Source: Pelomyxa schiedti (taxonomy: Eukaryota > Protista > Evosea). From it: a stretch of 64,000 nt of DNA. A program made the position numbers and the translations under genes. The stretch covers positions 62,001 through 126,000 of the forward strand of contig JAHLWZ010000795.1 in assembly GCA_020536535.1 (NCBI GenBank), in the 5' to 3' direction. Shown here one piece after another: positions 1-64,000 of the stretch (positions are counted from its first letter, which is position 1; every line of letters starts with the position of its first letter). The notes beneath the pieces are model-generated. The model did not search any database, was not told the DNA's origin, and saw only the letters and a list, made by a program, of their open reading frames with translations.

Positions 1-932
1 GCAGGAAAATAAAATTGGCAAGGCTCACGTCAAGTCACAACTGAGGTTCCCAAACTGGGAGTGCCCCGAGGCAGTGGACATCCTTGAACTACAAGTGCAT
101 AGCTCTTTTAATTCATATTATACAATCCGAATCATAAAAACGAAGCTTCACTTGACTCTCCTCAGTTAGAAATAGAGCACCAAGTGGCACTCTCCACGAA
201 ACAATGTGCCGAGTGCAAAGCCCGGGGGACCCCACCGGATTCCCCTGTCACAAAGGAATCACGCCGCTGGCTGAGATACAAGGAAAACTGGGATGTGCAC
301 AGGGCGGAGGAGCCATTGAGTGACGAGAGGCAAATCGTTCTTGTGGAAGGATTCCTATTACTCATTGACAATCCTGTAATTTATAACTTTGACAAGAAAA
401 TTTTCCTAAGGTACATGGCCCCTTCGCCACATTATATTCACATACTCTCAATAGTGCCAATCACGGCGTTTGTCATGACCGGCGTATGTCAACAACATCT
501 GTTCCTGAATCCTATTTTGATGCCATGATTTGGCCCAATTGTATCTAAGCTGTCCATCCATTTGCCGTCCGCTGCTAACATTACAAATATGTAGATATAA
601 AATACAATACTCATTTGAAGAAATGGTGCCAGGATGGAATGGATCTGTGTGTTATTGATGCCACACTTTCCCCAAACGAAGTGGAACATGTTGCCGTAGA
701 ATATATCGAAGGGCGTCACACAATTGATCACAGTGAATCACTCAAGCTTCTGGATATTTCGCAAGTAGCACACGATTTCGACCAATCCCTCCTGCAGCCT
801 ATTGACTTCGACAGCCTTCTTCCAGTAAAAAGGAATAAGCCTTCATCCTCCAAAGCATTCTTTATGCTGGCCTCTGTGTCTTTGGTTATCCTGCTGTTTT
901 CGTCAGTGCTTGTGGCACGAAAGTACTTATGA
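1..932 (+). CDS. Nicotinamide riboside kinase-like P-loop kinase with C-terminal transmembrane tail (5' truncated by window edge, multi-exon)
   Basis: Exons translate to NWECPEAVDI, IVLVEGFLL and VPESYFDAMIWPN, matching NRK1-family motifs (W-D/E-x-P-E-A, I-L/I-x-EGFLL, P-x-x-YF-D-x-x-x-WP). Last exon ends KAFFMLASVSLVILLFSSVLVARKYL* at 932. Confidence 0.7.
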
Positions 933-1086
933 TGGGCTATAATAGCAATTACAATAAAGTTTTTTTCCTGAACAAAAAAGAAAACCACAATTTTTATAAC
1001 AACAAGTACAAGTGAAGGCAAAGTAAACCTCCACCTTTTCGGGATCGGCCGGAATTGTGTACATTTGTATGGTGGTGTGTGAATTA

Positions 1087-3775
1087 TTAACTGCCGCTGT
1101 CAGTGTGTTGTGGTGAGGGTTGTTGAGTTGTTGTGGAGTAGTTGAGGTGAAGGTTCAGGTGCTCGACTGCCTTGACCGCTCCCTACGTTTTGGTGAGGAG
1201 CGAACAGCGCGAAGCTAGTTAACTGTAACCTGATCAATGGCATACTTCCACAGTCTCACGGCTTCTCTAATATCCTTGCAAACTCCTGTTCTTCTGTTAT
1301 GACTGAGAAAGAGTACAAGACCCTTACCATGCCCATTCTCGTAGCATATTCCCAGACGCATCAAACTTTGTCCGTGCCCCTGGTCCGCAGCTAGCGCATA
1401 CAGTTTGATTGCCTCTGTGGTATCTTTTGGTATGCCATCTCCAACTTCATGGCGTTGTGCAAGATAAAACTGTGCCCTAAAGAATATAAGAAAGCAGTGT
1501 ATAACTTGATATTGGCGTTCCTTGGGTACCCATTCTCCGCAGATAATTTGTAGAATTTAACAGCTTCTGGAATATCCTGTCCATTACATTAACAATTCAG
1601 AAAGTGAGGAGGGATTAGAAAGATGCCTTCTGTACTCCCTTACCGTTTGCGTAACACACTCCAAGGCAGCAGAGCGCGCGTGCCAGACCGCGCTCTGCTG
1701 CTAGTCGGTAAAGGCGAACTGCTTCCTCTGGGTTCTTTTTGGATATTAAACATGTGATTTGTTTGTATTCGTAATTAGACTTACATGGCTTACAGCAACT
1801 CCATTTTCATAACATACACCAAGGCAACAGAGAGCTTGGGCTAAGCCCTGATCCTCTGATGCAGCTAACATATACAATTGTACAGCTTTATTTACATTCT
1901 ACCCCCTGTGAAAAAAAAAAGGAAAAAGATACTAGAAGCACCTTTTCTACTCCACGTCCATTCTCATAACAAACGCCAAGCCAACACTGACCCTAGAAAA
2001 CTATAAATAGGGAGTTAGTACAATCAAATAAACCTGGGCTAGGTTTTGGTCTGCTGCACACTGGTACAATCGGGCTGCTTCCTCGATATCTGTTTCAGTA
2101 AATTTGAGGAATGCTTCAAGTTGCTGTACCTTTCTTTACACCAGACCCGTGCTCATAACAGACTCCTATAAATTGTGAATTAAACATACTTACTCAAGAA
2201 TCAGTACCTAGCCAGGCTTGAGCTGGGGCATAGCCTCTAGAAGCCGCAATAGATGCAACGTTCGCTGCTTCTGCACTATTGTGTCGCACGTTTCTTAACC
2301 ATGATGCTTTGATGACAAACCAGGCGAGAGATGACGATTCTCTACTGAAGAAATGTTCAGCTTGTTTCTGTGCCTCTTGAGGGGCATTTTGTGCTCTTCT
2401 ATTGAGCATTCCAGTGTGGTCTTTGAATACCGCATCAGCAGATGGCCAGTTGAAATTTCGTGGAAAATAAAGCCTCATTGCACGAAGTGCTAATATTGCT
2501 GGAATAAATGTTTCATCCAGGCGGAGAGATTCTTCCAGGAGTACTCGAGCCTGGGGTGTGTGCAGTGTGGCAATTGCTTCTGTAGTTAGTCTCTCTGCTA
2601 AAAAAAAAAAGTCAATATACGGAGAAAAGAAAGGGGTACTGACCTGTGCATGGAGTACATCTACTTATATCCAGAGGTGGGGCTTCCTTTATCAGAGTTG
2701 GTATTTGCCAAATCGAGTAATCAAAACAAACAGGAAACCTTGATACCAAGATCTATTAATGTTGCCAGAACTGTTGGCCTCATATTTATATCCTTATTCA
2801 GTAGCTTTTCAAGTAGATGCGCTGGTTCGGGAAAGTATGTAGATGGAATGGTCTCAGAGAGTGGCAAGTGTCTGTCTTCTTGTGTGTACTGTCGGCCAAG
2901 AACTAGATAGAATACAATTGTTCCCACACTCCATAGATCAATTTTGCTTAGAGTCGCTTGATCAGAGAGAGAGGATGAAGAGCATTGAGATGGATGAACA
3001 ATGCCACAGAGGGAGCACGGAACGGCAAGAGATGTCGCAGTTCTAGGGCCTGACTCAACAGAGTTGACTGTGAGGACATCAGCCCTGTCAAACCCTCCAA
3101 TTTGAAGTGTGCTATCAGGCGTGACAAAGAACGAATTTGGCCGCAGTGTTGTATGAAAAACGAAGTTTGTGTGTAGGAAATGTAGGCACTGCAACATTTT
3201 TACAATGAAATCAATTAGGTGTCCAGCAGGCATTCCCTGAATGGAGTGTAAGAGACAGGTGGGTAGCACGAGAAACCTGGTACTGAGTATCACTAAGCGA
3301 GTTTAAAAATGAATACAAGAAGCACTTGACAGGCACTCCCCCATTGATTGCTTGGGAAAGAATTGATGGAGGTATAAAACCTCGCTGTGATAAGGCCTCA
3401 AAAGGAGTGCCAATGAAAGGTCTTATGTCACTCGTGGTCGTTTCATCTGAGCTGGCTGTATTTTTATTGTCAAGTGGTTCGGTTGCCTCAGTTTGTTTCT
3501 CACTTTCAGGTGGCACATTGGAACTTTCCAAGTTGAGATCAGTTCTCATATTTGGCATAAAACAATGGCTAATGGAACGTTCATCGAGGACATCACAAAA
3601 TGACCCGTGGAAAGGGAGAAGCAGGGAACTGGGTGGAAGATGGTAAAGGACCCACTCCTCGTACTCAAATGGGCACATCCTGTTTTTTTTCAAAAAAAAT
3701 GAATAAATTAGTCAAGTAAATCAGTAACGTTCTTCACCTCGATGTTTGGTCAGTGTAGTTGAATATGACTTTCAT
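1087..3775 (-). CDS. Pseudokinase domain plus C-terminal Sel1-like (SLR) repeats, multi-exon
   Basis: ORF 2721-3293 has a kinase C-lobe (LHFLHTNFVFHTTLRPNSFF, DLWSVGTIVF, LLEKLLNKDINMRPT). Exons at 1200-2200 give Sel1 repeats (GDGIPKDTTEAIKLYALAADQG, GVCKDIREAVRLWKYAIDQ). ATG 3775 and stop 1087 inferred from GT-AG joins. Confidence 0.75.
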
Positions 3776-4390
3776 TACTAGTGACACGGGCATTTCCGGC
3801 AAACCGGGTACAGTAGCAACCCCTTTGTTTATGTTATTTTTAGTGAAAATACAGCGTATTTAACAAAGCCCTCTTTTGACGGTATTTTTTCCAGAATTAA
3901 AAAATACTGAACAGATACGTGTAACGTGGTACGTAGCCTGGTCAGACTCTTGACTGCCAATCACAGAAACAACCTCGAAACAGGCGAGGAACGCACCAAC
4001 CTCGCGTCGTGTCGCCGCTCCTTGCATAACACCGCAACTTCAAACGTGTGTATGTATAAGATCTCTACTAATATGCGTCAATGTCGCTTTCAGCACCACC
4101 CCCGGCACGTTTTCTTTTTCTTCGCGCGACGATTTTTTCTTGTTTTCGGGTAAAAGATTCCGGAACAAGTTGGGCTCTCGATCTATTGGCAGAACATCAA
4201 TGGAGTTACTCAAACTTTACCTGAAGCGACAAGAAAAGTTGCATGGGATTTTGCCCTGTGTTGATGTGCTGTTTGGTTGGGGTCGTTTGTTTTCTTTCAA
4301 ACTACACGTTCCTCCACATCTAAAACGAACTTTTCCTGAGGAAAGAACTGAGAAAAAGTTTTGATCATGGAGGAGCGTTGTTACATGCAA

Positions 4391-5997
4391 CTAGGAAGAA
4401 AGCCTATCCCCACCTTGGGCTTTTAATTCTTCGTCGAGTTCATACTGCTTCAGCTCCTGCTTCTGTGACAACTCTGCTACCACACGTGAAGCTTCCTCAG
4501 CAGATTTGCGCTTTTTCTCAACAGATTTTTGCTTTGCCTCTGCAATTGCTTCGGCTGCCTCACGTAGTTTTATGAGGTTATCAAGTTCCGATTGGAGTGT
4601 TGCAATTGACTTCCGGGCTGCCGTTGCGTTTGATTGCTCAGATTTTACTGTTGGTGCAGCAGTAGTAGGGGCATTAGTAGTTCGTGGTCTCTTTGTTTGC
4701 GGTTCCGTTGCTGATTCACCCACAAATTGGTTCCCATACACCGATGTAGTGTTGGAGGTGTTGAGGAATGCTGATGCTGCTGATGACGCGATAGAAGCAG
4801 TGCTGGGAGGAGGAATGGGTGCAGGAAAAGTGGGAGTGCTAGTGAAGGTAGGGGAGGGGTCTGTGGAATTGTTAACTGGGGTGGGAATGAGGGAAGCCGG
4901 GACGTTAGTTGCAGTGGGAGGCGGAACGGGAAGAGCGGGAGAGCTCGTTTGTGGTAGTGGTTGTGACTGTGACTGTGATTGCGATGACGATTGCGATTGC
5001 GATGGCGATTGTACAGCGAACGGGCTGCCGCTCTTCTTACCCGGAACTTGATAGAGTGGTGAAATTTGGTCAGCATTTACTGAAGGAACAGACCCGGTCG
5101 TATTGGAAACGATACTGGTGAGTTGGTCTGGTATTCCTGAAGAAGCAACTGGCTGTAAGACTGGTACTGGGGTGTTTGGACTAGCAGAGATATCTGTACT
5201 AGTACTACCAACGGTATTGACTTGCGCAGTAGAATCTATTGGTGCGCCAGGAGCTGGTGCTACTGTTGGGGGACCTACATTTACTGCAGTACTTTGAATT
5301 CCCTCAGCAATTCCCCTCGTAGGATTATGCTTTAGTATGAAGTCGTACAGCTTTACAGCGAGTTCACCACCTGATGCAATTTGTGCCTTGGTGCAGGCTT
5401 CCTTCAATTGGGAATCCTTCATGGAGTGAGAGCAGATATGCTCAATATATTTCAGGGAATAATGGGTTTTGTTCTTGCAGCCTTTTGCGATTACTTTCTT
5501 ATTAAAACACATAGAGGTGAGCTCGTCCTTCGAGAGCTTCTTTTTCATCAAAGTCAGAGCTTCTGCGCCTGATGGGTCCCTAAGCAGCTGTTCGATAATC
5601 ACCTCATCACTAATTGGGTTTGGCACAGGGCGTGCTGAGTCACTCGACTCTTCAGTCTTGGTATGCTTTGAGTTTTTCCTCTTTTTTCCCGCATGTGGCT
5701 TCTCCTCAGAATCGGACCCGTGCTTCTTCTTCGGCTTCTTATCTCCCCCCTCGTCGGCGATCGACTTCTTCTTCTTCTTGCCAGACTTCTCCTTCTTGAC
5801 TTTTTCCTCCTCCTTCTCCTTTTCCTTTTCCTTCTTCTCCTTCTTCCCCTTCTTCTCTTTCTTCTCCTTTTCGGCTTTCACTCCGTCGGCGCTCTTCTTT
5901 GGCCTCCCCGCCTTGGCGCCTGGTTTCCTCCCCCTCTTGGCAGGCGTGCTCGCGGCCGCAAGCGCCGCCGCCGCCGCCGCTGCCGCATTGGTCGCGG

Positions 5998-6028
<31 letters not shown>

Positions 6029-6262
6029 GAGTTGGGGTTGCCCCGGGCTCATCTGCATCGGCTGCTGGGCGCCCATCGGCATTATTCCCATGCCCATTCC
6101 TATTCCCATTCCCATGGGCATCTGCATGCCGGATGTGGGGTACGGCATGGGCGTCTGCTGCATCGGCTGCGGCATGTGCATCGTCGGTGTCATGGGCATC
6201 GGCTGCGGCATGGTGGCGTACGCGAAGTACTGGGCGTTGGCACCGGGGGGCATGCTCTCCAT
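4391..6262 (-). CDS. Low-complexity nuclear protein with AT-hook-like motif, Lys/Glu-rich NLS region and C-terminal coiled coil
   Basis: Long ORF 4391-6475 with likely start MESMPPG at 6262. Contains M/P/Q-rich N-terminus, polyQ/polyA, KRGRKPGAKAGRPKK, a KE-rich block, a small globular middle segment, an S/P/T-rich region and a heptad-like C-terminus. Confidence 0.65.
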
Positions 6263-6546
6263 GTTGGTGCGAACACTATTTGTTTTTACTCCGAAGGAGA
6301 CTCGGCGGGATCGGGGTTGTTGGTGGGTTTTTTTTTTTTTTGTTGTAGCAAAAAAAAAACTCGTTTTTCGCACTGGAGAGGAGATCAGAGAAGAAGCACC
6401 TCGCCAACGATCAGATTCTGAAGCCTCAGGGGTGCCAGCAGCACTATGGCTAAGGAAACTTGGGTTGGGTTTCAAGAAAAGGACAGACTGTTCGACTTCA
6501 TCTTCCAGATCTCATCAAATTGTCTTGCGTTTGAACACACCACGCC

Positions 6547-7117
6547 ATGTGCGATTCGCTTGGCCACTCTATATAAATACCGGTGTCAATACTTCTTACT
6601 GAGTAGTTTAAAACTCGCAGGGCAGCTGCAACGCAAAAGGTTACTTTCAAGATCACTCTGACATCTGATGTTAAGCTGCCTTACAAAGTGTACGTCCGTT
6701 TATTTGTTTGTTTTCTTTTTGGAGGCTGACTGTCGTGTATAACATCGATATATCTCTATTATGAACATTAGCCGTGTGTTTCTCTCATTTACCAACAAAA
6801 CACTATTACAGAATTAAAGTTGCCGGCAACACCCCTTTTTCTGCCGTTTTGAAATTCGCAGCTGAGGAGGTACCTTGTTTTTCGTATTTCTATCAAATCC
6901 TAACCACTTGTTCAAGTTTGGGGTTGACTGGCACAGCACAGCTATCCTCTCTAATGGTATTAACCAAATACCAAAAATAAACAACATAAAACAAACCAAC
7001 AAACACACAAAAAAAGATGGAGTTGGTATATTGCCTACACAGACTGCCAGTGAGGTTTTCCTGAAGTACGGGTCTGACCTCAGATGTATCCCAAGAGACA
7101 GAGTTGGCTCATTCTAA
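6547..7117 (+). CDS. UFM1: Ubiquitin-fold modifier 1
   Basis: Exons join to [83 protein letters not shown], the UFM1 consensus with the VG maturation site. The start appears split AT|G by intron 6549-6620. Confidence 0.95.
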
Positions 7118-7216
7118 TTGGATATTCAAGCAAGCCTTATACAACAAAACAAGTATTTGGGTGATTGATCACTCCAAAACAAAAACAACTCTTTTTACTT
7201 ACAACTGTAACACGTT

Positions 7217-9231
7217 TTACTCCTGCTGTTGGCTCGTTAATATCGTGCTGGGCTTTGTTGAAGGAGCCTTTGTTCTACTCCCATGTGGTTTGTGTGGTGT
7301 TGAGGATGCTGCTGGGGAAGTCAGTGGAGGCGTTGTTGCAGTGGGTCTTGACAATAGTCCACTTTTAGCTCCGCCTGGTGCTTTGCTCCCATCCTGTGTT
7401 ACCCACATTGAGTGGGTATGTATGTTGGAAACAAACTGGGAAAAGGGAGTGCTTACTAAGTCTGTAGAGGGCATTACGACGGACATATGCAGTGATTTTC
7501 CACTTGTAACGGCAGGGGTTTTTTCTGCGAGTGGTGTCTTGTCTAGAAGTTCTTTCAGTCTGAGGATTTGTGAGTTCATTGGGGCACAGTAGAACGTTGT
7601 ACTTTTTCAAAAACTGTTGGTCGTCTTCTGCTGTTTCAGAGGGCTCACGGAAGTCCTAATTGGATTAGTTGGAGTGTCAGAGGGGAATTTACGCACTGCT
7701 CGTTTTGTTGAGGTGCTCGGATCTTTTATGACGGTTTCAAATGGAGCATTGGGATCAGTAGAGACCTATGTTGAACACTTAGAGAAGTCTTAAAGGTCTT
7801 CTAGTCGTTTTTTAACATCAGGAAAACCTGAGGGCGTGTCTGAAAATCGAGGTCAATTTTTGCCGCTGAGTCCCAACCACAGGGTATAAATAACCTTTCT
7901 CTGTCCACGATGTTTACTTTGTGCTCGAGATGGATTCCATAGAGATGAAACAGAATATAGTCAAAAAGAACGTCGGTATTCGTCTGGCGCTTGGTTGAAC
8001 AAAATACAAGTGACGCCCCATCTTTTTCGAAGTTGTGAGAAAATTAACAGATACTTTGAACGTGAACCTTACATCTAAGGCAGATGCGCCTCAAATGGAG
8101 CTCAATAAAGTCGAGGTAAGGTTCTGATAGGCCCATCCCTTTTAGGAATTCTACCTAGTTGATGATTATCCTTCTTCTCATTCGCCTGCAGAAAAACCTT
8201 GGAGCATGCAATGATAATAGGTATGCCCAAATTCTGAGCTAAAACGCCAGGAGGAAGGGGTACCAGGGACTATTACAGTAAATTAATGATGATTTGAAGG
8301 GCAAAAGCGCACCTGGCCCTCATATCGAAAGTTATACTTCCTCTTCAGTGGGTTAGTGCCAGCATCAGGTGGAGAATTATATGCCTGCTCAACATCAGCG
8401 TAGGTCAAGAATCTACAATGTACTAAAGGGGTCACAAAGATGATAGGTTCGGGGTGGCTTACATGTTTTTTGGTGAGTGTCCATCTCTTTGGGTTCCATA
8501 TTTAGGTTTGTTATATGTTCCTAGGGAGGAGTAAAGGAAGCCTTCAATCATAAGGGGCTTTACTTGTAGTACACTCAACCATTTGGTGAGAGATTGGTTC
8601 ATATTCCATGGTTGTTGGAAATCAATAACAATCAAAATGACAGAATGAGCGAAATTTTCCTTTGTCAATGCGAGATTGAGAAGCTTGCTGTGCTTAGGGT
8701 CACCCTCAAGGTCCCACACATTTAATGTCATCAAATCTCACGCCGGGGTAAGTCAATCTTCCCGAATAGGCATCAAGTGATACCTTCTCCCTCGATTTCA
8801 ATGTAATTGTAGTCCAACCCCAAACCAGGATGAGTAGGATCCTCTGAAAGGCCCTCATCAAAACTTCGAATCACCTCAGACTTACCACTCCCTCTATCTC
8901 CTAAAAATAACCAGTTACACAAGACAGCGGGGGGGGGGGGGGAAAAAAAAAAAGCAAAGGGGACAAAGACGGTAATAATGTTCACACCCAAAACAATGAT
9001 GTGCTTTGGTTCCTCGGTCGCAGTCTTCATCCTGCTGGCTTCCCTCAACAACTGACACCACGACGAGCTGCTCATAGACGCCGAGCCAGACGACGACGAG
9101 GCCGAGGCCGAGGACGAGGACGCCGTCGCAACCCCGGACTCGCCCGCCGACGACGACAGCGAGGATGACAGGGGCGAAGACGCCACCAACAGAGGGGACG
9201 ACAGCGGTGAGCGTGACGACGATGTGCGCAT
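7217..9231 (-). CDS. DYNC1LI: Cytoplasmic dynein 1 light intermediate chain
   Basis: Exons encode IIVLGDRGSGKS (P-loop-like), LNVWDLEGDPKHSKLL..LIVIDFQQPW, QNLGIPIIIACSK and GASLVFCSTK..LYGIHL..LFIPCGWDS, all DLIC motifs. The exact 3' end is uncertain. Confidence 0.9.
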
Positions 9232-9712
9232 TGCCCCGGCTCGCCCCCGCTAAATCAAAAGACAGAATTGGGGGAACCGCCATCAAACTGGGAGTCTCCC
9301 TCTGCGGAGACTGAACCGCAGTGCACGAGGAGGAAGGAGATGCACAGCGTATGATCACAACAGACACATCCTCAGTCTTCTACAACACATCACATGCAAT
9401 TCTTTCGGTTTGGTGTTCTCATGACAGGAGGCTGGTTCAGACAGCACTCAGGTTAAGTCAAGAGCTCTGCGCGAGTCTTGTGGGCTGTATGGAACTTGTG
9501 TTCAGCTCCATTTTTGATGAAAAGCCCCCAAGAACCATGGCCACCAAGAAAGAAAATGTTCAGTAAACAGTACAAGGTGTGCAGTGGTTAGTATACATTG
9601 CAGAAATTGGGGACAAGCTTCCCCTAGAAGGGAAGAGGTCCAGGATCATTGGTTGGGGAACCCTGGCGTTTGGCTTGGAAGAGCCATTTGAATCCCATGG
9701 GATTCAACTCAA

Positions 9713-10892
9713 TCAGTCAGAGTGTGATGTAGCATTTTTCTTCCTGTCAGGGAGCGCCGTGAGAAGCTGCTCCGCTTGTGTGTTTTGTAGAAAGAACCGA
9801 GTGACAGCCTCGCCAATGAAGGAGCCAATTGCACCTCCTGCAAAAGCACCTATCCACGGGTGGCCCACAAAAAGTCCAATTCCTGTGCCAATTCCAACCC
9901 CAACGGCGAATCCAACGGAGCGGCCGATGAGTCTCTCCATCGCAGCAACAAATCTGGCCTTCTGGGCATCATAATTCTGGTGGGGCAATCAGTGATGAGT
10001 ATTTGGTGTCTTTATAATATAACATATAGATTTCAAATACCTCTCCTTTCCACCAGGCAATGAGTGCTGGACTCCCGTGCACTATCAGTGTGAGGGCCAA
10101 GTCTATAGCAATAGACGCAATAGCAACACCACCAATTGAGGTGCACCGCGGAAGCCACACATTGCACCCTGTTATCAGGTAATCGACGCATTTGAGAGCA
10201 AGCTTCCCCAGATTAACTATCATCATTTTGTTAGATGGCCATATTTCAGGCGAAAGTGAGGCTCACTTCCTATGATGACTGCATAAGCAGTCATAACAAA
10301 GAATACATCGAGGCAGGTCAACATTAAATTCAATGTCTGGAGGCAGAAGTTTTTCCCAATTTTCAGGAGAGTTGCCAGATGTTCACAGTTATTGAACTGA
10401 AATGAATAGTTATTTCGAGTTGGAATCCTACTTAATTATCAACCAGAAAGTTGTAGAATCCCACGTCTATTGTATCATCCAGGGCTTGATATGCCAGAGT
10501 TAGAGTTTGATCAGCACCAAGTGTCATCCCATCTGGATAAATCACCTGGGCACTTTTAAGGACCCCACAAAGGAGATAAGGAGTACCTTATACAGATCTC
10601 GTGGCCCACTGGGCCGTATAAATGTTGATAGCGAAGTCAAAACTACGGCAAACACTGTGCTTCATAAGGTGTTCGGAATTAATGTAAAGGTGACTGTCAG
10701 TTTACCTCCGTCCTGTTTTGTATGGTGACATACAGTGGGGTCCTCTCCTGTGTCAACTGAAATCACAATCCCATGATGAGAAATACCATAGGCCCTCTTG
10801 ACAACAATATGGTCACTTGGTTTGAGATCTTTCCATGCTTCCACTGGTTCGAATCGCACTTGCATCATATTCCATAGCTCGTTCCATTTCAT
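9713..10892 (-). CDS. LRAT/PLAAT-like (permuted NlpC/P60) acyltransferase/phospholipase domain with hydrophobic glycine-zipper C-terminus
   Basis: Exons give DHIVVKRAYGISHHGIVIS, VLTSLSTF and FYNFL|FNNCEHLAT (H..H..NCEH catalytic set), then TM-like segments and GFAVGVGIGTGIGLFVGHPWIGAFAGGAIGSFIG. Confidence 0.8.
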
Positions 10893-11488
10893 TTTGCTGG
10901 ATATGTCTGGGGAACCCAGGCAACATGACGCTGCCCAAAGATCAGGTCTGGCAGTGAAGTGTGAGATATTGGCACCATTGGAATTTTGGAATTTAACCGG
11001 TCAGATACTGGCCCCAAAATACTTTGTTTCACATTCTCTACAATTGTATCTGCAAACATAATTGCAGTTCTATATATCACCCTGTTATAGTACAAGAAAT
11101 TTAGAAGGAAAATGTATGGAAAAGGCTAATCACTTGGAGAGGAGGAATGCGCCTCCTGAAACAAAGTCATCAAGGCTCGTGGTTTGCCACTGTCCCCATC
11201 CCACCCAAACAATATCTTTCGGGCTGATAGCAATTCCTATTTGTTGTTATTTGCTAGCTGGTTGTTGATTGTTGTGGCTATAGCGCCATAAGGGTAAAAA
11301 AAACTAAAAAAGGACAATAGGGTACGATCTCTTCGCTCAGTCCCATCTCTTACACACAAGAAATGTTCTCCAGGACGCGGAATTATGGTAAGCTCACATG
11401 GCTCACACTCATAATACCGTCTCGCCATAGCTATAGAACAAAAACATAGGCTTGCGTTAGTAAAAGCAGGACCCATTTCATAACTCAC
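10889..11488 (-). CDS. Degenerate LRAT-like domain upstream of the intact one (separate paralog, or N-terminal domain of the same gene)
   Basis: PRPGEHFLCVR, WQTTSLDDFVSGG and DLIFGQRHVAW echo the LRAT motifs PGDH, TSLxxF and YNLLxNNCEHFAxW, but lack the catalytic His and Cys. Its stop overlaps the next ATG (AAAATGAAATGG). Confidence 0.4.
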
Positions 11489-11674
11489 TGCGATACTTAT
11501 GGGAGACTTGATCTATCGGAGGTTCCGTTGGGGAAGTTAAATCGACCTCTACTGCTGCCATTTAAGATGCCGTTTGTTTATGTCTCGTGTCTGGCCTCAA
11601 CAGTTTGTAAAAGTCAGTAGTAACGTATTTTCTCTTCCGAAACCAACTGGCGCAAAGCCAAGTTGATATTTCTT

Positions 11675-14232
11675 TTACAGGAAGTGGAAAGATCTGTTTT
11701 TACAGCGTGCCGGATAAATTGAGTGGTGGGTGATTGACGGAGAGGTGCTTGGAGGTACCAAACGCCGAAACAGCATTTGTTTGTATAGGTACATATTTGA
11801 GCCTGTCAGGGCTTCTGTGATAAATGTTTTTGTATCAGAGATAGTTGTGTGGGGTAGGTAGTGGGGGAACAAACTAAACCTGGAAGAGGCAGACATCCAC
11901 TCCTCGGAGGAAGAGCGAAGTAGACGAGGCCTGCAACCGGCGTGAGGTGGTTGAGACACAAACTTCCTGCCGCGAAGGAGGAGCTCTGTATCGTCCTCGA
12001 CGGAGATACTGCTGTCACAGCTATCTGTTAAGCCAAGTCCCAGCTCATCCTCAAAGCTTAGACTATTGTCGTATTCCTCTTCATCATCGGTGATAAAGTT
12101 TTCATCATCAGAAGATCCTCCACCGCCGTACATCATCTGATAGGGTCTGGGAGCTTTAGAAAACAATAAGATCAAAGTGCCGGATTTTGATAAGAGGCTA
12201 CCTGGGGCTCTTGTACGTAACTCCATCCCAGAAATCTGTCGCTCAAGGGTTTTTGCTTGCCGTATTATTTTTCTAACTTCTTCTTGAATATCATCCAGAC
12301 TGCGAGTCAAGGTTAAGAGTTGTACCAGAAAGAAAAGTATACCTATCTTGCAGTCCTTGCCACGTTTGCGGTGATGTGTTTGGGATTCTACGAGATAGAG
12401 AGTTTCGCCGAGCTATGCCCTTCTCAAGACAGCTACCCAAAATCAATATCGTATTTGTTAGGAATTTTGTTTTGAACCGTTCTGATTCTTTATTGATACT
12501 GGAATCATCCCAAGCATGAGAATCTGAGCGTGATCGATGATGCTTGCCATCAGGTAACAAGTATTCCTGAATTTCCATCAGAATACATGGAAATGTGTTG
12601 TGCTAACCCACAGGTGAGAGTTCGGAAAGGTGTGAAGGTGTGTTGCTTGTCTGAAAGGAACTCCCGTATCTTCCTTCATTTGCTGAACTTGATTAAGATA
12701 CAGTGATAGCTGGAAGTTTTACCTGCTTTTTGGTAGGCATGTGTGCTCCCATGTACAGGAGTGGTCCCTTGACTGGGACCTAGTTGAATTGAAGGAAGAC
12801 TAGCATGTTCGTGAGGTGCTGCCGAGCCTGGGGCTTGCGGGGGTTGCGGTGGCCACTGGGAATCAGAGAAGGACCTTTGGTGATGTTTATCCAAAACAGA
12901 CGCAGTAGCCGTGGGCCATTTTGGTTGCCCGGGTTGTTCAATCGGTATGGGTGGTGTTGGCAGTGATAAAAACGTATTGTTAGGAGTGGGCGTATTTGTG
13001 GAGGCGTTGATGGAGGTCAAATTGCTTGATGAAAGGTGCTTGTGAAGCTGAGAAGGTTCTTGCTCAAGTGTGCTGATGCATTTTGTGTCAGAAAGTGGAT
13101 ATAAATATGGGATGTTGAACTCTTCATCAATAGTTTGGGTAGAGGCATCAGTCAGGGTCTGCGATATTATTGGTACCACGCTTTTTTTTGACTTTGGTTT
13201 TACTTGAGTAGTAGCATCTCTGATACTTGGAGACTTGGATTCCAAGTCCTCAAATAAGTTACTACTTTGTGCATGCTGCCGAAAGTGATCCTACAGAAGT
13301 TAGTAACTCTACACCATGAGAGATTACCAAATAAATACCTGCAGTTTCTGCTTCAACTTTTTATACTCCACTGCCTGATTGGGCACTACTGTAGTTGATC
13401 TGTTTCGTAACAATTGTTAGAATAACAAAAAGTTGTTAAGAGTACTTGGTAGCTATAGGGGACATTCGAAGAACGGGCAATTGAGAGGCAGGAAGCGGGT
13501 GTGTGAAGCCGTGACCATTCCAGCTTTTTTTTTTTTCAAGTTAAATGTACGTATTTTTGAAGAAATGTACTTGGTACTGTCACTTGGCTAGAAAGGAGGT
13601 GGGAAAAAGAAAGGAAAAGAATAAGTTACTTGTGTTGGTGGCATGTGCTGTAGTGGGCCCAAAAGAGGTCGCAGTGATGGAGGGGTCCCTGGAATGGCAC
13701 TTCATATGGAGAAAGAATATGTGTCAAAGCGGGAAGTTTTAGGTACCTTCCTTTGTTCCAGAGGGGCTCTCTACCTGGAAGATAACCAAGTGAGATTCAT
13801 TCGCCAAAAAGGTAAGATTGGAACCTTGCGGCCCGTATTTTGCGGCAGACTGGCCTTTACATAGCTTCTTTGGGACCCAGAATTTGAACCAACGGAAGGG
13901 AGTTTGCACATATCATGTGAAAAGCCCACCGAAAAAGTCGGAGTAGAAGTTTCATTTTCAATTTCGCACTCGGCGCCACTGCCAAAACCATCGACGTACG
14001 TAGACGGGGGCGAGTGCGGCTTGAGAGTTTTCGACTTTTGCGACGAGCCTACAGACGGCGCGGCCTGGTCCAGTCCGATCTCGAAAGCAATTCTCCCAGA
14101 GAAATGAGAAGGCGCAGTGTGATACTTACATTCCCGGCCGCCGGGGGCACCGCGGTGGTGCTGCTGACGAAGACGGTTGCACAAGTCACTGACGCTGATC
14201 TTCCCTGTAGACATTTTTTCAACGGTAGGCAA
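11675..14232 (-). CDS. Hypothetical multi-exon low-complexity protein with short coiled coil
   Basis: A chain of minus-strand ORFs (13771-14232, 12676-13245, 12291-12578, 11675-12310) separated by intron-like gaps. S/P/T-rich, with a heptad stretch LDDIQEEVRKIIRQAKTLERQI. May be more than one gene. Confidence 0.45.
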
Positions 14233-14911
14233 TTCTCCCAGATCTCACGTTGGTTACGCGCTGTGATGTTTATTTTCGGTTCACTTCTTACAGATCAAAT
14301 TGCGAAAAGGTTCGTAAAACACTTGAAGAAACGAGATTCATTAATTAAGAGATAGATCAGCCCACGTTCCCAGGCCGGCAGTTGGTGCCTTGAGGGACGT
14401 TTTCCCCTGCTCGGAGCGTAGGCGCGAGTGTACGTTGATGTCTGTGAATCAAGAAAATAAGGGAAAGGGAGCGACCTAAAAACACGAAGAAGGGAAGAAG
14501 GTGAAGATTGTCAGCATGAAGCTTGACAATGTGCTTGTCGGGGCAATGGACGATTGCGTGAGCGTACTTCTCAGAAATGGTGGGAGCGCTGTCGTGGTGC
14601 TGTCCGACTTTTTAAGGGAGAAGAAACGTATTTTCACATAATGCTGTGGTTTCCCAATGTTCACTGACTTCTCCCAGCATCAATGTCAAGCGAGATTCAC
14701 TGGTAGGTTGTGTGATTCAGAAATCCTGTGGCAGGTTCTTGAAATGTGCAAGCGCTCTTCACTCTCACATTTCCCGCCTCGCTCGGGAAGATCCGACACC
14801 CATAAGCCTAGAGCGATCTGTTCCTCCTGATGAAAAGCCTTCACGAAAACGTCCGAGAATCAACGCGATTCGACCCAAAAAAAACCAAAAACCAAAAACC
14901 AAAACAGCGAA

Positions 14912-16087
14912 ATGGGGCGTGTGTGCGTCGCAGTTTGGGTGTCGCTGGTGTTGTTGTTGGTTGCCCCCGCGAGCTGCGTCAACTCCACGTCGGTCTCGGT
15001 GTCTGTGGTGCTCTCGTCGTCGGCGCAGTCGTCGTCTTCTTCGGAGCCGTACGTTCCGCCCGAGAACTACGAGTGCGCGGCGGCTCAAGAATTGTTCCCG
15101 CCCGAGGGGCTGTGGGCCATGTCGGTGGCTGACACGCCGGCGTCTAATGATGTGTGTTGGGGAGGAGACTATATCAGTGCGTAGTTGTACTTGTTTATTT
15201 ATGTGTATCTTTTTCCTTCTCCCTTACCTGGCTGTCCTGTTTGGGTTTTTTTTTTTTTTTTTTTATTGATGTGGACAACAGAGTTCTCAACTAACTTGGG
15301 ATTTTATTTTTGATTTTTTTTTTTGGTTTTAGCTCTTTACTATAAAGTGAGAGGTCTTGCAGACAATTTCTTACTGATTTCTTTCCAAAGTTCGACTACA
15401 GTACTAGAACTTATATCTGGGGATTGCAGTGAATGCCTCGACTCAGTATCCTTCTACTCGAAAATTGGATGCTACTTAGCCAACTCTAGGGTATTGGAGA
15501 ATATAAAACAATTGCCACAGAGGCTGACACAGATTACATTCTTACTGTCAGTGGTTTAACGTCTGACACATATGGCGGATTTAGAATCTGGGTGGAATGG
15601 GAATGTACCTTTCCACCCTAGTTAACAATCAACGGCAAACCCAAACACAACAACAAAAACAGATCCTGTTCTGTCTTCATCATCACAGTCATCACACTCA
15701 CCTTCATTGTCTGAGTCAGAATCTGTATCACTGTCATCATCTCACTCTTTATCACTGTCGTCATCACTGTCCGAGTCCACATCCGAGTCACCTTCCTCAT
15801 CAGGTTCATATTCTAGGTCAGAATCCCAGTCAGAATCATGGTCATCTCTGTCATCTTCCGAACCACGATCAACATCATCTTCCTATCAGAGCTCCTCCTC
15901 ATCCATTTCACAAGAATCCGTTTACAGTCGCACAACACCGTGGTGGGCCTGGCTAACACTTGGCCTTGCTGCTGTTATCATGGTGGTCGGAGCAGCGGCG
16001 TTTGTAGTTTGGTCAGTGTACTCGTATTACCACAACAGATACACCATGCTCAAAGAGACAGAAGCTGCTCAGAATGCCTCTCTGTAG
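14912..16087 (+). CDS. Type I membrane protein: signal peptide, Cys-containing ectodomain, Ser-rich stalk, TM helix, short tail
   Basis: Starts MGRVCVAVWVSLVLLLVAPASC. Exons at 15330-15490 and 15560-16087 give a long Ser/Glu stalk, WWAWLTLGLAAVIMVVGAAAFVVWSVY and a stop at 16087. Confidence 0.8.
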
Positions 16088-16200
16088 TTTCCTCTGTATT
16101 TTGCATACACGTACAACTCGTTTTTCAAGTTGCGTCAAATTGTCTGCTACTTGATCTTCGAAACAAACAAATCTACAGGCGAAAAAAGAACAAACAAAGG

Positions 16201-16731
16201 ATGGACGGCGGGGCGCGAGCGCGCGTCATCGGGGTAGTGGCCAACGAGCTGTTGCAGTTCACACATCCCGCCGACTTTGTGAGCATGCTCGAGGCACTGC
16301 AGGTCCATCCCCTAATCGAGGCGCAGCTGCTCAAGGGGCTGCTCGCGGTGCCGCTGGTGGACGACTACAGCAGCGCGCGGGACCGCGACGGCCTGGCCGC
16401 GGCGCTGGCCGAGTGCATACGGCGGGACTGGCGCCGGGCCGCCCGCTGGGTCGTCGAGGCCCGCGGGTGCCTGCACGCGCGGCCGGCGGCGGGCGGGGGC
16501 AGGGGCCCGCCGGGGGTCACGGGCCGCGGCATCCTGCAGCGCGTGGTGTACGGGTGCGCGGGGACGGCGGCCGGCGGCGGCTGGGGAGCACTCAGGTGCG
16601 TCGTGGAGCTGTCGGGTCTGGAAAGGACCGATTTGACTTGGAGCGGGAACCGGCTGCTGGTTGAGGCTATGTCCAAGGGAAACATTGCGGTAATTTCGGA
16701 TTATTTTATTATATGTGGGGTTTGCTTTTTT

Positions 16732-16766
<35 letters not shown>

Positions 16767-16841
16767 TGTGTTTATTGTATTGTGTGTGTGTGTGGTGTGT
16801 GTGTGTGTGTGTGTGTGTATTATTATTGTGTGTGTGTGTTG

Positions 16842-16887
<46 letters not shown>

Positions 16888-17989
16888 AACTGGATTTGTT
16901 TTGTTGCAGCTTACAGCGTGGTTGAACAATAAATATGGATTTTCACTCATTGACTTTATTGGTTGTTTGGAAACAGCATCACCAGTGAGCATCTTTTGAG
17001 CAATTTCTTTTATTGTATTAATCTGTAACTGACAGATAGCCATGGAATGGATTTTGGAACAGTCTTGGAACGAACCACTTGTTGATTTGTGGGTGAAAAT
17101 GGTCACTTGTGCAATGAAAGGAGGGCACCCAGGAGTCGAAGTGATCAGAGTTATTGAAAAGTGCCCAACTGAGACTGCTTCAACACACATCCTCGAATTA
17201 ATAACAGCTGCATGCCAGTGCAAACAAAGACTTATTGTGGAGTACTTACTTCAAAGTAAAGCCAGCATCAACTCTTTGTGGAGAGCTAGATTTAATCCCG
17301 CGTGGCTCGGATTCATGTGTGAGAACAAGTGGAATGACCTTGCCCATGGAATTGTACGCCAAAGTGAACTGGAAATAGATAGTGCTTTAGTGGGGACTGA
17401 AATCCAGCAATGCCTATACAACTTTTGTAAGGCATGCGACTGTGAAATGATATGCTGGTGGGTGTCACGCTTTGGCAGTGCTGGAATAAGTCTTGACATT
17501 GAGGAACTGTTACATTGCTCCCTTGGAAACCTTGAGACATTGAAGTGCGTGTGCAGCAGCTTCCACATTCAGAAAGAAGATATGGAGCTCTTTCTTAGTT
17601 CAGATTGCAAAAAACACGCATGGCCCGTACTCCGAGACCTCTTCGTTGAAAAGCCCCTTGCAATGACAAGATACATAATGAAAACCTTCCAAATCCCAGT
17701 GAAGTTCTTTGGAATCACTTCAACAAACTGGGCACTCCACGAACTGTGCCGCAAGCCGGACACTGAATTCCCCGCCAAGGTGCAGTGGTATATTCACATT
17801 GCACACCAGCACGGGTCTGCATCAGCAAGGGAAAAGCTGCAAGAGTGGATGCCAGAGGGAATGGGCCCGCGGCTCGGAGTCATTGCAAGGGCCGTTCTGG
17901 CATCACAAAGTGCTCCCACAAAGTGCCCTGCCTGTGAACTCTTTTGGGAGGTGTACAACAACACCTGGCCCGCTAAGTGGAGGACCTGA
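16201..17989 (+). CDS. Hypothetical ankyrin-repeat-like helical protein (three exons)
   Basis: GC-rich exon 1 from ATG 16201, introns near 16715-16908 and 16986-17036, and a 315-aa final ORF with degenerate ankyrin-like helices (LELITAACQCKQRLIVEYLLQ, WALHELCR). Confidence 0.6.
16726..16884. repeat. Poly-T tract followed by interrupted (TG)n microsatellite inside an intron
   Basis: Seen directly. It explains the spurious CV/HT-repeat ORFs in the track. Confidence 0.95.
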
Positions 17990-18154
17990 TGAGTGCAATA
18001 CCTATTTGTGTCCTCCCACAACGCTCTAAACAAAGCACAGACGGAAAAAATTTTTGTGCATAGCCTCATTTTCCGTTTTTGGAAGGTTCTCCTAACTCCA
18101 CTAAAGAAACCGAAGGCAACCAAAACCAAAGAAAAAAAAATAAAACGCGAACCA

Positions 18155-18825
18155 ATGACGGAGTGGCAGGCGCCCTTGTTCTCGGTTTGTGGTTTTTGCC
18201 TTCTTTTGTTCGTTGCTTCTCTTCTTTAGCGTTGTAGTTATTCTCACTTTAATACACAACAGTGTAAAAAGTGCAGCTGTCGATCATGTATGAATTGCTC
18301 GTTTCAATGTGGAAATACCTAGTATTAACACTTTTATCAGTCTGCTATGCTTTTTGTTGTTCGTCCTGCGCTTCAGCAACGGCTGTCAATGTATGGCCCA
18401 TTTCTTTTTTTCCTTTCTTTTTTTTAGCTGCAGCACTGACTCTTCCCAGAACTTCGACGATACAAACTGGTGTATTGCGTGCATGTACTCCTCCGCCCCT
18501 CTTGTTCGTAACCACATCCGCATGGGCTACGGAATCGAGGTACAGTCAATGCCCATCTTTTTATTTTAGCTTTATCTTCACCCTTTCGTTTCTTATTGTC
18601 CATTCTGAATTGTGACTTTCCGTTTTGCTGTAGCGTGAACCCTAAGGGATTAATAAACTTGCCCGCATTAATCCGGAACAACTAACAACACTAACCAACC
18701 AACAGGGGACCTATCTTCAGGACGCGTTGATTGGGTGCCTCCTTCCGTGGTGCTCTACATGCCAAGTGCTTGAGGAGGTCAAGAAACGTGGTGCACCTCC
18801 AACAGCCAAACACATGAAGAGCTAA
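18155..18825 (+). CDS. PLAC8-family cysteine-rich protein
   Basis: Exons read MTEWQAPLFS, CYAFCCSSCASAT, CIACMYSSAPLVRNHIRMGYGIE and DALIGCLLPWCSTCQVLEEVKKRG, which follows the PLAC8 pattern (W..LF, CCxxC, R..IR..YGI, C..C..CQ..E). Confidence 0.8.
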
Positions 18826-18993
18826 CTCGCAAGATGTCCCCTATTTATGAGCCACCACAAAAACGTCAAGAACCACTTGTACATACACCCTCATTGAACC
18901 AATAAATCAAAAGAAAGAAAGCTCCAGCTTCCAACAAACATAGTTTAGTTTACGTAAAGCTTCTCAGAAAGGTAAAATACATCAGGCATGTCG

Positions 18994-21375
18994 TTAAGAA
19001 CAATCAATTGGCTTGTTGCGGGACTGCCAGGCGTCAGTGAAGGTGAAATGTAGAATGATACATACACCGGCCTTTAGGGACATGAGACTAGCTCCAAGAC
19101 TGGCTACTTTCTTGCTCAAGGTTGGTGTCTCTGAATCGTCGCTGGATTCCAGTTCTGTAGACGTGAGCCGCACTTTTTGCTTGTGCATATGCTGTTGGCC
19201 CTTGTGTTTGCTTTTATGAATCTTGGAAGGGCTCGGCCGAATAAGGCTTTTGTGCACGTATTCGCCCTTTTCCCAGTGGTACTTGATGTGGTGGAACATA
19301 CCAGTGACCGCATCTACTCGTCGTGAATACTCTGACCAGCCGGACTTTCCCCAGATTTTGCAATACGGGCATGTGTACCTCTCACTACCCTTGTTCGGTA
19401 CAACTTCTTTAGCTTTCTCCCACGCATCGTGGGCCGTTCGCCCTGAATGAACTGTAAAACACAGTAAGTATTACAAAATGGCCACTTCGTACTACATACC
19501 CTCCTTCTCACGGGATCCAGTATCACGCGCCGCCGAGTGATGTGATCTTTTATGCACTGGGGAGGCACGAGCACGTGCGACCGAGCGAGGTTTAGATGCC
19601 TTCTCGCGGCTCTGACGCTCCTGAACTCTTACGTATTGTCCCTCACCTTTCAGATAGTGCCCGTACAAGTGTGAATTCAAGCTGGAAATTGCACGGGCTC
19701 TGGATTCGTAGTACTTCCATCCAGGCCTTTTGTAGTTGCACAATGGACACTCGTACGGTGTGTTTTCATCAATCGGCACCCTGCGTCTCACTTGTTCCAA
19801 CGTGCTCACAGGCTCTGTAAAAGCACCACGCAATATTACTTAAAACACACTAACGATATAAGATACGAACGTAATCTCGTACCGTCGGTAGTTGGCCCTC
19901 GTCCGCCTGTCATCTGTTCTCTTTTTGATATTTCTTGTTGTCGATAAGAAAGTATCTTCCCGGAACCCTTAAATACAAAAAAAAAAAACTTGGTTATCTT
20001 CTTTTTGACATGTGTCACTCACTCAAGTCTTCGAAGTAATACAGCAACGGCGTTCCATGCTTGAGAGACCACTCACGTCTGCTCTCGTGGCTTGTGAGCA
20101 CAGCCTTGTGGTGCACGGACGTCGCCGTGGATGTTTTTGCTTTCGGTGGTGGTTGTGGTGCTGCGGGCAGTTCGCAATCAGTTGCTGGGTGTTGCTTGTG
20201 TTTCTTCGCTGCACTTCTGCCAATATGCACACGTGCGGATTTACTAATCTGCATTGGAGGAGTTAGTTTCATAGTATCCGAGAAATGCACGTTGCATCAC
20301 CTGTCTGCGCGGAATTGCACCCTCTGGCACTGATTGTGAGTAGTTGGTTGGAGAACGGTCCGGTTCAATTTGCTTTTGTGAGTTCTCGGTCTCGCTCTCA
20401 GTCTCCGTATCTGTCTCTGACTCTGACTTGGAATGTGACTCTGCCTCTAACTCTGATGACTCTGATTCCGATCCTAATGACTCTAGCTGTGGGCTGCAAC
20501 AGTCACTCTTCAAGTGCTGGTATGTCGCCTCAATGGCACGCTCCCTGTCGGAGCCGTATTGTCGCCACCCAAGCGGCCCCAAATAGGCATGGCACTGTGT
20601 GCACGTAAAGGGAGTACTCGGCATAATGGGAACTATGATTCTGGCTCTGAGCCTTGCCACTTTCCCATTCAACGTTGATTTGTTGGAGTCGGAGTCATCT
20701 GACACTGCTATTGGTATGTGTGATATTTCCCGGAGTTTCTGATGTTTACGTTTTCTAGATTTTTGCTTGTTTTGCCGCAAGGCCTTGGGTTTCTGCTGGA
20801 TTCTGCATCTGGGTATAGCCCATTTATGGTATTGGAGGTGCCTGTACAAGCTGCAAGTAGCACTCCTTCTTGATGTATACCAGCACCAACCAGGCTTCTT
20901 ATACGAACTTGTACAAACCGGGCACTCATATGGCGTATCCCGCTCAACTGGGACCACGTTGTTTGCTCTCTCATATAGTCCCTCTAAATTCCCAATCAGT
21001 TCTTTGCTGGAATAATTAGAAACTAGGTTCTGGGAGTGAATGCCCATTCGTTATTATCCAAAAGAATCACGCACCCTCTGCCTCGCAATGCAAGCGTCCG
21101 TTAGATCGCTTGTGCACCTTTTGACGCACATAACGGCTGAATCTCCTTCCCCTGTGCCTTTGCAAGTGCTTGTGTAGGCTGGACAGTGCACTGTTTCTGG
21201 AGGCATAGTGAACCCACCCAGGCCTTGTGAATTTGTTGCACTCTGGGCACTCGTATGGCGTGTCCTTGTCGAGTGGCAAGATGCTTTTGGCTCGCTGCAG
21301 TGTGCTCATTGTCGTTCCCTCCTCTTCAAGTGCATAGGATGTTGTTAGAAGATTGTTGTGGGCTACCTGACACAA
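18994..21375 (-). CDS. Protein (or tight tandem cluster) with five long-spacer C2H2-like zinc-finger repeats
   Basis: Five homologous units of the form VP-x3-5-(TP/R)Y-x-C-x2-C-x22-25-H-x3-H with an internal GW-x2-Y. The GT-AG join between the 19492-19833 ORF and the 19.0-19.45 kb exon keeps frame. Confidence 0.7.
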
Positions 21376-21535
21376 AAGCCAATCTCGTTGCCGTACCAGT
21401 ACCGTTGTATACCACGTGGTACGAGCAGGGATTTAACAAACTTTTTCCTTTCCTTTCCTTCAAATTTTGTTTATGCTCAATCTGACATTGTGAAGGGAAA
21501 ATAGTTTTTGCTAGGTGGGGTTTTAATTTTTTTTA

Positions 21536-23598
21536 ATGTTTTTATCTATCTGTTCAGTGGTGCTAGAAGAAAACGCGTATCCTTCTTCGTTTTTGTGTGG
21601 GGGCGATCGAATCACAACAAGTGCCAGGATGTCAGTACTGAGTTCGTCATCCCTTATTTCTTCGCGGGTATCAGTGTTGCCACCTGGCCATTTTGGTTTA
21701 TCTCCTTGGACCCGCAACCGATCCCTTCCTCAGAACTTGCGTGATGAGAGTCTCTAGACTGTTTTCGTTTTCGGCGCAAACAGATTTCTCGTTGTTGTTA
21801 GAGGTCGTAGCAAGTCATCCCGTAATAACGAATCCAACAGGGGGAAGTGCCAGGGGGTGGGTGAATGGCAACCAATATGGGCGACTCGGATGCAATTGAG
21901 GAAGACTTAAATTGCGGGGACAGTGGTATCCATTTTGTACTTTTCTGTTTCCCCCATTTCACCCTTTCTTCATGGCACAGACTTTGAACCAGAAATTTCT
22001 CCTGGTTCCAGTCCAAATCTGTACGCGGCTCCACAGAGTAACTCTCATATTCCTATCTCTTTTGAGATAAATGACTCGTTGAACAGAGTTTTCCTTGTCA
22101 AATATGCCACCAATCAACAGCAAAGCAAATGTCACTGCAGGTATTGCTACCCAGCGCTAAGTTATCCATAATCCTATTTCATGAAATAGATTCTAAAGAA
22201 GAATCAAGCCAAAATTACCTAAACCAAGAAGGCATGCACCCACTCCTCTCTTTTCTGTTAACCCTTTTTGTAGTGAATGCACAGAGTTCAGGTATCTGGT
22301 AAATTTCCCATGTCCTGTCAACCCAAATTAAATAAATTTATTGATCAGGTTCCTCTACAGCAAATCTCCTCAATGGTATGGTGATTAACAATGTAACTAC
22401 ATTCACATATGTCTTAGACGATTCTTCTCCAAGTCCAGAGAGAGAGGTTCAGGCACAACCATCGAAGGTGACTCCTAAAACTTTGATGCAAGGCATGGAG
22501 GTGATTTTTTCTTTGTTGGGTACATTCTTATTTTATCAGCACGTTTCTATTGAAGATAACGGCTTATTACCTCCGAAGTCAAACTCTGGAATCGGTGTTC
22601 CCCCTGAACGAGGAGACCACTCAACAAATTCGAATTCCAAGGTATCTTCTCGCACAGCAAATCTGGTTAAAATATGATACGAGATTGGAAGCAATAGTGG
22701 TAGATCGTCCGCAAGCCAGTTCCCCAAAAAGGCCACTCCTCAAGCCGCGCCACGGGCTCAGCCAACCATCACTCCACCTACAAGGAGCCCTGTGACTCCT
22801 TTAAAGGGCAAAACTCCAATGCTGGTTCCCAATAAAACTTCAGTCACCCTAAAATCGCGAACGCCAAATAAACCAAGTGTCCTGTCTCAACCCCCTCAAC
22901 TGCCAGCTGTCAAGTTCAACTTTACGCCTCCCAATGGGAAAACCTTTGGCCAGCCAAGAATTGTCACTGCTGGAACTCCCTCTTCACGATTCAGTTCGAA
23001 CTCTCCTCGACCTGAAGCACATAATATTACAGATAATCAGCCGACTCAAAACACTCGCACCCCCCAAGTTAAACAATACTATTCATCATCGTCAGTATCC
23101 TCCTCTTATTCCTCAGACTCATCCTCAACTGGGGGCTCAGGGTCTCCGGTCATGGACCCCGATATCATTGTAATGCAATCACCCTCTAGGCGACCAGGCC
23201 ACCCAGTAGCAGAATCACATCACCATCATAGACGTGGCAGCCACGCCCATGACAAGCACAAGCACAAGCACAAGCACAAGCACTCTCACCATAGGCACCA
23301 TGCAGAGCATTCCTGCCACTGCCGCACCATAGTGATGAAAGATGCACAAACCCAAACACCACCTTTAGCCTTTTTACCAGTCTGGGTTGGCCCAGATAAC
23401 TCTGTGGAAGTCCCAGGATTGCACACACACCAACAAGGATACCCAATGACCCTCCCGACTGGTGGTATACCTCCCGCAGCCTGGACTCTACCAATTGAAT
23501 GCCGTACCTCTCAGTACAGCGAATTTCCAACGCCGGGTCTCCCGCCCTCTAGTCTTCCCTCCTATGTGCGTTCCTTCCTCAAGACAGCAATTAGCTAA
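21536..23598 (+). CDS. Hypothetical multi-exon S/P/T-rich protein with His-rich tract
   Basis: Plus-strand exons bounded by GT-AG from about 21.5 kb. The last ORF 22792-23598 includes HHHHRRGSHAHDKHKHKHKHKHSHHRHH. The start is uncertain. Confidence 0.5.
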
Positions 23599-23945
23599 CA
23601 TTCAGAAGCCTCCTAATGCCAATACATTCTCCTGCAGGGATTATGTGACGTCTTTCAAGCCTAGTCCCACCACAAGTCATGCACGTTCATTATCTAGTTT
23701 CGTCAGTGTGCAGCCGTCCTTGTACATCCCTTCTTCTTTTCACTTCATCTTTACTCTTGTTTCAGCCCTCGAAGTTTTCCTTCAAGCAGCAAAGCAATCA
23801 ATGCCTTGCGGCGAAATCACGAAGCCTCCGTAAGGTAATAAATGCTTGGCCCACTCTATGTAAATCACCAACCTCTAGGACCGCACCACACACCACCGTT
23901 ACGGAACCTTACTTGTATCCTCATCACTCGGAGAATCTTCACGTT

Positions 23946-26336
23946 CTATTCCCTAGCCTCATTCTTGTGTTCTAACTCCTGATAGGAAACTTTTCCCAGT
24001 GCCCACTTGTAAAAACCTCTGTTTCAGCCAACCTAATACTTCATTTATTAACTTTGCCTTTGTTACTCTTTGGCAAGATGATGATTACAATGGTGAGTGT
24101 GATGATTTGGGAAATGTACAGCCTGTGTGTTGTTGCGAATGCCATTCGCACGAGACACTGGTGTTCTGGTCTCAGCCAGAGGTTGTTGTGGTTGTGGTTG
24201 TTGTGCCCATGGTATCTGATGGAGGTGGAAGAGTGGCTATGTGGAATTGTGTCATTTCCACATTGCCCGCGGGTGCAATGGAATGGGATGATATTTCCAT
24301 TGTGGGATCACCCCATTGCCGGTAGTATAAGTTTACCGGTCTGAGCCGGAATGTGAACCTGAAAATTGGTTAGCTAGTTTGATGTGGTTTTTATTATGTT
24401 TGTTTTCGAGAAGGGTGGAAAAAGTAATGGTTGTGGGAGACGTTACTAACAAGATAATCGCAAAAATGATAAGCAGAATCAGTTCCTGGAGGAAAACTAT
24501 TATCCATGAATACATTGTGAAGGTGATAAATGCTCCGAAGGCAATTATCTTAACAAGCAGTTAGATGAATGCAAGTTTAGTTGGTTCCCACCATAACAGA
24601 ACATAGTACATAGGCCAGCAGCAGGACTCGGAACCTTCTACTTGCCTCTTAATGGTAGGTAAATTTCGAGAAAAAAAAACCTGAACATGTCTCGCATGAT
24701 TTTGTGCTTATTTGAGTGTGTCTCGCCCGATTCTTGGTGACTTATGCTATCTTGCTCTGTTTGTGCAGTTAAATGACATAGTTACGCCCACAGTGTTAAG
24801 TTACCAAATATATTATAGTTGGTTTCCCTGAAAACAATGAAAAAGCTAATTCCCCAGATAGCAAAAGTCAGTAGCTATGTACTTGTCAAGGCTATTAGAG
24901 TGGATAAAGCTTACACTAAACCAACCAGCAAAAAAGTATCGCAGAAACCCAAAACAAAGCATTCCAAATACCAAACCTGCGAAAGAAAACGTTTAAAAAG
25001 GTGTTGTAACTTCAAACAAACCTGCTAATGCATAACGAAACCGGCCGAGCACGTCATGTGTTATCCCCCACCCTTTTGCCAACAAGAGCATTATCCCAAT
25101 AAAAATAGCATCAACAAAAGGGAGGCACAGGGCATAGGGAAGTAGTAAGGCTAGTGTAGCCTCCCCTGGTTAAAAGTTTGAACATATTATGAAATAAAGC
25201 CTCTACCTGTTGCTGAAAGACGCCATAAAACAGCAATAGAAAAGGTACTGATTAAGATTTTTATCCCTGGAAAGGATGTAATCACTCGGTGCAATTTGGA
25301 TTTTTGCTGTGAGGATTATGAGAAAGATCCACCAAAGGAGTAAACGAAAATAACGGAAAGGCATGGGTGATTTACTTGCGCAAGGAAAGCTTATTAATTT
25401 AACTGTAACTTATTTCAGTATTGTCTCAATAACGTTGGCGTATAGTGATAGTGCATGCCGTGCAAAACGAAAACGGGCAGAAACATGTCGGAATTTGATC
25501 CAATTTAGGATCCATAAAAATGCCATGAGAGACCACACTATAACAAATGCGATGTGCATCCATTTCAGAGGGATCTCAGAAGCATCAAGTTGATCTCCTC
25601 CAGGATTTGTGAGATTCCCATAGTACTGAGTATGTGTAAAAAATAACATAGAGTCATACTGAATGAGTACAGTGAAAGAAATTGGAAGCAATTCACAAGA
25701 TTTGGCGCAAATATCCCAGACAAGAGAACGAGGCACCTCATCTAATGAAATAAGTTGAGGTGCTGTGCAACGGGAAGTAACTTACATTTTATATGAGTGT
25801 ATTCTCCCTCAATTGGAAACTCCGCGGTGCAGTTAAATCCCCATTCACCCTCCCTAGTGCAAACAGTACCTCCTTTTAAGGTCTCCCTTCTTGTGCACAC
25901 TCCAAAGGAAATCTTCATAGGTCGAGGGAATTCCCCAAGCTGTTCCACAAAGTCAAATCCCCAAAGCACATAAAATGCAAGGGACCGGGCTCTTTTCTTC
26001 CACCCTCACACACATTCCATAGACACATATTACAAATAGCGTAGAGAAAGAGAAGCCGCCACAGGCATTCCAACCCACACCCACTAGTACCTGCTGAGTG
26101 ACAACGAGGTCCACGACGCCCCCCTTGTACATAGCAAACTGCTCCAGCCTGTACCACGAAGGCCCGTCCATACTAACCACCGTTGGGTCCACAATCAACC
26201 CGCTCACTCCGCCCATAATCACCATCACCAATGCCACCGACACAACCGTTGGGAGCAGCAGGACCCGCCCTGCCGTTGGCGTCCCTACGCAGCAGCAGCT
26301 GCTGTGCGACGATGGCAGTTGTGTGCTTAATTGCAT
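23946..26336 (-). CDS. GOST / lung seven-transmembrane receptor family (GPR107/GPR108/TMEM87-like)
   Basis: Signal-like N-terminus and a lumenal domain, then NPGGDQLDASEIPLKWMHIAFVIVWSLMAFLWILNW (the NP..G.L.A.EIP motif before TM1), followed by further hydrophobic exons down to about 23950. Confidence 0.75.
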
Positions 26337-26765
26337 GCGCTTGGTTGGGTTTTGTGTTGTTGTTAACAACAAGTCGTTTTTCGGTAATCTGCTTTCGTTG
26401 CGTGGATTTTTGGTCTTTCCGCGAACACCATTCCATACCGTTTTGGTGTGCCTCACTTTACTTGATCCACAACAGTGGAGTAGCTTTTATGTGCAAAACG
26501 CAAGTGGAGGTGAATTGATAACAATCCAATAGGTGACATGACATTGGGGCATGGCTGTTGCTTATTCATAGCGGAGCTTCTCAAACAGAATAGACATTGA
26601 GACACAAACCAAAGTTATCTACTGTAGCTGATAAGGCACATTACCCCGGAAAAGCTCTGTCTGGGTTTTAAGTGTTATAATTTTTCATACGGGTGTCCCT
26701 TGATGCTGTACTTACAGTGTGAGTAGGAACTGTTGCTGGAGAGGGAGTGCAATGCTGGGTGGTGC

Positions 26766-28302
26766 TTAGTGGGTGTGTGTACGCGTTGTTGCGGTGCTGT
26801 GGTGGCGGCTGAAGGGGGACTCATCCCTGTCATCACTGTGGTGGTGCCGGTGATAGTGACTGCGGTGGTGGTGGGAATGGTCATGAGTGCTCTCTGATAC
26901 GACTTGATCGCGGAAACACTGAGATACGGCGTTGATCAGTGAATATGGAGGTATAGAGATTACCTTGGATTGCTCTAATGTTTCCAATGTAACAACACCT
27001 ATTCGACGACACATTTGGTGCACTGGGAGGTGATTTGGTTCATCCACAAGTGGGCATTCCATCTCAATAGCTATTTCATCTATTCCAAGAAGGGCATATG
27101 TGATGAAGAGTGCCGCAACCGGAGATACCTATAATAATAGTATTTCGGTGGTAAGTACCGTCTTTCGTGTGGTTGCTACACACATATTCCATGGTATCAA
27201 GAAGTGCAAAGGGAAGCGTGAAGCAATAGAGATGGAGGAACATTTTGATGTGGTGGGCATAGGCAAATGGCGTTGGTGTATCTCTGATTCTCTGAAGGCC
27301 ACCCCACGCGTCGACCATTGCACCCACAGTGTCAAGCAGGAAAATCAAAGCATATCTTGAAACGTTGATTTTTAGCTGAAAAGGTGAGAAACGCACTCTG
27401 AGATGTAGCCCTCTGTGTGTGCTTGACTCAAAGTATGTTCAATCCACAAGGCAACCATTTGTGGGATGGTCTGCAAGTTGTTAGTTGATCAATGAATAGG
27501 GGTTGTCTTAGTACTTTCAATCCTTCTTGTGATAGCAAGAAATCAGCCTCCATCGGCGCGAAGTCATGTAAGTGTACAAAGTGCTCCAATTGTTGTATGT
27601 TATTCTTAATGGATACAACAAAAATGGATAAAAGACGCTGTATCTTTTCCTAGAAGGTATGTTTCAATGTGCAAAAATCAGTTAAATCCAGTACCTTCAA
27701 CTCTCGTGGCCGACCCTCTTCCCCAGGTATTAATGTGCACACATTAAGCATGAGGTTTCTGGACTACATATTGATTCTTGGACCCCACAGTTTCAGTAAT
27801 ATCGAAATTAGACACATACTTTGTTTGCAAGAGTGCCTAATAGTATCCTGCCCTCACGCCATCGCTCATAGCACGAATTCGTGCGGAATACGAGGAACAT
27901 TCCCATTGCAATACCGATGAACGTGTGACCAGTTCCACCTATTCCCAGATCCACTACACCAAACTCCTTCAATAACACCAACAGCACACTCAACAAAGCA
28001 ACCAACAGAGTCCGCAACCTTGGAAGGGGGGTTACGAAGAGATGGAATAAAACTACCAACCAGCAGTCTCTTATAACAGTACCCTTGATCCTCAGGAAGA
28101 TCTTGAAGTTTGTCGGGTCATACGAGATCGGTTTGAAGTCCTTCTCCGGTGCCTTGGCAAAAGCGGTCCTACGCAACGACGACGTGTTGGCATTTAAAAT
28201 AAACCAAGTGCAGGGGAGTACGGAAAAGTCGACGGTGAACCCCCAACGTGTGTCATGTGCAATCTGGCGAACACGATTTCCGGGAAGAGACCAGTACGTC
28301 AA
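26766..28302 (-). CDS. Bacterial-type bestrophin (UPF0187/Bestrophin-2) anion channel with His-rich tail
   Basis: FLVFRTNSCYERWREGRILLG, RIRDTPTPFAYAHHIK..YCFTLPF and LLGIDEIAIEMECP are the family signature motifs. The start codon is uncertain. Confidence 0.85.
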
Positions 28303-28453
28303 GATTTAGGCCCAGGAGGACTCTACCGCTTTTTGAAAGAAACCACTGGATTGTCAGTGAAACACCTTGTGCCACTCAATTGATGAGGAACAAAAGTACT
28401 TAAGTTCTCAGTTGCCCAGAAAGGCGTCACAGTTTTTTTTTTTTTTGGTGGGC

Positions 28454-30179
28454 TCAGCCATCATTGTGGAGCATTAAGTTGCCTACATCGGATCCAGGTG
28501 GTGCCTCAAGGAACTTTCTCATCTTTTCCTGTTCCTCCTTTGTCATTTTTTCATAGGCTGCGTAGGGGTCCGGGTAGTCCTCAGGGTCAAACCACCCTCC
28601 TCTTTCTTTGGCCTCCTTCATCCTCTGTCGTTCTGCCTTCTTTTCCACTTTTTTCAAGTGCTTTTCGTACATGGCCTTTTCTAGTGCCGCGTTAGATTCC
28701 CATTTCTTCCCCCACTCCTCAGCTTCAGAGATGTCATCAGTGATGAGGATGTTATCAAATATTGAACCAGCTTCATCCTTATGTTTTTATCCTCATTAGT
28801 GTTGGAAATGAGAATAGTGCTTCAACCTGCCAGATATCCACTGCAACATAGCCAATATCGTACACATACAAATTGGGGTCCTCCCAAAATGCTGGATTTG
28901 GGATAGTTGGTCTAATCCAAGGGCCTTTATACTCCGGGTTCATAATCAACCTGAAAAGTGGTCGAATTATTGAGTGGATGTTTGGCAATGAGAAGTATAC
29001 CTCGGCGTCCATTCTGGCTGGTAATTTCCGTTTGGAATCATCGGTTGTACCCAGGCACCATGTATTTCATCCTCCCATTCTTCCGGCTTTACAACCATGG
29101 GATCTGGTATCTAAATATGATTACTTTGAAAAAAGGTAGTTAAGTTGTACAAATTCGGGTGATTCCCAGTCATCAGGCTTCTTGTCATTAACATCTACAA
29201 TAAGGGGTTCAGTTACCCAGTCCTTACAAAGTTGAAGTTTGATTTAGTGACAAATAAAATTACTAGCATTAGCATTTTGTAGGTGGTCATTATAAGGCTT
29301 GATTTTTGCATACAATGGGTCTCCTCACTGATAGGTCAAGAATAGTCCTTGGAGCCGACATATCATAATCATCAATCAAAGAACCGGTTTCGTTCTCTTT
29401 ATTGTCTATTCTCAACTCCCAGGTATTGCCAGGGCGTAATACAAGTGTATAGAGATGTGACAAGTGGTCAAGTTGTGCACACACAATGTCCCGTTTGTTA
29501 TTGTAGTGCGTGGAATTACGTGTAAGGATGACGTGGGTTTTATGCTTGTCCTCACCACAAGAGTCAGGCCCAAACATGATGCTTTTACATGCGTTAGAGT
29601 ATGTTAAATGAAGCCCATATACCTGTACTCAGTGGAAGGTGACAATAAGGTTTGATCTTTCATCGAAGAATGGGGCAACAACTTGATATAACCTCCTCCA
29701 CATGTGAGTTCTTGTTCGTGCTTGACTTCGTATTGTATAATAAGAGGTTTGTCTTGGTTTCGAAACGGTTCTGAAAGCGCAGCTGAAATGAGGTAGAATC
29801 TTGAATTTTCAGTAGTTTTAAGTCCTGATAAAAAAAAATGATAAGGGCACATTGCTTGTCACACGAAAACACTTTCCCAATACCTGATGCTTCTTCTTTG
29901 CTGGCGTACCACTTTCCATGGGCTCTTTTGAATTCACCCCTTGGACTTTGGTCTTCTTGTGTGCTAGGACTTGCCGGAATCCACCTGGATTTCCAGGATG
30001 CTATTGTCCACGTTAAGGTGGGGCAATTTTGAGAATAAGAACAACGCCGTGGCGACGACGACGGGCACTGCAGTTACGCACAATCGCTGAAAGTCTCGAG
30101 GAAGTAGATCTTGCAATGAGATCTCGCAACGAACAACGCCGCCACCAAAACAAATACGACACTGCACCACCGGCCACAC
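28454..30179 (-). CDS. CALR: Calreticulin-family lectin chaperone
   Basis: SWKSRWI, PLIIQYEVKHEQELTCGGGYIKLL, MFGPDSCG, HLYTLVLRP, P-domain repeats (KPDDWES, KPEEWEDE, YKGPWIRPTIPNP), DIWQV and GSIFDNILITDD. The 5' end is approximate. Confidence 0.9.
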
Positions 30180-30286
30180 GCCATCTCACAGTTAAACCGT
30201 TTAAAAAATGGTTATGAGAAAAGAACGAAATTTTTTCGTTGCCTTCTTACGCTGACCACGTGGTGCCAGTGCTCCCCCCAATTCAA

Positions 30287-31627
30287 TTAAAAAAATTTCT
30301 TGCACATAGCATTGAGCCTCTCGACGAAGAACAGGGTCATCACAGTGTGGGGAGCTTGCCTCGCAGAGTAGGCAGACATTCCACGCCAAAAGGCCTTGCT
30401 GCCACCTTCTGAAAGTAGCTTATGGGTGCACTCTGTCATGCGCGGCGGGTGGGTGCCTCGTGGTGGTGAGGCTTGCATCCTGGTCTTGATTGTATCTGAG
30501 GTGCCAATTGATTAATTAATTGGTTATATTTGGATGGGTGGGGGAGTGGGATGTATGGGTTGAGAGTTTGGGGTTCTTGTGTTTGTTGGGTTGTTTGTGT
30601 GTTTTTGTGCGATATTGCTGTGTTTACTATCTGGAATAGGCTTACCAAATGGAAGGGTAATGGCAGAGCAAACAAGAGCGGAAACGAAACTAGATGCGAT
30701 TTGAATAGCCATGGGTTCCCGGCGAGGGGATTTTAGCAAGGTAGACAGTGATTTTTTGACTTGCGCGTATACAACAACCTTGTGCAGTGGTAAGTGAGAA
30801 GGGAGTTGTTTTTTTGTGAGAAACTTGAGAAGTTTGTAAAGCTATGGCCCGCGCTGTGGTTGGGATTGCACCAGTGAACAACTTGACTGCGCCTTCCTGC
30901 CGAACAATTTTGCAAAGGGTAGGCATCAAGCCCTGGTAATTATTCCTTTGGTCTGCAGGTAACCTGAGATTATTTGTTGGGTTAAAGTTAGGGGCAAATG
31001 GCCAACCTGGCATCACTGGATATCCTAACCACTGCCAAATCAATTGGCGTGCTGATTAATCCTGCAATTCCTCCAGCTAACCGTAAATTAACTCAGACAA
31101 GATGTTTGTTGGATGGGAGCACATACACAGAGCTGCAGCACTTATCCTGTATTTCAGAGAAAGTGCACTCTCTGTGACACCAGCATGCGCGGCAAAACTG
31201 CGTGCAATCACATTATACATTCCCAAGCGAGTAGTGCCAAATACAAGTTGCCTCACCACCGCAGCTCCAGCCCTACAACCACATTAGCTGACCCCAAAAG
31301 GAAAGGGGAATAAAGAAAGAAGAAAGAAGAAAGAAAAAAAAAAAAAAGAAACCCTTTGTATAGGGCACTGACTCCTCTCGTCCTCACCAAATCATTCATA
31401 CATGACACCATCGTCACACCCCTTTTGCATTGTTTCCCATCGCACTCGGCTGGCTGTGTCCCATGATTGCGTGTTTGTTGGTTCGGCGGTTGTTGGCTGT
31501 GACCCTGCTGCCGCCTGGACAGTTGCATCATCACCTTCACAACGTCGAAGGGGTGCACGAGGAACGCCGACATGGACGCTGCAACGCCCCCCACGACAAA
31601 AGGCACAACTGCCGACCGGGAACTCAT
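30287..31627 (-). CDS. Mitochondrial carrier (SLC25), 2-oxoglutarate/malate or di/tricarboxylate carrier-like
   Basis: Three carrier signature motifs (HPFDVVK, TPIDLAVVR, LPFDTIKTR), plus RQLVFGTTRLGMY, LPADQRNNYQG..EGAVKLFTGAIPTTARA and FWRGMSAYSARQAPHTV, typical of OGC/DIC/DTC carriers. Confidence 0.88.
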
Positions 31628-31743
31628 GTCTGTTGAGCAGTTTTTTGTGGAAAAGAACGAGTGATTCGTTGCACCCGAGAAACTCTCGTTTTTGCAGACT
31701 TGGGCACTGATGATAGGGGCTTGGCTGAAAAGCACATGGGGAG

Positions 31744-34700
31744 ATGATGAGTCTACTCCCACCTACCTTTGCCTGGGTGTGCGCTTGTTTCTGTGCTTGC
31801 AGTGGCCAAACATTTGGAGAAGGAGGTTCGGAAGAAAGCACCAAGTTAGTGCATTGTCTGGTTGATAGAAAATTTTTCAAAAGACGCGTCTGTGATAGTG
31901 CCAGGCCTTGGGACGAGTTGTCATACGAAATGGGTACATTTCATGTGCGATATTAATATTATGGATTAAAAAGAACCGAGTTGATGCTTCTGCAGACAAC
32001 ATAGAACAAATAGTGCACGAGGGCGGCATCCCCCAACTTCTCACTACAATGAGATCTCACCCAAAAGATCTGGGTGTGCAACGGAACGCTTGTGGGGCGT
32101 TATGGAGACTTGCAACAAACAATACTGGTATGTTCAATATTCGTTTTTGAGTTTAAATGCCCTTCACTTTTGTTTAAAAAAAAAAAAGAAAATGCTGTGC
32201 AGATAAATGCTGGGGGGGGTGTGGAATGCATTCTGCTAGCTATGCGGTCGTACTTGCACGAACCACTCTTGCAACAAGTGGCCTGCAGTACTCTATCTTG
32301 CATGTCATCCGATGAAGGTATGATTTGCGCACACTAGTTAATGTTTTGTTGCCCAAAATTTAGGAGTTCGTCGATCAATTGGAGAGAAGGGAGCTATTGG
32401 CATAATCTTTTCATCGATGAAACAACATCCCAAAAATCAAGATGTCATCCGGACAGCATTTTGGGCATTGGCAAACCTTTCTTTGACAAGGGGTAAAAAA
32501 AAAAAGAAATTAAATCTGGCAGATTCTTAACCTTCAACAGAAAATCGATCTAAAGTTGTTCTTCAAGAAAATGGTATATCATATTTGTTATCAGTAATGG
32601 GGAACTGCCTGGAAAATGAAAGTGTACAAATGAATGCAGCTGCTACTCTCAGAAATCTTTCAATAGACCCAGGTATCATCGCCATCCAACTTACGTACCT
32701 TTAAAACCGCAAAAAAAAACCATTCAGAGGTAGCAGTACTCATTTCCCAGAAAGGCGGCTCATCCAATATTATCTCCTCAATGACAAGTCATCCCAAAAA
32801 CTCCGATTTACAAGAAGAACTGTGCCATGCCCTACGAAACCTGACAACGAAAAATACTGGTGAGTTACAACAGTTTGCTCCACCGCAAACACTTAAACTT
32901 TGTTTTAGAAATCCAAGCCCAAGTAGCTGCGCAAAAAGGCATTACATTAGTACTGGCGTCAATGAAAGAACACATAAAAATACCGGCTTTGCAACTTTAT
33001 GCTTGTGGAATTTTAAATAACATGATTGGCCATCCCCAGCTCCGGTTGGACATTATGCACCAAAATGGACTGGGCCTAATTATGACAGCAATGGAGCAGC
33101 ATCTCCCGAGAGATGATGTGCAACAACAATGCTGCTTTACGCTTTGGGGACTTCTCTCACAATCAGGTAACAAAATACCAGTTTGGTGGGAACTAGGTTT
33201 TCAAGATCTTTCTTAGGTTTTAACCTTTCTTTTTACAGAGGAAGCAAGGGCCAAAATTTCAATGGAGGGAATTGCACTGATAATCTCAGTGATGCGAACA
33301 CATCTTGCTGTTGCAGATATTCAACTAGCCGCATTAGGTATTTTAAAGTGCCTTGCTTCACTCAATGAAGGTGAGAGTCCTTTTCTTCTTTGTGAGTCTC
33401 TTATCTTTGCTAAGAAACAAGGTTAACAATTTCTCAGCATGGGGGTTTATCCAGTATCTGCCAAGCAATTAGGCGCCACGTTAAGAGTGTGGAGTTGTTA
33501 CTCCAGGGTCTAATTTGCTTTTCAATATTATCTTGTGACAGTAATTTATTCTCTTGGCCCCATCTAAGCTAAACTCTAATAAGGTACTATAACTCAAATA
33601 ATTGGAGAATCATGCATTGAGGTCACATTGGCGATAATGAGGGCCCATACACAGGACGCTGAAATTCAAGAAGTTTCTTGTCAAACTTTAAGATGTTTTG
33701 CAATTTGTAATGGCGAGTTCCCTCACACCACGCAATCAATTCAGATCTAATTCATTCGTTCCATGCAGAGGCTGCTGAAAGAATTGGCGATGAAGGCATC
33801 TGTTGCGTGCTTTCTGCTATGAGGTGCTTCCCCCAAAATCCTGATACTCAAACGCAAGCATTACAGGCATTATGTAATTTGGCTTCATTGAAAGGTAGGA
33901 TTGGAGTGCGTTGAATTATCATTCAAGGAATTGTAGGAAACCAGGCCAGAATTGCACATGACGGTGGAATTGACTTAGTTATATCAGCAATGAAAGCGTT
34001 TCCTGAAAATGCTTCTATTCAGGAATCAGCTTGCTGGGTATTGAAAACTCTTTCCCTAAAAGGTATTATTTACTAGGACAGAATTCCCATCATTAACCAA
34101 ATGACTCTCAGAAAACCAGGTGCAAATCGCTAATGAAGGTGGGGTGGCATGCATCCTTTTGGCAATGAAATCACACCAACAAATTGTCAAGGTTCAGAAG
34201 CAAGCTTGTTGGGCCTTGTGCAATATAGCATGCTATCTCGGTGAGCAGTTGGCTAGTATAAATTTCACTTCCAACTGAGTTCAGGTAACCATGAGCTCAT
34301 CATTCAAGAAAATGGTCTGGCGGTACTTCTGACATCCATGAAATCACATCTGCAGGAAGCGAGTGTTCTAGGACCTGGATGTATGGCCCTGTTGCGATTG
34401 TTACACACGACTGGTTAGGATTTTGTGTTCTGCACTTTGTGATTTCTCAAGTTAAATCTAGATGCTAGAGTCAAAGTTGTCACTGAAGGAGCTGTTCCAT
34501 TTCTTCTTGCAGTAGTAAAAAACTCGAGTCTTCCTTCAGAGTTACTCCTTTCAGTTTGCCAGATTTTGCACGCTCTGGCCAGTGTAGAAGGTTTTTTATC
34601 CTTTTTTCTTTGTCTGCCTGGCAAATTCACTTGTGTGTGGCCACAGAAAATATAGAGAAAATTGTGCAGGATGGGGCTATTGCGTGCATGCTATCACTGT

Positions 34701-37147
34701 TAAGTATCCAATCATGTAACAAGGAGCTCCAACTTGAAGTGTACTGGATTTTGGATTATATTTCACGATCAGATGGTATGTGTAGAAAAAGAATGTTACT
34801 CTCAGTTGCCTTATATCTGCAGAGAATCAATTGAAAATCTCTGAAGAAGGTGGAATTGAAGCCCTTACAGCCACGATGAAATCTTTTATTGATGACGCAA
34901 GCATTCAAGAGAAATGCTGCAATGTGCTCTGGAGTCTTGCGTCCCACCCCGAAGTAAGAATTAAAATTGGTCAATGTGGAGCCATCTCCTGTATTATAAA
35001 AGCCATGAGATTACATCAGAATAATCCCGAAGTACAAAAAGCTGCATGTGTGGCTCTGCAAACTCTTGCACGTGACTCTGGTATAATATTTTGAGAGATT
35101 ACTTGTCACTCATACAAGAATTTAGGCAACCAAATACTAATTGAAAAGGAAGGTGGTTCTGGTATCTTGTCTAAAGTGGATTTAACACAACCAGAAGAGC
35201 CGTTAACAAACAGCTCTACTGAACAAGGTTTCTTGGTTTCCTTGTGTATTATTATTCCTTACAAGTGGGCAGAAGAACCAACTCCAGTTAGGGAACTTTT
35301 CCCTCCAAACCAACAACAATTTACCAGAGAGGACCTAGAAAAAGTTCGTATGAATGCTGAAAAATACACTAGAAAAGAAGCTGAAATTGAAATTGCTCGA
35401 GTGCGAAAAGAGACAGCAATAAGAATCTCCCAAATAAAAAAGGAAGCAAATGCTCAGCTGGCACAAGCCATAGAAGAGGCACAAAAAAAAATCGGGGATA
35501 GCGCCAATTCTCAAATTGAGAAAATTCGACAACAATTTATGGAACAGAGACAACGCATTCAGGATAGTGCAAACCAGGCGATTGCAGAGGCGCAACAAAA
35601 TGCAGAAGCAATAATAGAGAGAAATCGTCAACTAGCTCAAGAACAACTCAATATTGCTACTTCCCACGGGAATGAGGAGTTAGATCGCCTTCAGACCGCC
35701 TATCGACAAGAGGCAACAAAAAACCAGCTTTTACAAGTATGAACTCGCTTCCCAACATTCATTGAATGCATCTTTCCAGATTTCCATTGCCGTTACAAAA
35801 CTGGGTACTTTTGATTATGGCTATCTTGTGATAGCTGAAACAGCTGACTTTCCCATAAAGCAGGTTGAATGCCAACAATTCACTTCCAAAAAATAAACTT
35901 AAACTTTCTTTGAAATGGACAGGTTATTGGAAGTGGTACTTGTGGCAGTGTAGCAAAAGCTTTTCCTGCTCCGCACCTCACACGTGTATCACATCATGCT
36001 AAGACTTATGGAGTAGCACTTAAGATGCTCTATCACTATCAAATTCAGCCTGGCACAAATCTGGGCGGCACTCGTTCTATGCGTCCTAAGTTTGAATGTG
36101 AGTACTCAGCCCTTATGCAAAACCGCCATTGGGGGGTAGCCAATGTCCTGAATTATTGGCGTGACTGGACACTGGTGTGCTTCCTCGCCCAATACCAGTC
36201 TTCTTTTTATAACAATACCGCAGCCTGAGCTCTTTGGACCAGGACATGAGGCAATTGCTCTAGTGGACAGCACCACAGGGAAGCATCTCTCCGGGAAAGG
36301 GAAAATTGAAGTTTACAATAGGACAACTTATGTGCTGCAGGAGCTTGGCTCTTCCACTTTGCGTGCTAGCATGCAAAGCAACCGGGCACAGTTCACACCA
36401 CAATTCGTACTGGCAGCGGCGTTCCAGCTGCTTGCTACAGTGAACTACTTGAACTCAAGAGGCTGCTACCACATGGACATAAAGGATGACAACATACTCT
36501 TCCTGGAACGGGATGGCTTTGAAGGCTCCTTCCTGGTTCTATGCGACTTCGGTGTTGCCGTTTTGTCAGACACCGGCATTCTGTCACTCTCCCCAGGCGA
36601 AGCTCACCCCGGCAACATAGTCAACCGAGCACCGGAAGTTCTACATCCGGAACCCACTCCAGACGGGCAGCACAATCGGTTTGACCTGAGGAAGAATGAC
36701 CCGTGGGCAATTGGGTGTGTCATTTGGCAGATCGTAAATGGCTCCCCTCTATTCCTCGACTCCAATGAGATCCTTGTAAAGCCCGTAATTGTGCCGGAGC
36801 GCATTGCACAGCATCCAGTTGGAAAACTCCTCTCTGGGCTTCTGCAGAAGAAACCGGCCAATAGGCCCAGTGCGTTTTTGAGCTCAATGTACGCCGGCTA
36901 CCACGCATTCATCAAAAGGTCCCCAGCACAACCCACTGAGAGCTCGCTGAGCCAGGTTCTGGAATTAGCCAGAACAGAGGCACTAGGCCAACTGGATGGA
37001 CTCCAGGGTGCAACACAACAAGGAGGCGCCACTGTGCCAATTTCAAGGCAAAGTATCCCAGCAGAACTTTTCCTCAGGTTGGCCTTTTTGGAACAAGCCA
37101 CACCAGCCCTGATACTAGAGGCCCTGAATTGCTTCTCTCGTTTCTGA
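31744..37147 (+). CDS. Armadillo-repeat + coiled-coil + PINK1-like Ser/Thr kinase, many exons
   Basis: More than ten ARM repeats (GGIPQLLTTMRSHPKDLGVQRNACGALWRLA, GGIEALTATMKSF..QEKCCNVLWSL), a coiled coil at 35300-35740, and kinase motifs VALK, HMDIKDDNIL, LCDFG, NRAPE, NDPWAIG. The start is uncertain. Confidence 0.85.
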
Positions 37148-37410
37148 GACCTGCAATGGGCGTCCTGTTGTAAACCTGTCAAAACACAGCATGGATGTGC
37201 CCCAGCAACCAAGCAACACTACCACCGTACTAGGCTCTTGTCCAACCTGTACAAAAACTTAAAAACACCAATCGCCTTCTCCTCTTGAGTTGCGGTTTTT
37301 GATTGGGAAAAAAAATCGTGGTGTTGATGGCGTTTCAGCGGCGAACCGCCACCTACCTGGAGGGGCAAACCCAAACAGAAAAACTTGTTTTGTTTCCTAA
37401 AAACACACGA

Positions 37411-37690
37411 GTGCTGAGCACGAGGCAATTCCCCCGCCTGTATTATCTATCAGAAGAAGGGAAGGGTGTTTTGCTGCAATGTAATAGCTCTGTTGTACTA
37501 TGCCCCAATGCTGCTTGCTTGCTTGCTGCTGGCTATCCCCAAAATGACTGATGCCGCCAGACCCACTCAAACTCCCAGCTCCAAATGCACCGCTCCGCAA
37601 ATGCTCCCAAATGCACCGCTCCAAATGGCTCCCAAATGCACACCACCCGCTCTCAAATGCTCCTTGCTGCTCCAAAATGCTCCTTGATTG
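37411..37690 (+). repeat. Dispersed repeat copy A, ending in a degenerate ctcc(c)aaatg tandem array
   Basis: Shares gtgctgagcacgaggca, cccccgcctgtattntctatcagaag and tatccccaaatgac..cactcaaact with 38754-38880. About 8-9 short units lie at 37575-37690. Confidence 0.8.
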
Positions 37691-38732
37691 CCCCGTATGC
37701 TTCAATGTTTATGTGTCGCACCTTCTTCTGTTGTAGCTGGTACTTCTTACCCTGTTTCTTTTTTTATTTGAATAATTTATGTTTTTTTCTCCTTAAAACG
37801 TTGGCGCAAAACCAAAATTTCGCTGCGAAAAAATTCCTCAAGCAGGACCAACGCCAACTTGGGCGAATCTGTTACGGCATCTGTGCCAAGTTCTCTTCGA
37901 ACAGCAATCCGTCCAATGCCAACTGTACCCACAAGCAACCTTAGTCACTCAACGCATTGTCCCAACGCAGGAAAGATCAATGCAGCAAACTACGTAAAGG
38001 TAAATGTAAACGTGGGAAAAAAAAAGTAGACATGCATTTATTTTAGAACTGCCTGTTTAACTGAGATAACAACCAGAGGGAGCGGAAGGTGTTGGTGGGC
38101 AACACTGAAGTGTTAAATTATAAGATACGGATACTGGAGCTGCTCCAATACCACACCTATTAAGGAAGCATCCAAATTTCTTTTAGGAATTGTCATATTA
38201 CATGGAACTCGTGAAGCCTAGGAGGGCAGCGTCAGTATCTGTGACTGCTGATGCCGCACTCCACATTCGCTCCTATTGAAATGTTTGTATGAATACTTGC
38301 TATGGGTTCCCACCCGAAGCAGCGGCAGCGCGAGGCCAGATTGTGTTGAACATCTCTGAAGCATCAACTGTTTCACCCCATATGCATAATTCACCACCCA
38401 ATGCCAATGATTGTTGGTCGGATCAGTTATTCCCTAGTACATGGTTCAATACGCAGTACGATTAAAGGAGGAAAAAACTTCAAGTAAGTGATTAGATAAA
38501 ACTGCTGCCATGAAGTTTCCAGATGGTCCAAGTACCACAGGACAGAATACCTCGATAGCCAGCAGCAACAATTTCCTTGAGGAGGCTAAGTTCCCATTCG
38601 TCTGGAAATCGGTACATATGGCAAGGTTTGAATGATCAAGCCACACGTGAATGATCGACTCCGGTAAGTAGCGTGGTTAATAATTAATTGAATTGACTCT
38701 GATAGCAGGCATTTGGCGCAGGGGAACCTCTT

Positions 38733-38880
38733 CACCCTCACTCAGTGAGGGTGGTGCTGAGCACGAGGCATTAATAATACTCTCCCCCGCCTGTATTTTC
38801 TATCAGAAGGTTATCCCCAAATGACGCATGCACCACCACTCAAACTGCTCTGCTCCCAAATGCACCCAAATGGGATGACG
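38733..38880 (+). repeat. Dispersed repeat copy B preceded by a perfect 10-bp inverted repeat
   Basis: caccctcact-c-agtgagggtg (38733-38753) directly abuts the homology to copy A. Confidence 0.8.
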
Positions 38881-39313
38881 TGGAGCAAAGGAACAACTTC
38901 GACAAGGTAGTCACAGTTGTTGCTGTTGCCATCAATCCATAATGTTTGTTGAAGTGATTTCGTTGGCCGTGTAGTGGAATTATTATTGGTTGGGTCCACT
39001 CCCACTTGTTGGAAGACAACGGAAGATTTTTTCATAATGCCTCAAACAAGCTCTCATGCTGAAACAAGAGAACTTGATTTCCCCCTGTAAGCATCAAAGA
39101 TAAGGTCCACCTATCAAGAAAGTAAAAGAAGCCAAGAAGATTACTATGAGGTACGAATCGGCCTTTTCAAGAATGCAGATCATCGCGTCAACAAGTCTTG
39201 TTTGAAAGGTTCGGACATGATGGAGTGAAAAAGATGAATACTTCTTTGTTCTTCAGGAAATGTAATATTTGTGCCACTTCCTGGGTGAGGGAATGAGGGG
39301 AAAAAAAACGGAC

Positions 39314-39927
39314 CTACAATGCGTAGATTTGTAGCAAGTGAAAACGCACCACTGGGTGAGCCTCACGCATGAATCTAAGCAAAACAGAACACTTGTGACT
39401 CAATGTTGCATTGCTTTTCGTATGCAGTTCAGATTCCAAACTGTTTGTTAACTCGGGGAAGCACGTGATGTGAGTAGAAAGTTCCACCCATTTGAGTGGC
39501 CCAGCGTGCCCCCCACACATGCAACAGGTGCAGCTCCCCTCGTTATCACCACGGCTCCCATCTTCCTTGTCGTTGCTTTCTGGTTCCACAGCCAACGCTT
39601 CGCGTAGGAGGCTCCGGGGGGAAGCTTACAGCCTGAGATTGGGATGAACTTGTGTGGTTCATCATTCAAGAACGCCGGAATCGTTGGAGGCTTTGAGGCG
39701 GCTGTGCCCACGCTCACTGACCGGTCAGCACGGCCTGCTGTTGCTGCCTTTTTTGCATCAAATTTTGTGCTCACAGGGGCGTTGTTTTTGCCACCACCAT
39801 GACTCGGTTCACGCGGCTCGTTTTGCTTTGGTATTGCTGTCGCAGATTCGGCAACAGGAACAGAAGACGCAGATGTTGTGGTTGTGCAGACGCACAGATC
39901 TTGCTTTGTTAGTGAAAGATGTCTCAT
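39314..39927 (-). pseudogene. Possible frameshifted or unresolved gene with a PHD-like Cys/His cluster
   Basis: Two overlapping minus ORFs switch frame near a C6 run at about 39615-39620. The downstream frame reads CCMCGGHAGPLKWVELSTHITC. Confidence 0.3.
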
Positions 39928-40232
39928 GTGTATGCGACGGAGATCCGGACATTGTTGTTGCGGCTAGAATATTTTCCTTCTTTTTGCGCACGATGAGTGA
40001 GCTCGTGTGGGTACCACCACCAAGGATGTTGCCCTCATCAACTTCAACCCCAAAATTAATTTATAAAAACACGAGTAAAAGACACGGTGGGTGCGCGACC
40101 ATACATGGAGACAAGAAGTGTTAAAATGTTTTTGACTTTAAAATCAGGGTCTTTGACCCATGTGTAGCAAGATTCATGGTAGTAAATGGAATGTGGTATT
40201 TATTTCACTGGAATACAATGCGCAATGGGGTG

Positions 40233-41504
40233 TCACCAGATGCGAGAGGAATAACCAGGTTCAAATGCACTGAAGGAGCAACCAGGGAGGAGGAACTCGA
40301 CGGTGGCAACGGTCTTCATGTCCAACGACGCCGATGCCTCAATCACGTGTATTTTCTTCCTGTCATCACTCACTTTCAGGAAGAAGCCAAGGCCAATCAT
40401 GAAGTGCTGCATCTTGGGCACTTGGATGCTCGAAATTGCGTTGTGGAGGTTGTTACAATCCCAGATGAGAACTTTGGTCGTGTGCAAAACACAGAACAGA
40501 GACTCACTCAGTTGAGACACTCCTCTTGCTCTTCTGTCAAGAACTGAGGTCACAGTTTCTTCTTGGGAATCATTCGTATCTAATGCCAATGCGCGGAGGG
40601 GCATGCCTAAATGAGCAGATGAAGCAATGAAAATGGCTTGGCCGTTGCTTTTTCTCATTGGCAGAAGATCCCTGATCTTTGAACCTTTGCAACTTCTACA
40701 CATCAACTTGATTGAGCTCATTGAGAGGATTTTTGTGGAGCAGGATGCATCGGCGTCAATGATCCAAAGTGTCAGGTCGTACTTATGTGATTTTTTGCTG
40801 CTGGTATCGCGGAGAACAATAAAAGCTTCGTTCTCAACAAACTTATTGAAGCAGACAAAGCAAGAAGCCATGCCAGGAGGAAATGGGAAAACATGGTCAG
40901 CAACAGCATCATCTCGTTGTGTCGGCAGACTCCCCAAAACGATTCTGCTTTCCTTGGCGTGTTTCCCACCGCAGCAAGCCATGAACCACTTGCTGTTGGC
41001 ACAAAACCACTTGTCTCGATCAGAGAGATACATCAAGTCGTCAGCCTTCTCGGTAAACACCAGGGTATCCACTCCCATAAGTTCGTCCCTCAAGAAAAGC
41101 TCGTGGTAATTCCACCCCAATCCACGCCCACCACCCAGCCTCCATTCATAGTTCAACGACTCCCTCACAGTCAACTCGTGCGTGATTCCCAGAAGTAACA
41201 TCGAGATGCCGATCTCAAACACACACGATCTCTTGAGCGGGTGCCCTGGTGGGCTCCTCGACACCCTGACGTCGACGGCGAGCCACCTCACGCACCCCAT
41301 CACCCACTCGTCCCATAACAGCCTCACAACTGGCGCAGCGAGCGCAACCCCGGCCTTCCGCCCACGAGGGCGCGTCGCCAGCAGCAGCGCGGCAACTTGG
41401 TCGCGCGCGCGTATACCGGCCAAGTTGGGTGCGCCCTGCCACGGCATCGCCTCTTTTGAGTTCCTTGATCTCTTTGGTGGTGGTCCACACACGACGTCGC
41501 TCAT
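40233..41504 (-). CDS. Single-exon hypothetical protein (423 aa) with helical N-terminal motif and beta-rich C-terminal region
   Basis: Uninterrupted ORF with a GC-rich 5' end. N-terminal motif IRARDQVAALLLA..VVRLLWDEWV, then beta-strand-like repeats (LTLWIID, VLIWDCNN). Confidence 0.75.
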   Translation of the reverse strand: MSDVVCGPPPKRSRNSKEAMPWQGAPNLAGIRARDQVAALLLATRPRGRKAGVALAAPVVRLLWDEWVMGCVRWLAVDVRVSRSPPGHPLKRSCVFEIGISMLLLGITHELTVRESLNYEWRLGGGRGLGWNYHELFLRDELMGVDTLVFTEKADDLMYLSDRDKWFCANSKWFMACCGGKHAKESRIVLGSLPTQRDDAVADHVFPFPPGMASCFVCFNKFVENEAFIVLRDTSSKKSHKYDLTLWIIDADASCSTKILSMSSIKLMCRSCKGSKIRDLLPMRKSNGQAIFIASSAHLGMPLRALALDTNDSQEETVTSVLDRRARGVSQLSESLFCVLHTTKVLIWDCNNLHNAISSIQVPKMQHFMIGLGFFLKVSDDRKKIHVIEASASLDMKTVATVEFLLPGCSFSAFEPGYSSRIW

Positions 41505-41681
41505 TGGGTGCGTTAGTCAACGTAATGTGGTGGTTTTTTTTATTTATGTACAAGAACAAAGGTAGGTGGGTTTCTTTTAAACAGGCCGCGGGTGACTAGG
41601 GTCACATCATCGACGTTGATGTTTGTTCGAAAAAAAAGAAAAATCAACGGATCGGAAACGAAATTCGATCAAAAAAAACTG

Positions 41682-44549
41682 TCACGGTATTATGGCGGGA
41701 TTAAGTCGCACCAATTGGGGAATGCTATCTGCAACAGAGAATGGAATATTACCGGTGGGAGTGTTCCAATGTTGCCTGTTCCTCGGCCCCATCCAACAAT
41801 CTGTTTGTTTGTTGTTGGTTGGGTGGAGGCTCACACAACATACACACCAGTGAAATGAGCTTGCGTTTGTCATTGAAGGCTAAGGTTGGGAGTGAGTGAA
41901 CAGGGTGAAGAAAATGTTTAGGGTGCTATAACAACGGCTTGTGTGAGAAAGATTATTTACCGTTGGAATCAAACAACAGCTCGGGAAATCCAGTGCCCCA
42001 AAAAATCCTGAATCGTTGATCTGCAGATGGTGAGCTTTCGTCAATTTCTTAGAGTGCATGCGGTCTTTGAGCAGTGTGTGGGATTCTCCACATGTTATTC
42101 TCGTGAAGTCGGTTGATGAAAGAGTGGTGGAAACATGAGGGGTGTTAAATATAGTCCTTGGAGGTTTTCCGGTCAGCTGTGTTTGTGAGTTATCTCCCCA
42201 GATAAGAACATCCCCGGAATCTATGGAACTGTATGGTAGGTATGTTGGAGGTTTTAGGAAGTGGCAATACCTAAAATCGCGAACGAGTGGTTTGCACCGC
42301 ATTCAATTGCACTTGTTGGCCTGCCCCATATTATTGAAGAAACCACGGCATAGGGTTTTGTTTTATTGGAGCAATCGCCAACCCCAATCTGGCCAAGGTT
42401 ATTTGCTCCCCACGCGTACACATCACCAGATTCTATGACTTGTAAGAGGCAAATCATTAAGTTTGTAAAAGGATACCAATAACCACAACAGAATGATTGA
42501 CGCCACAGCTCATTGAAAGAATTGGAATTCCAAAAAGGCCTTCAACAACAGTTAGAAGGTTTCTGGTTTTCCAATCTCCAAGCCCAAGTTGCCCAGAGCT
42601 ATTGTTCCCACAACTCAGGAGTGTATTCGAACCTGTTTGTCATCAGGCACCGCAGTGGAAAAGAATATAAAAACTCAACACAAAGAAATCAGAGTGTGAG
42701 ACCATCCGCATGCAACAAGAGAGATCCCAGTGTTGTTGTCAAAGCGGACTCTCTGAGGTCTACAGTGATTGCTGAAATCACCCAGGCCCAGTTGGCCAGA
42801 AGAATTCTCTCCCCAAGAAATCAACTGACCGGAATCTAACGATTGTGATGAAATCAAAAAAATCAGCACATTGGGGATACCAGATACTCCAACGGTGAAG
42901 TTACCCCCGCAATAAATCCTTTTGCAGAAAAGGCCCGGAACAACTGTAGGCGTACACTGGGGAGTGAGGTAATCACCCAAACCAAGTTGTCCAAAGTTAT
43001 TGGACCCCCAGCTCAGCACACTCCAATCCGCTGCCAAGTTTGAGTCAGCCAACAGTTAAAAAAAAGCCGAATTTAAATACATACATGCTACAGCCGCCGA
43101 GTGGAAGGCACCACAACTTATGGACTTGATCTTCTTGCTGAATTCCACGTTCATGAGGATCGGACTTGACCGGGAAACATAATCACCCAGTCCAAGTTGC
43201 CCAAGTTCATTTTCTCCCCAGCATAAGATATCAGAGTCCTTTCCTGCTGATTTGTGTAAAAAAAAAATGTGGGGGAAAAAGTCATACACCAGAAGTGATG
43301 CTTGGCTGCAGGACCACCAGATGTTAAGGAAGGTTTTAATGTTACATGCACCGGAGAACATTGGAGAGGTACCCATGGGCCGTGGTCGATTGAAAACCTC
43401 CCTGAGACAGCTATCCATAGACTTCTTTCAGCAGATGTGCGCTTTGTCTTGTGGGACAATATGAGACAAACTGCAGGAATCGAGGCGTCAATGTGGGCTT
43501 TTAGTATGCGCTCGGGAAATGTTTTAACTTTCCACTGTATTTCTCCACAAGCCGTTTTGCAAGGCTGCCCCTGGGTGTCCATCACCTGCAAAGGGCTCTC
43601 AGTGCATCCTCTTTTCGACACCGTACAGTGAGTTGGTGCGCAGAGAGTGATTGTAGTGGGTTACCTCTATCGGGATTCTAAATTCTGGTGTAGATTTCAG
43701 CAAGGACTCTTCAAGCACCTCCATAGATTCATGGAAGCCAATCCTACACTTGGCCAAGTGTGGCCGCGGAATGATTTCCACGGTTCCGGCGGAAGGTATC
43801 AGTGTATTCCCACGGGCCGGCGACGTTATTGACCTGGTAAACAGCCGGTATGTACTGTGCCGAGGCCTTTTTGGATCGCTACGCGGTATGGTATGCACAT
43901 GCCAATCGGAAGCAGGGAAAACACCCCACCCCACAGGAGGCGTGGTAGTAGTAATAGTAGTAATAGTAGTAGTAGTTGTTGTTGTTGTGACAGTGTTCAC
44001 ACCAGGGTCGAATGTAAACACAGCAGCACCGGCCTGCTCTCCTTCCTGTTGATGGTCGTGGTGACTGGTGTTCTGTATGAGTGAATCCAGAGCGATCTGC
44101 ATTGCCCTGTTCCTGTCGTGTGCGGCCACACCAACAACCCACTCGAACCAATCCCCGTCGCCCCTGTCGCCACCGCCACCACCATTCATCCCATTACTAG
44201 CAGTACCATCATCGCCATCACGACCACCCACAGCAACCTGGCGCTGCTGGTGCTGTTGATGGGGGTGATGTGTTGGCGGTGGCTGTGGTTGCGGCGGGTA
44301 TGGCGATGCTGCCGTGGCGGTGGCAGGTGGTGGTGGTGGTTGGTGTTGGTGTTGTGGTGGGGGCGGGTCACCGGTCTCGTCGTCGTCGTCGTCGTCGTCG
44401 TTGGTGGTGCCTCGTGGGCGTGGCCTCTTGACGCCGGCGGTGGTTGAGCTGTTGTCGTTGGAGCTGGTGCTGGTGGCCCCCACTCCCTCCTGTTGTTTCG
44501 TGCTGGTGTATGTTGTGTTGGTATCAGGGTGGCTCTTGGTTGTTCCCAT
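41682..44549 (-). CDS. RCC1-repeat protein with low-complexity N-terminus and a possible filamin-type Ig repeat
   Basis: Repeated WGxNxxGQLGLGD..P..V..IxCGxxHS/T units in exons from 41.9 to 43.3 kb. The upstream ORF from MGTTKSH (44549) joins by a GT-AG intron to give EFRIPIE|VMDTQGQPCKTACGE. Both ends are approximate. Confidence 0.75.
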
Positions 44550-45032
44550 GCCGAGAAGAATACGCTCGTTTGAACACTTTTTTTTTTTTGTTTCTTCTGT
44601 GTCGCAGGTGGCCTGGCCCAGGAAAACCCGCTCCAGCCTGGGCATCTGGCTTCCTTGGTCAGAGATCCAGATAGCCCCAGGGAACAGCGCAATTGTGTTT
44701 CGGAGAAGACGTCAGTGGTGGTGGAATGCTGCAGGGAGGGGGGAGGGGTCAGGCTGGGAGCGCCGGGGGGGTGTGCGAATCACCGCCCCGAAACTACCCA
44801 CGACACAGGACGACTCGCGTTTGTGTGTTGTGGTTCTTTGTCATTCTTGTGGGTTTGAGCTCAACAGCTGCATCATCCATTTGTCTGAAAAGCAACCCAT
44901 TTTTATGCCTTTGTACTTGGGTGAGTCGAATTCTCAAGACCCGACAGTGTGGCCACGGAAAACCCACTCTTGACCTCACTTGAAACAAGTCAATACGAGG
45001 TCGAATTCCTTCTCTCCTACTGAAGATAGCTC

Positions 45033-45820
45033 CTATTTGGCGAACGCAATCGCTAACACTGTCATACAATGATAAAAACCCCAAGGTAATGAGGTTACAC
45101 TCACTTGTTTTTCCAACTTTGGCACAGGGGTTCGTGCCCACTTCTCCCGAGACCTCATTGGCTCCTGCAAGCGGTTACAGTTTCGCACACAAAATTTTGC
45201 TTCTACTGGTAAATGCACCCTACTGCCAAATAGACAGCCAAAGTAAAAAAAAAACAAAAAAAAGGCAACTCATCATAATATAGAGTGCAGAGAAACCAAG
45301 TGAAACAAAACATTTCAACACTGGAACAGCCGCACACAACAGCAGCACAAACAGTGGAGCTCTCCTCAGTACCATGTATTTTCTTCACTACCAAATACTT
45401 TGTAATCAACTCACAGAGTCTTCTCCACTCTCCCTCTAACATATGTACAGATTCACCTTTTTTGTAGAAACCATGCCCCACTGAGCACTGCCACATAGAC
45501 AATGACACGTATGATCGAAGTCTTTCGTTTAGATTGCGGTACCAAACCCTCACTCTTGTTTTACAACCCTCACTTTCTCTCTAAGGACTGCCTTGAACAA
45601 CTCTATGTAACACCATAGCGTGACGCACTTACTGGCTGTACAAGTCAGTCATGATCCCACCAATCAGACAAGTCCACTCCAAGAAGCTATCCACCAACAT
45701 AACATTTCTTGCAGTTACAACTACAACTCACACCAGTGGTACAGGCAGAACTTTGGGAAAAAGGGTTTGAAGTACCCCACCCCAAACATCCTCTGGGCCT
45801 AATTCAGAAGACTTAAACAT
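45033..45820 (-). CDS. Hypothetical protein, possible F-box-like N-terminus
   Basis: ATG 45820 reads MFKSSELGPEDVWGGVLQTLFP, with downstream ORFs at 45203-45553 and 45033-45257. I could not splice it cleanly. Confidence 0.3.
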
Positions 45821-45849
45821 TGTTTTGCATTCTTAATTGTTCCTTTCTT

Positions 45850-47489
45850 TCATGAAGAGCTCTTGGCCTTAGCATCTACAAAGAACTGGTCAATGATGGG
45901 AGCATCCACACCATCGTTTTGCATCTTCTGCCTCACCACAGGTTCAGGTAATCCCACCTTGAGCATTGTGGAGTACTTGCCAAGGTTCTTTGCGCCGGCC
46001 GTTGCAACAGCATTTGCCTTGGCAGCAGCCGCGGCCGCTTCTTCCTCGGTCACATTCACGAATGGAATCTTCCCGCCGGGTACAATTCCGTGCCCTGTGG
46101 CTGCCATTTCGAGCCACCAGCTTCCAAACCAGAGTGAGAATGGCCGCCGTACTACATTGAATGTGGGGTTGATGGAGTGCGCAAAGTCGATGCGGTAGTG
46201 CCCCTGCTCATTCTTCTTGGCTATTTTGCCTATGTCACCACCGTACGGGCCCCCAGTGAGCTTGACGTGCTTTCCGATGTGGAGGTCCCAGACGATTTGT
46301 TTGGAGCGAGTGGAACAGGGTTCGCCTTGGGCATTGAATGGTACTCTTATCTGTTCCTCGCCTACAATGCAGTCTGCAGGAAGGTTCGGGGTGTAGAGCG
46401 GAGTGTCCATTGGGCTAACTTGTGAACCCAATCCCAACCTATCCACTAATGCTGTGAGTACATCATCAACTCGGCCGTAGATGCGTAGAGCTGCCCATTC
46501 GTCATAAGGAGTTTGTTGCAGGTTGATAATAACCAAGCCTTGGCACAGGACTGGGTGATGGTATCCCCTTTTGGCAATTGACTTTGGAACGCTATCAGCA
46601 GTGAACCCGGACATGGATGTGCCCAATGCTATACACATATCTGCTTTTTTCTTCCACTCGTTCATCCACGCACATAGGTCAGGGCGCAACTGCCCTTCAT
46701 AGGGTACAATGGGATTTGCTGGATCATGCAGCGAACCATGTATTTCATTGAGTGCATACTGTGGATATCCAGCCTTCTGAGGCAGACTGTCATGGTTCTA
46801 GAAATAAGTAAGACCGAAAGTTGAGGGAAAAAAGGTTATTTATTAATTATTTAATAAGAAGCAAACAATTTCAATACCAAAGGTTTTTCAAACACGGGGA
46901 AGGGAAAGAAAAGAAAAAAAAAAGTTCTAACCTGCTGAACCCAATGCTTTAGGATTCCAGCGCGGAACAAAGCGGCGAGGACCCTGTGTGCCTTCGTGGG
47001 CCTGGCCAGCTTCCAGTCCTTTACCTTGGGCCTCTCAGCGCCGCTCGCGTCGTGCGACATGGCGGACTCGGCGCGGGACTTTGTGGCGTAGTCGTCGATC
47101 CCCGCGGCGGTGCTGATGCCGGCGCCGGTGTACGCGACGAGGGCGGAGGACTTGCGCACCATGCGGACGAGCGCGTCGACCTTGGCGGCCATGACCTCGG
47201 GCTGGTCGGTGTACTCGTGGGCCTTGATGCCCGTGAAGGTGTGCCGCGCGTTCACGTCGTAGTGCATGACGACGCGGGGGGGCGCCCAGCCCGGGTCCCC
47301 GCGGTTGCCGTGCATCCTCTCCCACGTCTCGCCCGTCATCACCTCGCCCTCCTCCGCGGCGGCGCTGCTGCCGCTGGCGGTGGTGGTGCTGGTGGCGGCC
47401 GACGCGGCTACGGAGGCGGCCAGGGCCTCTGCCTCGGGGGTTCCTGGGGGCGGGGGCGGTGCGGGTGCTGTGCCGGTTGTCGTTGACAT
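45850..47489 (-). CDS. Sirtuin (SIR2-family NAD-dependent deacylase) lacking the Zn subdomain, fused to KOW-like and CCDC53-like C-terminal modules
   Basis: Sirtuin motifs YTGAGISTAAGIDDY, PTKAH, VQQ|NHD, EIHG, LGTSM, IINLQQTPYD and IYGRVDDV. One intron at about 46798-46930. Then GKHVKLTGGPYGGDIG and KYSTMLKVGLPEPVVRQKMQNDGVD. Confidence 0.9.
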
Positions 47490-47734
47490 TTTGCTGTAGG
47501 TTATTTTTTTTTTTTCTTGAAACAAACCGAATAACATCGATGTTGTCTTCGTTCGCTAGAGGAAAAGGTGCGGAAAGGCAAAAATGGAAGTTAACGGACC
47601 AAGGGGCGCTCGACTTACAGTCAATCTGATTCCGTAGCTTCACACAGTGTGACGACACTTGTGGGGGAAATTGTCAAGAAGAACAAGACTCCCCGCTGTC
47701 CCAACTTGGGTGTTCCCTTCGTGCGAAAGTAGCG

Positions 47735-49075
47735 ATGGTAGGTGCCGCGGGCAGCGACGCCTACTCCAGCCTCGTCGCCGTAAGCAGCAGCCCCCACGTC
47801 TACGATGCAAGCAGCGTCGGCAGCAGCGGCGTCTCTGGGAGCGAGGGCGAGGAGGGCAAGTACTACCTGGTGTACCCGGTGGTGGGCGTGGCGATGGCGT
47901 CGCTGCTGGGCTCCCTGTTTGTAATCGCGTGGATCATCACCTCGAGGAGGATGAAGACTTTCCACTGGAGACTCGTTTTTATGTCATCTTTGTGCCAGTC
48001 CCTAGGTTGGTTGGTTTTTTTTTTTTTTTTTTTTTTTTGGGCTATCTATATCCCTTTGTGAAGCGAAAGCAGCGATCACGAGCGAAAGCAAAATCACAAT
48101 AATGGTAGAATAAATGCAAAACATCCGGTTCAGTTGCATGTTCCCTTGAGTTAATTGTATTTATACAGTTTCTCTGACACTCGTTCTGGAGTACCCCTTC
48201 TTTGAGTTTACAGACGAGGAGTCGACGTGGTGTTCTCTGCAAGGTGTCCGGGGGTATTTTGCTCTTATCACTTCCCACCAACACACAATCCTCACAAAGG
48301 TTTCTTTCAGTCCGCGTTCCAGCTTGCTGGCGAGATGTGGATAATGGGTATCTCATTTAGATTGCATAGGTGACTTACCCTTCATCCTTTGTCTGCGAAT
48401 TAATTACAAAAACGCAGACTGGCGAGGAAAAAACAACCCCTTGGTCCCGCGTGTGAAATTATGTTCCACCTGTTAATATGGCCAGTGTGTGCTTTATTGG
48501 CCGCTATTCCATTTTATAGCTCCAGTGATCCTCTTGTATATGTGCCCCTTGCCTGTGGATATTGCTGGCTCACTCCGGACGCAGCGATAGCCAGAATTCT
48601 GATCTTTTATGTTCCGCAGTGGTTCGTCATCTTCACAACTATCGGCTTGTACATACACGTGACCTACATCCTCCGCGAGCCCATCAGACTTTACACTATG
48701 CGTACATTGCGGCTTACCAGGAGGTCAAGCTCCAGCAGGTTCCTGCTGGCCGAGGCGCCGGTTCTTACCACAACACCGCCCGAAAAGCGGCAGGCCCTGA
48801 AACGGGCCATCAGGGCAGTGAGACAGCTAGTCCTATATCCAATGTGCATGCTACTGACATGGGTTCCATGCACAGTGTGCAGGGTGATTCAGGCCGTGAA
48901 CGGCGGAGTGGAGGACAAGGTGACATCCACAGTCCTTGCGTGGATGAATGACACCACAGGCCTGTTTTTCTTCTTCGCGTGCCTGTTGACTGGAGAAGTA
49001 TTCCAGGACTTGAAAAAACTATGCCGCAGAATGTGCTGCTGCCGGCGGGATTCAGATCAACTTACAGCCAATTAA
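47735..49075 (+). CDS. cAMP-receptor-like / GCR1-like seven-transmembrane GPCR
   Basis: SLLGSLFVIAWI..RLVFMSSLC, HLLIWPVCALLAAIPF, CGYCWL, FYVPQWFVI and LVLYPMCMLLTWVPCTVCR follow the CAR/Git3-type pattern. Confidence 0.8.
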
Positions 49076-49316
49076 TTGAACAACCACCCGAGCAATTCCA
49101 ATCCCAATTCAATTGGAACCACTCTCAGCACAAGAATTAGGCGACAAGCTATTCTTCATTGACATGTCAATAATCACCTCACACCCTCCTACAAAAACGC
49201 AGCCTTTCAATCAGACCAATCAATCACCAGATCTGTCAAGATCTGATGGGAATTTTTCGAAGTCAAACGAAACGCTAAAAAAAAGGAAAAACAAGAAAAA
49301 GAAAACTCTTCAAACG

Positions 49317-51917
<2,601 letters not shown>

Positions 51918-52163
51918 GAAACTACCTCACAAAGCCTTCCTTCTGACCTCCCTTTCTCCACCATTCACACCATACAAAAGGAATTTTCTTTCGCAACCCA
52001 GAACCCGTTTTTTGAATTGTTATTCTCCAAACCAATTTATTTCTTACGATCAAACACCGGGATCCACAAGAAAACAAAGCCACAACAGCGACTGTTGTTA
52101 CTGCCGACACAACACGCGAACAGTACACCCGTATATCAACAACAAAAAGAACCTACACCAAGA

Positions 52164-52815
52164 ATGTCGTACATGTTACCGCATCTTCATAATGGATGGC
52201 AAGTTGACCGCGCCATCCTGGAGGAAGAGGAACGCGTTGTTGTCATTCGATTTGGACACGATTGGGACCCTGAGTGCATGAAGTATGTTCCTTTTGTTAC
52301 TCTTTGTGGTCTTTCCTCGCCAAAACAATGCTGGGCCAAACCAACTAACCCTCGCTTTGTGCTAAATGTATTTACGACAATGATATATATTGTGTGACTA
52401 AGATAAATATCTAGGATGGATGAAATACTGTATGGTGTGGCAATGAAAGTAAAAAACATGGCTGTCATTTATCTGGTTGATATAACTGAAGTACCAGACT
52501 TCAACAAGATGTACGAATTATATGATCCAGTCACAACCATGTTCTTCTAGTATGTGCACAATAATTTTTCTTCGTTGTCTTACTTCTGTTTAGTAGAAAC
52601 AAACACATAATGATTGACTTGGGTACCGGAAACAATAACAAAAGTATGTTATCTTATTCCCTTATTTCGTTTTTTAATTGTGCACCACAGTTAACTGGGC
52701 AATGAACAACAAGCAAGAACTCATAGACATCGTAGAGACCATATACAGAGGAGCAAGAAAAGGACACGGTCTTGTCATTTCACCCAAGGACTACTCCACA
52801 AAATACAAGTACTGA
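52164..52815 (+). CDS. TXNL4A: U5 snRNP 15 kDa thioredoxin-like protein Dim1
   Basis: MSYMLPHLHNGWQVDRAILEEEERVVVIRFGHDWD..VPDFNKMYELYDP..RNKHIMIDLGTGNNNK..IVETIYRGARKG..SPKDYSTKYKY*; three introns. Confidence 0.97.
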
Positions 52816-52976
52816 GTTACACAAGCCACCCAAGTCAGTGTTATGTGTTGACAATCCCAACCCATAAACAGCATAAATATCAAAAAAAAGTGTTTTTTAG
52901 TTACATATTCTATACATTCTGTATTTCTTTTTCTTTTCTTGGGGTTGTTGTCTTAGCAACTGTGGGGTTTGGTTGT

Positions 52977-55521
52977 TTAGCTTACAGAGTGTTCTGGGGA
53001 TGTGGTTGCCTCTGTGGCTGGAGGAGAGGGTGAATTGGTGCCAATTTCCGGACTTGTGGTGTTGGTTGGTTCTGTGTGTTGGATAATGAGGTCTGTTGCT
53101 GCTTCCGCCATGAGCCTCAGGGCTCGTGAAGGGTCGGTGGGTTTTGTGGTTGTTGGTGGGAGGGTTGATGGTGGTGGGGGTGGTGTTGGTGTTTGTTGGT
53201 CCACTACTACATAGGTGGTGTCTGTTATTTGAGGTGAGGGTGTTTGGGTAGGGCTCGTCATGTATGTTTGTGGGGAGGTTGTGTAAGGTTGGATTACTGC
53301 GTTGCGGGAGTTGGACGATTTGCCCGTCCTGCGGCGCTTCGACTTCGGTGATATGGTGTCCCCGGAGGATTTCTTCCCAGGTGTATACAAAGAACCTTCT
53401 GTGTGAGAGCTTCTGTACTTTTTGGCCCACTGAAGACCACAGGCATTGCACAATCTGTCAATCTCAATAAGGTAGGAAGTATTTCGATAATAGGACACAC
53501 GTTGCCGGTCCTTCAGGACCTTTCCGCCACTCGGGTGTGTTCTTTCTCCCACAGAAATGGCAATACAACTGGGATTTATCCACTCCAGATAACCTGCGTC
53601 TCGTGCTTGACTACTTGTGGTTAGAAGTAAGAACTTTACTGTGCGGATGAGGCACCTTAGTAGGTTGAACAGGTTCTTGCACTGGTTCCTCTTGTGGCGT
53701 TATAAGGGGTGACGATATGGGATTAAAAGATGGGATTGGAGGAGGTGGTGGAGGAGTTTGTTGGAGTTGAAGGAGCAACTTTCTGCAAATTTGGTTGTCT
53801 CCAACAGATTCCCCTTTTGCCTTCCCCCCTTTGCGTGTTGACTTCTTTGTAACCTCTTTTGGAGGCTCTTCTGAAACTTGAGGTTCTGTTTGGCATGGAT
53901 TGTACATATTCGGGTCTTGCTTGGTGGGGTTGGCTTGGCGTTCATCTCTAACTGGCTCGAGAGTTTGAGCTTGTTGTTCAGTTCCGTAGTCATTTTGAAC
54001 CTGAGTGGCTTCGGGCTGTTTCTGAAGCAGAGGAATCGTAAAAGTATCTTGTGGGTCTGGTCTTTCTGGTTGCTGTTGTTGCTGTTGCTGTTGTAGGAGA
54101 AGTTGCTCTAGAAGTTGCAGTTGCTGGGTTGCAATAAGCTGTCGTAGTTGGTTCTCAACAAAGATTTTTTGTTGTTGTTGCTCTCTTTGTTCTACCTCTA
54201 GCATTTCCATCATTTTCTGTGGGTCCTGCGGGTACTGAAGGGGTTGCTGTTCTGGAGTGGGTTGCCATTGAATAAGTGCCTGTAGGAAGGTGGTGTCCAG
54301 TGATTTTTGCGCCTGGTCAGTAGAATCGTGAACAGACGAGGGAATTGGGGTAGGGAGTGGAGGAGGACAATCCAGTGTTGATGTGTTGGGTGAAATAACT
54401 AGATTTGCGGAAGGTGGTAAACAAGGTGAAAGTGAAGGGTTAGGAATGGGTGGTGGGTGTTCAAGTGGGATCAGTTGTTGTGGCAGCGACGGCGGGCACA
54501 AGACCCTACCAGCGCTACCTGCACTAGATAACGCGTCCTGCCCAAAAGCCGCAGAGGACAGGTACATCTCCTCGCGCTTTTGGGGGAGAACACCGGAGCC
54601 GCTGATGCAATCCGTTGTCGCGTCGGTCGCCACGAGTGCTGTCGGTTCGCTTTCGGTGGTCGGTTGCCCACTCGGTTCTTCCTCAGCACACTCGATCGAG
54701 TCTGGTGCCCCGGCCGACGTCGGTTCCTGTCCGACTTTTTTTCCTTGCGTCGGGTTCGGGTCGTTGCTTGTTGGGGTTGTGATGTCGCTGTTGTCGCCTT
54801 TTGTCGCAGTTCCGGCACGGCAGAGTGTCGCCTCACGTGTCGCTGACCGCACCACGTCCCCCTCTAATTTGGCTTTTTTTGGATCCTCCGGCAGAAACTG
54901 TAGATCAGAAGGTGGCCTTTCCGAATTCGGCTGATTCGAAATCGGGCTGGCAGCAGTTGCCGGGCAATGTGTGTCGGGAAACCCCAAAAAGCAACCGAAA
55001 TTTGCCGAAGCGGCGTTGTCGTCGGCTTCGCGGCCGACTTCGTCGGTTGCCATGAGCTCCTCTGGGATTTGTGCCTCCTCGCGTTGTCGTCGGCTTCGCG
55101 CGCCGCGCGTCGTCGCTGTCTTGGTGGGGGATGACCGCGGCGTTATGGGCGACCGAGAGCGAGGCGTGTGCAGCGGCGACGTGTTGCACGAATGGCCGTT
55201 AGTGCTCGTGATCGCGATGCAATCTCGCGGCTGGGAGTGGGCGGGAGCAGCTTTCTTGGGCGCTGCTACGGCGGCAGTGTGTTGTTGTTGTTGGCCGTGG
55301 TAGTGCCGGCTGCTGGATTTGCTGTCCTGGTGTCCTTGGTGTTGCTGCTGGGATTTACAGTTATGGCAAAGTCGCTGGGCGGCGTCGCGGCGCTCGCGGG
55401 CGCGGCGTGACACGAGGGTAAGTGCAGCGGCTTTGACAACCCACTCGGCGACGTAGGCTCGCCGTTGTCGTTTGACGGCAGGGTCTCTGCCGCGAGGCTG
55501 GAGTGAATTATGGGACTCCAT
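52977..55521 (-). CDS. GATA-type zinc-finger transcription factor
   Basis: Long Q/P/S-rich first exon. The joined exons give [32 protein letters not shown] (C-x2-C-x18-C-x2-C). Confidence 0.9.
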
Positions 55522-55853
55522 GGTGGGTTCACGTCCTTTGTAGTGACTACCACAAGCAGTTCGTCCTTTTGTTTTTTTTTTATTCTTTCGTTCTTGTCGA
55601 TCTTGATAGAATTGGCAATAAGCAACTTTTAGAGATGTTTGGCGATGAGAGATGCCGATCCAGTCTGTGAGGTAGTTCTCTTGATGTGATTTTCTGGCCC
55701 AGATTTCGAGGGCACTCAGGTAAAAGCACAGGCTGCCGGTGCATCACAAGTGCAAACCCCTTTCACAAGAAACAGTGTTCTCGCAGTGACTCCCGGCAGG
55801 AAACGTGTTCCCTGAACGCCGTGAAAAAAACAACAAACAAAAACAAACCCGTG

Positions 55854-58800
55854 ATGGTTTCGGTTTCGAATGCGCACACAGCCGTAATCGTCGTCGCCGC
55901 CGCCGCCGTCGTCTCGCTGCTCGCCCCCGCCTGCCTCTGCCAGTCTCCCCCTGCGGCGTCGTACGCGCGCGTCTACTACGTCCCGGGGGCGTCGCCTCCG
56001 TGGGACCCCTCGTGGGCCCCGGCCGTGGCCAGCGTCGACGTCGCCGCGGCGGGCTCGCCGTCGTCGCCGCCGTCGGTGTCGCCCCCCGAGGCCCGCTGCC
56101 TCCTCGGCCCCGGCGGCGACGGCGAGGACGTCGCGGCCTACATCTCGCAGGGCGCGTTCGCGGCCGACCTGGTCGAGGACCTCGAGGAGGACGGGGGCAG
56201 CACCCTGTGGTACTACTTCGTCGCCGGGAAGACCCTGTACGCCGTGAATCTGACGTCGTGCGACGTGGAGGTCGTCTCGGCGCTAGCCACCCCCATCGAC
56301 ATTGTGGGACTCACGTGGTCGGAATCCGACGGCGTCTTCTTCGCCATCGGGCACACCTTCGAGTGCGGAGAAGAACGAACAGTTCTGCACAGAATGACCA
56401 GAGATGGATTTCTGGAGCAAGTAGGAATGTTGCACTCTCCGGGATGGGAACGTGTGCAGTACTCGGTGGACAGTTTGGCGTTCTCTGACATGACTGGAGA
56501 ATTGTATGCCTACTCTGGAAGCCCTTGTGCCATGCATTCCATTGACCCGTGTGATGCAACTGTTGTGGCGTCTGCTGTGTGCCCGGGATCCGGTTATATT
56601 ACCTCCAGGTATCCTCCTAAATTTGGGTTTTGCTTTTCTGTCGTTTTTTTTTTTTTTCTTTGTTTTTTTTTGTTTTATTATCATTACTTGCTTAGTGATT
56701 TATTTCTTTTTTGGCCCGCTGTCATTGTGTGTATTAATATTGGTTGGGTACTACCAATGGAGTGATGTTTCCCTTGACTTCGACGATGAGACTGGGGAGC
56801 TCTATATGGCACCAGCCAGTATTGTTGGCATTTGGATTATGAATCACACTGCATGCATCCCGATTTCTGAAATTACACCACCAGATGTCAGTGTATATGG
56901 AATTGGTGTGCTGCATATGTACGCCCATTTGCAGAGTCCCAGTAGCAGTGAGAGTTCTTCATATTTCACTGAGCTTGACGATTTCTCTGATGAGATAGGT
57001 GCTAATTTCGCAATTTTCACTTGTGCTTCTTATGCAGGATTTACCTACCCAATTGAAAATTGGTTGTGTTCAGTCTGCCCTCCTGAGTGGGAGTCTCAGA
57101 TTGATCTCATAGGAACGTTTAGAGATCCATGGCACTACTCTTTTGGGTATGTGATGCATGTGAATGGCATGGGCCTTCTAGTAGTAATAAGGGGGATTGC
57201 AGGGTCCACCCTGCAGTGGATGCTGGATGGTGACTTGAGACAAGACCTGTATCCACTACAACCAACAAGTGGGAAGCTTGCTCTAGTACACTCCGGATTT
57301 CTACAAATTACTGAAGCTGTTAAGTTGGCTGTAGAAAAACTTATCCGCGAGGGCTTGAGCATGTTCGAGTATTCCGACGTTGTATTTGCTGGTCACAGTA
57401 TGGGAGGGTCTGTGGCGGCATTGTTAGCACCAATAGTTTGGGCTGACCTTTCATATGACTATGACTTGCCTCGTGGGTTTCTCAAGGTGATCACTCTGGG
57501 ACAACCGCGTGTTGGGAATGCAGGGTTTAATGACGTCCTTTTATCTGCCACTGACTTTCACCATCGAGTTATTCACCATTGCGATCCTGTTCCACAAGTT
57601 CCGAGTGACGGCTACACACACTTTGCCACTGAACACTGGATTTCCGTTTGTGGAGGCAATACTTCCATTTCATGTGACAGTTCTGGTGAAGATCCTTCTT
57701 GCAGTAGGAGCTGTAGTACTGAGGAGTACACCAGTCACGCTTTGGACCACAACTTGTATTACAATGTTGCGTACCTCTCGACTACATGGTCATATGACAC
57801 GGTCGATCCTTGTGAAGGAGAATGTTGGTCAAGTTCTGAAAGTTGCCAGTTTGATGCGAACAACGTACCAAAATGCATGTGTACGATCCCTGGACTCGTC
57901 ACTGCAGAAGTTGGGGGGTGCCAGTTGCCGGATCCAATCAGTGTGGTACCCACACTCAATTCCGTTGTTTTGGAGATTAGAAAAACTGACACTGTTTCTG
58001 ACTTGCTTGCTTTGTTCAAATTTGAACTTTCTGGAAAGTTCAATGTGGCCATAGAGACCATCATCAACTGGCACACTTCATCACCAAATACTAAAAGAGA
58101 GGACTGTACTACAGTGAGCACGAACGACACAGCAGCGGAGAGTTGTCTGCTCTCTGTACAATTCGCATACTCTAATACTAGCAACAGCTCGTTTGCCTGG
58201 TTTTTCACAGATATACTTCATAATCACGCCACTCTTGAAACCTTTTCTATTATGCGTGCTTCAATTGCTGTAGTTGATGACAATGACACGCTCACATCCG
58301 TGTCAGTTGAGCAAACTGATGTAGTGACAGGTAACTCCGAGCTACTCCCTTCCCACTATTTATTCCTTACGATGAAAAAAGATCCCAGCTGTTCTGAGAG
58401 CTGTCTTCAGTCCTGGATAGGCGATGGGATGTGTGATATTGGTTGTCTTGTAGCAAGCTGTCAATATGACCAAGGGGACTGTCCTGATGTTCCCAGCAGC
58501 TCCGCAAGTGAATCCAGGTCAGTCTCTAAATCAAGCTCTGCAAGTTCCAGTCAACAACAAAGTGTAGCATCAACGGCAAGTACAGAGTTGGACTCTGAAG
58601 GCAGCAGTTCCCATTCCAGTTCAAGTACAAGACATTCTATCCCCCATTCAGATGAACAATCATCGCTTGTGAGTAATCCTCTGGAATCCTATCCACTTGG
58701 GCAGTCATCTCAATACCTTGAGACCCCTTCCAGTGAGGACGTTATAACTGTCTCCCTCTGGATACTAGTTGCCGTTGCCGGAGGTGCAGGTGTTCTATGT

Positions 58801-58962
58801 ATTCTGGCTTTTCTGGCAGGCCTCAGTGTGGCTTGTTGTGCCGTGAAGAAGAAGAATGAGCCTACTATTGAGGAGAGCTTTTCCTCTGCTTTCTCTGATG
58901 ACGGCTCACGCAGAAGAGCAGGATTGGGACCAAGAGACATTCCTCTTGATAATTTGAACTGA
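55854..58962 (+). CDS. Type I membrane class-3 lipase with EGF-like and LNR modules
   Basis: Signal peptide, then lipase motifs VHSGF, FAGHSMGGSVA, ITLGQPRVGN, RVIHHCDPVPQVP and DHNLYY. Then a Cys-rich module, LNR CSESCLQSWIGDGMCDIGCLVASCQYDQGDC, a Ser-rich stalk and TM LWILVAVAGGAGVLCILAFLAGL. Confidence 0.88.
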
Positions 58963-59085
58963 GCGCAAATTCCCTCCCACACAACATTATTCACTTTGTA
59001 AAACCCATATTTATTTTGCATAATAGAGTTTTGTTACACAATGGTTTTTTTTTTTTGTTGTTGTTGTTGTGGGTTCACTGGTGAT

Positions 59086-60347
59086 TCAATGTAGTTCAGA
59101 ACCCTTGTACCATCCGCCCCCCTTTGAAGACATAGAATGAGGCATCCTTCATAAATAGGTCACTGTAGTCATTCTGGTGTATGTAGAGGCGGAAGCCGCA
59201 GTGCCTGATGTAATGGCCTGGGTAGTTCACAGATTCGAATGACACAGTCCCTGTTGCTCCGCATAGTCCCGGGACTTTACTGTACGAGTGTAAGAAGTAG
59301 TTTTTACATTACATATAATATGTCTCCCCATCTTAACAATAACGTTGAAAACACACCGGAATGATGCATCATTAAGATAAAGGGGAGCACTTTCTCTTGA
59401 ATGCAACTTGATTTCATAGTTTTGATGCCTAAAGAAGTGATTGGGATAGTTGACAGACTCAAAAGAAATGCAGTTGCCCCCAACAAGACCAGGCCGCAGT
59501 ATGAAAGTAGAGTCCTGTTTATCTAGTGCGGTAGTGACTGGGTCAATGTAGCCCATGCCCCCCTTGTGCCTCATGAAGTGTGTTTGATAGTTGAATGACT
59601 GGAAGGAGTAACTTTCGGCCTGTTGTGCTTCCACTATCGGGGTTGGAGTCGAGAGAGACACTGACCTGTTCAACGTCATGAAGGATGCATCTTGGTTAAA
59701 TAAGTCACTTCCATCCGCCCGGTGTATGTATAGTCTGAATCCCTGGTGCCGAATAAAGTGCCCAGGATAATTCACCGATTCAAACGAGACGGTTCGAGGG
59801 AGTCCACAAAGGCCATTTACCTGTCTGAAATTCCAAAAGAGAAAGAGATAGAATAAGTTTATTGTGTGATACATACAATAGAGTAAGGATAATGTAAAAA
59901 AAAAAAAAAGGAAGTGTTTATATACCTGAACGATGCATCATTGAGATACAAGTCGTTGGTCTCTTTTGCGTGAAGTTTAATTTCGTAATTCTGGTGCCTC
60001 AGGAATTGGTTTGGGAAACTGGCCGATTCGAACGAAATACTGCCCGGAGCACCCACCAGCCCCGGCCTTACGTGAAACGAAGAATCTGCAGTGTCCTTCT
60101 CAGTCCCGCTCAATTCTTCGATGTAGCCCAGGCCCCCCCTGTGCCTTATGAAATGTGTAGGGTAGTTCACAGATTGAAATCCAGTAACTGCGACCAACGG
60201 CCGTGGTGGTGCCGCAGTTGCTGCTGTCGTTGCGGCGCTGGCGTTTGGTGGCGGCGAAACTGCAGTAGCGTTTGTGGTTATGGGAGTCTTGGGCGTCGCG
60301 GTGCTGGCACTGCCAGGCGTAGTCGTCGTAGCAGTAAGTCTGCCCAT
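59086..60347 (-). CDS. Tandem double CBM42/AbfB (arabinofuranose-binding beta-trefoil) protein without catalytic domain
   Basis: Six subdomains of the form F-E/Q-S-x-N/S-Y/F-x-x-x-F/Y-x-RH ... D-A/S-S/T-F over three exons, after a T/A/P-rich N-terminal linker. Confidence 0.85.
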
Positions 60348-60523
60348 TTTCTTATTTGTCGGTTAGACGACGAAGCGGTTTGGTTTTTTTAAATTGTGTT
60401 TAAAAAAAATGTTACTTGGTTGGGGTGAAATGAAAGTGGTATTACAAAGTATGAAGGGGTTGAAGTTGGGTGGTGTGTACCACGAGTGAGAAAGAAAGTA
60501 AGAAAGGGGCCAATGCTGTGATA

Positions 60524-62235
60524 CTAGGAGTGTCCACCGGGAGGAGGTGGGGGAGGGGGGTAGGTAGGAGCCTGGAAGGAGGGAAGAGCCCACTGGTTGT
60601 CATGGTCCAGGGAGGGGCTGTCAGAGGAAGGAGGGTGCAAGGGGGTGCCGGAGCCCTGGGTGTGTGAGTGGGGACTAGGCGCTTGCTGCTGTATGGCCTG
60701 TGCGAGGTTTTTCCTCTGCCTGTATGTCTGTTTCATGGGATGAGAAAATGGGAAAGGAAAGAAAAGGAACGAGGTGGTACATTGATAATCTTTGCCTCCA
60801 TTTGCTTGTCAACAGCTGGGTGCTCCCCTGCAAAGGTAGTTTTGGGTGGGCCAACCGAAATTGCAACAGTAAAGTCATCTGGCAATCTTGACACAATATT
60901 AATGTATCATGAAGCCAAAACAGTGCTAATACGTATGTTTCTTGGAGCGGTCCAAGTTTTGAACACCAAAGGTTTCAACGTGGTACTTATCCGAAACAAA
61001 AGCTGTGTTAAATATAACATGGAAAGCCTTAGATGATATTAGTTTTCAGTTTTTTTCATGATGAAGTTCTTAACCTCCTTGGAAGTAGCAGTAGAATAAC
61101 ATCGTATAAGTACATCACTCCGAACATCCAGGGAAATTTTCACAGTAATATAATTATCTTCTGGGAAAAGTGAATAGGGTCTGCAACCAGAATTTGAGAA
61201 TGAGGCATTTCTTTTGAGTTCAACTATGTTACCTTGTTTCAGCTGTGTTTAGAAGTAATTTTGGTTCAGGATATGTATGGTCATAAATTTCAAAGTACAT
61301 TTCAGTATCTGGAAGAACTGGGCCCACTCTGATTTTGCGCAGTCTCACTGGACGAGAAATGAGCTCATATCCATTTAGGATGTTCCAAAAGTAATAAATA
61401 TACCTGGGGAAGAAGTTTGTTGTGTTTGGTGGGAAAAAAAAATAACAGTACCGAATTTGAGATGGTTGTGTTACACCCTTTTCTGTGGCTGACCTCCGGG
61501 ATGCAAAGTGCTGTGCTGCGGAAGCAATATCAGGGAACTCAGTGCAGTACAACAGCCAACAGATAACGACTACTCCTGTGCGTCCTTTTCCTCCCTGTTG
61601 GTGTCTTTGGTTTAAAGGAAAATGTTCATTTGTTTGAACAGTACCTTGCAATGCACAACAGCCACATTTAGGGAATTCTCTGAAAGCCATGTCTCAAGTG
61701 AGTTGAGAATGGTGAAAAGCCTTGGGATAGAAGGGGCGTGATGATCGAGGAACGGAAAGTCGAATATCTTTGGAGGAATGGGCATGCAACTTAATGGTGT
61801 TGTGAGGAAATACCCTATTACTGAACTTTTCATAGTCGTACTAAAAGATGGTTGGCCTTGTTTCCACAACAAAGAAAAGTACCTGAATTTCAGAGAGGTT
61901 CCATATCATGAAACGATCAGTGTGGTTTGCTTCAAGCAACCTTACAACCTATTTTGCGTGAAAATTTTCCAAAAAAACCCAGGGATAAAGGGAAAAAAAA
62001 ACAACTTACTTCGTCAATGTGATTCCGCCACACAGCTGTCACACCAGATGACGGGAAACTCATTGCTGCAGGTATAGTGTGAGGAAAAGAGTACAAAAAC
62101 AAAAGAAAAACAAAAAAAAAAAGGCGAACCCAAAATGTTGTCAGTAATGTAAGACAAGTCCAAGTCGAAGCCATTGGCTTGATACCGTAGACGATCTCGC
62201 GATACGAGTTTACGAACACTTTTCAACAACGACAT
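60524..62235 (-). CDS. PTEN: PTEN/TPTE-like phosphoinositide phosphatase with C2 domain and Pro-rich tail
   Basis: VSRDRLRYQANGFDLDLSYIT, AMSFPS..RNHIDEV, FLDHHAP, VHCK|GGKGRTG and GVTQPSQIRY. C2-type exons at 61.0-61.4 kb. The 3' end is approximate. Confidence 0.9.
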
Positions 62236-62470
62236 GGCCGGAGAAAGGGTATTACTTTTTTTTTCCCTTTACGTGAAATCTTTATTTTCTTGAGGTCTGA
62301 GATCCTCACTCAATCTCGAAGCAGGCGACACCCTGAGCACACACGTGGTGTGTGCACGTTCACCCAACAGAATTTCTTCTCAGGGTTACCTTGACTCATC
62401 ACTGGATTGGCAGTTTCTTCATTCGTCGAGTTTTATTTTTCTCAAATAAGCCGCTGGACGAGCGACCTCG

Positions 62471-64000
62471 ATGTCGGACAACGGGTGTGTTCTTTTTTTT
62501 ATTTGGTTTTTCTCCTCCCTTTGTTTCTTTGCTGCTGTGGGATTTTTTTTTTTTTTTTTTTTGTTGCTCAAACAAAGTTAAGGGAGGATGATGGCAGTGG
62601 AGGGGATTCGCATGCACCTTCGAGCACCCTTTTTTCGTTTGGTATTTTGTCCCATAGTGCATTATGCATTTGCAATAACGTTTTACTTTTTTTTTTGTTT
62701 TTTTTTTTGTTTTTTTTTCCCCCGTTTGCTGTGGTGTTTGATTGTTTCTCCCTCATTCTTAGAGGACCTTGTAAAATCTGGTGGGAGAAGAGGTTATCAT
62801 TCTTGATGCACGCCTTTGGTTTCTGGTCTAAACTATGTAATAGGGAGCAGGGCCGCTATATATCAACAACTGCTCCAAGGTCTGAGGAGTCCTTCTCAAG
62901 ATATGCAACTGGCTTCACTTGAGAACTTATCTCAATTGCTGGCCGTTGCAACAGAAGAGAACCTTTCTGGATGCAGGTTGTTACAACTACTTCTCACCAA
63001 CTACAACATGACACTTGCCATAGTATAGAGGAAATTATTACTGAGGTACTCAAAATTATGAGTGCTCCCTCTGACAGTAATTTTCCTATGGAAAAGTGTA
63101 TGTTGTATCAGTAGTTTTTTAAAAAAGAAAACCAACCAAATACAAGTGTATGCATCTCGGGCTCTTGCCCATATACTCGAAGCAATACCTAATATTGGGA
63201 ATACCATGGTAGCAAGTGGTACTGCTCAAGTTTTGTGTGAGACACTCCGTCAATGTGGCTGGGATGACCTTACAGACCAGACTCTTTCTGTATCTAAAGT
63301 CTTCACTACTGTTTCACTAATGTGCCAAGACATTATGCAAACTCAGTGTCCAAAATCCTGTTCCTGTTCTAAGAGCTGGAGGGTTACTCTCTGTAATGCA
63401 AAATCTCGATTTTTTTACTGAAAACATGCAACGGGTTTCAATCAGTGCTTCCCTTCAAATCACTCTTACCCCTTGAAAGTCGGCCATTCAAACAGTCGCG
63501 AATCTATGTCGTCAAGCTCCAGGTGACGCTTTCAACGAGTGCATCAAGGAGGCACTTTCACCAATGGCACTACTTCTGAAACATCATGATAAAAAAGGTG
63601 AATTGGCTTGGACTTACCCACTCCTCACACACAATAGTGGTTGAAAATGCAATTTTGTGTTTTGCAAGACTTGTTGAATCCTTTCGTGAATCAGAACCAG
63701 AACTTCAAGAAATATTTAAATGTGATTTTGTCAGCCTTGCCACCCCTTTACTAGCAGGAGGCTCCACTGGTATTAGGTTAAATTCCAACTATGAGTATTA
63801 TTATTCCAAGTTACCACCCTTCTAGTCCCCAAAGTACATGTCTTCTCATGCGAACGCTGTCAACATTGTGTGCATCACCACAAGTTACATGTGAACTATT
63901 GGATTGTGGAGCTATAAAGATCATCAAAGAGTTCCTCTCCAGATTTGTGGAATCAAATAAAACATGTTTGTTTCACTAGTATTGATTACTTTTAACGGTT
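62471..64000 (+). CDS. TRIP12/UPL3/Ufd4-like HECT E3 ligase, N-terminal ARM region (3' truncated)
   Basis: QLASLENLSQLLAVATEENLSG, YASRALAHILEAIP, AIQTVANLC and LLKHHDKK|VVENAILCFARLVESF match the TRIP12 N-terminal repeats. The HECT domain itself is not in the window. Confidence 0.8.

Follow-up and report, generated by a model that had tools for sequence, protein, structure and literature searches.

The minus strand of the window analysed here, a stretch of 64,000 nucleotides from the Pelomyxa schiedti assembly (contig C795:62001-126000), raises the question of what a series of repeated Cys/His units encodes: how many genes carry them, whether they belong to any named zinc finger family, and what they might bind. 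The initial annotation had described a five-unit array of a C2H2-like finger with an unusually long spacer, and had regarded it as a candidate nucleic-acid or chromatin-binding module.

Five modules in two tandem genes

Three-frame translation of positions 18700-21700 places five diverged copies of a module of about 55 residues on the minus strand between 19261 and 21309, with the pattern A..(I/V)VP, PY.CP.C, GW, SR..A, L..HL..H. All five occur at exactly the Cys/His spacings that had been annotated (Table 1), and the distance from the second Cys to the first ligand His, which is 23, 24, 25, 22 and 23 residues in units 1 to 5, is indeed about double the classical 12. In each unit, an N-terminal helix closing in (I/V/L)(V/L)P is followed by (P)Y/F-x-C, the GW pair and a helix of the form A...L..H, so that the preceding helix with (V/L)P, the GW and the Ala-bearing helix described initially can all be seen in the minus-strand translation. 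Unit 3 is a variant module ending in H-x4-CC instead of H-x3-H, with the helix KVARLRARIIVP before it and an acidic Ser/Glu/Thr tail after it, and unit 5 represents a 'KSGW...FHH' subtype. The likeness among the five units is far beyond chance, and a six-frame genome search with unit 1 as the query recovers units 2, 4, 5 and 3 at E = 7e-15, 3e-14, 4.5e-5 and 2e-3, respectively. The family profile used for scoring is an alignment of 50 full-length units collected in the window and at ten other loci; unit 1, which is itself part of this profile, matches it at E=8e-22.

Table 1. Modules, gene models and antisense RNA at the locus, in window coordinates.
Feature	Positions	Strand	Details
Unit 1, CPEC-x23-HLQRH	21145..21309	-	First Cys codon 21249; opens at the ATG of ORF 21309-21067
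Unit 2, CPVC-x24-HLQYH	20820..20978	-	First Cys codon 20924; within ORF 21047-20244; profile E=2.4e-20
Unit 3, CTQC-x25-H-x4-CC, C2HC-type end	20490..20657	-	First Cys codon 20603; profile E=6.5e-15
Unit 4, CPLC-x22-HLYGH	19642..19803	-	First Cys codon 19749; exon 2 of Pelo_10377; profile E=4.4e-19
Unit 5, CPYC-x23-HIKYH	19261..19428	-	First Cys codon 19371; exon 3 of Pelo_10377; profile E=1.7e-19
Gene A (units 1-3)	20244..21309	-	Two ORFs, 21309-21067 (with ATG) and 21047-20244
Gene B (Pelo_10377, KAH3757825.1)	18994..19913	-	Annotated, 258 aa; carries units 4-5
Gene B exons	19913-19883, 19838-19500, 19442-19066, 19023-18994	-	Each translated separately and matched to KAH3757825.1
Spliced RNA antisense to units 2-3	20477..20924	+	45-nt intron 20714-20758 and a template-switch-oligo-like tag

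The five units are present as annotated; however, they do not form one array. Units 4 and 5 belong to a single annotated gene, gene B, whose ATG (19913) comes some 330 nt after the gene A stop (20244), with a T-run in the interval; the supposed five-unit array is therefore a pair of tandem paralogous genes, one with units 1-3 and the other with units 4-5. Gene B has three GT-AG introns of 44, 57 and 42 nt. The initial annotation had correctly placed some units on separate exons, and it had remarked that the ORF track shows the frame of unit 5 only in part, which is because unit 5 sits in exon 3 of a spliced gene and no ATG precedes it in frame.

For gene A, no annotated protein was present among the database matches of a profile search of 1.84 billion representative proteins. 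When the GT-AG introns that leave the reading frame open were enumerated, a candidate 52-nt intron (21074-21023, donor AGG|GTGCGT) was obtained that may join the two ORFs. A 45-nt candidate between units 1 and 2 (21074-21030) was dropped, as it runs into a stop. In the published P. schiedti annotation, 98.4% of the introns are GT-AG (PMC8887013). Its gene models come from Augustus, with refinement by PASA and EVM using transcriptome data (PMC8887013), and the annotated family models used here are consequently predictions.

RNA over the locus comes from one run of single-cell RNA-seq in the study that produced the genome, in the form of assembled contigs without depth or strand, which lie at 20477-20924, 21050-21402 and 18704-18884. 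The RNA contigs contain a 45-nt skip that the DNA runs lack. It can be cut equally well at two places one base apart; with the right-hand cut (20714-20758), the skipped sequence is GTATGT...CTAG on the plus strand and CT..AC on the finger strand. In plus orientation, position 20477 is preceded by the non-genomic GTACATGGG, which we take to be the 3' end of the SMART template-switch oligo, a marker of an RNA 5' end. Because the 45-nt intron is GT..AG on the plus strand and the oligo tag precedes 20477, these features point to a spliced plus-strand transcript that runs antisense to units 2-3. The strand-informative RNA features over gene A in this run are antisense only, and the RNA contig at 21050-21260 crosses the candidate donor site of gene A unspliced. 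No convincing plus-strand ORF was seen in the 20477-20924 transcript. The RNA contig at 18704-18884 has a loose end of 164 letters whose match begins at 18508, suggestive of a spliced transcript immediately downstream of gene B.

Elsewhere in the window, an 818-aa ORF at 56506-58962 (plus strand) combines a class-3 lipase domain with a Notch LNR domain (Pfam E = 6.5e-22 and 3e-5), which is an unusual pairing. Three long minus-strand ORFs, at 4391-6475 (694 aa), 53611-55521 (636 aa) and 40233-41504 (423 aa), are without any Pfam match.

A multigene family in Pelomyxa

In the organism's own 52-Mb assembly, a six-frame search with unit 1 alone gave 57 matches, which comprise the other four window units and about 50 copies on other contigs, with E values down to 4e-17. 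The 50-unit profile finds 58 modules on 11 contigs, four of them truncated and none interrupted by an internal stop. When the same profile was run with hmmsearch against the 1.84 billion representative proteins, 16 matches were obtained at E <= 0.001, of which 11 span the whole module. Ten of these were looked up in NCBI, where all are listed as 'hypothetical protein Pelo_... [Pelomyxa schiedti]', and the eleventh is residue-for-residue equal to a module on contig C1117; the alignments of the remaining five, all classical multi-C2H2 proteins, are confined to the Cys knuckle (profile positions 12-31). With about 58 modules in P. schiedti and no full-module match elsewhere in these searches, the family is, as judged by sequence similarity at HMMER sensitivity among these representatives, which should take in the public proteomes of other Archamoebae, known so far from the anaerobic amoeba P. 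schiedti alone.

Annotated members of the family are between 148 and 830 aa long and carry one to four modules, and no other Pfam domains were found in them. Between the modules lie basic (Lys/Arg-rich) stretches and acidic runs of Ser/Asp/Glu or Thr/Glu, in line with the basic or acidic disordered linkers described in the initial annotation. Taken together, the family proteins consist of two to four modules of about 55 residues with disordered basic and acidic linkers, and they form a multigene family restricted, so far, to Pelomyxa. A finger designated type B often precedes 'LSDKVAMLRAVL' and a degenerate third module, and in some paralogues the Cys ligands of such third modules are respaced or lost, which suggests that not every module needs to bind metal.

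Contig C1117 (1-18469, 18.5 kb) is wholly a head-to-tail array of the family, with 31 co-oriented modules in at least three or four genes, and contig C1432 (6.3 kb, 10 modules) looks like a segment paralogous to it. At least seven family genes on other contigs end in the tail '...LNSELPRP(P/Q)H.RQ(V/D)-stop' or a close variant (minus strand; L031:4596, L042:4288 and 2698, L032:3398 and 315, L036:3635, L033:901), which could serve as a short linear motif in localisation or docking; both window genes are without a tail of this type.

Across the 50-unit alignment, P12, C21, C24, G31, W32, A41 and H48 are invariant, and conservation is 90% or higher at A7, P22 and R38. Position 52/53 (spacing 3 or 4) supplies the fourth ligand, which 43 units have as His and the remaining seven as Cys. 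Among the alignment columns, those of the ligands and the core have the lowest entropy and those at positions 39, 40, 43, 46, 47, 50 and 51 of the long helix the highest, and the modules carry a mean net charge of +3.4. A Nei-Gojobori comparison of 58 paralogue pairs with at least 50% identity gave a pooled pN of 0.30, a pS of 0.58 and a dN/dS of 0.34, which is a rough value, as the pairs are non-independent and dS is close to saturation; for unit 3 and its counterpart on contig C2123, the dN/dS is 0.30. A maximum-likelihood tree built from the units has poor resolution overall, but recovers subtypes common to several arrays: unit 3 groups with C2123:176-355 (support 100/99), unit 5 falls within a 'KSGW...FHHLQ' clade and unit 4 lies near an 'SGW.YY.SRDRAV' clade. 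Since such subtype clades are common to the window and to other arrays, the tree fits a duplication of whole multi-unit genes.

Predicted fold and comparison with named finger families

Units 1 and 3 were modelled with AlphaFold2 on the 50-unit alignment. The unit 1 model (mean pLDDT 86.7) has a helix at residues 3-10, a hairpin (19-20/28-29) round the CPEC knuckle, a GW loop at 30-37 and a helix at 38-55 that bears H48 and H52; the C2HC variant, unit 3, is modelled with the same layout at a pLDDT of 85.9. A fold of helix, Cys-knuckle hairpin, GW loop and long His-bearing helix is thus predicted, and our confidence in the family and in this modelled fold is high. No neighbour of this fold emerged from the structure libraries. 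Foldseek against the PDB gave nothing above noise for either model (E >= 2.7), the top, non-significant row for unit 3 being JAZ ZF3 (E=2.7, TM 0.22). A BFVD search gave no viral match (E >= 2.3), the ESM-Atlas shape search returned unrelated larger proteins only and its feature search only unnamed bacterial clusters, and in an exhaustive VIA-align scan of 48,161 chains the highest Z, 4.4, belonged to membrane proteins that are unrelated. For a domain of 60 residues, this shows only that no known finger stands out among the predicted-fold comparisons, and it is no proof of a new fold.

The initial annotation had assigned the units to no named finger family, and the comparisons with Pfam, PDB sequences, BED fingers and four fold libraries likewise gave no membership. 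A strong match to an existing Pfam family, which would have removed the novelty, was found neither in the four window ORFs nor in the 50 units. For the four ORFs, the matches were marginal and lay at the Cys knuckle, with listed scores of 7-10 bits against a cut-off of 40. Among the 50 units, zf-H2C2_2 (PF13465) matched marginally in 21 (best E 0.0019, knuckle only), zf-C2H2 (PF00096) in two (best E=0.0074, below the Pfam cut-off), and Di19 (PF05605) and FBX41 (PF23165) in eight each with non-significant best E values of 0.096 and 0.086. A profile search of PDB sequences gave nothing below E=0.025, with top rows that align the knuckle only, and Rfam gave no match over the whole window. The classical spacing C-x2-4-C-x12-H-x3-5-H is ruled out by the aligned ligand columns C24 and H48, which have 22-25 residues between them in the five window units. 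Of the beta-beta-alpha arrangement, the AlphaFold2 models have the hairpin and the His-bearing helix, plus an extra helix and loop, and no C2H2 structure was found among the fold-search matches.

The BED finger (PF02892) was tested as the most plausible named relative because of the long spacer, the upstream Trp and the 'S..L..HL' helix. The zf-BED model takes five other loci in the same genome and none of the 58 modules, and zf-BED does not appear in the list of the 25 Pfam families most often matched by the 50 units. A profile-profile comparison with hhalign against the five BED fingers of the same genome gave a probability of 1.9% over 13 columns, a weak test given the small BED set. These five genuine BED fingers lie on contigs C1971, C1437, C1254, C482 and C909; the C1971/C1437 pair is 69% identical and may belong to a repeated element. 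Fingers of the U1, matrin or JAZ type were likewise rejected, with none of them among the 25 most-matched Pfam families listed, and no significant match to the zf-BED, JAZ or U1 types was obtained. On present sequence evidence, the module would be filed under no named family and may be described as resembling a C2H2/C2HC finger with an insertion of about 10 residues and an added N-terminal helix.

Possible roles and relation to known systems

We consider it probable that these are lineage-restricted, tandemly expanding C2H2/C2HC-like zinc modules in charged disordered proteins, which would probably be nuclear and nucleic-acid-binding. Based on the alignment and the models, we propose the following scenario, in which (i) Cys21, Cys24, His48 and His/Cys52-53 would hold one zinc ion per module, as the conservation of the ligands suggests; (ii) the invariant Trp32 and the aliphatic positions would pack a small core against the N-terminal helix; (iii) the variable, solvent-facing helix positions 39, 40, 43, 46 and 47 before His48, on a net basic module, would form a recognition surface, with DNA or RNA as its most probable target; and (iv) the proteins would work in the nucleus as regulators or chromatin proteins and would diversify through tandem duplication. 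We hold with moderate confidence that the module may bind nucleic acid, a view for which the ligand pattern speaks together with the architecture and the basic charge; however, the basic charge and the disordered linkers would also fit fingers that bind RNA or protein.

It is possible, if unlikely, that the modules are zinc fingers for protein, ubiquitin or RNA and not for DNA, and that the proteins are scaffolds or RNA-processing factors. The fold and ligand evidence is the same for this reading as for the one we favour, and the long spacer and extended helix recall C2H2 relatives that do not bind DNA, with JAZ ZF3 at the head of the non-significant Foldseek rows for unit 3. The fingers also stand far apart on long disordered linkers, unlike the tight TGEKP-linked arrays that read DNA. 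However, JAZ, U1, matrin and UBZ fingers are without significant similarity to the module, and the basic linkers and modules suit nucleic acid generally and do not separate DNA from RNA. We regard as improbable a reading in which the module is a zinc-binding domain of new structure that recognises DNA and that arose, or diverged past recognition, in Pelomyxidae, and in which its arrays are a fast-evolving recognition system, directed for example against mobile elements or endosymbiont-derived DNA, as an amoebozoan counterpart of KRAB-ZNF clusters.

We likewise think it improbable that a mobile element or virus has spread through the genome with the family as its cargo or remnant, in which case the genes would not be a set of host regulators. 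The high copy number, the restriction to one species and the small contigs C1117, C1432 and C2123, which are made only of family genes, are in keeping with this view, and zinc-chelating DNA-binding domains are often common to transposases and lineage-specific transcription factors (PMC1702500). Yet neither the family proteins nor the long ORFs of the array contigs showed a transposase, integrase or reverse-transcriptase domain, the fold search gave no viral match, the copies are 35-60% identical and not near-identical, and the head-to-tail arrays lie inside ordinary chromosomal contigs and have spliceosomal introns. Very improbable, finally, is that the window copies, gene A above all, are decaying pseudogenes or unexpressed duplicates: gene A lacks an annotated protein among the database matches, is divided over two ORFs and is overlain by RNA that looks antisense, and both window genes are without the C-terminal tail, but all five modules keep every invariant residue with no internal stop, a plausible 52-nt GT-AG intron could connect the gene A ORFs, and the dN/dS is below 1, including that of the unit 3/C2123 pair.

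The module is of interest as a domain: it is conserved, repeated, cleanly delimited and missing from the family libraries, and is hence a candidate for a new domain-family entry. A familiar ligand set (Cys2-His-His/Cys) is placed in an unfamiliar architecture, and with about 60 residues the module is a small and tractable target. To our knowledge, no lineage-specific transcription-factor family is known in Archamoebae. If the module reads DNA, such a family would be added to this group; if it does not, the arrays would be an ordinary orphan expansion. Orphan expansions of zinc modules in protists are unsurprising in themselves, and what is gained here is a cleanly defined new domain from an amoeba that has been little studied.

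Like the classical C2H2 finger, the module has Cys-x2-Cys ... His-x3/4-His(Cys) as its ligands, an aromatic residue placed two positions ahead of the first Cys and a predicted hairpin followed by a His-bearing helix, and its 'TPY.CP.C' knuckle resembles the TGEKPY.CP.C linker-knuckle. It differs in its spacer (22-25 residues as opposed to 12) and length (about 55 residues as opposed to about 28), in its invariant Gly-Trp loop, longer helix and obligatory N-terminal helix with A..(I/V)VP, and in the long disordered linkers that stand between units in place of TGEKP. With the BED finger it shares Cys-x2-Cys, the long spacer and a helix ending in H-x3-5-H/C, as well as a conserved upstream aromatic residue (often Trp) and the 'S..L..HL' helix motif, whereas BED is without the invariant GW loop and the IVP motif. 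At the level of gene families, the KRAB-ZNF genes of vertebrates and the ZAD-ZNF genes of insects are tandemly clustered, lineage-specific zinc-finger families. The Pelomyxa proteins differ from these in finger type, in having few and widely spaced fingers, and in that no KRAB or ZAD-like effector domain was found in them, but resemble them in their head-to-tail gene arrays, in a conserved metal scaffold with a variable helix face, and in their confinement to one lineage.

Follow-up and report, generated by a model that had tools for sequence, protein, structure and literature searches.

Can a sirtuin do without the zinc module on which the fold of canonical sirtuins depends, and what would such a protein do when its C-terminus resembles a subunit of the WASH complex? 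The question is raised by a gene of Pelomyxa schiedti found in a window of 64,000 nucleotides (the whole stretch of DNA analysed here, positions 62,001 to 126,000 of contig JAHLWZ010000795.1). In canonical sirtuins the zinc module is required for both fold and activity (PMC3484402, PMC12700824), so that a protein without it may have an altered deacylase function or none at all. The four-Cys zinc site is moreover treated as the mark of true sirtuins, its absence setting apart the defence enzymes of the NADase type (bioRxiv 10.1101/2024.09.18.613514; PMC12700824).

Gene structure and expression

The locus contains a two-exon gene on the minus strand (Table 1), whose 501-aa product is identical to the Pelomyxa schiedti database entry P0001, labelled 'NAD-dependent protein deacetylase sirtuin-7 [Pelomyxa schiedti]' at NCBI; the translation of exon 1 corresponds to the start of this protein and that of exon 2 to its end. 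The predicted splice is seen in RNA, since contigs from three single-cell RNA-seq runs, all made from one sample in one study, join 46797 exactly to 46932. The RNA contigs cover 46932-47217 of exon 1 and run through exon 2 without a break across 45812-46797.

Table 1. Features of the sirtuin gene and of its product, in window coordinates.
Feature	Position	Strand	Residues and remarks
Exon 1	46932-47489	minus	aa 1-186, ATG at 47489; N-tail, extension and first half of the sirtuin Rossmann core, to 'VQQ'
Intron	46798-46931	minus	134 nt, GT..AG
Exon 2	45850-46797	minus	315 aa plus TGA at 45850-45852 (aa 187-501); second half of the core, KOW-type barrel, helical tail
Ala/Thr/Pro-rich N-tail	47319..47489	minus	aa 1-57, including APAPPPPPG; pLDDT 31-65
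Family-specific N-terminal extension	47205..47318	minus	aa 58-95; MHG..W..P...D..AR....KAHEY.D
Sirtuin Rossmann core, SIRT6/7 type	46420..47204	minus	aa 96-312; span includes the intron
Zinc-loss site, HGSLHDPANPIVPYEG	46693..46740	minus	aa 206-221; catalytic His, then almost directly the counterpart of the 'VVxFGE' loop
KOW-type SH3-like beta-barrel plus one helix	46048..46368	minus	aa 330-436; pLDDT 92-98
KOW motif GKHVKLTGGPYGGDIGKIAKKNEQG	46201..46275	minus	aa 361-385; Pfam KOW 15.9-17.5 bits
Ala-rich linker helix, barrel to tail	45991..46047	minus	aa 437-455; helix 437-456 in the model
CCDC53-C-type three-helix module	45853..45990	minus	aa 456-501; consensus DLxKYxxMxKxGxPxxAVxQKMxxDGV....I..F

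A sirtuin core of the SIRT6/7 type

By sequence, profile and fold alike, the best counterparts of this protein are SIRT6 and SIRT7, with which it shares the Rossmann core, the catalytic His, the QNxD, GAGIS, GTS and NLQ motifs and a small domain devoid of a helical bundle. Sequences from both exons match SIRT6 at about 1e-9 (1.1e-9 over aa 92-186 for exon 1), Foldseek aligns the structural model to SIRT6 at 6e-19, and VIA-align superposes 215 residues on it with a Z of 25.7, an rmsd of 2.3 A and 38% identity. When the family profile was compared with the PDB, SIRT7 (2e-39) and SIRT6 (3e-38) came ahead of the next best match, Sir2Tm (5e-16), while other classes were represented by SIRT2 (6e-10) and SIRT3 (9e-9). 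Judged by these profile E-values, the protein is nearer to SIRT6 and SIRT7 (class IV) than to classes I-III or U. Pfam SIR2 (PF02146) scores 34.4 bits against a cutoff of 24, over HMM positions 1-106 only.

The NAD-binding motifs had been described as intact in the original prediction, and this is true only in part. The GAGIS, QNxD, HG, GTS and NLQ motifs are all present in P0001, but the cofactor loop 'GIPDFR' has become 'GIDDYA', in which Tyr-Ala replaces Phe-Arg and the Arg is lost, and QN(I/V)D has become QNHD, which places a His where the nicotinamide pocket normally has a hydrophobic residue. The loop residue Ala135 is invariant in the family, and 'DYA' was found in 127 of the 127 sister-family sequences scored. 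Conservation elsewhere in the core is extensive: 69 of its 217 columns reach at least 90%, GAGIST (aa 122-127) hardly varies in the family, and G130, I131, Q186, N187, H188, D189, H206, G207, G245, Q280 and T282 are invariant in 84 sequences, with H206, N187 and D189 likewise invariant in the sister subfamily. This pattern points to purifying selection on the catalytic site, whose chemistry may differ from that of SIRT6, given the loop Ala and the His of QNHD. Compared with SIRT6 and SIRT7, the protein thus has DYA for DFR, QNHD for QNVD and a deleted zinc module, to which are added a conserved N-terminal extension, a KOW-type barrel and other tails.

Loss of the zinc module

In the HMMER alignment, positions 137-183 of SIRT6 have no counterpart in P0001. 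H206 aligns to H133 of SIRT6 and P215 to T184, so that 8 residues stand here where SIRT6 has 50, and the 42 missing residues belong to the stretch that carries the SIRT6 zinc site. No CxxC occurs anywhere in P0001. The deleted stretch (about 137-183) also includes the Arg anchor that SIRT6 uses on the acidic patch of nucleosomes. The original prediction placed the end of the gap at 'LRPD', about 14 residues past the catalytic HG; this is not the canonical LRPxVV, and the counterpart of 'RPxVVxFGE' is instead 'NPIVPYEG', which makes the deletion tighter than had been supposed.

A zinc module concealed by a gene-model artefact, whether a missed exon or a mis-splice, was considered. Such an exon might have supplied the CxxC pairs, but none was found: the splice is exact and exon 2 is uninterrupted in the RNA contigs, and the zinc module is therefore not supplied by a hidden exon. 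Intron-free homologues from transcriptomes (MMETSP, Trinity) have the same junction after the catalytic His. This explanation is thus refuted at the locus, and we attach practically no credence to it. The claim of a zinc-less sirtuin stands.

The same HG junction was found in every homologue in which it was located, including those derived from transcriptomes, and in 120 sequences of the sister subfamily the spacing from HG to DPxNPVV is exactly 3 residues. The zinc-less core, together with the N-terminal extension and the KOW-type barrel, occurs in more than 1,800 protist protein clusters at 90% identity. A zinc-less clade, whose existence had been left as a question, is probable, and the loss of the zinc module is a trait of a large protist family. 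A description of this family was not found in the searchable literature (zinc-less protist sirtuins; sirtuin with KOW or YEATS; FH2 with CCDC53), in agreement with the original prediction, which knew of none; however, the architecture is widespread, and its members are automatically annotated as generic sirtuins.

Regions flanking the core

The APAPPPPPG stretch noticed at the N-terminus is indeed present, but it is lineage-specific low complexity and not a module. The first 57 residues have an alignment occupancy of 0.28 and zero conserved columns and are predicted to be disordered, the stretch itself being modelled at low confidence (pLDDT 31-53). The extension that follows (aa 58-95) is conserved in both subfamilies, with an occupancy of 0.98, 8 of its 38 columns at 90% or more and a pLDDT of 82-98.

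The barrel is the constant partner of the zinc-less core, and 17 of its 107 columns reach at least 90% conservation. The suggestion of a KOW-like motif in this region is sustained by the family more than by the protein itself: Pfam KOW (PF00467) scores 15.9-17.5 bits in P0001, under the gathering cutoff of 22.3, but 35 of 58 relatives match at E <=0.01 (best 2.4e-6), some relatives have a precomputed PF00467 match, and the fold is in its favour. With the KOW domains of Spt5/NusG, uL24 and eL27 the barrel shares the G-x-x-V-x-[IL]-x-x-G-P-x-x-G motif and probably the SH3-like architecture, whereas it is larger (about 107 aa) and has a hairpin and a helix in addition, and the similarity scores are all weak. 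Outside the family, the nearest folds are the KOW of Spt5/NusG, ribosomal proteins and Tudor, again at weak scores throughout (Foldseek E of at least 0.008 and probability of at most 0.98; VIA Z 4.4-5.0; atlas TM 0.28-0.33). No known case of a KOW protein fused to a sirtuin was found in the literature search. The model places the entire chain in a single body (pTM 0.84, linker pLDDT 93-98), and the superpositions on SIRT6 extend to model residues 413-422, which lie within the barrel.

A CCDC53-type tail shared with formins

The resemblance of the C-terminus to CCDC53 was borne out by Pfam (PF10152, HMM positions 95-147), with scores of 34.5-36.2 bits where the cutoff is 24.6. The tail is modelled as a three-helix bundle (pLDDT 89-97), and the linker helix that leads to it is not conserved (mean entropy 3.24). 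The match covers about the last 50 residues of P0001 and the C-terminal third of the Pfam model; the N-terminal coiled coil by which WASHC3/CCDC53 assembles into WASH is absent here, the remainder of the protein being sirtuin and barrel, and the tail is therefore a shared module and the protein not an orthologue. Other searches with this region were less informative: a word-index search limited to the tail found nothing but the query, an atlas feature search gave nothing usable, and a PDB sequence search gave no match at E <=10. Its nearest solved folds are generic three-helix bundles (RecX, homeodomains) at a Z of 5-6.5.

A profile search of the whole library recovered 2,730 representatives with the module, the best matches having 3-12 tandem copies. 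The link to protist formins made in the original prediction proved correct, as at least 68 of the best 150 module-bearing representatives of these 2,730 contain FH2. Relative positions could be assigned in 62 cases; the module lies upstream of FH2 in every one of them, at a median distance of 25 aa, and often forms tandem arrays just there, at the usual position of FH1. A run of at least five prolines upstream of FH2 occurs in only 2 of 65 such formins.

Among the 120 closest homologues of the sirtuin, 34 have the CCDC53-type tail. When the tails of 73 subfamily members are compared, 30 consist of the module, 23 of a polyproline run and 7 are Pro-rich; some sister proteins of the same subfamily have polyproline with GK repeats in place of the module. 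Members of the wider family bear YEATS, ZnF-UBP or WW domains, which suggests varied targets and not a single one. In the zinc-less sister-subfamily members concerned, YEATS is N-terminal and the barrel C-terminal.

Comparison with other class IV sirtuins

AcSir2 from Acanthamoeba castellanii is a class IV sirtuin with a YEATS domain (PMC7376869), and nuclear extracts from cells overexpressing it have about four times the NAD-dependent deacetylase activity of the vector control (PMC7376869). The parallel lies in the amoebozoan host and in the fusion of a class IV sirtuin to an accessory reader, but AcSir2 keeps both CxxC pairs and its YEATS is C-terminal, whereas that of the zinc-less sister subfamily is N-terminal. 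AcSir2 is therefore a canonical class IV enzyme and was dropped as a characterised relative. Chlamydomonas SRT2, also of class IV, is too short (320 aa) to hold both core and barrel.

SIR8, a class IV family outside SIRT6/7 named by Gold and Sinclair 2022 (PMC9486876), offers another parallel. In about half of the family, Sir2 is preceded by a fused actin-related domain, CAP-C (PMC9486876). Its members were reported in sponges and cnidarians, together with a specific motif of 9 aa, in an account that does not mention zinc, a KOW barrel or CCDC53 (PMC9486876). Compared by description only, SIR8 is a further class IV lineage with an actin-related fusion; CAP-C (PF08603) has no match in P0001 at E <=0.1.

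Discussion

We cautiously favour the view that the protein is an active NAD-dependent protein-modifying enzyme, a zinc-less offshoot of class IV aimed at the actin-assembly machinery, both the activity and the partner being predicted. The core still holds the catalytic His and the residues that bind the ribose and the nicotinamide of NAD, and the counterpart of the 'VVxFGE' loop, which lines the acyl-lysine channel, is retained as well; the extension and the barrel accompany the core throughout. These two parts would have assumed the jobs of the lost small domain, keeping the cleft stable and recognising the substrate, so that deacylation or ADP-ribosylation of a protein side chain would persist. 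The last 46 residues would represent one copy of a mobile module that also ends CCDC53 and is arrayed in many protist formins at the position of FH1, the region that binds profilin. Such a tail may bring the enzyme to the actin-assembly machinery, with profilin, monomeric actin or a common partner as the point of contact, and thereby to its substrate. The connection with actin or endosomes is one that we infer from shared modules, and hence from guilt by association. A more sweeping version, which we regard as rather unlikely, would be a whole zinc-free class IV clade, active, in which the extension and the KOW barrel replace the small domain and from which one branch is delivered by the module to sites of actin assembly. 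The module would then be an unrecognised recruiter of actin or profilin, substituting for FH1, and the sirtuin would deacylate or ADP-ribosylate actin or its regulators.

Alternatively, the zinc-less sirtuin could be active while its tail has nothing to do with actin and binds proteins or nucleic acids in general, the enzyme acting, for example, on chromatin, or on translation or transcription through the barrel. This would suit the generic three-helix bundles (RecX, homeodomains) found as nearest solved folds of the tail, the chromatin reader YEATS on members of the sister subfamily and the fact that FH2 was not detected by HMM in at least 82 of the best 150 module proteins. As general background, the usual ligands of KOW barrels are RNA, ribosomes or polymerases, and SIRT6 and SIRT7 are nuclear proteins. 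However, the two annotated contexts in which the module was identified, a WASH subunit and formins, are both machines for actin nucleation; the module occupies the FH1 position in formins and, as in formins, alternates with polyproline tails in the sirtuin subfamily. We therefore consider a tail unrelated to actin possible but doubtful.

Two further explanations bear on the chemistry of the core. The protein could be an NAD+ hydrolase or signalling enzyme, and not a protein-modifying one, like the zinc-less defence sirtuins (ThsA, DSR, SIR2-HerA, FAM118). The SIR2_2/'sirim' proteins (ThsA, DSR2, FAM118A/B) also have a sirtuin fold without the zinc-binding module, and the loss of the cofactor-loop Arg as well as the absence of the zinc tetrad, the feature separating such enzymes from canonical sirtuins (bioRxiv 10.1101/2024.09.18.613514; PMC12700824), would be in keeping with this role. 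Nevertheless, they form another branch of the superfamily, made up of NADases or NAD processors that act by multimerisation and do not have the acyl-lysine loop, whose counterpart here (IVPYEG) is conserved. No PADLOC model matches P0001 or P0114 at E <=0.01, and the sequence and fold matches listed are all canonical sirtuins, headed by SIRT6/7, with no ThsA- or DSR-type or other defence-type SIR2 chain among them. An NADase is thus improbable. Little credit can also be given to a pseudoenzyme whose sirtuin fold serves as a scaffold or NAD sensor and has lost catalysis along with the zinc module and the loop Arg. Canonical sirtuins are indeed inactivated by the removal of zinc (PMC3484402), and the cofactor-loop Arg is replaced by Ala without exception; but the catalytic His, Asn, Asp and Gln and the GAGIS, GTS and NLQ motifs show little or no variation in over 200 sequences from widely separated groups of eukaryotes, which is the pattern that selection on catalysis produces.

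A SIRT6/7-like clade of more than 1,800 clusters that has no zinc module and whose catalytic residues are strongly constrained would directly test the zinc rule, and this clade is a natural experiment on the purpose of the sirtuin small domain. One short helical module is common to a WASH subunit, to formins without polyproline FH1 tracts and to a sirtuin. If this module recruits actin or profilin, it would explain how monomers are fed to FH2 in those formins, and it would hint, for the first time, at a sirtuin devoted to the actin machinery.

Gene structure and transcription

P0001, a 501-aa product that NCBI labels NAD-dependent protein deacetylase sirtuin-7, begins and ends exactly with the translations of two exons of Pelomyxa schiedti; these exons were used as separate queries, and the full-length analyses are based on P0001. 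Three single-cell RNA-seq runs, all of one sample from one study, gave contigs in which position 46797 is joined directly to 46932 and the sequence is continuous between 46797 and 45812. These contigs establish both the intron and transcription of the gene, and leave no space for an additional exon within exon 2. Accordingly, no missed exon supplying CxxC pairs was found. The sole difference between RNA and window, at 46705 (A in all three contigs, T in the window, plus strand), changes GTA to GTT on the minus strand, is synonymous at Val217 and is probably strain or allele variation. The start at 47489 is that of the NCBI model; use of an in-frame ATG at 47537, 16 codons 5', would add MLFGLFQEKKKITYSK (47490-47537), and the RNA contigs stop short of this stretch, so the 47489 start is putative.

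Structure of the gene encoding P0001 (window coordinates)
Feature	Position	Strand	Basis and product
Exon 1	ATG at 47489, open frame to GT at 46931	minus	DNA reading; 186 aa translation
Intron	134 nt, GT at 46931, AG at 46798, pyrimidine-rich	minus	DNA reading
Exon 2	46797 to TGA at 45850-45852	minus	DNA reading; 315 aa translation

A class IV-like sirtuin without the zinc module

Either exon alone matched human SIRT6 at about 1e-9 in a PDB sequence search, with SIRT7 second, and a profile of 84 family members retrieved SIRT7 (2e-39) and SIRT6 (3e-38), followed by Sir2Tm (5e-16) and by SIRT2 and SIRT3 (near 1e-9). The AlphaFold model built from the 84-member alignment (mean pLDDT 88.8, pTM 0.84) has SIRT6 chains as its top structural matches (Foldseek 6e-19; VIA-align Z 25.7, rmsd 2.3 A over 215 aligned residues, 38% identity). 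In published work, canonical sirtuins are recognised by their zinc tetrad and the NADase-type branch by the lack of one (10.1101/2024.09.18.613514, PMC12700824). Membership of P0001 in the zinc-less SIR2_2 branch was nonetheless rejected, since SIRT7 and SIRT6 are best by profile and SIRT6 by fold, the PADLOC defence-system models gave no match, and Pfam SIR2 scores above cutoff in the full protein, though over HMM positions 1-106 only, ending at the HG motif. By profile and predicted fold, P0001 thus falls among the canonical sirtuins, as a class IV-like member minus its zinc module.

In the alignment, 'NEIHGS' of P0001 faces 'AELHGN' of SIRT6 (H133), and the next aligned block pairs 'PIVPYEG' with 'TILDWED' (T184-D190), leaving SIRT6 positions 137-183 without counterpart. 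In SIRT6 this stretch contains the four zinc ligands, Cys141, 144, 166 and 177, and the Arg with which the enzyme anchors to the acidic patch of the nucleosome. In P0001, just 'SLHDPA' lies between the HG motif and 'NPIVPYEG', and no CxxC occurs anywhere in P0001; the skipped segment and this absence confirm the zinc-less sirtuin of the original prediction. The 'LRPD' named there differs from the canonical 'LRPxVVxFGE', the counterpart of that loop being 'NPIVPYEG'.

Across the 84 sequences, the TGAGIS glycine-rich loop, 'QQNHD.LPQKAG', 'NEIHG', the junction 'D.(x)N', 'G.LR.DL', 'LG(T)S', 'NLQQT' and 'LRI' are invariant or nearly so. Equally fixed in the family are three departures from canonical sirtuins: cofactor-loop Phe-Arg becomes Tyr-Ala, His takes the nicotinamide-pocket position held by the Ile/Val of QN(I/V)D, and 'VVxFGE' becomes 'IVPYEG'. 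The NAD-binding motifs, first described as intact, are therefore conserved in the glycine-rich loop, 'NEIHG', 'LG(T)S' and 'NLQQT', but altered at Phe-Arg and Ile/Val. Together, the conserved motifs and fixed departures suggest an enzyme selected for catalysis with an altered pocket, unlike a decaying copy. The 'QQNHD.LPQKAG' segment (46744-46797, aa 187-204) has 11 positions invariant or nearly so in P0001 and its homologues, far beyond canonical sirtuins.

Two zinc-less subfamilies with a shared barrel

Exon 2 matched 188 clusters in a word-index search and, among the 120 of these listed, every cluster in which the HG junction was located carries 'EIHGSLHDPANPIVPYEG.LR.DL'. Named sources of zinc-less homologues are a chrysophyte, the dinoflagellates Polykrikos and Biecheleria, the haptophyte Haptolina, the dictyochophyte Florenciella, the green alga Cymbomonas and a second Pelomyxa paralogue, to which atlas clusters add Discosea; many are intron-free transcriptome assemblies. 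Built into a profile, the more distant matches ('EIHGAWYDPSNPVV') yielded at least 1,664 further clusters forming a sister subfamily, in which exactly three residues lead from HG to DPxNPVV in every sequence with the junction located, and 'DYA' replaces canonical 'DFR' in every sequence scored at the cofactor loop. The two subfamilies split with full support in a quick maximum-likelihood tree. Loss of the zinc module is a family trait and not the mark of a broken gene.

Members of the sister subfamily ('HGAWYDPSNPVV'; P0108-P0110, P0114, P0162, P0170, P0199 and others) have the same core and barrel, fused to an N-terminal YEATS, a ZnF-UBP or a WW domain, and YEATS-fused zinc-less sirtuins are present in organisms other than Pelomyxa. 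These architectures suggest that the catalytic unit is re-aimed through exchange of reader domains.

Two further regions always accompany the core. One is an N-terminal extension (aa 58-95, 'MHG..G...W..P....D..AR.....KAHEY.D') whose conservation spans both subfamilies and whose model is of high confidence; the other is a C-terminal domain with a KOW motif (aa 330-436, pLDDT 92-98), strongly conserved at 'RRPFSLW.G.WW' and 'PGG.IPFVNV'. The nearest extra-family folds of this barrel, folded alone, are all weak matches (Spt5/NusG and ribosomal-protein KOW domains, a Tudor domain, NdhS). The predicted KOW-like motif holds in part: Pfam KOW is detected in 35 of 58 relatives (E <= 0.01) and KOW folds are among the nearest, but P0001 itself falls below the cutoff. 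The whole chain is modelled as one rigid body, and SIRT6 superpositions extend to model residues 413-422, inside the barrel, which suggests that the barrel packs against the Rossmann domain. Extension and barrel may take the place of the lost small domain.

A tail module shared with protist formins

The last ~50 residues of P0001 score 34.5-36.2 bits against the C-terminal third of Pfam CCDC53 (gathering score 24.6), bearing out the proposed CCDC53-like motif, and are modelled as a small bundle of three helices. With an HMM of this tail, 34 of the 120 closest homologues gave a match, whereas none of 127 sister-subfamily proteins did; on the tree, the tail-bearing proteins fall mainly in one large clade, which includes both Pelomyxa paralogues. 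An exhaustive profile search of the whole library gave 2,730 representatives at E <= 0.001 (1,129 at E <= 1e-10), the best 150 of which carry 3-12 tandem copies each. Ten sampled module proteins were all called CCDC53 by Pfam and four were FH2 formins, some additionally with GBD/FH3, PH, ankyrin or WW domains. Applied to the best 150, an FH2 model derived from these formins detected the domain in at least 68 (P0267, P0274, P0276, P0279 and at least 64 others, outside the window), so the module does occur in protist formins, as had been proposed. The array lies just upstream of FH2 in all 62 placeable cases (median gap 25 residues), and thus occupies the usual position of FH1, the profilin-binding region of formins; proline runs of at least five residues occur anywhere upstream of FH2 in only 2 of 65 module formins. 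Many protist formins have 3-9 tandem CCDC53-C three-helix modules immediately upstream of FH2. The top match in the library, P0259 (P. schiedti Pelo_14113, KAH3744485.1; 824 aa, outside the window), has 12 tandem copies and neither FH2 nor any other Pfam domain. Our literature search found no paper with both FH2 and CCDC53.

Among 73 members of the P0001 subfamily surveyed, 30 end in the CCDC53-type module, 23 in a polyproline run, frequently with GK repeats after it, seven in Pro-rich, nine in other and four in short tails; the second Pelomyxa paralogue combines module and polyproline run. In P0005, P0006, P0017, P0021 and about 20 others, a polyproline run then GKGKGKG repeats replace the module at the C-terminus, and a few close homologues have a terminal 'TKW..G..W.KV' motif.

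Discussion

Sirtuins are reported to need zinc both to fold and to be active (PMC3484402). Gold and Sinclair named two additional class IV families, SIR8, about half of whose proteins have an upstream actin-related CAP-C domain, and SIR9, and nowhere mentioned zinc, KOW or CCDC53 (PMC9486876). The Acanthamoeba enzyme AcSir2 is a canonical class IV sirtuin that keeps its CxxC pairs and has a C-terminal YEATS domain (PMC7376869), whereas YEATS is N-terminal in the sister zinc-less subfamily. The literature searched contained no description of a family with a zinc-less class IV-type core and a KOW-type barrel.

Overall, the original observation stands, and its interpretation holds in part, for zinc loss, conserved catalytic motifs and CCDC53-type tail. 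P0001 belongs to a large, automatically annotated family in which a zinc-less class IV-type core is locked to a KOW-type barrel, and its branch bears a tail module common to CCDC53 and formins. Since polyproline run and module alternate in both formins and zinc-less sirtuins, we favour a tail partner that would be common to both, in the actin-assembly system.
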